A stretch of 63,415 nucleotides of DNA, counting the filler, from Folioceros fuciformis (Eukaryota): assembly GCA_049999805.1 (NCBI GenBank). It is 8 parts of 8 records of this genome, joined end to end, with 100 filler letters (N's around TTAATTAATTAA, not from the genome) between each part and the next. Parts side by side here need not be neighbours in the genome. Positions count along the whole stretch, not along the records: positions 29,319 to 36,465 come from JBNGIO010003426.1; 7 more parts are not named here. The stretch is one strand, 5' to 3'. The position numbers and the translations under genes were made by a program. The notes under the pieces are model-generated. The model worked only from the letters and a program-made list of their open reading frames with translations. It was not told the DNA's origin and made no database searches. Shown here piece after piece: positions 1-63,415 of the stretch (position 1 is its first letter; the number at the start of each line of letters is the position of its first letter).

Positions 1-56
1 GGATGGCTGGGTCAGAGCAGCACGCACAGGCTCTAAGAGCTGCAGAGAACGATAGT

Positions 57-90
57 GAAGGAAGGAAGGAAGGAAGGAAGGAAGGAAGGA
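57..90. repeat. (GAAG)n microsatellite
   Basis: About 8 consecutive GAAG units read directly. Confidence 0.9.
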
Positions 91-3000
91 AGGAGAGGAA
101 GGGCAGGGCAGGGAAGGTGAGGGGAGGGATGAACCTCTGGACGGAACAAGGACGCACAGAGAGGCAGATGGGACTGTCTCGAGAGAGACTGTGTCCTGCA
201 GCACCACAGGCACAGCTACAGCTACAGCTAGACGGTGTGAGAGTGGTGAAGTGCACTGCGCTGCAGCACAGCACAATACTGCACTGCACTAGCAGGCCTG
301 CAGTGTGGTGAGAGCAGGTCTGGGAGTGCGAACCCTTGCAAGCGAGCTAGATTATATAGCAGGGCGAGGGGTGTGAGGTGCACATGGCGTCTCTCTCTTC
401 CTCCTCCCTTTCGCTCATCTCAGAGGCGGGAGGTGGTCGCATCGGGCGCAGCATCCATGGAGAGGGCGGATTCGAGGACGGCGCGGTGGTGAGTGAGTGA
501 GTGAATGAGACTATCCCTGCACCAGGGCGTGAGTCCGGGGGAGGCAGGCGCATGAGCAGGCAAAGCACCTCTCAAACCAATGCACAAGCTGGAGTGTTAG
601 GAGACAGGTCGTCTTGTGCCTTCTCCTCTGGGCTCTTTGATCACCATCATTCACTCATTCATCAAGCTCTCCAGCTCCCCCGAATTTGTGCTGCAGTGTG
701 GTGGGAGCAGGATCAGTGGCAGCGGCAGTTGGTGGCGGGCCCCATCCTTTCTGCATTTGTTGTACACAGCGTAGAGTACAGTACATATGTATGCCAAACT
801 CCTCTCTCTCTCTTTCTTTGCTCATGTGTGTTGTGGAAGGGGGGATGGGCACCGTGCTTGAACCCAATTGCGGGCCCTAAAACTGACACGATACGACAAT
901 GCCGCTTCGCCTGGAGGGAGACGCGGAGTCCAGCCCTCGGTACTGCGAGTGCGAGTCCGAGAGCGAGTGGGGGCCAGGCCCAGGGCCCTCATCAGCTCCC
1001 CTTGTTTTCCGTCTGTTCCGAACTTCCTCCCCCCAACCCCCCGAGTCCGAATCTGGCATTGTCGATGAGCATGGACCCGAATGCGGAATGTCGGGGGGGT
1101 GGCCCAGGCCCAGGCTTCCTTCTGTCTTCACCTCTTGCATGATCCTGGGTGTCCAGTCCAGCCTGTGGTCCAGTCCGGTCGTGTGCGCGCCTGTGACTTG
1201 CACTTTCTTTTTTCGAATTCCTTTCCAGCAAGCCAAGCCCGGCCTGAGAGAAGAGAGGCTGATGAGCCTGGAGCGGCAGTTGGGGAAGGCTGGCGCAGCT
1301 ATCTGCTCATTCCGGACCCTGCAAATGCGCATGCGCCGCATGTGACAACACCTCGCCCCCACCCCGCCCCCGCGCCCCCTCCCCCTCCTCGCCCGACTCA
1401 CCACTCCATGCCCTCACGCTTCGTTTCCAGCAAAAAGAGAAACAGAAAGGAAAGTAGCATCCTCTTCTCCTTTTTTCTCACTTCCGCATACACATACAGA
1501 CACATGGCAGTGCATACCATGGATGCGATATATACATGAGCCATTATGATGGCGTGCAGAGGACGTCACGACACGACGGCCGCGACAGGGTCTGGTACCT
1601 CGCTAGGGCAAAACAGCTGGACGCTGCAGGGGCACGGCTGGGCAGGGCAGAACAAAGCAGAGCAGGCAGCTAGCAACAGCCCTACTACACACCGAGCCAC
1701 ATGGTAGCGTACGATTCCAACGCCTCAAGCAAGGAGCAAGTAGAAGTAGCAAGTAACAAGCAGCCCGCAGACAGCAGCAGGTCGTGAAATCCTTGGACAA
1801 TCGTAAGCGAATCGTCATCAGCGAGGGAAGGAACGATCCCACACGATGAGTGCCCGTCGCCCACACTTCATTCCTCGTAACGACATGCCATCCTGCTGTT
1901 CTCGTACTTTGGAAGCTAGGCTAGATATTGGCCGCCCTCGCCTTTAAGGCTACCCAGCTGGCCATGTAAACACATCACCATGCAGTACTCCTCGTCACTC
2001 AATCTCTCTTCCTCCCAGTTGCGATCCTATTAATGCTTGCTCCATGCAGCAGATGGAATTTGGAACGCATGCTCATGTACTTCACTTAGACTGCATGTGT
2101 AAAGTAAGTATGTATTTACATGGCAAAAATCGTACCAAACCAATGCCACACATACTTACATACATGCAGTGCCTGTCCGAGGCAGGCTGTGTGGTTGGAG
2201 TGGCAAGGCAAGGGAATATACTGTACGCTGTAAAGGGCTATGGCCAATCGCAATGTTCTGTGCTCTGTTTTGTGTCGGACCAGCTGGGCAACGTCCGCAC
2301 ATGTTGCAGTAGGCTGCCTCTACTCTGCTCTATTCCTTTCGGGTGATCTACAATGCAGGCACAGAGGAGGCAATTCTAGGGCCACCGGCCCACAGGCAAG
2401 GCAAGGCCACGCCAGGCCAGGCCATGCCAGGCTAAGGGTCCCACTCTTCAGGGTCTGACATCCATTCACCTATCCACCACCCACCCTCTGGCCTGTCAAG
2501 TCACGGCCTGTGGGCCTCATCGCCCTCTTTTCCTCCTCACAGTCACAGACCAGCCAACCAGACAGGGGACGCAAGGCAAGGCAAGGAAAAACGATTCCCT
2601 CGTCTAGGCCAAGGCCCTCCTGCTCCTGCTCCTGGCCCTGGCTCATCAGTCCCAGGCACCGACCAGAACCCACCATCGGGCTCCGCTCCGGGATGACGGC
2701 CACCAGACAAGGGCCCTATTTTCTGGATTCCCCTCCCAAGCCTTCAACATACCCGCCTCCGCCACCTACGTACATATGTATGTACATGCACAAGCCTCCC
2801 TTTTCCATCTATGCCCGTTCCCGACTCTCTCTCTCCATCACTCTCTCTCATGTCACTTAACTGATAACTACCACATCACCTTTCGAGAGTTGCCGACCAT
2901 CCGTTTATCGTCTCATCATCCAGCCTCCACAGCGTCTCACGCCAGATTTGCCCTTCACATGACCTCCTATTCTCTTCGACAGTACAAAACACTCTTTCCA

Positions 3001-3311
3001 CGCCACCGGACACCCTCCATGCTGACAATCTTGTCATCAAATGCCCCGCACCATGAACTGTCATAGCTGGCACAACACAACCCACACCTTCTTCACTGTC
3101 TCTGGAATCGCATCCTAGGCCAGGCTAGCTGGCTGGCCTTACGACATCCTTCGTCCCATTCAGCATCCGCGCTCGCATGATGGATTCAAGTTCACCACCT
3201 GCTAAACTACTCCAAAAGTCCTTACCCGACGCACCGCCAGCCACATTCTTGCTCGCACCAGACCAGGTATGTGGATATCCCAACACCCAGCCTCCTCTAG
3301 ACCCGGGATCC

Positions 3312-6056
3312 CTACTCGCTACTTGCCTCTTCTTCCGCCACGGCTTCAAATGTTCGCTTCACAGCATCGTACACCCACCTGCCAAATCCAACATCCACAT
3401 CGTCGACCACCTGCTTACCCATCACAGCATAAATTATCACAGCTTTGGAAACATGGAGCCGCAGGAGCTACATGCTTGCACTATACCTGCACGCAAAAAT
3501 GGGACACATCCCTCCTCCAGGTGTGACACCCTTTTCAACCGCTTCTCCTCGCTTTTGCACCTCCGCACAGTACTGCGCGTGGTGCAACACTTGGCAGCGA
3601 CCTTGGATGGACGCCAACGGGTTGTCGTCACAATGATTTGATTCATACACCTGAATGCACGCACGTTCAACATGTGCCTGCATCAGTTTGTGCCTACATC
3701 CTACAACCATTACACCTTCAAACGCAGAACTGAAAACAAATTTCACATTCCAAGGAAGATCATATCGACCAAAACTCTTTCTTCTACACAACCAGGAGCA
3801 AAAGTCTGCACTCAATTCGCTCACCACACACACCTCATCATGGTCTGGTTCCGAAGGCCGGACGGTATGCATTGGGATGTCAGAAGGATGGTAACACCAA
3901 CTCACTCTCGCCCATTTTGAACCCTGTTCTGTGTCTTCCCAAAGGCTCTGCAAACAGAATCCTTCTGCTTCACGTTCCCTCAAATCACACGCAACATTTA
4001 AACTGCTGGTGCAGTACCGACATGCCAGGCACCACACATCATACCTGAAGCCGGGCAATGTATGGAGCAGCAGTACTTGACTCAGGTTGAAACAATGCAA
4101 AATCGTCCTGCTTGAACACATGGTTCCCAACCCTACATGCTCCGTAGTAAACTCTTCCCTGCACTTCATGCAGCACCTTCCCGACCCAATCCATAACATG
4201 TAGATCTTCGCTTGATCCTTGCTCCTGGTCCCTGAGATCGACGACAGTACTAGCGTCCGCCACCTTCTCAGGTACACCACAACGTGTCTCTCCCTCTTCA
4301 ACTCTAGAAGCAATCTCATCAGACGCAGCACCCTCCTCTGCTTCTCCTCTACTAACCGTGTCACCACCACGATACACTCCTTTGCTTTGGGCATCCAGCA
4401 AAGGCAGGGTGCTATAAGGAGGCCCATTACTCTCAGCATCCACTTCCGTCCGGAAGCCACCTTCCCGGCCAACATTGGAGCTCCTGGTCTGAACCCTTGT
4501 CTGACCTGTTGAGCAACTACTGCTGCACTTTACATTGGTGTGCACTGGTGAGCACCCTTCTTTCCCCTGTTTTCTGGGATCCCTTCTTGACTTAGACTCT
4601 ACCTTCCCACGAACCTGAGAACTTGGAAACTCAGTGTCAACCACCGCAACCCCACGTTGGGCCGCATTCAAAAGTTTATGGTCAATCTGCAAATAACGCA
4701 CAGTCTCACCTTTCGTAGGACTTTGCCCGCCAAGTGACGTCCCTGTAGACGTGACCGTCGTCTGGTGGGAGATGGGTGCAAGACTACGTCCTGCAACATG
4801 TCTGTGATGGGATTTGTGTGCATGATGAGGGATTCGCATGGGTCCATATTGGGGAGGCTGAGGACGACCCTTATGTAGTATTACACACCTGGGGCAAACC
4901 CAGTCACCTTTGGCAGCTGGTCGCGCATTGAAATTGAGGAGACACACCACATGGTAAGCGCAGTCACAACTGTCACAGAGGAGAACACTGGCTGCATCTT
5001 TCGCCACACGCTGGCACATCTCACAGGGAATCGGTGGTGTCATGAACGAAGTTGATGACACCACCCGGTCCGAAGGACGCGCCCTCACGGATTTCATCGT
5101 CTGCATCACATACCGCTGCACGGCTTGCCTTAGCTGCTTCCTGTACGCTTCCTGTCCCAGTACCAGGCTTGCATCAGCCGGGAGGCCAAACACCGCAGCC
5201 GTGTCACTCCTCCCACTACGTCCCATAAACTGGGACAAAGCCCCAAGACGGTTCCAACAAGCGCCCAAATCGCCCGCTCCAGCCGCACACAATGTCATCA
5301 TCTCCCCATGCCAACTCCCGTTCCCTGAGCTTCTGGCTTCGTCGTCAAGTGCCCAGTCCGACGAGCAATCCATGGGGTCGCCTTCCGACGACGCCGATTC
5401 CGGACCGTCCTCATCTTCATGCCATCGCAGAAAGTTGGAAAATCAGCTTACCTTCTTCGCTTGCACAAATTACGCTAAGTCTGTACAAGAGCTGCACACT
5501 GTATGCAAACAGCATACCAGACAAGAATCGTGCGGAGGTGGCAGGATCAAAGCACTCCACCACGGCCTCTGCCGTGCCTGGCCTGAACCCGCCAATTCTC
5601 TGCACCCGGAAACTGACCGGACATGAGAAGCCGCAAATTGCGTTGCGAGTGCACTCACACAAGCCCCCAGTGAAGCCGCCACACGAGACGCCATCCAGCA
5701 AGCCGCCTACAGCACTAGCCTCGCCTTACCTGGCACTCGGTCCCCAAGCCGAGGTCTCGGATCAGCGACTCCACTGCCTTCCCGGACACCAGGAGCTCAG
5801 GAGCAACGCATTCCGTGAGAACACTCAAATTGCGAAAGGCCTTGGCCGCAAGACTGCGCTCTTTAGTGCCAGGAGGCTTTCCAGCACGCAGCTGAGCCAT
5901 TCCTGCCAACAGCATCACAATTTCAGCCGTGCGCCGGATCTTCTTGTCCTGACACCATCCCGCATCTTGCCTGCCTCGCTTGCCAAGCCCTGCAACAGCC
6001 GCTCCCAAATCCCGCGCCCGCCCCTCCTCGCCTTCGTCCCGGGCAGTTGCAGGCAT
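3312..6056 (-). CDS. Multi-exon PHD-finger + C-terminal BAH-domain chromatin reader
   Basis: PHD C4HC3 (CEMC..LLCDSCDCAYHVVC..WVCPRC) in ORF 4039-5373. BAH pieces over GT-AG exons (YYGACRVGNHVFKQDDFALF..PYIARLQ / SLWED..KWARVSWCYHP / VYESNH / WVYD..stop at 3312). N-terminal exon AEIVMLLAGM..LIRDLGL from ATG 6056. Splicing at 5370-5730 is uncertain. Confidence 0.8.
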
Positions 6057-6454
6057 CTTGTAGCATCGCCCCACGAGCCTGCCAAGTGCCACCCACCACG
6101 GACATCACCCATGCAATCCCTGCGCACTGCGTATGCCCAGACAGCAAGCAGCCAAACCAGCTCACGTGTCACGCTCTGATGCGATTCGTCTCCTCTGCCC
6201 TCTAGAGAGCTCTCTCGCATTGTAAACCCACTACAAGGTAGGTATACGTACGGATGAAGTCCCATACATGCAAACTTACTCGCTTTTCTCCTCTACAACT
6301 TTTCCCTATTTTTCATACCACAAATAATATTAAATATATTTATCGACAACAGTTCCCAAGACGTTCCCTAATTACTAACCTTCTTTCTGTGATCAAATAA
6401 ATATCACGGTTGGTTGTAAGTCATAGCGGACGATCCATTTCGGTTTAGACTGGA

Positions 6455-8305
6455 TTAAAATGCATAGGTTGGAATATATGGTTCCTCACAGTACTGTAAG
6501 GTAGTGATGTTATCAAAGCTTTGTAGGCAAAATAAACCCAAAATAATTATCGAAAGCCTTTCAAGCTCAGTGAACACGATATAAAATACCAAAAGCAGAA
6601 ATAAAGGATGTTGGCTAATCCACACTCTGCGATGCTGAATGCAAGAGAATTTGTTTTCAAATCCCATGCCAATCAACTCTCCCAATAATAAGGTGCTTAA
6701 TTGAACCATCATATTTGTCGCAACGGTCCACAAATCGGCACCGACTCCGGCTGTGTATGAAATATTTCCGGAGATATAAATCATGGATACAGTCACGACA
6801 CCCACGACCTCAGTAAACATGTCGACAAATTGGAACGTGGCTCGTAAGTCGCGACTAATTTGACTATCTTGAATTCTTTTGGCGTGATACTTACTAGTGA
6901 ACAAGTGATACAGCCAGTCATCTTTGTCCTTTGTTGTTAGTCGAGCTCCAATATCCAATAGCATTAACATGATGTTAATCACAATGATGTCTCCAATGCT
7001 CGAAAGAGATGACAAGAGAAATCTACCGATAAATGCATTGAAAAATCGAGGGCGCATCATGAGGATGGCGCTATGGACTGAGAAGGAGTGTTGATGAAAT
7101 AATGCCTGAACAGCTATGCGGACTCCCGTCTCATGAATGGCCCATATGAAGGGATGGATAAACAGGCGGATCACTGCCTTCTGAAGGTTGGTGCTGGCGT
7201 GAGTGAAACTTAGAGGCAGTAAAGCTTCGTAGAGAGGGATCATTAGAACCTGTAATATGCTTTGTATCCAGAGTAACCAAAATGGGTAATACAGATGATT
7301 GACATGGCTTATCTGACACATTTTTTGAATAGAGAACATGGCAATTATTTGCAAGGGAAGCTGCACAGCTAGGATTCCTCCGATCGATGAAGTGGGTCTC
7401 TTACTTATAACATTTATGAGAGCAATAAAGGTGAGCTGCAAGATGATGATACAAGGTAGAACCAACCATTCTCTGCGACTCAAGGCATTTCTGCCATACA
7501 TGAAAAGCAAGATTATAAAATAGATGGGTACTTCCATCACTGATCTTCCACTGTAGTAGCCTAAATACTTGTAGTTGTCTATGGTGGTCATGTTTTGGTG
7601 ATCAATGTAAAGTAAACAGTCCCTTAGAGCTTTTGATTTCGTCCATGTTGCATTATTGTCTACGTTCACATAATCACATCTGTTTACATCTTTCGTTGTC
7701 TTGGTGAAAACAATGGCACTCATGGCTATTGTGAAAGAAATGGACCAGGTGAACATTGCACCGAATGCGCCAAGAAGATCTGCAACAACCTCGCGAGTCG
7801 AGTATGGATCNNNNNNNNNNNNNNNNNNNNNNNNNNNNNNNNNNNNNNNNNNNNNNNNNNNNNNNNNNNNNNNNNNNNNNNNNNNNNNNNNNNNNNNNNN
7901 NNNNNNNNNNCAAGGAAAACTTTTGTTGTTGTGTTAAGTCCAAACTCATTCGAGATCTTCTATGAGCTAATCCTGATGTTTCTACAATATGTTTAGTGAG
8001 CCCTTGCATTGTGTCAAACAATGATTTTTTCCTACTCTTTGGGTAGACATTCACGAATGCTGAAAATCTTGAAGAAATTGTAGACATCTTAGGCATCACA
8101 TTTGCCTTTTCAGTTGAAAGTCTACCAGAAGATTGAGAAGTTCTAGAATTTGATCTTGCTTTCTCAGTTCTTTTCTTGGAAAGACTAGTTTTTGAAGAAC
8201 TTAATTTTGTTTCTTTGAACATAGCCTTCTTTTTATTTGTCCCTAAATTCGTTTGAACTACAACTTTCTCTGGCTTTTCAACTGTAATTGTAGGAAATGA
8301 TGCAC
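6455..8305 (-). CDS. AT-rich multi-pass membrane protein of unknown family (5' incomplete; 100-N gap at 7811-7910)
   Basis: Open frame of 433+ codons with many hydrophobic segments, open up to the gap. The frame beyond the gap is a Ser/Lys-rich N-terminus starting at a splice acceptor (catgcag|GT, exon from 8305). Continuity across the gap is assumed. Confidence 0.7.
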
Positions 8306-8390
8306 CTGCATGTTTTCACAAAAAATTTAATATCTAAATTACCAATTAAAAATATATATAAAATTTAAGCTCAATCTATTACCCTTAGCC

Positions 8391-8490
8391 NNNNNNNNNN
8401 NNNNNNNNNNNNNNNNNNNNNNNNNNNNNNNNNNTTAATTAATTAANNNNNNNNNNNNNNNNNNNNNNNNNNNNNNNNNNNNNNNNNNNN
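8391..8490. other. Artificial scaffold-joining linker N44-TTAATTAATTAA-N44
   Basis: Six-frame stop spacer, identical at seven places. Confidence 0.97.
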
Positions 8491-8529
8491 ATTCTGAATT
8501 GCGGGGGGTGAGCTCAGCCTGCTGAAGAG

Positions 8530-10750
8530 ATGAACGGGGGTGCGGGCACGGCCGCTGGGGGCCCCGCTGACGCGGAGGGGGGAGCCGGAGCTCGCATTCC
8601 TCCGGACCTGGACCATGGGGCGTCCGAGGGAGGTGTGGACAGCAGGAGGGCGGACATCCTTGGGAAGCCCCGCATCAACTACGCCACAGCGTCGTGGGTG
8701 GAGATTTTTAAGAACAGCATGTGGCACGGCGGGTCTGTGTACGATGCTTGGCTCACCGCGACGTCGGCTCAGGTGGGTGTTGTCATTTCCCACCAGGATA
8801 GCAGGCACAGGGACCGGGATGGGGTGGGCGGCACTCATCGGTTGGAGTTGTGGGCTTGTTTAGGTGGGCTCTGTGATTCTCACTCTCCCTTACACTTTGT
8901 CTCAAATGGGATACGGGTACGGGATTAGCTTCCAGTTTCTGTATGGGGCGTTCGGAGTCTGGACGGTGTTCCTCCTCTCCTGGCTGTACTCGGAGTTCAT
9001 CTCGCGGAGAACAGCTTCAGGCTTGAATTTCCACGACAGGCATGTGGTGCAGGTGTGGTGGTCGACACGCGTATGTTGGGTGGTGATCGTGAAGTTGTGG
9101 TTTCTCTGATTCTGATCTGATGGGAATCTGCGTGTCCGTTGCCCTGGAAGTGCCACAGTACCATGAGATCATAGGTGGGTTGGTGGCCAAGTGGGCGGGT
9201 AGAGTCGTGGTGACCATCAATATGGTGTACCTCATCTTCGCCTGCACCCTGCAGTTGATCGCCTGTTCCAGGTAATGCGTTGTTGATTGTGCGCCCGAGG
9301 CTCGCCATCGGTACTAGCTAGCTATAGGGAGCAGAGGAGGAAGTCCCTGACTAGTCGTGGGCGGATTGAACTTGCTGCGCTACAGCAACATCTACTACAT
9401 GGACGACCGATGGAACAAGAGGCAGTGGCTCTACTTGTTTGGGGCTATTTCTATTCCCTCAGTGCTCATACCCACACTCCACAACTTTCGGATCGTGTCC
9501 TTACTCGGCATCCTGACCACCAGCTACACCTCTGCCTACTTGACTAAAGCCGCATTACATCGTGGCCAGGTTAGTGCTTGCCTCTGCTTTTTAGTACACT
9601 GCACAGCAGCATGAGATATTATGATAGTATCCGGGCGGGGCTCCCGTCTCTGATGCAAAGCTCGACGTCTTGTGATTGCTAGATCCAACCAGTGACGCAC
9701 CAGGGGCCCAAGGAACTGGTGCAGTTCTTCTCCGGTGCCACAAACATCCTGTTCGCCTATGGCAGCCACGGACTGGCTGTGTGAGTGACAGGCTTGGTTG
9801 GATGTCGGCTCTTCTGCTGAGAACCACGCTGTCTTTTTCATACCGCTTTGAAATTCTCTCGGACCGTGGTCTGATGTGCTTGCTGTGATGCCTGCCTCCT
9901 GTAGAGAGATCATGGAGGCAATGTGGAAACCCAAGAACTACAAGTACGCCTACACAGCTGCAGTGGCTTACACTTACCTGCTCACCCTGCCGGACTCCAT
10001 ATCCGTGTACTGGGCCTACGGGGACTACATGCTCACACACTCCAATGCTTTCGCAGTTCTGCCCGCTTCACCCGCGAAAAATGTGGCCATCATCGCCATG
10101 ATTCTCCACCAGGTGAGTTCAGTCCTGTGGTAACTTGTTCAATTGGCTGGCTGGCTGGTATTTTCGATGCATGGCCACCCACTCATCGTGCCGCTGCCGC
10201 CTGTTGCATTCAGCTGGCCTCCTTCATGACCAACATCATGCCCATCTTCTTCTTTTGGGAGAAGGTGCTAGGAATCCACACATCCAAGAACGTGTACTGG
10301 CGGCGGTCTCTCAGCAGAATCCCCATCGTCCTCATAGTGTGGTTCTTCGCCCTTGCCATACCCTTCTTCGGCCCCATCAACTCCATGATGGGAGCTTTCA
10401 TGATTTCCTTCACCGTGTACATCATTCCCAGCATCTCCTTCGTGTACTTCTACCGAACTCCCAAGGCTCGTCAGGTAATAATAAGCCAGCTGCTCCACTT
10501 GCTCCGCTCAGCTGCTACTCTGCTTTGCACTCACTAGGCTTGTGATTCCGTGCAGGCGTCCGTCTGGAAACCTCCCATATTCCTAACCTGGAACATTATG
10601 TTTGTCGTCTGTGTCATCCAAGCGCTTTGGGTTTTTGTGATCGGCTTCGGTTTTGGAGGCTGGGCCAGCGCTACCAATTTCATCCGCCAGATTCACAACT
10701 TTGGCCTCTTTGACGCATGCTACCAGTGCCCTACTAAGACAAAATCTTAG
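8530..10750 (+). CDS. LAX: AUX1/LAX-family auxin influx carrier-like protein (divergent), 8 exons
   Basis: Motifs WHGGSVYDAW, LTLPY, QLIACSSNIYY, HNFRI, GATNIL, EIMEAMWKP, HSNAF, WEKVLG, PFFGPINS, GFGFGGWAS, CYQC, separated by short GT-AG introns. Confidence 0.93.
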
Positions 10751-11347
10751 ACGTGTGTGTGCCTACAGACNNNNNNNNNNNNNNNNNNNNNNNNNNNNNN
10801 NNNNNNNNNNNNNNNNNNNNNNNNNNNNNNNNNNNNNNNNNNNNNNNNNNNNNNNNNNNNNNNNNNNNNNGAGTGTCGTTACGGGTAGTTCACTTTGCTT
10901 AACTTCAAGCTCTGAGCCAGTGAATGAGCCATCTGGAAGAGTTGTCCACCAGTCATTGGTGCAAGTACAGATATGGGAGTCCATTTCGTCTCACAACAGT
11001 GTACGTGTCCCAAAGGGCCTATCTTCACTCATTGCAGCGTGACGCCCTTGGCAAGAACAGACACTGCTGGCAGGCAGGTAAGGAGATCAGCAATCCTTTG
11101 AAGGATCCGGTTGTTAGTCATCTCTTTGACTACATACAAGGCTAGCCAGACTCCAGCTACTTTCTACAAAGTAACCATCGACGAATTGTAACATATTACA
11201 GGCACCTACTGTCTTCCCACAGTCACACTAAGAATACAAAATCTTTACACAAAAAATGGGAGGGAAAAGGTGAAAGAGCAACATCATTTGCAGCAACAGA
11301 GCTGCCGCCGAGCATGTAGTTCAAAGGGAAGCAGATATCCACAGCGC

Positions 11348-12511
11348 CTAAGATGCGTTAGCACCAGCAACAATCTCCAAGATCTCTCCCGTAATCTTAG
11401 CCTGCCTTTGCCTATTGTACGAGATGGACAGGTTCTTCTTCAAGTCCGCAGCATTGTCACTGGCATTGTTCATGGCATTCATCCGAGCCGCCAGCTCGCT
11501 GGCAATCGACTCCTGGAGTGCACGCAGGATCTGGCTGTTCAAGTACAGCGGCAACAACGCGTCCAAGATCTGCACGGGTTCCTGCTCAAACTGCAAAACT
11601 GCGGTAAACTCCGGGGTGGGAGTCCTCACGGTTTCCCTCTCCACGCTAAATTTACCTTCCTTGGTGGTCAGGCGGAACATCTCATCATTGGCAGCATCCA
11701 CGCAGTTGCCGTTGATGTCACAAACCTCTCCTTGAGGGGACAGAGGCAACAGAGTGTGAATCACAGGGTCAGACTTGACCAAGGACACGAACTTGGTGTA
11801 AAGAAGCTCCACCTTGTCCACCTCCTCGCTCACGAACAGAGAGAACAGCTCGTCCGCAATAACCTGCGCATCCCTAGTGGTAGGAGCGTTGCCGGCATCC
11901 AAGAACTTGTCCACCGGAATATGATCCCGTCTCCTGAAGTAGGTGTTTCCCTTCTTGCCAACACTGACTACGGTGAAGGCAACCCCTATTTTCCTTAGCT
12001 CCCTCATCCTCTCCTCCGCCTTCTTCAACACATAGTTGTTGAATCCGCCGCACAGACCCCTGTCCCCTGTGAGCACCACAAGCGCAATCTTCTTCACAGG
12101 ACGCACTTGCGTGAGCGGGATATCGATGTCCTCGTTTTGGAGCTGCGCGTTCACGTTGAACAGAACCTTCACCAGGTTCTCAGAGAAGGGACGACCGTTC
12201 ACCACAGCCTCCTGCGCCCGCCGCACCTTAGCCGCGGCCACCAGCTTCATGGCGTCCGTGATCTTCTGCGTGTTCTTGACAGTGGCGATACGGTCTCGCA
12301 AGTCCTTGAGACTGCATACCGTCACGGCACGCCCCGCAGGACACTTTCTCTCCAGCTCCGCGCCAAGGTCGCAGACCTCCGAGGTGCGCAGTGCTAGCGA
12401 GCGGCTGGACAGGCCTTCAAAGGAGCCGAAAGCCTTCTTGCCGCCGCTCTGCCTCTGCGGAGCGGCAGTGGCCATTGACAGGGATGAGGCACAAGCCATG
12501 GCTGCCGCCAT
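11348..12511 (-). CDS. ATPC: Chloroplast ATP synthase gamma subunit, intronless, with transit peptide
   Basis: LKDLRDRIATVKNTQKITDAMKLVAAAKVRRAQ, TGDRGLCGGFN, redox insert VCDINGNCVD, RQAKITGEILEIVAGA. Confidence 0.98.
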   Translation of the reverse strand: MAAAMACASSLSMATAAPQRQSGGKKAFGSFEGLSSRSLALRTSEVCDLGAELERKCPAGRAVTVCSLKDLRDRIATVKNTQKITDAMKLVAAAKVRRAQEAVVNGRPFSENLVKVLFNVNAQLQNEDIDIPLTQVRPVKKIALVVLTGDRGLCGGFNNYVLKKAEERMRELRKIGVAFTVVSVGKKGNTYFRRRDHIPVDKFLDAGNAPTTRDAQVIADELFSLFVSEEVDKVELLYTKFVSLVKSDPVIHTLLPLSPQGEVCDINGNCVDAANDEMFRLTTKEGKFSVERETVRTPTPEFTAVLQFEQEPVQILDALLPLYLNSQILRALQESIASELAARMNAMNNASDNAADLKKNLSISYNRQRQAKITGEILEIVAGANAS

Positions 12512-13438
12512 CTCCTTTGCTCCAGCTGCTGCTCAACCAAACAACAAAAATGCGGCAACAAGCAGATTCCAATCACACAGCCAGGATCGTCCACATTCGC
12601 AGCGATTTCCCCAAACTGCCAAGAATCCGCTGCCCGTCTTGCCTGTCCCGCTCAAAACTGAAGAGACGGAGAGTTCCCTGTGCGTCCCCCTGTTGAAAAG
12701 GAGCCTCACAGGGGGATATCGAATGGATAAGAAAACCAAAGAGCACCGGTGACGGGTTACAGATATTGTTTCACCGCCGGTCGACGGCCATTGCAATAGG
12801 TTTACAATGTCCAGATTTGATCCCTTACTGTTTGATCTAAGTTTAATCTAAGATAAATTATCTAAACGATAAACACACTTAACTTCATCACGGGAGGCTG
12901 TGAGTTTGTTTCCGCGGTTAAGCGTCCTGGGCATAGGACGATGTCACCTCCAAAACGCCCAAGTACTGTGTTCTAAGTTAGAAAGAGAAACAGGATCGAG
13001 CATTGGCGATACAGAATTCGATGATATAGATATTAGGCGTCTTGATTTCCACCAATTTGCACATAGACGATGCAGACGGAAATATGAAACCTTCTCTCCC
13101 CAGAGAGGCTTGAACAAATAAGAGAGGGCAGACGGCGGGAAGGGAAAGGACTTGTCCACCTACGGAAGGCGCACAAGCCAAAAAGGCGCACCAAATACTA
13201 AGAACTACAGCGGCAAACCTGAAGGCGCAAAAGGTCAAAATAGCCGTCCCCATGAGCGAGCCTTCTTGCACACGTCCGACAGACAATCTTTAGAGCAGAA
13301 TTCCATTGCACACTGGCCAAGGTCCACAGTGGACGACCACGTTCTCGTTGAGGCCTCCTCTCCTTCTTGCCAAATCCATGGCGACGGGAAGCCATGGTTA
13401 CTGATTCTGGTGTATGCTTCACTCTTTGTACACCCTGA

Positions 13439-16143
13439 TCACCCCGTCCGCAACCGCTTTACTTCTGTCTCCGGCACACTTGCATCACTTGCCTCAGCAG
13501 CTGAACTTCCCACTGATTCCTCAGTGACCGTGGAGACCTGTGGGAAAGCCTGCGGCTGCATGGACGTCATTCAGTGGTGGAAGGACGATCCTATTGGTTT
13601 CGGTTTGTTCAACGCACACAATCAAACACACCTTCTTCTCTGGAGATTCTCGAACGTTCGCCGTCGTGTGGAGCTTTCTGGAGAGTGTTTTCACCGTTTC
13701 ATCAGGCACCACGGCGTACCTCTCCGAAGGGGAAATCCAGTTCGAGGCTGCCGAGGCCGTGAAAGACATGAGAAAACAACTGGAAGGATTCCAGCCTGGA
13801 CATGAATTGGAAGTAGTGGCACTGACCTTTAGCAGAGTTAGATCGTGAAGTTTCGATTTGCTGACATGCGAGTCCATCTGCACTAAGAGCTTCGATGCGT
13901 TTGGGTATACACCTACATCATCCAACTGAAGATGAGTTCCTGAAACTCTTGCAAGAAAGGCTTGTAATCAAGAATCGCAACCGACCTGTCCAGAACATCT
14001 CCATGTCCTAGCTGACCACTGGTTCCTCGACCCCATGAATAGACATTTCCCCGATCAGAGATGGCGATCGTGTGCCTCCATCCGCATGAGACTTGCACAA
14101 TGTTCTGCGAGTCGAAAGCGGGCTTAGGAGAAGGGAAGTGTATTTGGATTGCATGATCGAGAGCACGCGAGGAGGAAATGGTCCACATACCTGGTCAATC
14201 AGGGACTTGAGGAGTTGCGGGCTATTCTGATCCTCGGTGTTGCCACAACCAACCTGACCAAACTGCACATAAAGCAAGACTGACTGTTTAAAACGATACC
14301 CTGGAAAAGCGTCCCAAGGCCTAAGGGCAACCGATGAGCTGCCATGCTGGAGCAGAAGATGAGCAGGAAGGTATCTCAACACCACAACACCGCTGTACTG
14401 ACCTTGTTCCAGCCCCATCCATAAAGTTTGCCATTCCGGGCAAGTGCGACTGTATGTCTCCATCCTCCTGATATCTGCATGCAAACAAAAAAGTATGAAC
14501 ATTGGAGGCACTCCTCTAAACAGAAGTGCGTCCTTCGGGACTCCCCACACTTGACACAGTTTTCACAACATTTCAAACCTGGGCAATGTGAGTATCTTTT
14601 AGCGCCGCCACTTGATGAGGAATTAGGTGATCCTCGTGATCCCCATGGCCTAACTGTCCGTACTTGCTCCACCCAAAGGTGTACAGGTTCCCAGACTCGG
14701 CCACTGCAATCGTATGTCGCCAGCCGCATGCTACTAGATTCATCTTTACTCCCTGGTAGTTAACACGGCGTGTATCAGACAGCATTCTAACTCAATCCAG
14801 TCAATCAAACAGAGGCCTGATGTAACGACTACAAGACCCAACACACCTTCACAGCTGCTACTTCACCAGGAACAAGGCGATCTGTCCTATCCCCAAGACC
14901 AAGGTTTCCGTATCTGCCCCAACCCCATCCAAAGAGTTTACCACTCTCGGTAACAGCAGCTGTATGCTCTGCTCCTGCGGCCAACATCTTGACGGGTATT
15001 CCCTGCAGAAGAGTGGACCAACATGATTTGGTGCTTGGTCAAGTCAGAATTGTAGATGTAAAAGCTATCTAACATTATGGAAGGCACTTCATGGACGAGT
15101 CGCTGGCAATGCAGAATCGACGGAAGGAGAATCCAACGCACACCTGGAAGGCTAGCACTTTCTGGGGCACAAGGGCATCATCCGTGGTTCCGAGGCCGAG
15201 TTGCCCATTCTGATTGCGACCCCAGCTTCACATGACACCAAGCCTAGAAGTCAGCTCCCCACGAGCAAGGGTCACAAATGATGAAAAAGACTAGCAGTCG
15301 CGAGGCAAGTAATAACCTGTGTACTTCGCCATCTGCAGTGATTGCAAGACAATGGCTGTCCCCGCATGCAATCTGTTTGATGGTTAACCCCTGTAGACCC
15401 TTGATGGGTTGTGGGATGAAAAGATCACTGGAGTTGCCATGACCCAGCCTCCCAAAGTCTCCCCTGGACGTGTAACACCTTGAATAAGTGCATTGTGACT
15501 ATTGAAGGAAAAGCACAAGGGCAAGACCCAAAGACGGATGCTTGCACTCACCAGCCCCAACTCCAAACCGTGGATTGCCTATCAGAACATGCAGTCGTAT
15601 GATCTGCACCACACGTGACAGAAGTGATCTTGCAGTCATTGAGTGCACTTATAATGGTTGGCACATGCCTCTCGGCAGCATCTCCATGCCCCAGCTGCCC
15701 ATCTTCTCCTCGGCCCCAAGCCGCCACAAGATGCCCAGCTGCAGATGGAAGGAAGGACACACATCAGCCTCGGCAAAAACAGCAAAACAGCAAAGCCACT
15801 CGAAACACGAGCGTAAGAATTGCCTCCAGTGGGACGGTGCAACAGGTAAGAAGGGATAAGTGAGATGTGGTGGTCTCGAGGATCGAGGTACCACATTGAG
15901 CTGAGCAACCACCACTCAGCCTGCGGCAGGGGCATCAAGGACTTTGCCACGTTCTAATCCTAGACGAAAGCACAGAGCTGTGCAATCCACACCAGTCCGA
16001 GGAAGAGAGGGAAAGGGAAGCGGAAGACAATTCCAGAACAGCACAGCACAGAAGTTCTGGTGGCCAAGGGCATTACACAAGAGCGCGACGGAATGGCTGG
16101 CTCCAGCTGAAACATACAGGACCTTCCGGGGAGTATCCCCCAT
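13439..16143 (-). CDS. UVR8: UV-B photoreceptor UVR8 (RCC1 repeats), multi-exon
   Basis: [23 protein letters not shown], three GWRHT motifs, C27 motif [14 protein letters not shown], last exon ..[14 protein letters not shown] (stop 13439-13441). Confidence 0.96.
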
Positions 16144-18849
16144 GGCAGTGCACCAACGAGAGCAGGGGTTCCAATCACCAGAGACTAGTAATGGTCACGC
16201 CCCTTCTCAGAAGCGCGGGGCAGGCGACATTTTCCCTCCTTGATCCACGCCGGTGGTGACACAAAATTAAAGGCAGCCTACTCCAGCTCCTCTGCTTCTG
16301 CTCCTACTGCTCCTGCTCCTGCTCCTCCTACTCAGCTAAGGCGGAACCGAACTACCCCGGATAGCCAAGGAGCCGAATCTCATGGCCAGGGAGCTCAGTG
16401 TCAGCAGCACTGGCAGGAAGCGCCACCATTCCAGCCCCGGAACTGAGCCCCGGCGCGGTCCAGCGGCGGTGTTCTACACAGCCTCCACACAAGCGTATGC
16501 GCACGAAGAGACGGTAAGAGGAAGAGCTAGAGAGACATTTGAACAGCGCGGGGAGGGCGAGCTCTGACGGCGAATGCCCTCTGCACCAGTGTTACAGCCT
16601 GCATGGGAGCCCTCATCGAAAGGAGAGCTCGCACTCACGCTTCCTCCGCCTCTCCCTACTCTCTGCCTGAGACGTAAGCTGTGCCTCTCGTCCGCTGTAC
16701 TTCTGCTGTCCGAGGGGCAGGGCACACCAACCCAGCTGCAACCCCTGCTTCGGCTCCGGCTCCAGCTCCGGCTCCAGCTGCACCTCCACCTGCAGCTGCA
16801 ACTTGAGCTCCAAGTCAAGCCAGGCTATGCCAGACCAGGCCAGACCAGACAGACAAAACCAGCCCCCAGGACAGTCCCTATTCCTCCCAAACCAATTCGC
16901 CCTCCCCGATATTTCCCAACCTGCAATCACCTCGCAGCCCGACAGGCGACAAGAAACAGCACCCACCAGCTCTGCCAGCCTAGGCTATTGAAGAGGGAAC
17001 CAGACCAACCCCAGATTATGTGGCCCTCGTCGCCCACTTATCTGTGCCCTCCGAGCCCACTAATCCCTCAGTCAAAGCTCTCACCTTCCCCAAATAAAAT
17101 TCCGTGCCCTCCTTCGCCCGCATACAGTAGTATCTTCTCTCTGCACCTCTGCGGCTGCCGGGACCCAGTCTCCCCTCCTCTCCTCTCCTCTCCTCTCCTC
17201 GCCTCCCCTACCTACTCCACCCCACCACCCGCGTACGCTTGAGCAACCATACATGGCATTACCATCACAATACTACGCGGAACACACATCTATCTGCATG
17301 CAGAGTGGTACAGATCCAACACCTGCTCATTCCATGTGATTGGCGTGTTGCCGGCAATAAAATGTGTGCAGAAGCTGCAGCCATTTCCATTTTCCCTTTC
17401 CCCCTTTCCCCCTCTCCTCGTGTCAGGAAACAAATCTCTCATCAGAAACCGTCTCTCACTCACAGACACTTTGTCGGAAGCAGCCCCACTTGCAGCTGCC
17501 AGTGCGAGTGCCGCCCACCATCTCCGCACCTTCCCGGGCTCCTCATCAACTGCATTAATTATCCGGCAGTAAAACGGCACTACAGTCATCATCACACCTT
17601 TCTTCCTGCCATCCTATGGGCAGCCCTCCCCCGCGCCCAGCCCGGCCCCGCCCCGCCCTGCTCTGCTCTGCTCTGCTCAGATGAGTCTCTGCTTTGGCAG
17701 AAACGGGTGGTCGGAAATGCTCGATTACCACATTATCCACACATAGTGTATAACGCAGAACGGAGGGCATTGGCGGGACGGCGCCTGCGGGCCCGCCCCC
17801 CGTTCCGTCCTCCACCGTCCCTTTGGAACATCCAGTAGAATCTAGGGCCCTGGGGCGGCGTGCCGTTACATTCAGGGTAAGTGCACGGACGAGGGGCGGC
17901 GAAACGGGACGGGGTGGAACGGGGTTGGGCATCTCCACGCGGCGCCCACCGGAGGCTCGCGGCTCGCAGTGAATGCGGCTGGCCAATAATGCAGGGATAA
18001 GTTCCTGTACAGTAGATGGGCGTATGTACGTGATGGAGTATGGTAATAGTATGTACGCAGGCACATATTTTGGAAAGCGGAGCGGGCCCCGGCCATCGGG
18101 CATTGCGCCCGGGGGTCTGGGCCCTGGGACCCGGCAATATACGTATGCACATAGACGTACACGGAGTGCGTCATGGCATGCCGTTAGCGCGGCAATGGAG
18201 TGGCGTATGACATACGCCCGTACTGACTCAAAGGCACGTCTCTTGCAGACAACAACCACGTGACCCGCGACATGGCCACAGCGAATGGAGCCGTGCTGTT
18301 TGCGCTTGCCCACGTGACCTCCCTTCCCGCCTTCCCGCTTCCCGATTAATTGTACCGGCTACCCCTGCCTCTGCTCCTGCTCTCGCGCTTCACCTTGCAG
18401 ATCCTGACATCCAACATTCTTACCCTGCCAGCCTCCGGCTTCACACCGGCCCCGTCGGGTCCCCACCTTCGCTGCTGGCTAGGATTATACGGGAGGAGGT
18501 GAAGCCATGTGGCGGCCTCGTGTGGGGCTGCTTTGTGGCTGCCACTTTTTCTGATGTGACGAGATTCTCTTCTGCCTCTTCAGACTTTACCCATGATTCA
18601 GCCTGTAATCGCGCCTGCCGGAAAGTCATGATCTGCATGCTTAAGGATGGCCACGACATCCGGATGGAGATTCTCAAATTCAAAGCAAGGCAGTCTCGAA
18701 ACCAGCTGCCGGTTTTGGGTCGATTAGGGTCGATGAGGTAACCGTGTAGAGATGGATAAACTGGGTATCAAAGTGAGGCTACGAGTGCCTAGGTAAGGGA
18801 TTGGGATTGGGGGTGGGAGTGCCATGTGTGTGGTGTAGATTCCAGGAGA

Positions 18850-20278
18850 ATGGCCTGCTTCGCTACCACCGTTGCAGGTGCTGCTTCCTCGGGGATCACT
18901 GCCCGTGCGTGGTGGATCTTTGTCCCAGAATCCTACCCCCGATTAGCTTCCCTTCCGAGCAGGCTGCCTCGAGTCAGTTTCAGAACTGGCAAGAGCATGA
19001 AGTTTGCTCTCACTGTCGCTTCTAGCGCCAGGGAAGGTGAATTTGCACGCCGAGGGCGCCCTTCTCTGGCACTCGTCTCTCGTTCTCTTCATTTGTGTTT
19101 CTCTGAGGTATTGTTTCTGCGGCCGCACGTTTCGACTGCGACGTCCTGCTGCTCTTGCCGTCAACTGCATGGCATTGACACTTTTTGGGAGGCAGATTTG
19201 CGTGCAAAACTTGGGGAGGCCAGCGGCAGCAGCGTTGCATGAATTCGTGTCTTCAGCCGTGCTCGGATACTTGGCGGGATATACGCGCGGCCAGCTCGCT
19301 TTGCAGTTAGCTGTTCAGTCTAAAGCATTCTCTTGCTTGCCTGGGTTAATTTCCGGTGTGCTCATGAGGATGACATGTGAAAGAAATCGCGGGGTTTAGC
19401 GTGTGAGGGATTTGAAGTGTATGATCATGATCACAGTATGGAGAGGATGAGGAGTTCAAGCTCTCCACCGAAGGCTACAGACTGACTGCATCTGAAGAAC
19501 ATTACCGCTCACAATGGCTAGATACTGTCTCTTTCTGCTCTCCTTATGTGTTCGTGTTTGTGTTGGGGTTCGGACTTTGGAGTACTTCTCTTTATGCACA
19601 CGCATGATTGTTCTGACATCGGGAATGTGACGAATGTATCCTTCCTTGGCAACAGATTTACTCAACGTTGCAAATCCTGAAAGTTGCAGACAACGAAGCA
19701 TCCAGATCACCCCCCGTAGCTGTTGACCAGCACCTTCGCAGTATAATTCATGTAAGGCCTTCATTCAACACGGGACGGACAAATTGGTAGTAGTAGTATA
19801 CTGCTCAAAGGAAGTTGTTGGCTGTGGTTGAGTTCACTGTACTGCAAAGTACTGAATGCTTTTGGTCCACTCCAATCTTTTTAATGGCCAGCGAACAATT
19901 GAAGGGCAGGCGTCAGATAGTGAACTGGTATGTATGTTTCTTCTGACTCTGTGCGTCGTGCCTTGGGGGATAGATAATAGATAGATAGACGCCGCTGAAG
20001 TGACCGCAACAAGTTAAGTCTCGGTGCTTTGCAGAGCCACCTCCGGTTTGACAGAGGACTTGCCACCAGAGGGGCTTCAGGAGGAGCAATATCCGAGAAG
20101 TCTGTGGTTGCCCCGCAGTGGATACCTGTCACTCAGCTCATTCTTCTCACTCTGAAGGTCACTGTGAATTCATCATATGTTCAACTTTCCGCAATTCCTT
20201 CCCGCCGTACCAGCTGATTGATTCTGTGCACTGCTGGTGTTGCAGGTGACCAAGGAGACGTTGGATCAGCCTACCTAG
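18850..20278 (+). CDS. Putative small 4-exon protein (~145 aa) with plastid transit-peptide-like N-terminus
   Basis: Hand-built phase-consistent GT-AG model: MACFATT..SSARE / DLLNV..SIIH / SHLRF..LLTLK / VTKETLDQPT*. No recognised domain. Confidence 0.35.
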
Positions 20279-20681
20279 TTAGTAATTTCAGCAACACACC
20301 AGCAAGTTTTAGCAAGGTTACTCAGGGTTCTCAGGATTCGCTTCTTTCATTCAGGTGCCAACTATTAATAATATTGAGCATGACATGAAACATTTAGAAA
20401 ATCACATTATTCAAATCTCCCTCCATATAAATTATCGTACAAGTTTTAGTTCATCAGAACAGTATCTGTTAACGTCTAGCTGTACTGTACTGTACAACAA
20501 TGCGCAGTGTTGGCTACAGCTGCAGTAACAAAGCTCTGGTCACAAAGAGGCAGGATTGGGGCTACTAGAATTACACGGAGATAGCATCCGCGCGTAAAGA
20601 ATGGACAGAACCTAAAAACGTTTACTACAGCCTAGTCACTTTCAGCAGGGTTAGTAGAGCAGCAGCCAGTTTGAGCTGTAG

Positions 20682-23240
20682 TCAGGCGGGGTAGCTCAAC
20701 CCGTAGCCGAAGGCGAAGAGCGGGTCGTAGTGCTGGTCACCGAAGTTCATCGGCAGTTGATCTACGGTCTTGAACCAGGTTCTGGGGGTCTTACCAACGA
20801 AGTCATAGTTACCAAAAAGAACATCCGCCACGCCGTAACCAGCTTCGGAGCCAGGTAACCAGGCTGCTATCAAGCTGTCAATGATGGGCAGATATGGCTC
20901 CACCACGAGCGGCCGACCAGAGATGAGAATCACCACGCACTTGACATGCGTGCACACATTGGTGATGGTGTCGGGCCCTGGTGCTGGAATGGTCAGGTTC
21001 AGATTGTCTCCGTAGGTTTCTGCATACGGCTGCTCCCCGACCACCACAATGGCGTAGCTGAAACCTTTGTCAGCTGCGAACGAGGGGTCTGGAGTGGGCT
21101 CGTACACCACCTCGGTTGATGGGGATACCGCCTTCTGGATGCCCTGCAGGATAGTGGTGGCACCTGGGACAAACGAGGTTGATTGGGGGTATGAGATATA
21201 GGAGAGGATGGAAATGGAAGGAAAGGTGGATGATGGGTTGCCGTACCGGTGGTCCAGTTGTTTCCTTCAGCTCCTTGCCAGGTGATCGACCAGCCTCCGC
21301 ATTGCAGACCAACGTCGTTGGCGTGGATGCCTGCCACCAGGATCTTGGGGGCAGCTCTGTCCACCGGCACGAACGGGGGGTCGTTGGCGTTCTTCCCGTT
21401 CTTGAGCAGAACCAGGGATTTGCGGACAGCTTCTCGTGCCAAGTCTCTGTGGGACTGCACATCGTTGTTTGACGCCAAGGTGAGGAATTTGTGAAGAACG
21501 AAAGCAGAGAATAGACATAAGGAGGAAGAAGACACAAGCTTGCGTGTTGGCTTGCTAGTCAGCGTACCTGCTGTCCAAGGTGTCCAGCATACGACCGGTC
21601 TGCGTAAGGCTGCTCGAACAATCCAAGAAGGAATTTCACTCGCAAGATTCTGGTGACGGCATCATCAATTCTCCTGGTGGAAATGAAGCCTTGGTTCACC
21701 AAGTCCGTGAGGGTCGTGATGAAAATGTGATAGTCGAAGGGGACCATGATCTGGCAGCAATAAAGGAGAAGTATTGCTCAGGCGTGTGACGAAATGAGAC
21801 GGGTACGCAAGTCTGCCTGACAGGGTCCCGAAGTGAGTTGTTGAGTTTCAATACTCACCATGTCGATGCCGGCATTGATACCAGAGACGACGGAGTAAGT
21901 GTAATTGGCGTCTTCAGGGGAGGTGATCCTGTCAATTCCCTGCCAGTCGGAGACGACAAAACCCTGCGAAAAGAGAAGACCAGTTGTATACAGGTGAGAA
22001 GTAGCAGGTGGGAGACCGAGTGCACCTAGCTTGGATGTTACCATGCGCACACATGGCTCACCTTGAACCCGAGCTGCTGCTTCAGAACATGGTTGACAAG
22101 GAACCTATTGGCATGCATCTTCTTGCCATTCCAACTGCTGTAGGACACCATAATCGTGGACACGCCTTGGTCCAGGGCGGCGAAGTAGGGTCTCATGTGA
22201 ATATTGATCAGAGACTTGAAGGACACATGGGTGTTGTTCTCGTTGATCCCCTCCGTGGTGCCCCCATCCCCAACATAGTGCTTTGCGCAGGAAGCAATGC
22301 CGTTTCTGAGGGCCACAAAAACCTGCGTGTCAGAGTTGCTGGACTGGAAGTTCTGAATTACTTGAAAGTTCAAGGTGAGGGAGGGGATGTTCAACTTACG
22401 GGGCCCCAACGGCCGGATATCCAGACCGGCTGGCATTGCCCACAGGGTTCGGCAAGCCTTGCAAGCCGCTCACGATTTTGGTGAGCGACTCCACCGTTTT
22501 GGTATCCTCGCTATAGCTCTCGTAGCATCGGCCCCAGCGCGGGTCTCGGCACACAGCGATGCAGGGAGCAAAGACCCAGGGAATGCCGGTCGCCTTCACC
22601 TCCAAGGCGGTGGCCTGGCCGATTCTGTACAGCAGGTCGGGATCCCTGCAACATTTTCCCGCCATTCTTGTCAGACAGACTGCAACAGTGAGACGTCGAG
22701 TGCAGGAACTGGGATCATTACACACCTGGTCGCTCCCAAGCCTACATTGTGCGGAAAGAGTGTGGCGCCAAAGACATTGTTATTCCCGTGCACCGCGTCG
22801 ATGCCGTAGATGTAGGGAATGCCCAGTCTGGTGCTCAAAGCGCCTCTCTGGAAGCTGTCCACCATGTCAGCCCACTCCGAGGCGGAGGCGGTGGCGTGTG
22901 GTGTGCTTCCTCCGCCATTCAACACACTTCCTGCTCAAGCCACCCAATGCGCGCACAATCAGGCACCGCCCCCGTCAAGAATTCAGGCACCCACACTAAT
23001 TCCACACCCACCTATGAAGTTCTCGCGCATCACAGTCTCGTTAGCGACAGAGCGCTCAATTTGCGTCATCTGTCCAATCTTCTCCGCTAACGTCATCCTG
23101 CCCAGAAGGTCTGCAACCCGAACCTCCACCGACTGGGTGGGGTCCTTGTACAACAGAAAGGAATCCTGTGCTCGTACGCTCCACAAATTCCAGCACAGCA
23201 CCATCGCCAGCAGCCACAGAGCAGCCGGCCCATGCCCCAT
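20682..23240 (-). CDS. Secreted GH3 beta-glucosidase / beta-D-glucan exohydrolase, multi-exon
   Basis: Signal peptide; [48 protein letters not shown], nucleophile motif [24 protein letters not shown]. Confidence 0.96.
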
Positions 23241-25739
23241 GTTGCCAAGCTCGCAGCACCCAAATTTTCAGCTTGTACCCGATTTCTGCAAGCGTCAGAC
23301 CAGCATCTGATTCAGCATCACGTAAGCCCACTAACACTCCCGAGCTGCAAGCAGTGGCATAGCGCCACATTGCACACCGGGGGGCCAGTACCTGAGTAAA
23401 GGAGCCTGGAAGCCCAGTTTCGGCGGTGGGAGCGGAGAGAGTGAATCTGTGTCCCAGTAGTCTCCCAGAGGAGGGCCGGAGAGGGGAAAGAGGCAGAAGC
23501 GAAGTGACTGCAAGTCCGGAGATGAGACAGCTTATATGGAGCGTGAACCATCGAGCGGTTCTCGCCTGGCAACACCAACGGGCAGGCCATCGAACTCGTG
23601 AACGCTTGTCCTGACATTCGAACGTCACTCTTGGGTTCCAACAGTACATAGTTACTGGCTGGCTGGGATTCCGGGTTTGATTCCTTTTTCCGACTGGTTC
23701 CGAACCTTTATAGACTGCCGTTCCATGCAGGCCACTCACCCCGGGGCCAGGACCAGCTGCTTGCTTGTTAGGGTTGCAACGGCTCTCTTGCTTCTCTTTG
23801 ATCCCTGCCCATGCAGGCAGGCCTGTATCGTTCTTAGCTTTGCCAACATCTGATACGCCTGCCGTATTTGGGAGCCATGCTTCCTCTTCTACTTAGAAAA
23901 AGCCAAAATGCGGACAGATAGACTGGACCGGCCCACTTGCCATGCATCATGCACGATCCTGTCAACCCTTACATCATGCGTAACCTGTGCAAGCTAGCAC
24001 GGGCAGAGAAGAAACCATTTGCGCACTGCCAGTATGTCAGTTGAATTGACATGGAAATGTCCCTGCGTCCACGATGTTGATTTGGGAAACAATCTACCGT
24101 CCCTTCCCAGTTGTGGCCATATCATTGAAATGCTCTTCCTTTCTCTCTAGGTCACACTGGATCATTCTTCCTGCAGTGGGTTTCAGATCAGCGAGGACTT
24201 CGGGATAGCAAGGGAAGTCATACAACAGGGTTGAAGGAAGGTAGATGTAGCAGCGTTTGTGTCACAGTACTGATGGTTACTAATTCAAACGAGCAGAGCT
24301 CTGCAGACAAAGTATCGGAGCTTTCATAGCCTTCGTAACATTCGAGTCATCGACTTTGAAGCTATCGATAGATTTCATGCAATGGCAATGTGCCTCTAAC
24401 CCAGCCATCCTGTTCCTGTCTGCCGTTATGGCTCTCGTGATATCCTCGGTCTGAAGACTCTGGTCGTAGAGTATCTCCGAATGATGCGTGGTGAGCATGA
24501 TGAAATCGGCTCCTCTTCCAGCCCAGTGTCTCGATTCGAGCACATTCCCGGTGGAGACTCGAATCGATCAGACACGGATTTTCGACTTACAAGCTCACTC
24601 AAGCAAGAACAGGAATGCAAAATGCATGATCCACAATCAACATCTTGACAACTTGCTCTCTCTTCCTCCACGCGTACATACATCGACTGCTGTACAACGA
24701 ATCTACTGCCTAGCCACACTCGGATTGTCCACGCAGGCCACCATCCTGGGGTCCGACCTGAACCAGGTCCACTCGTACTAGATAGAAAGTGACACCCACA
24801 CTCCTTGCGAGTATGTATATTCTAGGCTCTGGAAAACCGCCTCCAGCAAGGGAGTCACATCCTCCTGCCTCACCCCCACTTTCGGGCTTCAGCAGAAACA
24901 TGTGCCCGGGACTTCCAGACTTGATTGTTTGTCCTTTTCTATGTCTTCGGTCACTTCTGGACCGTCAGAAAGAGTGTAATATTCGGCCCACTTCCGTAAG
25001 GTCCCGAATATTCATGACATTCCTATTTGGATTGCAATGCAAGAAAGTGGCATGTCATTCCCAATGTAGTCCTTTACAATGTCGTTCTACATTTCATACA
25101 CTTGAGTCTCGCATGCCACGACACAGGGAGTAGTTGATGAAGTAAGTGTTGAATCAGATGAAACAGGTGGTTTGAGAGAACAGTCCTTCCCAGCAGCAAC
25201 CTTGGTGCCGTGCGCAGGTTGCTCTCTAGAGGCCCGGATGAACCCGCTGTCACAAGCGGTACCCGACACGATGGACCCTGGTGGGAATGGCAGAAAAGTT
25301 GCACTGGGTTTGTCCGTCATCGCGTGAGTTGTAGTGGCGGTATAGGTGCACTGGGTTTATCCGTGCAATAAGTGAACGGAAATATCCACTTCAATGTCAG
25401 GACTTGCTACAGAATTGGTGTAAACAAAAGATGATTTCGTACACATGCGGGTCGTGAATCAACCGCTTTGTCTGTGGACGACATCGCTGGATAACGGCAG
25501 TCAGCTTGCGAGAGCGTTTTGATCATAGTTGGTGGACACCTCCTTCAAGGAATGAAAATGACACGAGCTCAGTCTCCAAAAACCAGTAACCATACGTACT
25601 TCGGCAAGTTGACAGAAGAGAGTACTGAACCCACAACTACAAAAGACAGTGCTGAATTCAGAACTACAGAAAACGGTACTGGACTCAGAAAAGCTACTTA
25701 TCCATGTCAAGCCATCACCATCGTAGCCTGAATAGGGTA

Positions 25740-26700
25740 TCCTGGTTCAAACTGGAGCCCCTGTTCATGTTCATGGCATCCACAGATTTGTAGACTTGTT
25801 CCAAACAGATAAATCAAGTCCCTCCAGATGCCCAGTCTGGAAATTCTTATTCCTAATCACAGGTCAATGCACTCTCGTTATCCAACGTGCGCCTGAATGA
25901 ACGCACACACCCTATGTTCGACCACAGCTACCTTGGAAGAATCATGCTTCCGAGTGTGACCCCATATCTCGCCTGGGTAGGTGGTCAGAGCCTGCTCCAA
26001 GCTTCAATCTGGGGTCACCAGTTTTATTTATGGCATCGGAAAATCAAGGCTGGCTCCAAGCAGATAGAGCAAGCCCTTTCGGATGCCCAATCTTGAAAGC
26101 TTTCAATTTCCTAATACATTCTCCAATCACCCAGAAACAAAGAAGGGACCTCAAGTCGAGTCAGAGCCTGACCCACCAACCAAGGATACTTTGTGTACAG
26201 AACCGCGAGCTGCAATCTGAACACCCTTTGTCATGACCCCTTTGTCATGACATATGCAGCAACACAACTCTCGAAAAGAGGAGACAACTTGATTGAAGTA
26301 TATTCATATGGAGTCAGCTTCACTAACCTCAACACCGACCTTTTTAACAAATTCAGAGTCTCCCTGACAGCCCAGGATTATCCTCCCGAAGAGTGATCTC
26401 AAGTGAGACCGGTCCAAGAGATTGTTGTCAAGGATCTACAGAAGCCAGTAACATCGAGCATTACACCTCGGAAAGTTCGATACTCCAACTACACAAGAAA
26501 GGAGGAGAGAAGGCATCACATAGTGCCAAACCCCTCCTTGCACGATGGACCCCTCCGGCTAAATGGCAAGCCCAACATAGGAAGCCTGGTCTCGAATGAG
26601 ATAAGTCAGCATTACGAACATATCTTCGGAGTAAGCATCCATCGGTTACAGCTACAAAGCGCAATAATTAGTCATGGCACGCAGTTCGGTCGTTGATCAG
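25740..26700 (+). pseudogene. Candidate decayed endogenous viral element resembling a Mononegavirales L polymerase
   Basis: Frameshifted fragments in L-protein order: FKLEPL; WGH(P)VL..YGIGKSR; NRELQSE..FVMTY; RGDNLI; GVSIHRL..ISHG. Spacings after WGH are much shorter than in intact L. Confidence 0.45.
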
Positions 26701-28214
26701 AAAAAGACAACGGACAAGCTGAGACTTTTAAGGGAGACCTCATTTCCTCGAACATTCGGATATGATCCACGTACCTGGCCTCAAAATATGTTTTAAGGCA
26801 CTGTTGTGACCATGCAAGAACCGGCTCAGGCCGATGAAAGGCGGGCTACCATTTCAGCCCAGAGGTACGGATTCTGGATGTCCCTGAGAGGTGAGGATGA
26901 CATCCGGAGTCATGACATGACACCCACCAACACGGCATCAACAAGCACATGGAGGGAAGACTTCGGGATCACCAGCTCTCAGTTTCCAAATGCCTCAACC
27001 AGTCAGTACCGATAGCTCCTTGCTCAATTTCCTTGCAGTCCAAAGCATCGATATTACTGCCTTTGACAAAACTGGACGTCGGCCAAAAACCACCCAAAAC
27101 ATCCGCATGCAACTTACTTGTAAACCACAGTGCAATCCGGAGGACAAATACCTCAGTGGATGTTGTCGTCCAGCACCTACCCGGAGTGGCAGGACAGACG
27201 AAGACAACGGCCTCACAGTATTAGGGCTCACCAACCTACAACAAGGGCTGGCGAGCCCTAATGTTACGAGGTTCGAGGTTTTCAGCCGACCGGACGTCCA
27301 GCGAGTAGGTGGGAAGTGGATGCCCAAGCGCTCAGTTCTGCCAGGAAGAGGGTAGATCCAGCAACTTCAGCTCACGTTTTGGATGGTGAGAACCAGTGCC
27401 TTGGATAATGTGAGTACAGTAGTTGTCTTTGTATTCGACCTTCACTTCTGAAAATCGAAGGCCAATGAACAGGGGGTTCGGCGGCTGCAGCTGTTCCAAG
27501 ACGACACTTGACTTCTGAAGATACGACGACAGTGCTGATATTAACAGGGTGTTCTAATATGACATACAAACTGCATTGATGTCGGATGAGTTCGGGAAGT
27601 CGTGAACACATGGGCACAGCACATGTCTGTTCCTGTCCGTGGGTTGTGAATTTGAGATTCAACAATACAGCTGCATCCCAAGCTAAGCAGACACGTAGGT
27701 GACCACCGTCACCAGGGCGGAGAGAAGAGTCAAGCTCAGAGTATTGGACGCAGAGCCGAGTCATGGATGATCAAATCCAACGTCCCAGAGATTGTAGCCG
27801 GTCTTGAAGCGGTCTGCTGCTATCCGTGCTGGTCTGCTCGTCAGGTGCAGACTGGTTTGCCGTTAGGCCCTACTCACATTGCGTGAGGCCTCCGTTCGTC
27901 CGCAGTCCGCGTATAGCGGGCACCGGACGAAGCTGTAGCCGCGCGCCGGGCCCTAAAAAATGAGAAAAAACTGAGAGATTCGTTATATGTAGGAATGGTA
28001 TTTAGGGTTTTTAGCTAGAAGGACCCGTTATTCCATCCCGGCCAAGCCCGATAGCTCGGGCTTGCTCTTTTCTTCCTCCACTCTTCAACCTCGTTTTGCT
28101 TTTCATGCACTAGGACTTCGTTTTGCTTTTCATGCACTAGGACTTCCTTCTTCTCACGTCCCACTTCTCATGCTGCCACTTCAGTTTTTCTTACTCTCAG
28201 ACGTACTCTCAGAC

Positions 28215-28515
28215 GTGAGAGTTTGTGTCTGAGTTTTTTTATTTTTTATATATAATTATATTTAGGTGAGAGTCTTGTGTCTGAGTTTTTCTATTTTTTA
28301 TATATAATTATATTTAGGACTTGAGAGTCTTATGTCTGAGTTTTTTTATTTTTTATATATAATTATATTTGGGACTTGAGAGTCTATGTCTGAGTTTTTC
28401 TGTTTTTTATATATAATTATTGAGAGTCTTGAGCCTGAGTTTTTCTATTTTTTATATATGATTATATTTGGGACTTGAGAGTCTTGTGTCTGAGTTTTTT
28501 TTTTTATATATATGA
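28215..28515. repeat. AT-rich tandem repeat, ~55-60 bp unit, 5-6 degenerate copies
   Basis: Repeated gagagtcttgtgtctgagtttttt..tatatataattatattt.ggactt. Confidence 0.85.
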
Positions 28516-28815
28516 TTATATTGATTATCAAAGGTCCAAAGGTCATATTCATATTCTTTATACTTGGAGGATGTATAGTATACGGGAACCTATGACAGTG
28601 TGATGCATGTATTGTTCATATTGTTCATACTACTTTTGGCAGCTTGAAGTGGTGCTCTTCTGGAGACTTTGCACATGCAAAAAAGTCGTATTTGGTGGAA
28701 AGCTCTTCTACAAGGTTATGGAAAGAGTTACAAATGCAAGCTTGGCACTTGCAAGGTCCTGAGAGACGAGATGAGTATTGGCGTAGAGAATACGGAATGT
28801 AATATGCAATGTAAC

Positions 28816-29218
28816 TGTAGGGTTATTAAAGCCCAATGTGCTTAGGCTAATGTGTTTAGTCTAAGATTAGTGTCTAGTTAATGTGCTTAGACTAATGTAT
28901 TTAGTCTAAGATTAGTGTCTAATTAAGTATCATTAGTTTAGATTAACTTAAGCTAATCTGTAGGAAGCTTCTTGCGCAGCTGCCTGTGAGCTTCTTGTGA
29001 AGCTTCATAGGGAGCTCTTCTAGAGGGTATAAATACCCCCTTCAGCTCCCTTGCCAACTACTCTCAATGTGACCTCTTTTTCTCCTCTCCTCTCTGCCTC
29101 CTCTTCTCCTCTCCTCCACCATGCTTCTCTAGTGATCCTACAAGTGGTATCAGAACAGGTTGTGGAGCAAGACCATGAAGATGGCCATCTAGGAGGGGGA
29201 GGGGCGCCACGCAGGTGC
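28816..29218 (+). mobile_element. 5' LTR (28816-29142) plus tRNA-Met PBS of an LTR retrotransposon, cut by scaffold end
   Basis: TGTAGG..CCTACA termini, TATAAATA box, then TGGTATCAGA at 29145. Confidence 0.75.
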
Positions 29219-29318
29219 NNNNNNNNNNNNNNNNNNNNNNNNNNNNNNNNNNNNNNNNNNNNTTAATTAATTAANNNNNNNNNNNNNNNNNNNNNNNNNN
29301 NNNNNNNNNNNNNNNNNN
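29219..29318. other. Artificial scaffold-joining linker
   Basis: N44-TTAATTAATTAA-N44. Confidence 0.97.
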
Positions 29319-29841
29319 CCGCCAGTGGGCAGTCTTCCGGAGGACAGCTGGGGCATCGGAACGAGTTTGATTACCTCGAGCCCACGAAGTTGGATTGCGG
29401 GGGTTTTGCGGGTATTCAGATCTCTTGTGGGTTTAACCACACAGGAGCTGTGCTGGAGCAGCGGTAGGATAAAGGATGGGGATTATGTTCTTTGCGTGTT
29501 TGTTGTTATTTGGTGGGAAGGGGATTGACGGGTAGCCCGCTGCAATGAGCTCCGTCTCCGGCCCAAGGGCCAAGAGCGAAGAATGTAGTAGAAAAATGCA
29601 ATCAGATGTGAAGTTCTTATGGAAGCATGGATAATGACGGCAATCGGAAACGGGTCGAGGGACCCTTAGAGTTCGGCCACGCGGAACTTATGTGGGAAGT
29701 TATGACGGCATTTTGATGAGTCCCTGGCATGTAGTGCATGGATGCCTCCCAACGATAAGGACACATAGGAGGCATGCAGCAGCACCGGGTGGTAGAGATT
29801 CTGGATGTCGAAACTGATGCTACGACTCTGGCAAGTGCGGT

Positions 29842-31574
29842 TCAAGAAGAAGACCTGGAGGATTTGGCCACGGCGGGTTTGCAGTGCCTCTGCAGGTAGT
29901 ATATTCCTTCTTGAATCGTTCCCAGCATGTGGTCTGAAACGCACCATGGGGATACGAGTATGCAGTTCAAGTCCTCCTGCTGTGCCCTGTGCAAGACCCA
30001 TTTTGCCCTCTGGATTTCGTCGAAGGTGGGATATGCTCCGTAGTTCCTCAACTCCGGAGCATTAGACCTTTGTTCCGGTTTCTTCCCGCAGCCGACAGGA
30101 TCACATGCCAGCACATAGAGTTTTCCCGGAGCGTACAGCCTTGGAGGATCCTTCTTCTCGTCCCCTTGGTTGCCGCTCTCGTCGGTCTTCTTCTCCTCTG
30201 CATCATTGTCACCTCCTGCATCTCGGTCTTTTGCGTGTCCAGGCAGGGTCTCGCAGACATTTCGCCGTGCCTCTTTCATGGTCTTGGTTATACCGTCCTG
30301 AGCCTGTTGAGCCTTCTTGCCCACATCCTCCTGAGTTCGCTGGAATGCACGCATGGCTCCGATTGCCTTTTTCAGGTTCTTCCAGTCCTCGTCGTCATGG
30401 GCGACCTTTTCTGCTTCGTCCCAGTCGAAGCTGCAAACCTGCTGCCGGAGCTTCTCCACGGCAGCAATGGAGAAGCGAGGAACCAAGTCGTGTGCCCCTA
30501 GAAAACAAGTGGAGAAGTTGGCACACTCCTCTGCCAGCTCCAGGCTGAGGCAAGCCGGGGGTGCGTAGCCCCAACATTCCAGATCCTTGTACTTGTCCCT
30601 CAGGTTGAGCCCGGACATGATACCCACAGCCGCACCCATGCTGTGCCCCACAATGACAAGCTTCACATCCTTTTGGTCTCGGCCATGAACCTCAAACGCC
30701 TTCTCGATAAGGGGCTCGACTTCCCTGCACAGCACCTCTGATGCATGTGCAAATCCTCCATGAGCAACGCCTTCATGAAAGTCCTCCGGCTGAGCACCAG
30801 AGTTGATCAATATATCCAGAACATGGGAAGTCCCTCTCACTGCCAAAACGACTGCTCCGTACGATGCGTCTACACACACCGCGTACGCAGGCCTGAGAGA
30901 GTCCGAATCCGGCTCCCACTGCGACCCAACAATGGCCGACTCTGGCAGATGGGAAAGGATTGAGAAAGAGCCGGAATCCGGCACGTAAACGGCTTCTGCC
31001 ATGGATCGCCAGTGCTGAGCTTCGTTGAGAAATTGTGCATCCTGCGACTGCTCCTCGGCTGGCTGGCCTGGAGCTTGGGGAGGTCTCTTCTCATTCATCT
31101 GGAAGGAGGGAAGAAACAAGAACAGCAACAGGTTTGTCAACACAACTGCATACCAAAATCCTTGTCATTCCAAACATCCAGTAAGGACAAGAAAAACTAG
31201 CTCACATTCTACACATCCAGCAGGGACAAGGAAAACTAGCTAACACCTTGGCCATGCAAGCCAAACCCAAAGTGAGATCCTGGATACCCCACGGACCAAT
31301 CTGCGATTGCAGACAGGTAGCCCCTTTGGCAATGATCTGCATAGGGTTGCCCTCCGCATTCCTGCTGGTTGCATTTTCCTGCATCTTCCCTACTGCGGCC
31401 TTGCCTGCCTTCCAGGCACCCCATGTCCCCACTCCTATCACCACAGCCCGCCANNNNNNNNNNNNNNNNNNNNNNNNNNNNNNNNNNNNNNNNNNNNNNN
31501 NNNNNNNNNNNNNNNNNNNNNNNNNNNNNNNNNNNNNNNNNNNNNNNNNNNNNTATCACCACAGCCCGCCACAT
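29842..31574 (-). CDS. Class 3 lipase (alpha/beta hydrolase, DAG-lipase-like), 2 exons
   Basis: LAVRGT, AHGGF, GHSMG nucleophile elbow, YAPPAC, DLVPRFS, LYAPGK, SDHM. Exon 1 MWRAVVIGVG..CMAK spans an apparently spurious gap. Confidence 0.9.
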
Positions 31575-31786
31575 CCTGTCCTGTCCTGTCCTGTAGCAGC
31601 AGCAGCAGCAGCAGATTGCACCTCTCGCTGTGGCTAGCTGAGATTGAGGCTAGTCCACTGCTGCCCATCACCCGGGAAGCGGTGCCTCCTTTTCCTCTCA
31701 TGCTGGTAGTGCCAAGTGGCGAGCCTGCAGAAGGATCCACCTGTCGATTTTCTCTCTCTAAATCCGGTGCATGGAAGGATCAGGGT

Positions 31787-34654
31787 ATGGATGTTACCAG
31801 CCGGAGTCGGATTCGCTGGGAACAGTTATTTTCTCCCCTCCTGCTGGTGCGGCCAATGAAGAAGGGAGCTCGATCAGGCAGACTTTTGGTGGATTCGTGT
31901 CTAATCGGAAACAACTCCAGAACCCCAAGGATCCGGCAAGAATGCCGCAGATTTCTGTCATCTCTGCGGGTGGCACCGATCGGTGGTAAAACGCTTGTAC
32001 ATGTAGTTTTTGCTCCAGAGAAAGATGTGAGGAGCATCTTGGACCTGGTGGGGGCCCTTAGTTCTTGCGTTGCATTTGCAGGGGTGGCAGGAGAACGGCA
32101 GACATTGTGGGACGGCCTTGTAGCTGATCCTTCACAGTGGTGGGACAAAAGGTCGAGCAAGGTATTTGCAGGTCGAGCGATTGGAAGCTGCGGTCTCCTT
32201 TGGGCCCAGGTGTTTATGATGGTCGTGTGCAGGTACAGGACAATCATCCAAATTTTGTGCACAGCGCAACCAGGGACGTCTTCTGGGTCGATTCACAGCA
32301 TGGACGGGTCGACAAGGAGTCGCAGTCAGTACAGAGTCGTGGTCCGTGGAGAGCAGGCTATGGTCAGCCTGGATTGCAAGAGGGAGCTGACCGTAAGGAC
32401 GCTAGGAGGTCCAAGTCATTTCCACTCTCATGCTTCCAAGAGTCGATCCCTTTTACCTGTTCTGAGGAGAAGGATGGGAAGGAGAAACGATGATATCTGT
32501 CTGGTCTGACAAATGCTATATCCTGGCAGGTGTGAGGTTGAAACCTGGAGCAATGTATTGGAACATGGGCAACTTAGCGAAGCGGTGGGGTTGCTGGAGT
32601 TGTTGATCAGTACAGGATCTTATGTTCCTGACTCACTCTTGTATCGTGTCCTCAAAAGGTGCATTGCAAGGAAAGATGTGGTTGCTGGAAAGCGTGTCCA
32701 TGCTCTTGCTGTGGGACGTGGATACGAGGCAAACACATTTCTGGTCAACCACATCATCCGCATGTATGCTTTTCATGGAATGCTCGAGGAAGCGAAAGAA
32801 GTCTTTTCCAAGCTGGCTGCACCAGACGTTTTCTCGTGGTTCTTTGTGATCTTAGGACATAGTGAATATGGGCAGCCAACGGAGGCAATCAAACTCTATG
32901 GACAGATGCGAGAGGCAGCTGTAGCGCCGGACAACCACACATTTGTGGCTGTTCTCAAGGCCTGTGGCACGGTAGCTGACCTGGCAACTGGAAAGCTAGT
33001 GCATGCTGATGTTCTTGGGAGCTCCTTGAAGCCTGATGTGTTTGTTGGCAACTGCCTGGTGGACATGTATGCCAAATGCGGGAGCTTAGTGGATGCCCGC
33101 AAGGTCTTTGACAGTCTGCAGACAAAGGACATTGTGACATGGACCTCCATGATTGCAGGATATGCAGAGCATGCCCTCGGTCAGGAAGCACTCGCTCTGT
33201 ATGCGAGTATGCAACAGGACGGCAAGAGTCCGCCTGATCACGTTCTGTTTGTGTGCCTTCTGAAAGCCTGTGCTAGTATTGGAGATTTAGATCAGGGGAA
33301 GCAGCTTCATATTCAGATTCAGGCAAAAGGGCTTGAGGCCGATGCAATTGTCGGGAACTGCTTGGTGGACATGTATGCAAAATGCGGAGGCCTGGAGGAG
33401 GCCCGTGCAATTTTCGAGAGATTGCCTATCAAAGACGTTGTTACGTGGACTGCCATGATAGCAGGGTATGCTCTGCAAGGGCTTGGCCACGAAGCTCTTG
33501 CTGTCTATGCAGCTATGCAGCAGGAGGGTAAGACTGGTGCTGACGAGTTCACATTTGTTTGCCTAATGAAAGCGTGTGCTAGTGTGGGAGCCATACAACA
33601 AGGGGAACAGCTCCATTCCCAGATTCGGTCAAGGGGGCTACAAAACGATGTGGTTGTCGGCAACAGCTTGGTGGACATGTACGCCAAATGTGGCAGCTTA
33701 GCGGCTGCTTGTGGTGTCTTCAACAGACTGCCCAAGAAGGATGTGGTGACATGGACTGCGCTAATGAATGCCTATGCCCTACACAATGAGTGCCACAAGG
33801 CTATGCAGTGCTTTGAAGAGATGAAGCAGCAAGGTGTCATGCCCAACGACGCCACTTTTCTGTGCCTTATCGTGGCATGCAGCCACGAAGGTCTGGTGGA
33901 CAAAGGTCGCCAGTACTTCAAGACGATGGTGGAAGATCATGGCGTCTCCCCAACAGTATCTCACTTCACTTGCATGGCCGACCTGTTCGGGCGAGCAGGC
34001 AATCTACAGGAGGCAGAAGACCTCCTCTTGAGTATGCCATTCGAGGATGGCGTAGCAGGGTGGACATCCTTGCTTAATGCCTGCAAGAGCCATGGTGATG
34101 TGGAGCGAGGGCAGCGTTGCTTCAATCACATAATCAAACTGGAACCTCAGAACGCATCTGCCTATGCGATGTTGGGGAACATCTACACAAATGCTGGCAG
34201 GTGGAGGGATGCAGACAAGATCGAGAGCCTAAGAAAGTCTGCAGGTGCTTGCAAGAAGCCTGCAAGGGCCTGGATCGAGGTAGACAACAGGGTTCACACA
34301 TTCAACGTCGGGGATGAAAGGGACGACCTTTCCTGGAAGCTGAAAAGCGTGAACCTCGTTTTGGGAGATGACACCCAGAAGTCCCACACAGAGTTGGGCC
34401 TGCAGCCATTATCTGACACACTGAAAGAAGATTCTCTGTGTGGGCATGCTGAGAAACTGGCATTGGCCTATGGTTTGCTCAACACTCGAGATGGCACACC
34501 TTTGCTGGTGACCAAGAATCTCCGCATGTGCAACGACTGCCACAATGGCACCAAGGCCATGTCCAGGATTGAGAAACGAGAGATCATAGTCAGAGACGCA
34601 CACCGTGTTCACCGTTTCGTTAATGGGTTCTGCTCCTGTGGGGGTAGGCATTGA
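31787..34654 (+). CDS. PLS-class PPR protein with DYW:KP (GRP-like) domain and N-terminal OSB/PDF-like motif; exons 31787-31985, 32082-32161, 32233-32408, 32530-34654
   Basis: P-L-S repeats (LVDMYAKCG, DVVTWTAMIAGYA, TFVCLLKAC), E motifs, KKPARAWIEV box, HAE..CNDCH, terminal CSCGGRH. The three upstream introns are GT-AG and phase-consistent. Confidence 0.93.
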
Positions 34655-35439
34655 ACTAGCCTCGTTTGAGTAGATGAGGCACAAACATAGCTACCATACT
34701 TGATGAGGAAGGGCAGCTGCCACCTAACTTCACACGCAGCAAACTAGATTCTTCCTGCAAATCTAAACGTCATTCGTTGAAGTAGTCTGCCACCTCGTAA
34801 GTAAGTCGTGGCGGACAAGATAGGTCAAGACTTCTGGAGTCAAGGGAGCTCAACAGCCACAGCTTGAGGGTCACCGGCGCAGCCTACGGCCTGGTTCCTC
34901 TTGGGCCGGAGACTTGGTGCATCCGCGGAATCAATGTCTCCCGAACCTTACTCGGCTTTCACTCGGTATCTACTTGGTTCCTCTCTCTGCACTTTGCATC
35001 CTTCCATCGCAACAAACAAATAATTAGTATAACATTTAAAGCGGCAAGATGAATTGAGTTTGAACAAGTCTTGATTAATAAAGACCACATAATAATTATG
35101 TTATCATGTACATGGTTCACACACCTATGCAAGTTTGAATCAGATTGTTCAGGTGATGCATTGTTCCACAAGCCTCATTCTTTTTGTGTGTTCCGTTGAA
35201 TTAACTAATGCATGATAAGAATGAAAATGCTGGAGTGCGGAGCGGGATATTAACATTCTTCATCTCCAATTCATATCTCCACTTCATATCCAACAACACG
35301 ATATTAACATTCTTCATCTCTAATTCATATCCAACAACACGTTCTCGGGGTATCATTTGTTTGTAGGGCCCAACCTCTCACATGAAATTCAACTGACATA
35401 AATTGAATTCAACTCTTATCATGTCTTGTTAGCAAAGAC

Positions 35440-35960
35440 AGGTTAGGGCTTGCCTTTTTCCTTTAAGCTATGTTGTCAAGGTTTCGTGAACCTCACAAGC
35501 AATCTTTCTACCCCAAAGACACCAAGGCAATCAATAAAACTTAGAGAAACTCAAAACGTAAAGGATGCTGGTGCCTACCTTTTTTTCTTGGAGGTTTCAT
35601 GAAGTCGATGAACAATCTTCTATCTCAACACTCCAAGGCAATGAATAAAACCTAGAGAAACCAAGATAAGAAAAGATGCTTTAGTCAAATGGCCTGCGAC
35701 CTACCTTTTTTTTTCTGGCTAAGCTATCAAGGTTTTATCAAGTCAAAGCTATCAAGGTTTTATCAAGTCAATGAACAATCTTTCTGCCCTAAAATATTGA
35801 GGCAATGAATAAAACCTACAAACCTCGTTATGGAAAGGACTCTTTAATAAAATGGGCTAGGACCTAACTTGTTTTTCTTCCAGCCATGTGGTAAAGGTTT
35901 CATGAACTTCATGAACAATCGTTCTGCTCAAACACATTAGGGCAATCAATAAAACCTAGC
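35440..35960. repeat. Degenerate tandem repeat, ~4 copies of a 130-180 bp unit
   Basis: Recurring aggtttcatgaa..aacaatctttct..ggcaat(c/g)aataaaaccta. Confidence 0.7.
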
Positions 35961-36465
35961 TCAAAGAAAATGAGAGCGCAAAGCAAGTGAGAACTTGGAG
36001 TGGTAGTCGAACTACTAGAAATGTGAAATACCTTGGTGAGCCGAGTGATAGAGAAGGGACGAATGCTTAAACAGAAGAGAGTTTGGCAGGCAAGCAAATT
36101 GTGAGGAAGGGTCAAACAGGGCATACCTCAGTTTCTTTGCTCGGCTTTAAAAATGAGAGTGAGTGGAGGACGCATGGGAGAACCCCACCAGGCCTTGTGC
36201 GCGGAATGGACATACAAGGCCCATGTTCGGCTTGTCACCAAAGCATTTGCAGCCTGAGTGCTGTATCTACTCGGCCGACCATCCAACAAACCCTGGCTCC
36301 CGCATTTGAATAAAATGACGTTAACGAAGAGCGAGGGGGCCAGTTTCGTCGCGAAGTCGGGCCCAGCCCAGGCCGCCCCATCGCAGATCCACCAAAAAGT
36401 CCCATCAAAAGAAAGCTGTGCAGTCCAGCAGACACAGAGGCACTGCACTACACTGCACTGCACTG

Positions 36466-36565
36466 NNNNNNNNNNNNNNNNNNNNNNNNNNNNNNNNNNN
36501 NNNNNNNNNTTAATTAATTAANNNNNNNNNNNNNNNNNNNNNNNNNNNNNNNNNNNNNNNNNNNN
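36466..36565. other. Artificial scaffold-joining linker
   Basis: N44-TTAATTAATTAA-N44. Confidence 0.97.
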
Positions 36566-38947
36566 ATGCATTCTGTGAAGGACCCCATACATCAGAGTGT
36601 ATCAATTGCAAACGTCTCGAGCTGTTCTGCACATGTCGCACAAATGGAAACCTTGATTGTTCTCAAAATTGACATGCAGAACACACATGATCAAGATCAG
36701 CATACTTGAACTTGGGCAATCCTTCCACCACATTTTTCTGTTGCATAGATTTCAGCTTCTCTATGTTCACATGCCCAACCCTCTTATGCCATATTTCAAC
36801 ATCACGTATGGCACTTGCATCATTTGTAAACATTGCTGCATTTAGCTCTGAAATGGATGCATCCAGAGTGAACATCCGTCCATTCCTACTAGTAACCTNN
36901 NNNNNNNNNNNNNNNNNNNNNNNNNNNNNNNNNNNNNNNNNNNNNNNNNNNNNNNNNNNNNNNNNNNNNNNNNNNNNNNNNNNNNNNNNNNNNNNNNNAT
37001 GCAACACATCTTGCAGACTCTTCTGCTGACCATTCGGCATCCTAAGAGGAACAATTCCTCTGTGCTTTATGTCATGTTGTGTGTCATCTCCTGTACACAC
37101 ATGACCATGGGGACCTGCATCCATCTTGTTAAACCACTCACCATGCGGAGTCATGTGGTTTGATGCTCCTGAATCAATGTACCATCTCTCATCATTCTAC
37201 CCATCCTATTCAGAGAGATTTTGCATGGCAAACAACCTATCCTGGTCATTTCCAGCATTACTAGAGGAGGCATAGTTCCCATGCTGCCTTCCTTTTCCTC
37301 TCATGTCTGCTTGCTGCTTAAAGCAGTCCTTGGCAATATGACCAACCTTGCCACAGTAGTAACACTCCTTGTCTCTATTGGAATGGTCATGAGATTGAAA
37401 AGAACCATCTCTTCCTCTTGTGGCTCTACCTGCGCCTCTAAAACTTCCAGATTCTCTTTGGCCTTGCGCATTTCCTCCATGCCAATTGTCTTGCTGATTC
37501 TGCGTGTTCCGAGCATCACCCCGTCCTCGGAATGAACCACGACCTCTGTGGCCTCTCCCACGCTGGTTAGAAAACAACACAGTGTCTCTCCCTTCATATA
37601 TACCTAAACCTGTGTTCAGACCAAGCTTAACTTCCTCATGCAGCAACAAAGCAACCAATTCGTCCCAACTTGGGAACTCAACTCTCACAGAGATTGATGT
37701 GTCAAAGGACTTGTACTCCTTGCCAAGTCCGTTCAGAGTAACTACAACCATGTCATCTTCTGTCACACTTGCACTGATTGTAGCAAGCTGATCAGCTATG
37801 GTCTTCACCTCTGTTGTATACACAAGTATGGATTTAGTACCTCGTGACACTTTGTTGAACTGCTGCTTCAACTGGATTTTCCTAGCATGCGTGACATTTC
37901 CATAGTTCCTCATGAGTATGTCCCATGCATCCTTCAGAGACTCACATCCCGTGATCTGTATGACCATAGCATATGAAATGCTTAAGGAGAGCCAGTGTAA
38001 CACTTTACATGCTCTCTCAGTCTAATGCTTGTGAGCAGTCTTTTGCTCTTGTGATGGAGTACGATCCATCTCTGGTTCACTCTCATCACCTATGCAGAGG
38101 TCCCAATAGCCTCTACCCACCAAGAAGTTCTTCATCCTGAACTTCCACAAAGCAAAATTCTTATTATCCAACTTCTCTCCCACGACCTGAGAGATATTGT
38201 CTGATCCCTGCACATTAGCCATGATTCAGGCTCCTTTACGCACCAACACTTGTCCTGCAACTCCCTGCACTGCTGTAGAGCTCTAGCACTCCACAAGCCT
38301 CAATCAAATCTCAACAATTCCTGAATGTGCAGCTGACTCTTCGCTAAGCAAAAACAGCCTTTGCTCAAGCTTTCAAAAACAAAAAAAACAAAACACTGTT
38401 TGCCAAGTTCAGGCCTTCCTCCTCGCAAATCCTGAGCCTGCTGTGGCTTCCACTGCCTGGTTGCCTCCAGTAGTTGCTGCTCCTCTTGAGTCTCTCTCCC
38501 TCTTGCGCCTCTCGCGCGCTCCTTCGCCTATAGCGCCTGTTGCGGCTTCCTACGCCGCCTACGCCGATGCAACTCCTGCGCCTCTCAATGGCTTGTGTTG
38601 CCAGCCACCTTCACGCTCACAGCCATAGCCTCAAACCCCCGCCATAGCTACAATGGCCGCCGGCACTCTCTCTGGTTCTGATACCATGTTGAAATAGCAC
38701 CACAGGCTTAGAAGGACTCCACTGTTCCTTACTTATGGTGCACAGGATGCTACATATATAGCCTTCAGGCGGGGCAATCCTCGATAAGGTAAGCCTTAGT
38801 CTCGAGGGTGCAAAATCCTAGTATATCCTAATATATCCTAATAACACTTAGGTGATCGATAACGACGAGTTCAATATGGGATAATCTACATTATCCTAAG
38901 TGTTGTATGCTCTTAATAACAATACAATTAGAGCTTGATTTCTAACA
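36566..38947 (-). mobile_element. Ty1/Copia retrotransposon 5' half (LTR 38687-38947, PBS, gag, protease, start of integrase), with in-frame stops
   Basis: LTR TGTT..AACA; PBS TGGTATCAGA at 38677-38686 (-); gag NFALWKFRMKNFL; CYYCGKVGHIAKDC knuckle; WYIDSGASNHMT; WHKRVGH; LIHSDVWGP. Confidence 0.93.
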
Positions 38948-39559
38948 AGTAGGACGCCGGAAAAAGTAACTAAGCAAAAAGGCAACCCTTGCTCAGTTCA
39001 CCTTACGGTGACGAGGAAGATTCAGGACACTTACTTGCACTTGGTTAAGTTAGGAGATAAGGGAGAGCTGCTTCCTATCCTCATTCTAGTGCAGTAGCTT
39101 CACTTAGGGCAGGAAAGGATTTTTGCAGCATTGTCATCCGGAGGTGTTCTTGTGAGCAAGGAAGGCAAGGAGGTGGAGTTCTTCAGGGGGGTATATCAGA
39201 CGGGTGAGCATTACTTTGCTGATATCCATCTAAAATAGGCAAGTGGTCCAACTATGCCGCTTACCCCCGAGTGGAGGTGGTCCCTGGACGTGCTGTGGGA
39301 GAAAATGGTACTAAGATCCTAATGATAGCAATGGGAGACCCTGATAGGTTCACAAGAGATCGGGGCAGAAAGAGTACCCCTGTCATAAGAAAATCTGAAC
39401 GACTTCAAAGAATGTCCCTTGACCTTAAAGCTAATAACCAGCTGCCTCGGTCTAGGCTCATGTCTGGGGTTAGGGTGCCTAAACTTGCTGCGGTCAGGAG
39501 ATTCTCAAGCAAGACCGTATAAATGGGTATTGATACCCTAAAGAACTGTGAGAGGGGGC

Positions 39560-42500
39560 CACACCTGCAAATCATTTCATGGAATGTTAGAGGCTTGGGG
39601 GGTTGGTCCAAGACGGCCTTGAAGTGTAGGAGACTGAAGCACTTGTTAGAAGAAGAGGTTACTTGGGATATTATTTGACTACAGGAGCATAAACTTTCTA
39701 CGGAGCATATCCAGAGAGTGAAGAAGGTTTTCCTTCCAAGTAGAACAGAATGGGTGGCAACTGAAGATGTAAACAATGGGGGACAATCAACTCAGCGAGT
39801 ATCAGCAACCCGGGAAGACGTGTTCATTACTGTTCACCCGGAACACACTTACAATATCTTGGAGACGGGCCACAATGAAGGTGGAAGGTTTGTGTGGCTG
39901 GTGATGCAAACACCCCAAGGCCCACTTGGCATATGTAACATCTATGCTCCCAATGCTGCCACCAAGAAGAGCAATCTCTGGTGCAGGTTGGGGGAACATC
40001 TGGATGAGCAGATCCCATGGATGCTGGCTGGGGATTTCAACTTTGTTGAAAGACAGAAAGATATTCGAGGGGAGAGCCCTGTAGATATTCGGTCGGTGTC
40101 TATGTCTTGGCAGGAGCTAAGAGATACCGTCTTGGCTGTTCAGGACCCATGGTTAGCCCTCCTAGTGCATCGTCAACCACAATCATTGAAGTTCAGCTGG
40201 ACTAACCAACAACAGCAAAATTTGGGAGCGCGTAGACTAGACAGGTTCTATGTTCCTTCTGGGTGGATGGCTTGTGTGTAGGCATACAGTATTCTCGCTG
40301 GTACGATCCCTTCTAACCATCATCCAATTAGCCTGCACTTGAGGCTTGAGCCGGACTCGGGGCGGCAAAGGAGGCAGATGCAAAACTTTCGGATGAACAC
40401 GTCCTTGCTCAAGGAGAAGGGGGTGTTTGAGGACGTCAAAAGCATTTGGTAGGGAATAGAACAGGGAGAAGAGCCTGTTGTCTCCAAGTTGATCTGTGCT
40501 AACAGCGAAGCAACTAGATACTTGAGGAGACGGGGGGTCCAACAGGCGAAGGAGTTGCGTCAACATGAATGCTTTTGGAGAGAGGAACTAAGCTGGTTGC
40601 AAAGGAAAGGGGAGGAGTGAGACTTCACAATCGAGGAAGCAGCCCGGAAAACGGAGGTAGAATGCGCGTTGGCCAAGTTGGAAGAAGACATAGCTAGAGG
40701 CTGGTTTAAAATGGCTAAGGTCAAGTGGGTGAGGGAAGGGGACGGCCCGTCTAAGTTCTTCTTCGATACGGTGCTAATCGGCACAGGTCGAGAATTCCTG
40801 CTCTTCCAGACTCCAAAGGAGTGATGCAAGAGTCGCTGGAAGGTTTAAAAAAGCTCATAGAAGCTAAGGTATTTTTTGTAAAAAAATACCCATAGCTGAG
40901 GAAGTACTCCAGGCTCTGAAGGGGATGCCGAGGAATAAATCCTCGGGGCACGATGGTACTCTGCTCGAGTTCCTGCTTTGGGGTTGGGAGTTTATGGAGC
41001 CTTTATTCATGGAGGCTATGGCCATGATCTGGGAAGAGGGCAACATGGGGAGTTGGTTTAACATGGGGGTCATCACCCTGCTCCCTAAGCAGGACGCCAG
41101 TCTATCAATTTCCAATTGGCGCCCAATCACGCTGCTTACAACTACGTACAAGGTGATAGCCAAGGTACTGGCCAACCGCATCAAGCCTTTTAAGGACGAT
41201 TGGATTAAGAAAGAGCAGAGGGGGTTCATCCAAAATCGATGCATTCTAGACAACCTTCTACTCTTGCGGGAAGCTAAGTATAATGTCCAGGTTCAGAAGA
41301 AAGCTGCAGTTGTCATCTCCCTGGACTTTTGCAAGGCTTATGACTCCATTGAGTGGCACTTTTTGTGGAGATGCTTGCGTAGCTTTGGTTTCGGGAATAA
41401 CTTCTGTAGGTGGATTGCCATTTTGTGTAAAGACGCAGGAGCCAAGGTGGCCATCAATGGAGCTTTTTCGGAGCGTTTTGGCATTCATCGGTCAATACGT
41501 CATGGGTGCCCCCTAGCTCCATTTTTATTTATTATCGTGACTGACTTCTTTCTTTGGGCAGTTAAGCAAGACCAGGCAGTCGAGTTCGCAATCCGGATGA
41601 ATCGCAATTAAGGGTCTCGGCTTTTGCTTCTTTTTTCCTCAGCAGAGGAGACCTCTTTGAATGCTTTGCTCCGGCAAGTCGAGGTTTTTGGGGAGCTGTC
41701 GGGTTGCAAGGTTAATTGGGGGAAGACCCGCATGATGTGTCTACCCACGGAAGGGGAGCTGGCTCGATGCATCCGCCATATCCCGAGGGTGTTGCAAGGG
41801 TCCACTCACAAGTATTTGGGACTTCCCTTCCACGAAGGGGATAAGAACGGTGAGATAGGGAAGTATGTGTTCCTCAGATTCATTCGTAAAGTGGCGAGCT
41901 TGCAGATGTTGGAATGTAACCTCGCAGGAAGGTTAGTGGTGATTAACCATATCCTAACAGCCTCTCTTTGGTATTATTTGTTCTTGTGGGCCCCCTCTAA
42001 GGCAGAGGTGAAGAGGCTGCAACAGATGTTGACCTCATTCTTGTGGAAACGTGCGGGGGACAACTCAGCGGGGTGCTCTAAGGTGGCTTGGCATCACATA
42101 ATTCAGGCACTATGTTTGGGGGGCCTAGGGGTGGTTGACCCGGTTGCCAAGATGAAAGTCTTGCATGCTCAGTGGGTTGTCAGGGCGGCGGATCCTGCCT
42201 ACTACCCTTGGAAGAGCCTGCTAACACAACATCTGGAGTGCACGCAAGCTGTTCCTTGGGGAAGGAGATCTATTGACAACATCCTTGTAGACAAACCTTT
42301 ACATGATACTGCAGAGTGCTCCCCACTCTTCAAGTCAATCTGGAGCAGCTACTTAGAAGTTAAGCGGTACGTTATCGTAGGTAACCCCATGCATGTTGAT
42401 GACGTTCTTGGATTACCTCTGCAAGGATTCTCGAGACTGTGGGCTCAAGAATTTAGGGCCAAGGTGTATCGGTCACAAATCTTTGGTCTGGCTTGTTGAA

Positions 42501-43639
42501 AAGGAGTTAGCCAACTTGGTCACTTATGGAACAGATCAGAGGCCCATTGGAAAGAGGTGGCGGAGGTCAAGGAAGAATTTGGGTTAGTGGTTAGACATGT
42601 TAGGCTCATTTTTTCATGGCTGCAAGAGGGACTAGAGGAGAAGGTTCAACAGGTTTTAAGGCAGCAACCTACCCTGGACGCTAAGGGGTGGTATACGTAC
42701 TCCATGGGTAGTAAGGATGCAGACTCTGAGGAGGATGACCTGGAATTGGATAGGGCTATTTGGTTTTTAGGTACAGCTGACAAAGAAAACGTGCGAACAT
42801 TCAAGGTCATATCGCCCGAAGGGCTTTTGGAAAGTCAAGGCAGGAACGATGGTAATATTCGAAGAGGGGAACTACGGGCCATCACGGTCCTCTCTAAGTC
42901 TGGTCGTGTAGGGCAGTGGTTCCGACTTGCGGAGAATTGGGATTTGGCATTAAGACCATATCTCTACAAATGGCCTAGGTGCCCAGGATGCAAGGCGGAC
43001 AGCCTTCAATCGTTCTTCAACTTCCCAACGGCCAACATATTCCTCTGGCTGGTGTGAGCGCAGAAAATCAGACAAAGGCAACCCATGGCTCCCCGGCTAT
43101 AGCTGTCTGTGCGGCGACAAAAGGAAGCTATCAAGCTACTTTGGAAGTCAGACGAAATTCCCCCAAAGGTTAGGACGACAGTTTTGTGTTTTTTCAAGCT
43201 TGTTTGCCTAATGCGGATAGATGGGATGGGTTGTTGGTTGCTACGGGAGAAGACCAGTGTCAACTGTGCTCCTCGAGTGCTCCCAACAAAAGTTAGCACA
43301 TGTTCTTCTACTGCAGCTTTGCCCAGAAGATATGAAGTGAAGTGGGCAGGTGGTTGCACAGAATTCTTCCAGGCACCAACCTCAGGATCACGAAACAAAT
43401 TGCCCTCTTTGGGTTGGATGCAACCTCGGGCAAAGATCTACTTCCATCTCAATGGTGGGAGTTACTGTGGTCTTCTTGTCTTTTCCACCTTTGGGTCAAG
43501 TGGTATTTTGTGGTCTATGGTGGTTCGCTGCCTGTCTCATCTAAAGCTCTGCTTTGGCGCATCTAGGAGCACTCATTGATTGCAGCAAAAGGTCTGAGGC
43601 AGTTGTCAATAGGATCGACTCCAATCTACGTGCAAGTGT
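39560..43639 (+). mobile_element. Decayed L1-like LINE ORF2 (APE endonuclease, RT, C-terminal Zn-binding region)
   Basis: ISWNVRGL, LQEHK, NIYAPN, GDFN, RLDRFY; NWRPITLL, LDFCKAYDSIEW, RHGCPLAPFLF, KYLGLP, GGLG; several stops and frameshifts. Confidence 0.93.
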
Positions 43640-43739
43640 NNNNNNNNNNNNNNNNNNNNNNNNNNNNNNNNNNNNNNNNNNNNTTAATTAATTAANNNNN
43701 NNNNNNNNNNNNNNNNNNNNNNNNNNNNNNNNNNNNNNN
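43640..43739. other. Artificial scaffold-joining linker
   Basis: N44-TTAATTAATTAA-N44. Confidence 0.97.
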
Positions 43740-45590
43740 AGGCCGCACAGAGCAGTGCAGTGCAGAGCAGATCAGGACAGGGCAGCCCAGTGCGGTGCAG
43801 TGCGGAGGATGAAGCCGCTCCCAGAGAGCGCAGCGACCACCACCCGGGCTGCAAGATGAGCGATTGAAGCGACTGTGAACGAGGTTGGGCCCGAGGCAGT
43901 TTTATGTCCCGGGGAGAGGGCAAGCCGCGATGGCGAGGCTGGCACGCCCCAAAATTACAGCCTTCGCAGCAGTCGCCGAGTCCGAGACCAAGCCACGGCC
44001 CGTTCCCGTCCCCGATCCCGGTGGCTTGCTGTGGCCAAGGCCCAGGCCCAGGCCGTCGTGCCGTGCAATCCGCGTGGCTTGCCACATGCGGCGAATCCCC
44101 CAGTTTCGCCAATGCCAGCCGGAGTACAGTACACGCAGGGAGCGTTAACACACCTCCCTGGCCTGGCCTGGCCTGGCGCCTCCTTCCGCGATGCCTCCTT
44201 TTGACTCGAGCCACACCTTCCTGCGGAGAGTGCTGCTACGGGGGTCCGCAGCCCGCCCATGGGACCACGTCATTGACCCGAGGCCCGCCCTATGCCCTAT
44301 TTTTATTTCCTTTTTTTTTCCCTTCCTGGAACCCGTCAACCGGCTTGGGCTGCGCATTGAACCGGGCGGCCAATCACGGGCTCCTCCTCTCTCCGGCCAT
44401 CTGGGGAAGGTTGCAACGGAAGCGCTACCCCCCTGCTGCCCTGGGATCTCAATCCTATGAACGCATGTGCTGTAGATCCCAGCTTCAACCGTGCAGGGGA
44501 CCGTGCGCGTCTGCTCATGGAGCAGGAAACAATCCATTAAACCAAGCTAAGCTATGCCATATATGTACATGTGTGTGTACGCATGTACTGTGTACCACCC
44601 TTGCAAATGAAGGGCCTTTCCTTCCTGTAAGTAATCTAGTGGTCAATCCTTTATTGGGTTGGAGGAAAGCGTTCACCGTCAGCTTTTCATCGCAACAATG
44701 GGTACAAACCGAAAGTTCCAGACTGGCGAGCTCAATTCCCGGTCGGCGTCGGGGGGCACTTACCACCGGACTCCGTCTGCAAGTCATCATCATTTTCTTA
44801 GAATGTCTTGACATTCACGTTAAAGTGGAAAACAGAACCCCAGAAAAGAACAGCGCAGGGCAGAGCAGAGTGCATCGCCTCAGCATCTCATTCTTCCGCG
44901 CGGTAGCGTGAGAGGAAGGCAAACGGTGCGGGTGGTGGTACATACGCACCTGACCTCTCCTACCGGTGGTGGGCCCCTCCATTCGGGGTCGCTTTGGTTG
45001 CAAGCCTTGCGTGGGTGTCCGGCTCTGGCTCCGATTCAGGTTCCGCGCCTGGTGCTGCGTGGGGTCCCCGTCACGGCCCTCCACGATGCTGGAGAGCAGG
45101 TGGGGATTGCGGACGAGGACTTCTTCGGCTGGACTCTGCTGCTCCCTCTTGCGCTCTTCACGTCCTCTCTCCTCCAACTCCCGAGCGCCAGCAGGGGCCA
45201 CCGGCCAACTGTCATGGCATGCACGCTGTCTGGGAGAACGGACCATTTGCTCATTCTGCACTGTGCTGCTGGACTTGTTGGACGCCATAGCCGCCTCCAT
45301 CTATGTGCATAACTGGCACGGACACATAGGAGATACTGTATTGCTGAAATGAGGCACACAGTCACTGCTTCCTCGCAATCACTACCAGGCTCGGCCCAGG
45401 CTGCATCCATCCATCTGGGTTTGGAGTGCAAAGGTACAGCCGCTGTCCAGCAGGGCGCGCGCCTGTACGCACCCTGCGCAGTTATGGCACTTAGTATACA
45501 TACATACGCACATGCGCAAGTGCAGGTAGCCTGCCAGGGCCAGCTGTAAGCTTGGAATGTATGTACATACACGCACATCGGCCCGCTGCT

Positions 45591-47116
45591 TCACTCCAGA
45601 AACCTCTCCCTGAACCTCTTGTCCGATACGCGGCAAGTTCCGCTCTTGCCGAACAGGCTGTACCTGTTTTGTGCCACAGCGTTGTACAGGGAATCGCGTA
45701 TGCTCCTGGCGGCAAAACAATCACCCCCATAATCAGCATAACAGCTGTTGCAGACCTGTGCAGGAGCTGGGTGGTGACGGGGAAAGAGTTCTTTACAGAG
45801 GTGCCGATGTGGCCATGTCAGCTAGGGGCAGCTTCAACAATTTTCCCACCTGAACAATGCCCTCTGTTTTTTCGTAAGACCTGCACGCGGCCGACTCCGG
45901 ACACATTAGCAGGCACGTTTTTTTTATTTCGGTTTTCTGCACTGATGAGCACGGAGCGGCGGGGAGTCTGTCTTACTTGTCCTTGAAGGCAACCACCACG
46001 CTATCCAAGTAATCTGCAGGACGCCCCGATCTTACGAGTAACGCCTTCCCTGCATCGCTTTGGAGCGCTGCAAACCGGAACAGTCTGCAGCAAAGTCCAC
46101 AACACATACACACATGCGATGCAGCACTTGTCTGAGACCTGCGGAAGGCACAACCTACCTGCCCCAGATTCGGTGTGGAAAGCTTTGATTCGGTGTGGCG
46201 ACTAAACTACTGAAAGACCGAAAGACCATGAAACCTAATCAAACAGGAGGGAGACTGCTATACCCTTCCGAATCCCTGTCGAGCACAAAGTTGACGGTTC
46301 CGTTGCACATGTTGCAAACGCCTGTGCGAGAGTTTCGAAACCACACGTTTACCAAAATGTTAGAATACTCCCGGAGACAGAAACAAACGAATCTGGTCTA
46401 CACTGTGGCTCCACCAACCCCAAGCTTCAGCCAGCGCGGAGGCAGCATCAGCATACCCTAACATGATGCATCATCCAAGGTACACGGAGGACTGAGCTTG
46501 CAATTTCCCAACCCTTGGGCGCGCAATCCCTAAACTGATAGCACGACACTCGACTGCCTCACATACGCAGCAAAACATTGAACCAAGAACAGCGTTCGAA
46601 CCACCTACAGCTAACTGTCCCCAGACAGACATTCCACTCAACACACGAGCATTAGAAGGAGGGTTCTGTCACACTCCGACCGGCAAGGCAAGAATCAACC
46701 AATTCCAGAAAGCTTGCAGCCCCGTACAAGTTGCAAGGCACAAAACTGTCAAGAAGCCAAGGGTTTGTCTAAAGCTTACACAAACCCTTGGCATACGCCA
46801 AAAATTCACGAAGAAGCTCACCATCATACAGTATCACGGGCCTCGAATCATTCGCAAAGTAAGCATCCCCTTTTTCCCGCAATTGCTGCTCCCATGACAC
46901 TTCCGGAACCGCACCTGTCGAGCTGATCCTAACCTGTGCGCTGCTTCTAACCGGGAAGACTTGCTTCACAGAAGCGCTCAGGGACGGGTGAACAATGCTC
47001 CAACTCCCTCTCCGATTCGCCAAACGGTTTAAACATGCAACTTCACGGGCAAAACTTCGGGGGCAACATCCAACAAGCACAGACTGCTTGCACGACGGAG
47101 GTGCAAGCTGAGCCAT
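45591..47116 (-). CDS. DCC-family (DUF393) thiol-disulfide oxidoreductase, likely plastid-targeted, 5 exons
   Basis: Spliced RPVILYDG|VCNMCNGTVNFVLDRD / FRFAALQSDAGK / SYEKTEG..APL / SIRDSLYNAVAQNRYSLFGK..RFRERFLE*. DxxCxxC motif. The start could instead be 47131. Confidence 0.9.
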
Positions 47117-48199
47117 AATCCCAGGCACCATCACCAGAGCACACCTCGGAATCCTGCTCAATTTCCACAAGCAGAGCACCGCTGCAACGGGAAACAATTT
47201 CTTCACCAAGCCTACTGCTCCTCGCAATTCCAACGGGGGGCCTGCAGCCGGGAAATGCTTCAAACTTGGAGATTCTGCAGACTCGAAGCCTGTCCACATG
47301 TTAGCATCGTTGCATCCAGCTTTCATTTGCAATCACACAAAGCAGACAACCCTTAAAATTAAATCAACTGTATTAAGCTTGATATATATTCTAAATCATG
47401 TTGAAGTGCATTACATCGTGAGAGTTAGGATTCTTTATTTTGGAAACGAAGTGGAACACTCGCATAGCCCAGCACGTGGACAGCAATCCTTACAAGGCGA
47501 AAAGAAAAACAATAAAGGAAAAGTGCATAGATAATAAAAGCTGTGCTTTGCGTTAGGCTTACACCAAGGTTAGGTAAGGTTCAAGAGGAGTGGAGAGGTT
47601 TCTAGGATATGAACAACATCCCTAGCTATGATTTGTATAAAATCCAAAGATGGGTGGCTCATCAATTAATCAATGAGAGGCTAAGTTTCAAGAAGACTAG
47701 AATGAACATTCCCTTGCTTGTATTATTGCTTTTCTGTAAAAAATTTCTTATTAGTCTATATGTAAAGGACATTAACCACTATGGTGTATTAAATGTCAAT
47801 GAGTGTGGGAGATTAAGGCTACTTTGACCTATAACAGGTTGACCTTAGGTCAAGTGGATTATTCCCTTATATCGATGCTGCAATATTGTACCTAGCCTAC
47901 CTACTTGATGGTTAGTTAAGCACAAAGCATTGGCCAATATGGCTTCTTTGAACAAGTATGTCAACCGGCTTCTTCGACATTTGTGGTAGCTAGGCTTTTT
48001 GTTATTCCACATAATGACATTTGTTTTTGTATTTTCTATTATTGAAAAGAGGTAGAAAGTTCCAAGTACAAAGATTGGAGGAATAACTAGCTGAGGGCCA
48101 AAGGCCAAAAGGGATATCAACCCCCTCCCTTCAAATATCATTCTAAAAAACTACCTACTGCTCCCAAAATGTCATGATGTGTAATAACGAAAAGGCCTA

Positions 48200-49860
48200 C
48201 CAACCACCGATGCCGAAGAAGTTGCTTGACTTGCGCTTGTTGCTGTTGTAAAAACGGCGTTGGCCAATACTCTTTCCAAAGCAATGCAATGGATACGCAT
48301 TGTCAAAAGAAGGCTACCATAGAGAAAAGAGGGATAACACCATTCCTATGACTTTGAAAAACCTTGGCGCATTCCTTCATAAACCTTGAAAAGTCATTGC
48401 TCATAGCCCCATGAGTCTCAAGAGCAAGGGGGATGAAAGTAGGCCCATCTTGTAGGGGAGAATACTTTATGGACTTTGACGCTTGCACAACCTTCCACCC
48501 CTGAACAAAGGGCGTTGATGATGAGGGGCTCGCAAATTGAATTCCTCGGAGACTTCGTAACAACTACAGTGACACAAACCAATTCCGCCCTAGTGGAAAA
48601 AAAATTGGCCTTAAGTGACACCCTGTCGCTCAAAGTATATAGACGCTCCCTATATAGAAGAAACCCACACTCCCTAGCCATTGAGAACATGATATCTTGA
48701 ACTACATCATGTGTGGTAATGCGGTGCCCCCTAATGGGACAACGTGCCGAATGGTACCCTATATCGACAATGGTAACCCACAACTGTATGTAGAGAGAGA
48801 AAAAGCCAAGGGGTGGGCTAAACCTAATCGAAATCTCATCGCAGTGGCGAAAGTGGCTGGTGTGATTCAAAACACCTAGATGCAAGGTTGAGCCAAACGC
48901 TAAGAGCCCACTCCTTTACCGGAACAAGAGTGAATACGAGCCCGAGAAGACCTATGGATGGACGAGTCCAAAAGAAGAGCTCTTAGTGCTTGGCCGTTTT
49001 GCTTTTCTAGGAGGGAGGCTTGGAGGACCCCTCAACCCTTTCCTAGAAAAGAATGTGAAGGAGATAGAGCCTCACGAGTCTCCAAAGGTAAAGAATCCCT
49101 TATTGGCCTAAGAGATACCTGTAAAGGGAAAACGCCCTCCTCCACGCCTAAGATAAAATCTTCAAGAAGAGGGGAATCTTGCAGCAAAATACGAGAGACT
49201 AAAATTAGAGTCTGTGACAATCCGAGACGATTTTGGGATCTAGATAGATGTAGTTTGGATTAGACAGATTAGTGAGCAAATGCTCAATACATTGGGATTG
49301 TGCCCAAGTGTTGCGTGTGAGTAACCGTCTCAATGTCGGTTTGCTAGAATGCTTATTCGACATCTAGCTTATTATATGTAAACACGAACCGTGCCCTAAG
49401 TGCTAGCGTGCTACATAACTTAAGAGAGTTGAGAGGACATAGCTATCGAGAAAGGCAACTGGGGCAAAGGTCTCCAAGGCCGAAAGGCCAACCCCTTTCA
49501 AAGGTGACAGGCAAGGAAGCCTGCTTCGAGCTAAATCACCAATGACATTCTCGAAGGTGCCAGGACCTATGATATCCCCAAGAGCTTGCATAACTTGATT
49601 GTCAAACTTCCTAAGACTTGATGAGAAAACTGGAGAAGGCACAACAATTCTAGTAAGGTAACTTGGTTGCCAGGCAAAACAATAAGAAAGAATGCCAAAT
49701 GCAATATGAGGATGACTGATTTGAGAGAGGTCCATGATATGAGCCAAATCTTCATCCAACGCTACATCCACATACTTATGAACAAATCAGAAGGTCACAC
49801 AGAAACACCCAAGACTTGAAGTCCCTGCCAGACGGTGATATCCTACCATCTAGGGAAGAA
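48200..49860 (-). mobile_element. Decayed non-LTR retrotransposon with restriction-like endonuclease (CRE/SLACS-like), post-RT and RLE region
   Basis: GVGLSALETFAPVAFL; HSARC..HRITTHDVVQD CCHC-like knuckle; K..KY..FIPLALETHG; many stops. Confidence 0.7.
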
Positions 49861-50241
49861 AAAGAACAAAATTTAAGCATGCTTGTCTCTCGAGTCTCAA
49901 ACAAGGCGATCTAAAAAAAGACTATAAGCAAGGCGAATATCATCATGTTAGCGCCTAGGGCGACGTCGGAAGGGACGAGGAGATGAAAAATGAGTATGGA
50001 AAAAAAGCCAACAAGTGATTAGATTGCCCTTGAAGCCATGACCAAGCCTCTGGGAGCGGCCCTGGATTTGTTAGAAGAGGATTGGTAGCTGGTTCGGAAG
50101 AAAAAACAAGTAACACTCGTGCCACCCAATTGGTCCTGTAGAAGTTCTTATGCTTATGACCAATATAGCATATTGTCCTCTTGACCTTGGAATAAAGTTG
50201 ACAACACACTAAGCAATAGGCAAGGGTGTCTTTGACAGGGT

Positions 50242-50442
50242 AAAGGTTGGGTGTCACGCACAAAAGGTTGGGTGTCNNNNNNNNNNNNNNNNNNNNNNNN
50301 NNNNNNNNNNNNNNNNNNNNNNNNNNNNNNNNNNNNNNNNNNNNNNNNNNNNNNNNNNNNNNNNNNNNNNNNNNNNGGGTAAAGGTTGGGTGTCACGCAC
50401 AAAAGGTTGGGTGTCACGCACAAAAGGTTGGGTGTCACGCAC
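50242..50442. repeat. 21-bp tandem repeat (AAAAGGTTGGGTGTCACGCAC) spanning a gap
   Basis: Units on both sides of the N run 50277-50376. Confidence 0.9.
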
Positions 50443-50869
50443 GATATGATAGAGGCATATAGAAAGTCCAGTGAAATGATCAAAACTAAATAATTATACT
50501 CCTCGTTGTAATTTATAACCCTATGATGCCCTCCATATCTTCCATCTAGAAGTCCTGAACATTTTGGTTTTGAAAAGTGGAGAATGATGTTCTAAGGGGC
50601 TAATACCTTTTGGCCTTTGATCCCATAGTTGTTCCTCCGATCTTCAGAATACACGAGACTTTCTATCTCTTTTTTTAATAATAAAAAATAATCATTTTCA
50701 GTAAGTACAGTATTTGCTTTGGAAGGGCTTGTCCATATATAGGTGTATTAGACACCAACTCCCGAGCAAAGCCTGAAATGCTAGGGCACGACATTTTTTT
50801 GTCTTGCCCCATTGATTCGTGTTGCGAGTTTTGAAAATGGCTGCGGCATCACGGCATCCAGACCGGGAC

Positions 50870-50969
50870 NNNNNNNNNNNNNNNNNNNNNNNNNNNNNNN
50901 NNNNNNNNNNNNNTTAATTAATTAANNNNNNNNNNNNNNNNNNNNNNNNNNNNNNNNNNNNNNNNNNNN
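50870..50969. other. Artificial scaffold-joining linker
   Basis: N44-TTAATTAATTAA-N44. Confidence 0.97.
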
Positions 50970-51403
50970 ACTATGATCTATGGAATATCAAGTATTTGCG
51001 GAAGTTCAAGTGGGACCATCTGACGGAGGAGATAGCGTACAGGAAGGCTGTGCATGATCAGAGGATGGAGGCTGAGCTCTCCGCTGCTAAGAGACAGCGT
51101 GACTTCTATCTGTCTAGGGTGGACCAGTCCCGTGCAATTGATTCTATGGAGGTGCGGAAACGCAAGAGGCAGGAGGAAGAAGGGGGGGAGGAGAAAGCGG
51201 ATGCAGGTGACGGCGAGGGTGAGCGGAAGTCGGCTTCACGCATTGTGAGACACTTTCCACAGAGAAAGTCTCTAGCTCGAGAGAACGAGGACAAGAAGCG
51301 TCGTGTTGCGCCAGACGTTCTGGCAGCTGTGTTTGGTGCACCAAAAGCAGCTCGAACTAGCAGTGAAGAGCATGCACGAGGAGGGCAGAAGACTCCCAAA
51401 TAA
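50970..51403 (+). CDS. ESF2: Pre-rRNA-processing protein ESF2/ABT1, 3' part
   Basis: YDLWNIKYLRKFKWDHLTEEIAY..EAELSAAKRQRDFYL matches the conserved C-terminal half of ESF2. Confidence 0.88.
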
Positions 51404-52119
51404 ACTTTCTAAGTCATTGGGGAGAATTCTTGGTGAAGAGGAGAAAGTTTCAGGCGTTCTCAGCACTCGAAAGATGGAACACCCTGGGGCTTCAGTATGT
51501 GCCGAAAGTGCCACAATGGCTCGGGGCCGGAGCCCTATTAGATCGCAGGAGTGTCCCCATCCAGGTACAGTGATCTGGCCTTCTCCTGCAGGCTATGTCA
51601 AATGATTTGGGCTTCTACCGGTGCAGGCTACGTGAAAAATATGGGGCGTTGTTTGCAAGCTTGATGATGGCACCTTGTTGGTTTCAGGCTCCTCGTCTGA
51701 CCCGAAGCCGGTATGATCGAAAAGCAGGGGACACTTGTGAGCGAGCATTACCCCTGGAGCGTGGTGACAGCATGCCAGCCAGCATTTGTCTGGAAATTAA
51801 TGATCATTTATCTGAGACTCAGATCCTGCTGGTACGGGTTTTTTAGTTCGCTATGCTGGTGGGTGATCTGGGAGATTTGAGTCAGATTCCTGTATCCGGA
51901 GCCAGGACACTCCATTCGCTACCCTCTCCAGCAATTTCAGGTCTCTATTTCAGGACTTCTTGAAAGTCAAATAACCAAGAAATATTCCGTTATTTGCCTT
52001 TACCGATGCATTGAATCTTCAGTTCGCATTCCACAAGTGTTTGCCCAGTTCCCTCGCCCTCACCCAGGGCTCGGGGTACAATTTGCGCCACGGTCTTCTG
52101 TGAACACACCGTTCACAAC

Positions 52120-52672
52120 TCACGTAGAGCCGCTATCTCGTACACTTGCCACAGCCAGAAATATCACGCTCACCATCACAGGGCCCCAAATCAAAAGCAA
52201 GGCCAAGCTGAAGTTGGGGGTAGTGACATCCGGAAACAGCACGCTCCCGTACTTAATAAGCGCAGCCCCCGCCAAGGATGCTGCACCGAACTTGAGTAGG
52301 TAGAAGAGATCTTCCTGCCAGAAAAAGAGGTGCAGTTTCACTTGTTCAGACGACAAGCGTCAGGGACAGTTGCCTCAAAGGCAGAACTCCAGTGTGCACT
52401 CGCTCACCTGAGAAGAAGGGNNNNNNNNNNNNNNNNNNNNNNNNNNNNNNNNNNNNNNNNNNNNNNNNNNNNNNNNNNNNNNNNNNNNNNNNNNNNNNNN
52501 NNNNNNNNNNNNNNNNNNNNCGGATGCACAATGCAGGACAGGCAGGTGGTGCCCGCCGACCGGTCCTCGATCTTGCCGGGATCTGCAACGGCCGTCCTCG
52601 CAAGCCGGAGTCAGAAGCTGCGGGCAGGCAGGACGTAGTTGCGCAAATCCAACCGTGTGGAGCGCAGGCCAT
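52120..52672 (-). CDS. Small plastid-type two-TM protein, 2 exons with a gap
   Basis: Transit-like MACAPHG.. exon, donor near 52407, last exon DLFYLLKFGAASLAGAALIKYGSVLFPDVTTPNFSLALLLI, which resembles a conserved small plant/cyanobacterial membrane protein. Confidence 0.7.
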
Positions 52673-53667
52673 CTTCGTGGAATAGGGCCCCGGCCTGGGC
52701 AACAGGGCAGTGGAGAGAGAAAAGGGAACGACGGTTCCAGAGATGTTAACTGAGTAGAGTAGTTACTTCGTTAACTAGAGGAATCGAATGTTAAGAAAAG
52801 TGATTCGTTGTCTTGCAAACGCTGGCCATGAAGTGGAGCGCCCTGATGAACAACTGTCGGTAGGCCGCTTTGGAGCACATCGCATCGCATCACCCAAAGT
52901 TGAAGCAAGTGGAGATCGGAAGGCCTTAAATGCATAGTGTCTCGTGCTCGTGCGCTGCGTCCCCTCAAGCATCGTACGGTCTGATCACGCAGACACACAT
53001 CCTAGATGCCTGGTGGAGAGCGGCCTGATCCTGATACGGTTATCGCAAATGGCGCCACTTGCAATTGCCACATCGGGGAGCCGGACGAGCTCAGTCACCT
53101 GATCCGCCTCGGTCTCACAAAACCGGCATCTTGAGAAACTGTATTCATCTCTTCCACACGAAGCGCGGGGCAGAAATGAACGCACACCAGTGACGAGCGC
53201 GAGTCACGCCGCCCCGCATGACAACTTCCACGCTGTTCATTTCCCTCGCCACCTCCATCAGTAGCCTGCACTGCGGCAGTGCGTTACCTTCGTATCAGCG
53301 ATGATTAGGAGCAGCGGCCCGGTCAGAACAGCCCGCTTACAAAACGGTGTATCCTGAGGAAGCCAGAGATAAACTCTCCCTGGGGAACCCAACCACGGAC
53401 CTTGTGATGATTTTCACAACACGGCAACACGGCCAGTTGCCCCCCACAACTTCCACATAATGTCGCACCCCCCGGAGTCCATGGTCGTCGCCTCTGTCTA
53501 CAGCTCTGCAGCCACGTCTTCCAGCTTCTCCAACAATTGTGCATTGTGGATTGTGCGCCATCCATATAGCCTCCTGGAGCTCAACTCCCTCCCAAGTTCT
53601 CAGGCCGAGCGCATCCAACGACCAAGCACACGACACCGTCGCCCCGCCGGGCTATCTATAGCCCAGT

Positions 53668-54201
53668 ATGGCCGCCTCCGCCGCCTCCACGCTGGTCCTC
53701 CTGGCGCTGTTGCTGGCAGCCGCCATCGTAGGCTCGGACGCTGGCAGCAGACACGGGGCCACCCACCGCCACAAGAGGCATCACCACCGGTACAAGAAGC
53801 GTCACCACTGGCACCATCAGGACCCTCCCAGTAAGCCCGCTTACGAATTGGTTGTGCGTCGATTTTCTTACGAATTATGCAATTGCATGGCGTGGACATG
53901 CGTTCCGGATCCCCTGCCATCTCCTCTGCCCTCGCCGGAGAGACGATATCCCTGTCTAACCGGATTTCTTGTCTTCAGGGGCCTGCGGCTACGGCTCGGT
54001 GTGTCAGGACCCGGTGATGAGGACCCAGTCGGGGGAGCAGTTCTACTTCCACGGCCACAAGGACGCGGACTTCTGCCTGGTGTCGGACTCCAGCCTGCAC
54101 ATCAACGCGCACTTCATCGGGCGGAGGCGGGAGGGGGTCGGGAGGGACTTCACGTGGGTGCAGGCGATCGGGGTGGTGCTGCCGGGCCACACGGCCTCGG
54201 T
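53668..54201 (+). CDS. Secreted root-cap / LEA-related domain protein, 5' part
   Basis: Signal peptide, His-rich tract, intron ~53830-53978, then CQDP..FYFHGHKDADFCLVSDSSLHINAHFIG..RDFTWVQAIG. Confidence 0.9.
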
Positions 54202-54301
54202 NNNNNNNNNNNNNNNNNNNNNNNNNNNNNNNNNNNNNNNNNNNNTTAATTAATTAANNNNNNNNNNNNNNNNNNNNNNNNNNNNNNNNNNNNNNNNNNN
54301 N
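54202..54301. other. Artificial scaffold-joining linker
   Basis: N44-TTAATTAATTAA-N44. Confidence 0.97.
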
Positions 54302-55515
54302 GGTTATTAGAGTGGGTACGGGTTTGGTCCCCTGGAAAAATTTAGGGTACCGGACCATAAGATCGGGAAGCTTTGAATTTAGGTTTGGTGATTGTTTAAT
54401 ATTAATTAAAGATAGATAGTATTAAATAATTATATAATAATATTAAATATTGCATAATTAAATAATTGTTTGAACCTAGGAGCGGGAAGGTGGGAAATAT
54501 GTCAGGTGGTTTGGCTGGTTGACAAGGTTGCATGATTCACTGATCAACCATGAGGGCCGCACCCTAGCCAAGGCAGATTGCGGCCACGCCCATCCTCTTC
54601 CAGCTCCTGTCGTGGCTCTCACCCTGCCTGCCCAGCTCTCCAGCCTGGCACTTGCCAAATTCTCCTAGCTCTTGATTTCCAACCAGCGCGCCCTCTCCCA
54701 ACCACCCATCTGATCCAGCAAGCTCCACCTCAACCCTTCCAGCCCGATTTTTCCATTCAATAACTTGCCAGCAACCACAATTCACAGGATTTGCAGCTAG
54801 TGGGAGCGCTATTGCAAGGCCAGCCTGCTCAGCCAGATTTCCAAGGCCTTGGCTCTCCCCATTTCCGTCTCTCGTGCTCTTGTTTTCCGTATACATACAC
54901 CCCCCCTATATTCTATACGTATTTATATATATTTAATATATATATGGTATCCATATTCTCATATATTTTCCCTTCTTTTCCCTAATTTCCCTCTAATTCA
55001 TGTTTTCTTTCTTTTTTAATTATCTCTTATTTTCCTGGATTTAATTCCAGAAATTCCGATTCCGCTCTTTCTCACCTATTTCCTTCCCCTGGTAGTTTGG
55101 GAATCGTCCTAGCACCTTGGGATCAATTTTCAATGGCCAAGGAACCGTTTTGGCTAGAGGCCGATTCTGCTAAATAAGCTGCCAATTTTAGGCCCAATTC
55201 TAGCTACTAATCACTCTTCTTCTGATCTCTCCCCTTTCTTCTCCCACTGCTCATACTAACACCAAGGGCCTTTTTGTCTCAGGACTGTTTGACAATCAAG
55301 TGGTCCACTTGTTGGAGCACCTGATTAATCTAACCTTAGTAGGGTTAGTTATGCATGACTAGTTATATGAATAGTTGTGACTCTTGGGTTTACCTTGCTA
55401 CCTTTATATGCCACCTTGGGTGGTTAATGTTAATGTGGAACACATCTTTCTATGTATGTTCTTCCCTTTTCTTGCTCCCCATTTTTCCCCCACTTTGTGT
55501 TATGGTATCAGAGCC
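54302..55515 (+). mobile_element. LTR-like region ending in a tRNA-Met PBS
   Basis: TGGTATCAGAGCC at 55503-55515 after a non-coding LTR-like stretch. The 5' boundary is unknown. Confidence 0.55.
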
Positions 55516-56479
55516 CAGCCTCTAACCCTTTTTTTTTAAATGATGAGAAATGCCTATGACGGATAGCCCTTTATGTCTTGAGAGTGAACGACTGACAACG
55601 GGACCCCAATTTCCAAAAATTGGTCGTGAAGGTCGCCGCTCTCGCGGACGAAGGAACAATCGCTGGAATCCCCAACAATGGGCTATTTAAAACATGGTGA
55701 GCAAGAAGAATTTAGATCTAGCGATTAGTTCACATTCCAACATTATAAAGCAACACACAATAGGTTGGGATGCTGAATACGGTGCTCGACTATTATTTGC
55801 TGCTAACCAAGCGGCACAATAACTCAACCTGTGTACACTAGAGGATAGAGCACGGCATCAACGGTTGCCCCCTACTCCTATCTTGGATTCCTCTCCCGTT
55901 ATGCACCCACGCCGCACCTTCTCATCACCTACAGAACATCAATTCACTTAATCCACAAATCACAGAACAATCCAATCAAATTTAGGAAGCAATTTACAAA
56001 GGAGACTTGGTAACCCACCAATACCTTTCAGACATTGCAATTTTGTTGCAGAATCTTAACCTTTGTCTGCAGGGTGCGATGGCGCTTGCCCCTCATAGTC
56101 GTTGTAGAGGGGGTGCCGCACTGGTTGCTTCGAATTCCAATCGCGTCCTTCCACCAACAGGCGCAACCATCTAAGGTCTCCTTCAATGTGCGCCTGATAG
56201 TCGGTATGTGCCTATTCAATGGACATACAACAGTTAGGGCTGAAAATTTGGGTTATGACACTTGAGAATAACCCCTTCCATCCCTTCTCTTTCAATGTAT
56301 TGATGAGGGTCATTGCTGAGGCCGAGCTCAAGCAAGGGTCACACACCTAGTGTAAACCCACTTGAGCTCCACCTAGCAACCACCCCCACTTGCAACCCCT
56401 GAGTCAAACCCGCATATCACAACTTCTAGATCAATTGATAGTGCAATTCAGCTTACTAACCATTCATGATAATCTTGCT

Positions 56480-58177
56480 AACATGGCCAGTGGCATAGCA
56501 TCTCCCTCAATGTTAGTTGGGGCAATATTTACCTTTGAACTGAAGGAGAATGATCGCTTTAATGGGACAAAATACCAAGTATGGCGAGTATGAATGAAGT
56601 CCACCCTAATAGCTCGAGGTGTGTGGACTATGGTTGATGGCACTCTTCCGAGACAAGACCCACCTCACTTTCTCCTCCCACACCTACGATGATAGCTAAA
56701 TGGGAGTAGTTAAATAGTATAGCCATTTCTCTGCTTGTTGGAGGGCTTGACGGGGACCTAATGCCTGACGTTGGGTTCCTAACTGAAGCATCGGCTATTA
56801 GGAACTAGCTATCTGCAACTTACCATGTCAATAACCTACTTACTCTATGTGCAGTGAGACAGGAGTTTTACGGCTTCCGTATGTGAGAAGGAGACAGGGT
56901 AGCATCTCATGTTACCAAGTTTCGGCAGCTACGAGGATAGCTCAAATCTCTTGGTTTTGATACGAAGGAAGTTGATGCAGTGGCCCAATTGCTCTCCATC
57001 CTCCCAACATCCTACCAGAATTTTGTTAGCAGCCATAACATCCCCATACAGATTGCAAACCAAGCCTCGCAAGCGGGCTCCATACCTGCCATTTCATTGG
57101 AGGAAGTCATTGGAGCCCTCTTTCAGGAGGAGCAGAGTCGTGCCTTCTCTGGTGGGGGATCAAGGCTCAAACATGATGAGGTGCTAACTGTCAAATTCAA
57201 GCAGAATCGCAATAGGGATAAGGCACAAGTAGTCACCAAAGGTGAATCAAGCTCTGTTGGCATGTGTCAGGCAGGCAACTGTCATTGGTGTGGAAACTCC
57301 AATCATTGGGCACGAGAATTCCGCAAGAAGAAATCTTGTGAGCCATAGAAATTGGGTCTTAGGATGGCAGCCAATGTGGCTGTTAAAGACAATAAGATTT
57401 CCAACGACAACTCAAAGCCAACGGTTAAGATTCTTACCGTTTGCCTGACAACGTCATTGCGTAAAAATGGTCGATGGTACCTTGATTCTGGAGCTATTGC
57501 CCACATCTGTAATGACAAGTCGCAGTTCCATACACTGGACCTCACTCATGTGAATGAGCACGTGTTGCTTAGGAATGAGCACGTGTTGCTCAGGAATGAG
57601 CACGTGTTGCTCAGGAANNNNNNNNNNGAGCACGTGTTGCTCAGGAATGAGCACGTGTTGCTCAGGAATGAGCAAGATAAGACCAACCTAAACATCCTTG
57701 GATAGGGGGTATGCAAGTTCCCACTGATTGACAACACATATCTCACCCTGGACCTTATGCTATATATCCCAAACATGGAATAAAACCTAGTCTCTATGGG
57801 TAAGTTGTTAAAGCAGCGAGTTTTTGAACTGAGAGCTTGAAATGGAGCCTGCTGTTTCTACCGACAATGTGGTCCAGAGTTTTGCGTCTTCAAAGGGGCA
57901 CTTTGTGATGATTTGTATCGGTTAAACATCACTTGCCTCTCATCTCCAATAGCTTACTCCACCTCTAGGCCCGTCATGTCTTCATTGCAACTTGCCATCT
58001 TATGGCATGTCCGTTTGGGACATGCAAACCGGCACAAGTTAATAGACATGTCAGTCCAGGGTTGCTATAGAGAATCACTCCCCAAGTGCTTCAAAGACTT
58101 ACTTGTTTCTGAGTCTTGTATCCTTGCCAAGCAGAAAGAACTCCCCTTTCCTAAGTCTGCACACGGAGCAAAGTCAG
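56480..58177 (+). mobile_element. Decayed Ty1/Copia gag-protease-GAG-pre-integrase, interrupted at ~58178 by unrelated repeat-like sequence
   Basis: FNGTKYQVW, LLSILPTSYQNF, CHWCGNSNHWA, WYLDSGAIAHICND, LWHVRLGH; stops and frameshifts. Confidence 0.88.
57553..57672 (+). repeat. 21-bp tandem repeat (AATGAGCACGTGTTGCTCAGG) within the Copia protease region
   Basis: At least 5 copies around a 10-N gap, encoding NEHVLLR. Confidence 0.9.
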
Positions 58178-59427
58178 TGTGGAATGCGGGTTTTTGGCAA
58201 GTACCCGCAATAGGTAGGGAGTGGCTAATAACATTTTCAGTTTTCTTTGGTCTTGGTTTGGTAGTTTAGATGAGTGGCAATAATAAGGGGTAGTATTGTA
58301 AAGAAGTTACCTTCTTTGGGATGGCTGCCTATAGAGAGGTATGGCCACATAGGGAGGACATCTATATGGGAGGTAGTACCTAAATAAGAAATATGGTTGT
58401 GAAGGGCAAGCTACCTACAGAAAAGGGGACACCATCGTAGGGTATCTATTACGGGCAGTTATTACATATAGAAGTATACCTACGACAAGAGGGTATTAAA
58501 GGGGGTCCCTACCTAAGGTGTCCTATCAACAAAGAGTGCTCACCTCCACGTAGGGAACTACATCTACCTACATAGCAAGGAACAAGGAAGTAGCTGTGCG
58601 AGAAGATACCTATGCCGGGGACCTACTTGTGGTGACCAAGCAGACTTAGAGTGAAAGAAAGGACGTTGTTGTGGTGAGAGCCATAGGGAGGAACGGTGCA
58701 GGGGACGTGAAATCAGCTAGACAGGGATTCATGAGCTCGGAGCAGTTGCCTACGGAGGTAGGGGTATAAACTTGCGTAAAGGAGAGCAATCAATGTTCCT
58801 GGGGTTTTGTTCCATCAACTATGGTGCGGACCTCCAACAACACTCAGGTGGGTTCCGGCAGTAGGGGACGACCCACGAGGGCAGCTAGCTCTCCCAGAAC
58901 CAATGTTCCGTCCTTTTCTTGCTTTGGGGGCCAACTGAACTCAAAGGATTTGATAGACCTACGGACTTGGGCATGTGACGCAAACATCCAGCTTGACTGA
59001 ATATTTGGCAAACACTGGTCGTATGTTCATGAAGGTTTGGTGAAGGAGTGTTGTTGTGGAGGCAAAACCCCGGGCACTGATTGCTAACGGGTTCCACCTT
59101 TAGTGGCCACACTTATCCCACTGTCGTTGAGACATTGGGTTTCGTTCCTACGAAGGAGCGATGGGGTTCCTTGCTGCTGTGGATGGAGGGTCGGACTTGA
59201 TCAACTCGATGATGGATTCGAGGGCTCCCCTCCAGCTTCGATCAGGCGTAGGACAGGCCTCGCTGTCCGGCGATCAGCTGCACCTCTCTCGGTGCCCACA
59301 AACTCACTCCAGTCACTACAACGACCCTAACCTCTTAGATTTGCGACTTCCCTCACTCACTTCACTCACTCTCTTACTCGAGCACCAACACCAGCAACTA
59401 ACAATGACACCACTACCTTCTACACTT

Positions 59428-59527
59428 NNNNNNNNNNNNNNNNNNNNNNNNNNNNNNNNNNNNNNNNNNNNTTAATTAATTAANNNNNNNNNNNNNNNNN
59501 NNNNNNNNNNNNNNNNNNNNNNNNNNN
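59428..59527. other. Artificial scaffold-joining linker
   Basis: N44-TTAATTAATTAA-N44. Confidence 0.97.
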
Positions 59528-59671
59528 GAAAAGCAACATTGCAAGCTAAACAATGAAACACGCCGCCAGCGAAAAAAATCGGCAAACCCTGGAGCTCGCT
59601 CCTCCCGCTGTGTCGAAAGCGATGAGCTACCGAGCGGCGAGATCTGAATCAAATCAAAGCCCTGTCACTCA

Positions 59672-59859
59672 CCAAGAGTGTCTCCGACCTCGAACGACAC
59701 ACTGTCTGCCCAGGCCTGGTAGCCCTGGATGAAGTCCCAGTCGCCATTGCCTTTGATGGGGTAGTTGGTGGCCAGCGAGCTTCGCACCAGCGCGAGCACG
59801 GTTACCACCGCCAGAGCCGCGAGTGCACTGCCTCCTCCATGGCGCCTCGAGCTCGCCAT
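59672..59859 (-). CDS. Phytocyanin (plastocyanin-like blue copper protein), exon 1
   Basis: Signal peptide then W..Y.AWA...F.VGDTL, followed by the family-typical phase-1 intron (G|gtgagt). The rest is off-scaffold. Confidence 0.88.
59823..59843 (-). promoter_or_regulatory. miR408 target site in the phytocyanin mRNA
   Basis: + strand GTGCACTGCCTCCTCCATGGC vs miR408 AUGCACUGCCUCUUCCCUGGC: 18/21 identical, positions 2-12 perfect. Confidence 0.85.
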
Positions 59860-61099
59860 CCCGGATCGCTGAGTCTGAGACGCGAATCGGCGCTTGAGTC
59901 GAATTCTCAGGGCGGAGCTGAAGGTAGGAGAAGTTCCTGATCGCCGCTCTGCTGCTGTGAGCTTTCTGTGGGAATGCAGAATGCCGGGAGCGAACTCGCT
60001 GTATGTAGTATGCAGCTCAACAGTACGTTGTGGCGCGATGTGCGAGAGTGACTGGTAAACAAGGGGCGAACGTAGGCGATGTAGCGATCAGAATAGCCAA
60101 AAGGGGAACGTGCGTCAAGGACGCAGTCGGCCCACGCTCGCGGAACGTTCGCCGCTCAAGACTGGAGTCCCTGTTTCGCCATTTTCGCCGCCCGCGGGTC
60201 TTGCGGTCGTCGAGTCGGGGTAGCGCCGGTCCGGTGAATGACGACGTCCTTCGTTTTGGGCCGCGCACATCCATATTCCCATACAAGGTCACATCTACAG
60301 CTCGCACGCACAGCTTAAAGGTCTCTTCTTTTCTTGAAGGATCAGAGCATAAAGTTCCCCGAACTCCGTAGTCCTGCGTTCCTGTTGCGCATGACTTCAG
60401 GGAGGGATGGATGGGGTGCTTGTCCCAAGAATGAAGCGTTGTGAGAATCGAGGAGTGCTGTACAAGTCTTTCAAAGCATCGCCCAGTTCGAGCCAGGAAT
60501 GAAAATGATTGATTACTATCCACAGGCTCACAGTCCAGGCATTCCTTCCATTCACCAGATTGCACTGCCGTGGGTACGACGTCTAGTATGTATGTACCAT
60601 GAAACAATGCCAGCAGACTGTAATCAAGTGTCAGCTCCTGGAGACGCAGCGATTCAATTGCCGCAAGGACCGGGGACGGGATGAACTGGTGATGGATGCC
60701 GTTTGAGGTGTGGAGGAGGCAGGATGTAGGTGTACTACCGAGGTCCGCCATCGGTGCTTGTGGTTCTACTCGCACACTCGCAGGGGGTGATCTGGGGCAG
60801 GCTGTACTGACTGAGCCATGCCACTCGTGGTGAAGTGACCCGGTGTCTTGTTGGGACGGTTAGGACGAAAGCAGTGGACACGAGGACAGGAATTCGCAGA
60901 TGTCACCGGCTGGTTGCAAGAAGCGACGGGGATGGGTGGATATGTATCTCTAATGTGCTGCGCTGCGGTGGTCCAGCCGAATGCCGCCATTTGGTTGGTG
61001 TTCTGAGATTTCGGCCCATATTGCGAACGGTCAGGCCAAGCAACTGTCTGTGGATGTCACCAGATGGGCCCGTCGGTGCCTTACGAGTGGTAGGGCACA

Positions 61100-62520
61100 A
61101 GTTACACATATCGGGGATGAACATGCATGACCTACAGGTATCTTCTCAACTGCGTCTGTGGGTAGTATCTGTGTGGCAGCACCCTGCTACAAGGTTGGTC
61201 CACGAGAGTGATGTCTCGTGATCAGGGGCTACCTTCTCAGTCGAGTTTGTATACGATGGCAAGATATTCCCAGCAGCCTGCGGTCAGGAAGGACTGGGCT
61301 CCATGAACATGTATGCTACCACATGCAGTCCCTGACCATGAGTAGCTGAAGTCGTCAATGCGTCCGATTCTGTTACTTTCGTGCAGGTGTGTGGAAGTCT
61401 GGGGAGCTCATGAGTGGCAAGCTCCGGGAACGGGGAATTCGAACCAACTTCAGGACCAGAAATGTGAGTGTGGCCAGGAGCTTGGTGTTCAGACATGTAT
61501 GGATGCAAGCTTAAGGTGTGGCAGTGCCCGCAGAAGAGTATTCATGACATGGAGCAGAGTGGCATCGATTCCCCGCTTGCAGGGAATGTCCCAGGCAGCC
61601 TTTGAGCTTCACGGTATGCTGCAAAAAGAAGTCATCGCTGGACCCAACTCTGTGACATATTTTGTGTTGCCCTTCTGCTGGAATGTGCATAATTTTCCAA
61701 GTACTTTTGTGAATTCAGCCCAGCTTTTGGTTTGAACATGCCTTCGTAGACCACAAGAGTGTCAGGTCTTTTTTCACGGCGTCCGTCCAAGTCATTCTGG
61801 TTGTGTGGACCACTTTGACGGCAGCAGATACCCGACAGGGNNNNNNNNNNNNNNNNNNNNNNNNNNNNNNNNNNNNNNNNNNNNNNNNNNNNNNNNNNNN
61901 NNNNNNNNNNNNNNNNNNNNNNNNNNNNNNNNNNNNNNNNCGCTTGCAGGCAGGCATGTGCAAATGTGGGTGCCACAGCTTCAAACTCAAAACTGGTAGG
62001 GATTTTCCCAAGCATACTGGCAGCCTCTACACATGAATGCTCAGAGCGCACGTTTGTGCAGGACTCCATCATATGACAAACAGGTGGTGATGTGGAATGT
62101 CATGATGGGACAATTCCGGCCAAAAACTCGAGTGTAGGTCAAGAAGCTCTACAGCTCCACTTGTGAATGAAAGGGGAAGTATGTATCCCTGCAACCAGTT
62201 CTGGGACACACGGGTTTCCGAGACTTTCTTTATGGTGTCAAAACGGCAAAGATACTGTAGGACATGTCCTCGATTTGCAGTCACATGTTTGCACCTCCAG
62301 GTTGTCCAGCCAAAAGATATACATATCGCATGGACAGCTCGTCCTGTGGGTGTCGCTGTTGACAGTTCCTCTAGTGGTGTACGAGGTGTGTGGTAAAGTA
62401 GGATCAAGACGAGTTCCAGCGATTGATCGGCCGAAGGTTCCTTCATGCCGTGGTGGGTCAGTGGAGAGTGTTTCCTTGCTGACTTTTGGGTATTGAGAGT
62501 GGGTCTGTTCTCGGCAGGCA
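61100..62520 (+). pseudogene. Degraded PPR-like remnant
   Basis: Fragments such as DMYG../RCGS.RRVF, AFEL..ML.KE..PNSVTYF, MCKCG; no continuous frame; boundaries approximate. Confidence 0.45.
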
Positions 62521-63415
62521 GGATAGGCTACGGACAGTTGCCTGGCAACATGGAGAAGATGAAGGAGACGGTCAGTATACGTCAGGGCTGCGAATGAAAC
62601 AAACTCGCATCGATATCACTCGTTTTCAAACTACACAAGAAATAGACGTAATTGTCTGTGATTGAACACGCAGTTATATTGGATAATACGTAATGTTGTC
62701 ACAGCAGTGGGATGAAACCTACCTGTCCACTCGGCAGAGCTGCATAGCCCACATAATTCTGCATAAAGATGATGCCTACCCCAATACTGTTCCATACCTG
62801 AGCTGGATTCCTAGATCATGCATAACCAAAGCCAGCCAAACCTGGTACCATCGGAAGTTTTATCTTCTCCATCCAGCCAGTCCACTGGTTATGATCAAAA
62901 AGCACTGTCGTCTCCAGTTTATTAATAGATTTGGTATTCTCTCGCAACCCAAGGACTGAAAACTTGCCAGGGCGGCAACTCAGCTGAATATTTGAATGTT
63001 GTTTAAGTATGCAAATAGGTGTCGCTTCACTATTCAGCCCAGCTGCCCTTGCATTGCAATACACGGAGGCGGGCGCTAATCATACGTATCAGCATTCTAT
63101 TCAACGCCGGCAAATACCGGAAGGCACCACGATCAAGACACGACAATGGGTGCCATTTTCCACATCTAGAGAACGACGAGTTCTGCTCTCCACCTAACAC
63201 GGCTCATCACCGTCTACATCCCTGGCATCGGTGCTGCGTACCCCACCGTTTACATCACCATCGCTAGCACAACAGCTCCGGCGACACTCGCCAGGCCTGC
63301 CTTGACCGAGCCCGCAAAGTTCTGGGGAGGAGAAGCTGGCGGCTGGACAGTGCGAGCGGGAGGAGGGCTGGCACGAGTGGACGGCGGGGTGGCAATGGGG
63401 GGACTAGCACGAGGG

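What the first reader, a model, noticed from the sequence alone, without database searches (positions are those of the whole stretch)
31787..32530. OSB-type PDF ssDNA-binding motif fused to a DYW:KP PPR editing factor
Seen: three phase-consistent GT-AG introns (31986-32081, 32162-32232, 32409-32529) join an Arg/Ser-rich presequence (..CRRFLSS..) and the spliced peptide LWDGLVADPSQWWDKRSSK|VQDNHPNFVHSATRDVFWVD to the PPR ORF. The ORF track misses this. Known: Organellar Single-stranded DNA Binding (OSB) proteins have PDF motifs of consensus W..ff.nP..WWDNR..K.np..PDFKHK.t.eaLW, which mediate ssDNA binding. Inference: a chimeric organellar (probably mitochondrial) protein joining a single-stranded nucleic-acid-binding module to a sequence-specific reverse-editing enzyme. 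It might tether editing to nucleoids or transcription bubbles, or act as a built-in cofactor. I do not recall this architecture being characterised.
Basis: partly seen in the sequence, partly recalled or inferred. Interest (0 to 1): 0.85.

Follow-up and report, generated by a model that had tools for sequence, protein, structure and literature searches.

The report
PDF-motif PPR RNA-editing factor gene
A plant nuclear gene really does join a short strand-binding motif, known from proteins that maintain organelle genomes, to an organelle RNA-editing enzyme, and this apparently undescribed combination is common in clubmosses, mosses and liverworts.

Summary
All three GT-AG introns are removed in a contig of run X1 that matches the window perfectly. 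The same spliced form occurs in diverged contigs from two other organisms. The result is an 859-aa protein: an Arg-rich presequence, one PDF-type motif (residues 71-114), a linker, a PLS-type PPR array, an E motif and a 133-aa DYW:KP domain.

A profile built only from PDF motifs of named OSB proteins matches the spliced peptide at 43.9 bits (E 8e-16 for one target) with no gap across the exon 2/3 junction. The best of 2000 shuffles scores 11.4 bits. The copy is incomplete: the last third of the motif is absent and 9 of 13 invariant residues are kept.

The fusion is not a one-off and is not KP-specific. Of the 120 best PPR homologues, 26 carry N-terminal PDF motifs, mostly canonical DYW or E-type proteins from Diphasiastrum and Calypogeia. 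Sphagnum and Adiantum examples also exist.

My literature searches found no paper linking PDF motifs to PPR proteins.

Function is inferred, not shown. The most likely role is an accessory binder of single-stranded nucleic acid beside the PPR tract.

The parts
31787..31985 (+). Exon 1: start codon and an Arg/Ser-rich presequence (residues 1-66 plus the first base of codon 67). An alternative start is M24 at 31856.
   Evidence: Frame and composition: 12 R, 2 K, 2 D and 2 E in 67 aa. Covered by spliced contigs X1 rec 1, X2 rec 21 and X10 rec 7. X10 lacks 1 nt at 31829, so the start codon is uncertain.
31986..32081 (+). Intron 1 (96 nt, GT..AG, in frame, no stop if retained).
   Evidence: Its removal is inferred from record coordinates: a 79-nt span in X1 and X2 and a 182-nt span in X10 (table 8).
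32082..32161 (+). Exon 2: first half of the PDF-type motif (residues 68-93, ...LWDGLVADPSQWWDKRSSK).
   Evidence: Scores 30.8 bits alone on the OSB-only PDF profile.
32162..32232 (+). Intron 2 (71 nt, GT..AG). It splits the motif just after the invariant Lys (K93).
   Evidence: The profile alignment runs ungapped across the junction.
32233..32408 (+). Exon 3: second part of the PDF-type motif (residues 94-114, VQDNHPNFVHSATRDVFWVDS), then a hydrophilic linker (115-151).
   Evidence: X1, X2 and X10 pieces lie on 32231-32406.
32093..32295 (+). PDF-type motif as matched by the profile (residues 71-114), interrupted by intron 2.
   Evidence: 43.9 bits, E 8e-16 (one target), profile positions 5-48 of 63. 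Coordinates.
32409..32529 (+). Intron 3 (121 nt, GT..AG).
   Evidence: The junction is contiguous in three contigs: X1 538|539, X2 415|416, X10 512|513.
32530..34654 (+). Exon 4: PLS-type PPR array, E motif, DYW:KP domain and stop codon.
   Evidence: Pfam: PPR_2 3.8e-64, PPR 3.5e-63 (10 stretches), E_motif 4e-15, DYW_deaminase 1.2e-30.
34253..34651 (+). 133-aa DYW:KP domain. It starts KKPARAW and has HAE at 65-67, K88, M92, CNDC at 93-96, and ends G131-R132-H133.
   Evidence: for numbering. Criteria taken from PMC9478123 and PMC11845758.

Best explanation
Shown. This is an expressed four-exon nuclear gene for an 859-aa PLS-class PPR protein with an E motif and a DYW:KP domain. The KP domain ends in GRH, close to the GRP and DRH variants reported from hornworts. 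The N-terminal extension carries one diverged and truncated copy of the PDF motif of OSB organellar ssDNA-binding proteins. The gene belongs to a large class of seed-free-plant PPR proteins with 1-3 N-terminal PDF motifs. The motifs of this class are compatible with a single origin.

Inferred. After import into an organelle, the PPR array reads its RNA target and the KP domain performs U-to-C editing, as designer GRP-type KP domains do. The PDF module is a small helix, three-stranded sheet, helix unit that binds single-stranded nucleic acid in OSB proteins. Here it sits on a flexible linker of about 37 aa at the N-terminal end of the PPR array, that is, towards the 5' side of the bound RNA. 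I propose that it acts in cis as a clamp that does not depend on sequence. It would add affinity, or keep the strand next to the PPR footprint unpaired.
For: - Splicing in three organisms' contigs.
- Pfam finds PPR, E motif and DYW.
- KP criteria are met.
- An OSB-only PDF profile (38 motifs from 13 proteins that are NCBI-named OSBs or carry the SSB Pfam domain) hits the spliced protein at 43.9 bits, E 8e-16. Exon 2 alone scores 30.8, exon 3 alone 10.1, and the best of 2000 shuffles 11.4.
- The reverse test also works. A profile of 14 PPR-borne motifs retrieves named OSB2 and OSB3 proteins at E 1e-27 to 8e-69.
- 26 of the 120 best PPR homologues carry the motif.
- 132 stored PPR proteins carry 1 (95), 2 (31) or 3 (6) copies. 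The copies lie towards the N-terminus: the last motif ends at a median 0.19 (maximum 0.54) of protein length. In OSB proteins the first motif starts at a median 0.51.
- 35 of 41 non-redundant PPR-borne motifs form one clade (SH-aLRT 96). Holding all 41 together, the window's included, is not rejected (p-AU 0.79, lnL 26.6 higher).
- Orthologous contigs keep the motif. Of the four amino-acid changes I could read, three (L79F, D108E, F110L) move to the family consensus and V80L moves to a residue common in OSB copies (table 3).
- AlphaFold2 folds the family motif confidently, pLDDT 88.8.
- Passages in PMC6963530, PMC4166229 and PMC6451138 state that the PDF motif is responsible for, and in AtOSB1 sufficient for, ssDNA binding.
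- Designer GRP-type KP domains perform U-to-C editing (PMC9478123).
Against: - No binding or editing data exist for any PDF-PPR protein.
- Recombinant AtOSB1 and AtOSB2 preferred ssDNA over RNA (passage in PMC4166229). This argues against an RNA clamp.
- The window's copy lacks the last third of the motif. The invariant Pro52 and Trp54 and the second helix are absent. D34 is N and K38 is S, so 9 of 13 invariant columns are kept. It may bind weakly or not at all.
- Close KP relatives such as P0005 and P0068 show no PDF motif in their ORFs, so the module is not required for KP proteins in general.
- The N-to-5' polarity of PPR-RNA binding is established knowledge that I recall. I did not test it here.
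Confidence: 0.5

Rival explanations
1. Nucleoid or ssDNA tether. The PDF module binds single-stranded DNA, for example the displaced strand of transcription bubbles, R-loops or replication intermediates. This would place the editing factor on the nucleoid so that editing is coupled to transcription.
For: The only biochemistry reported for PDF motifs is ssDNA binding, with preference over RNA (passages in PMC4166229, PMC6963530 and PMC6451138). The motifs of PPR proteins and OSB proteins are mutually retrievable at very low E-values.
Against: Nothing here shows localisation or DNA binding. The window's copy is truncated. A tether would not need to sit consistently at the N-terminal end of the PPR array, as it does in the 132 stored PPR proteins.
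Confidence: 0.2
2. Protein-protein module. The PDF unit mediates self-association or recruitment of partners, acting as an assembly handle for an editing complex in plants that lack MORF proteins.
For: AtOSB2 is reported to be a tetramer (passage in PMC6963530). MORF genes occur only in seed plants (PMC13386178). In my sample, PDF-PPR proteins with a named source came only from seed-free plants, with 0 of 22 gymnosperm PPR hits.
Against: No evidence links the PDF motif, rather than the OB-like domain, to oligomerisation. The complementary distribution rests on a small and biased sample. I ran no complex prediction.
Confidence: 0.12
3. Vestige. In this gene the PDF motif is a decaying remnant inherited from a PDF-PPR ancestor, kept only as part of the N-terminal extension and without a function of its own.
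For: The last third of the motif is missing and 4 of 13 invariant residues are lost. The window copy sits on a fairly long branch (0.62) and its place in the tree is unresolved. The region just after the motif differs at many listed sites in the orthologues (table 3).
Against: The first two-thirds still score 43.9 bits. Orthologues in two other organisms retain it, with changes towards the consensus. The reading frame and all splice sites are intact.
Confidence: 0.15
4. Artefact. The upstream exons belong to another transcript or to a mis-assembly, and the PPR protein starts within exon 4.
For: Intron 1 is in frame, so sequence alone does not prove it. An assembly gap (N run 31455-31553) lies about 230 nt upstream. 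The runs are only guessed to be RNA.
Against: One contig with 0 mismatches, and two diverged contigs from other organisms, join all four exons at exactly the predicted sizes. The PDF profile alignment is continuous across the exon 2/3 junction. A related protein, P0087, has the same order (presequence, PDF, linker, PPR) in one uninterrupted ORF.
Confidence: 0.02

Closest known systems
PDF motif of OSB proteins (Arabidopsis OSB1-4; NCBI-named OSB2/OSB3 of angiosperms)
   Same: The same sequence family. The window peptide matches an OSB-only profile at 43.9 bits. It keeps W10, W20, W21, D22, R24, K27, P33, F35 and W45 of the 13 invariant columns.
   Different: - In OSB proteins the motif follows an OB/SSB-like domain and lies in the C-terminal half. 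Here it is N-terminal to a PPR array and there is no OB-like domain.
- The window copy lacks the C-terminal P-x-W-V helix.
- It has N for D in the name-giving P-D-F.
PPR-DYW:KP proteins (hornwort GRP and DRH variants; designer KP2/KP3 of PMC9478123)
   Same: PLS array, E motif and a 133-aa KP domain with a KP pair, HAE, Lys88, Met92 and a non-DYW end. The nearest relatives end in GRP (P0005, P0068, P0087; 52-55% identity).
   Different: It ends in GRH rather than GRP or DRH. It carries an N-terminal PDF-type motif, which none of the passages I read mentions.
PDF-bearing PLS PPR proteins in public proteomes, all unnamed or 'hypothetical' (Diphasiastrum complanatum, Sphagnum spp., Calypogeia fissa, Adiantum capillus-veneris)
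   Same: The same architecture: presequence, 1-3 PDF motifs, linker, PPR array.
   Different: - Their motifs are complete (65 aa, mean column identity 70%).
- Most are HSE/PG-type DYW or E-type without DYW.
- The window's protein is KP-type with a truncated motif.
- The only other KP-type example found is P0087.
Editing factors with added RNA-binding or helper domains (MORF-RRM fusions such as ORRM1, RRM-PPR fusions; PMC13386178)
   Same: The same logic: an accessory nucleic-acid-binding or helper module joined to the editing machinery.
   Different: The module is different (PDF, not RRM or MORF). That kingdom-wide survey has 0 occurrences of 'OSB' or 'PDF' in its main text. Its supplements could not be read.

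Membership tests
OSB-type PDF motif | Significant profile match to PDF motifs of genuine OSB proteins | tested here: met
   OSB-only HMM: 43.9 bits, E 8e-16 for one target, residues 71-114. Best of 2000 shuffles 11.4 bits. Next best six-frame piece of the window 5.5 bits.
OSB-type PDF motif | Invariant residues of the motif (13 columns invariant in 22 PPR- and OSB-borne copies) | tested here: inconclusive
   9 of 13 are kept. D34 is N, K38 is S, and P52 and W54 are absent. 3 of 4 near-invariant columns are kept.
OSB-type PDF motif | Full-length unit, about 50 aa in the papers and 63-65 profile positions here, including the C-terminal helix | tested here: not met
   Only profile positions 5-48 of 63 align. 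No P-x-W-[VILA] occurs in any frame of 32290-32560. The family model has its second helix at positions 54-63.
OSB-type PDF motif | Binds single-stranded DNA | not testable with these tools
   Known for AtOSB1 and AtOSB2 only from passages in PMC6963530, PMC4166229 and PMC6451138.
OSB protein family | OB/SSB-like domain preceding the PDF motif(s) | tested here: not met
   No PF00436 hit on the N-terminal exons or the PPR exon. No hit of the spliced protein to an HMM of OSB N-terminal regions. It is therefore not an OSB protein, only a carrier of the motif.
PLS-class PPR-E-DYW editing factor | PPR repeat array, E motif, and DYW deaminase domain with HxE...CxxC | tested here: met
   Pfam: PPR 3.5e-63 (10 stretches), E_motif 4e-15, DYW_deaminase 1.2e-30. 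HAE and CNDC are present.
DYW:KP subclass | Lys-Pro pair in the N-terminal box in place of Pro-Gly | tested here: met
   The domain starts K-K-P-A-R-A-W. Criterion from PMC11845758.
DYW:KP subclass | Ala (or Cys) after the catalytic His (HAE, not HSE) | tested here: met
   H65-A66-E67. Criterion from PMC9478123 and PMC11845758.
DYW:KP subclass | Lys88 and Met92 in a 132/133-aa domain; divergent C-terminal triplet | tested here: met
   Counting 133 residues from the C-terminus puts K at 88 and M at 92, and the end is G-R-H. Hornwort variants are named DRH and GRP (PMC9478123).
DYW:KP subclass | U-to-C editing activity | not testable with these tools
   Shown only for designer KP proteins. According to PMC11845758 the activity of natural KP proteins is still unknown.

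The most novel reading that the evidence does not exclude
PDF-PPR proteins are an ancient, single-origin and so far undescribed class of organellar RNA-editing factors of seed-free land plants. Their built-in PDF module would do a job that seed plants later gave to separate helper proteins such as MORFs: stabilising the factor on a single-stranded substrate, or coupling editing to the transcribing nucleoid. The class would then have been lost, or nearly lost, in seed plants. The window's gene would be the reverse-editing (U-to-C) representative of this class.
Probability: 0.2. Interest if true: 0.8.

Novelty: new variant of a known kind. Interest (0 to 1): 0.62.

Why it matters
PPR editing factors are usually described as a PPR array plus E and DYW domains. 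How they work without MORF helpers in bryophytes, lycophytes and ferns is an open question.

A conserved N-terminal module for binding single-stranded nucleic acid, carried by many of these proteins, gives a concrete and easily tested candidate for an in-cis helper. Pfam has no PDF model, so domain annotation does not see it.

It also widens the known roles of the PDF motif beyond genome maintenance. If PDF modules improve target affinity, that could help with the low efficiency of PPR-DYW:KP tools for programmable U-to-C editing.

Tried and rejected
- Sequencing runs: no RNA holder is listed on record. The runs I used are only guessed to be RNA.
- The exon-3 peptide searched against longer proteins found nothing at E <= 0.01. 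Only 1 candidate shared words.
- No whole genome is held for this window, so paralogous PDF exons and the organism's own OSB gene could not be sought.
- The spliced protein could not be handed to the database, structure or complex tools, because joined sequence may not be typed. All tests of the window's own motif are local HMM or BLAST runs in scripts.
- The PDF profile has no sequence match in the PDB (0 at E <= 1).
- Foldseek's best hit is E 4.2, with WW-domain rows at E 7-10 and probability 0.02. VIA-align's best is Z 3.8. I read no fold assignment from these.
- Zaegel et al. 2006 is not held under its DOI, PubMed id or PMC id. What it says is known to me only through passages in later papers.
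- Literature search was badly designed and uninformative.
- A comparison of paralogues was not discriminating, because the sample holds many near-identical isoforms. Median identities over 120 pairs of 30 proteins were: PDF 82%, PPR body 86%, presequence 61%.
- KP enrichment is not seen, but the test is weak.
- I ran no prediction of targeting, because no tool for it is on hand.
Full report

The three proposed introns are 31986-32081 (96 nt), 32162-32232 (71 nt) and 32409-32529 (121 nt). Each begins GT and ends AG after a pyrimidine-rich stretch. Joining exons 31787-31985, 32082-32161, 32233-32408 and 32530-34654 gives a single frame of 859 codons plus a stop. Introns 2 and 3 are required for the frame. 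Intron 1 is in frame and free of stops, so sequence alone cannot settle it.

Public runs settle it. One run (X1) holds 60% of the sampled words of 31600-33200. When laid on the window, its record 1 (946 nt, no mismatch) covers 31832-31984, 32231-32406 and 32528-33065. Intron 3 is removed cleanly, since record positions 538|539 are contiguous. Exactly 79 letters lie between the first two pieces. That is the size expected if only exon 2 lies there, with the 2-nt AG ambiguity (table 8). Contigs from two other organisms show the same structure. X2 record 21 has a 79-nt span and X10 record 7 a 182-nt span, both as expected. They differ from the window by about 5-16% of letters depending on the exon.

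The tool only guesses that these runs are RNA. That they are transcripts is my inference from intron-less contigs in three organisms. X10 lacks one base at 31829, between Met1 (31787) and Met24 (31856), so the true start codon is uncertain.

2. What is encoded?

Exon 4 is a PLS-type PPR protein. Pfam gives PPR_2 3.8e-64, PPR 3.5e-63 over 10 stretches, E_motif 4e-15 and DYW_deaminase 1.2e-30.

The last 133 residues fit the DYW:KP numbering used in the literature exactly. The domain starts K-K-P-A-R-A-W, so it has the Lys-Pro pair. It has H65-A66-E67, K88, M92 and C93-x-x-C96, and it ends G-R-H.

These are the features that passages of PMC9478123 and PMC11845758 give for KP domains:
- a KP pair instead of PG;
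- Ala or Cys instead of Ser after the catalytic His;
- an essential Lys88;
- M92 where PG domains have Val;
- a variable C-terminal triplet;
- hornwort variants named DRH and GRP.

The nearest database relatives are only 52-55% identical, and several of them end in GRP. The organism is therefore probably a hornwort or something close to one. This is an inference and is not established.

The window is ordinary gene-dense nuclear DNA. It also holds a class-3 lipase gene, a PHD/BAH gene, an ATP synthase gamma ORF and a copia gag fragment.

3. Is the N-terminal peptide a PDF motif?

Pfam has no model for it. The exon peptides match 0 families. Proteins with up to 13 PDF repeats carry no precomputed Pfam domain.

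The lead came from the PPR homologues. 26 of the 120 best PPR hits carry a near-canonical motif at their N-termini. A profile of 14 such PPR-borne motifs (A1) found 373 proteins at E <= 0.001 among 4817 candidates. The hits include proteins that NCBI names OSB2 or OSB3 and that carry the SSB domain PF00436, at E 1e-27 to 8e-69.

I then built a profile from OSB-type proteins only: 38 motifs from 13 proteins. The window's spliced protein matches it at 43.9 bits, E 8e-16 for a single target. Residues 71-114 align to profile positions 5-48 of 63, without a gap across the exon 2/3 junction.

Controls:
- exon 2 alone scores 30.8 bits;
- exon 3 alone scores 10.1 bits;
- the best of 2000 shuffles with the same composition scores 11.4 bits;
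- among 1319 six-frame pieces of the window, the next best after the two exons scores 5.5 bits.

So the homology claim stands, and the match itself supports the splice junction.

The copy is incomplete, however. Of the 13 columns invariant in 22 PPR- and OSB-borne motifs, it keeps 9: W10, W20, W21, D22, R24, K27, P33, F35 and W45. D34 is Asn, K38 is Ser, and P52 and W54 with the following helix are absent. No P-x-W-[VILA] exists in any frame up to exon 4.

In the orthologous contigs I could read four amino-acid changes in the motif: L79F, V80L, D108E and F110L. Three move to the family consensus and V80L to a residue common in OSB copies. Table 3 is cut, so further differences may exist.

4. 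How common is the fusion?

It is common. The exhaustive search found 1276 cluster representatives at E <= 0.001. Of the 150 listed, 71 are OSB-like and 67 are PDF arrays or fragments without either flanking domain. 10 are new PPR proteins, and 2 more were already stored.

Among all stored proteins, 132 PPR proteins carry 1 (95), 2 (31) or 3 (6) motifs. This count includes isoforms brought in. The motifs lie towards the N-terminus: the last one ends at a median 0.19 of protein length (maximum 0.54). In OSB proteins the first motif starts at a median 0.51.

PDF motifs among the 120 best PPR homologues, by source:

| Source | With PDF |
|---|---|
| Diphasiastrum | 20 of 34 |
| Calypogeia | 3 of 3 |
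| Ferns | 0 of 15 |
| Gymnosperms | 0 of 22 |
| Ceratodon | 0 of 2 |
| Selaginella | 0 of 1 |

The profile searches added several Sphagnum species (a 39-member cluster) and Adiantum.

By DYW type in the same 120 proteins:

| DYW type | With PDF |
|---|---|
| HSE/PG-like | 13 of 38 |
| No DYW domain | 12 of 59 |
| KP-like | 1 of 19 |

So there is no KP enrichment. All the KP-like rows are contig ORFs whose N-termini may be missing, so this is weak. The one other KP example, P0087, ends in GRP and is 54% identical. It has the same order of parts, with a complete motif, in one ORF.

For the tree of motifs I reduced 593 copies to 375 at 75% identity. I then took all 41 PPR-borne copies, 50 of 158 OSB-borne copies and 25 of 176 others at random, giving 116 rows and 58 columns. 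The tree places 35 of the 41 PPR-borne copies in one clade (SH-aLRT 96) that mixes lycophyte, liverwort, moss and fern proteins. The window's copy is unresolved. Forcing all 41 together gives a better likelihood (+26.6) and is not rejected (p-AU 0.79). A single ancient fusion is therefore compatible with the data, though not proven on so few columns.

5. How might it work?

AlphaFold2 on the family alignment gives a confident small unit (pLDDT 88.8). It has a helix at 2-15, strands at 20-22 and 35-37, a short bridge at 43-44, and a helix at 54-63. It has no sequence match in the PDB and no convincing structural match (Foldseek best E 4.2; VIA best Z 3.8).

[quoted passage not shown] They also say that OSB1 and OSB2 prefer ssDNA to dsDNA or RNA. 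The primary paper was not available to me.

In the PPR proteins the unit sits before the array, on a hydrophilic linker of about 37 residues. From recalled knowledge, this places it towards the 5' side of the bound RNA.

My best reading (about 0.5) is an in-cis binder of single-stranded nucleic acid that does not depend on sequence and helps the PPR array. The rivals are:
- a tether to nucleoid ssDNA (0.2);
- a protein-interaction handle (0.12);
- a vestige in this particular gene (0.15);
- an artefact (0.02).

The truncation and the reported ssDNA preference are the main points against the clamp model.

6. Is it known?

In the held library:
- 'PDF motif' together with 'pentatricopeptide' occurs in 1 paper, an unrelated review of mitochondrial DNA replication.
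- 'PDF domain' together with 'pentatricopeptide' occurs in 0 papers.
- 'OSB', 'PPR' and 'DYW' as whole words occur together in 1 paper, on Arabidopsis PPR localisation. I saw only its listing.
- Only 11 papers hold 'PDF motif', 'OSB proteins' or 'OSB family'. None of the 10 listed concerns PPR proteins by title.
- A 2026 study of OSB evolution has 0 occurrences of 'PPR'.
- A 2026 kingdom-wide survey of editing-factor domain fusions has 0 occurrences of 'OSB' or 'PDF'.

For these papers I read passages only. Supplements are closed. Subscription papers are not held, including Gutmann et al. 2020 and Zaegel et al. 2006, so a mention there cannot be excluded.

It told me that named OSB proteins are in the protein collection. 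It does not concern PPR proteins.

7. Verdict

It needs correction on uniqueness, KP specificity and completeness of the motif, and the function is untested. The finding is a new variant of known kinds, and it points to a wider class, apparently undescribed, that can be tested directly.

Noticed in passing
31829 and 31787-31876: The contig of organism C (X10) lacks one base at 31829, between Met1 (31787) and Met24 (31856). The X1 and X2 contigs stop at 31830-31832. The conserved reading frame may therefore start at Met24.
   Followed up: partly
29845-31164 (-): A single 440-aa ORF with a class-3 lipase domain (PF01764, 1.6e-15) lies head-to-head with the PPR gene. The shared upstream region holds an assembly gap (N run 31455-31553), a CCTGT repeat and a CAG repeat (about 31580-31615).
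   Followed up: partly
11351-12532 (-): An uninterrupted 394-aa ORF matches ATP synthase gamma (PF00231, 2.5e-91). It appears intron-less in a genome whose PPR gene has three short introns.
   Followed up: no
36663-38021 (-): A copia-type LTR retrotransposon gag fragment (PF14223 3.7e-18, zinc knuckle) lies next to ORFs interrupted by N runs, downstream of the PPR gene.
   Followed up: no
3471-5442 (-): Overlapping ORFs with PHD-finger and BAH domains, probably exons of one chromatin-reader gene.
   Followed up: no
stored proteins P0121, P0122, P0224-P0226: Some proteins consist of long arrays of PDF motifs: 9-11 repeats counted in P0122, P0224, P0225 and P0226, and 13 matched stretches in P0121 (Kingdonia uniflora, 1160 aa). 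67 of the 148 classified representatives matched neither the PPR query nor the HMM of OSB N-terminal regions. Some may be fragments or merged gene models.
   Followed up: partly
stored proteins P0157 and P0166: PDF motifs appear inside gene models named 'Interactor of constitutive active ROPs 2' (Striga) and a kinesin (Coptis). These may be merged neighbouring genes rather than true fusions.
   Followed up: no
stored proteins P0005, P0068, P0013: The closest GRP- or DRP-ending KP relatives show no PDF motif in their ORFs. Within the KP group the module is therefore either variable or missed because upstream exons are absent from contig ORFs.
   Followed up: partly
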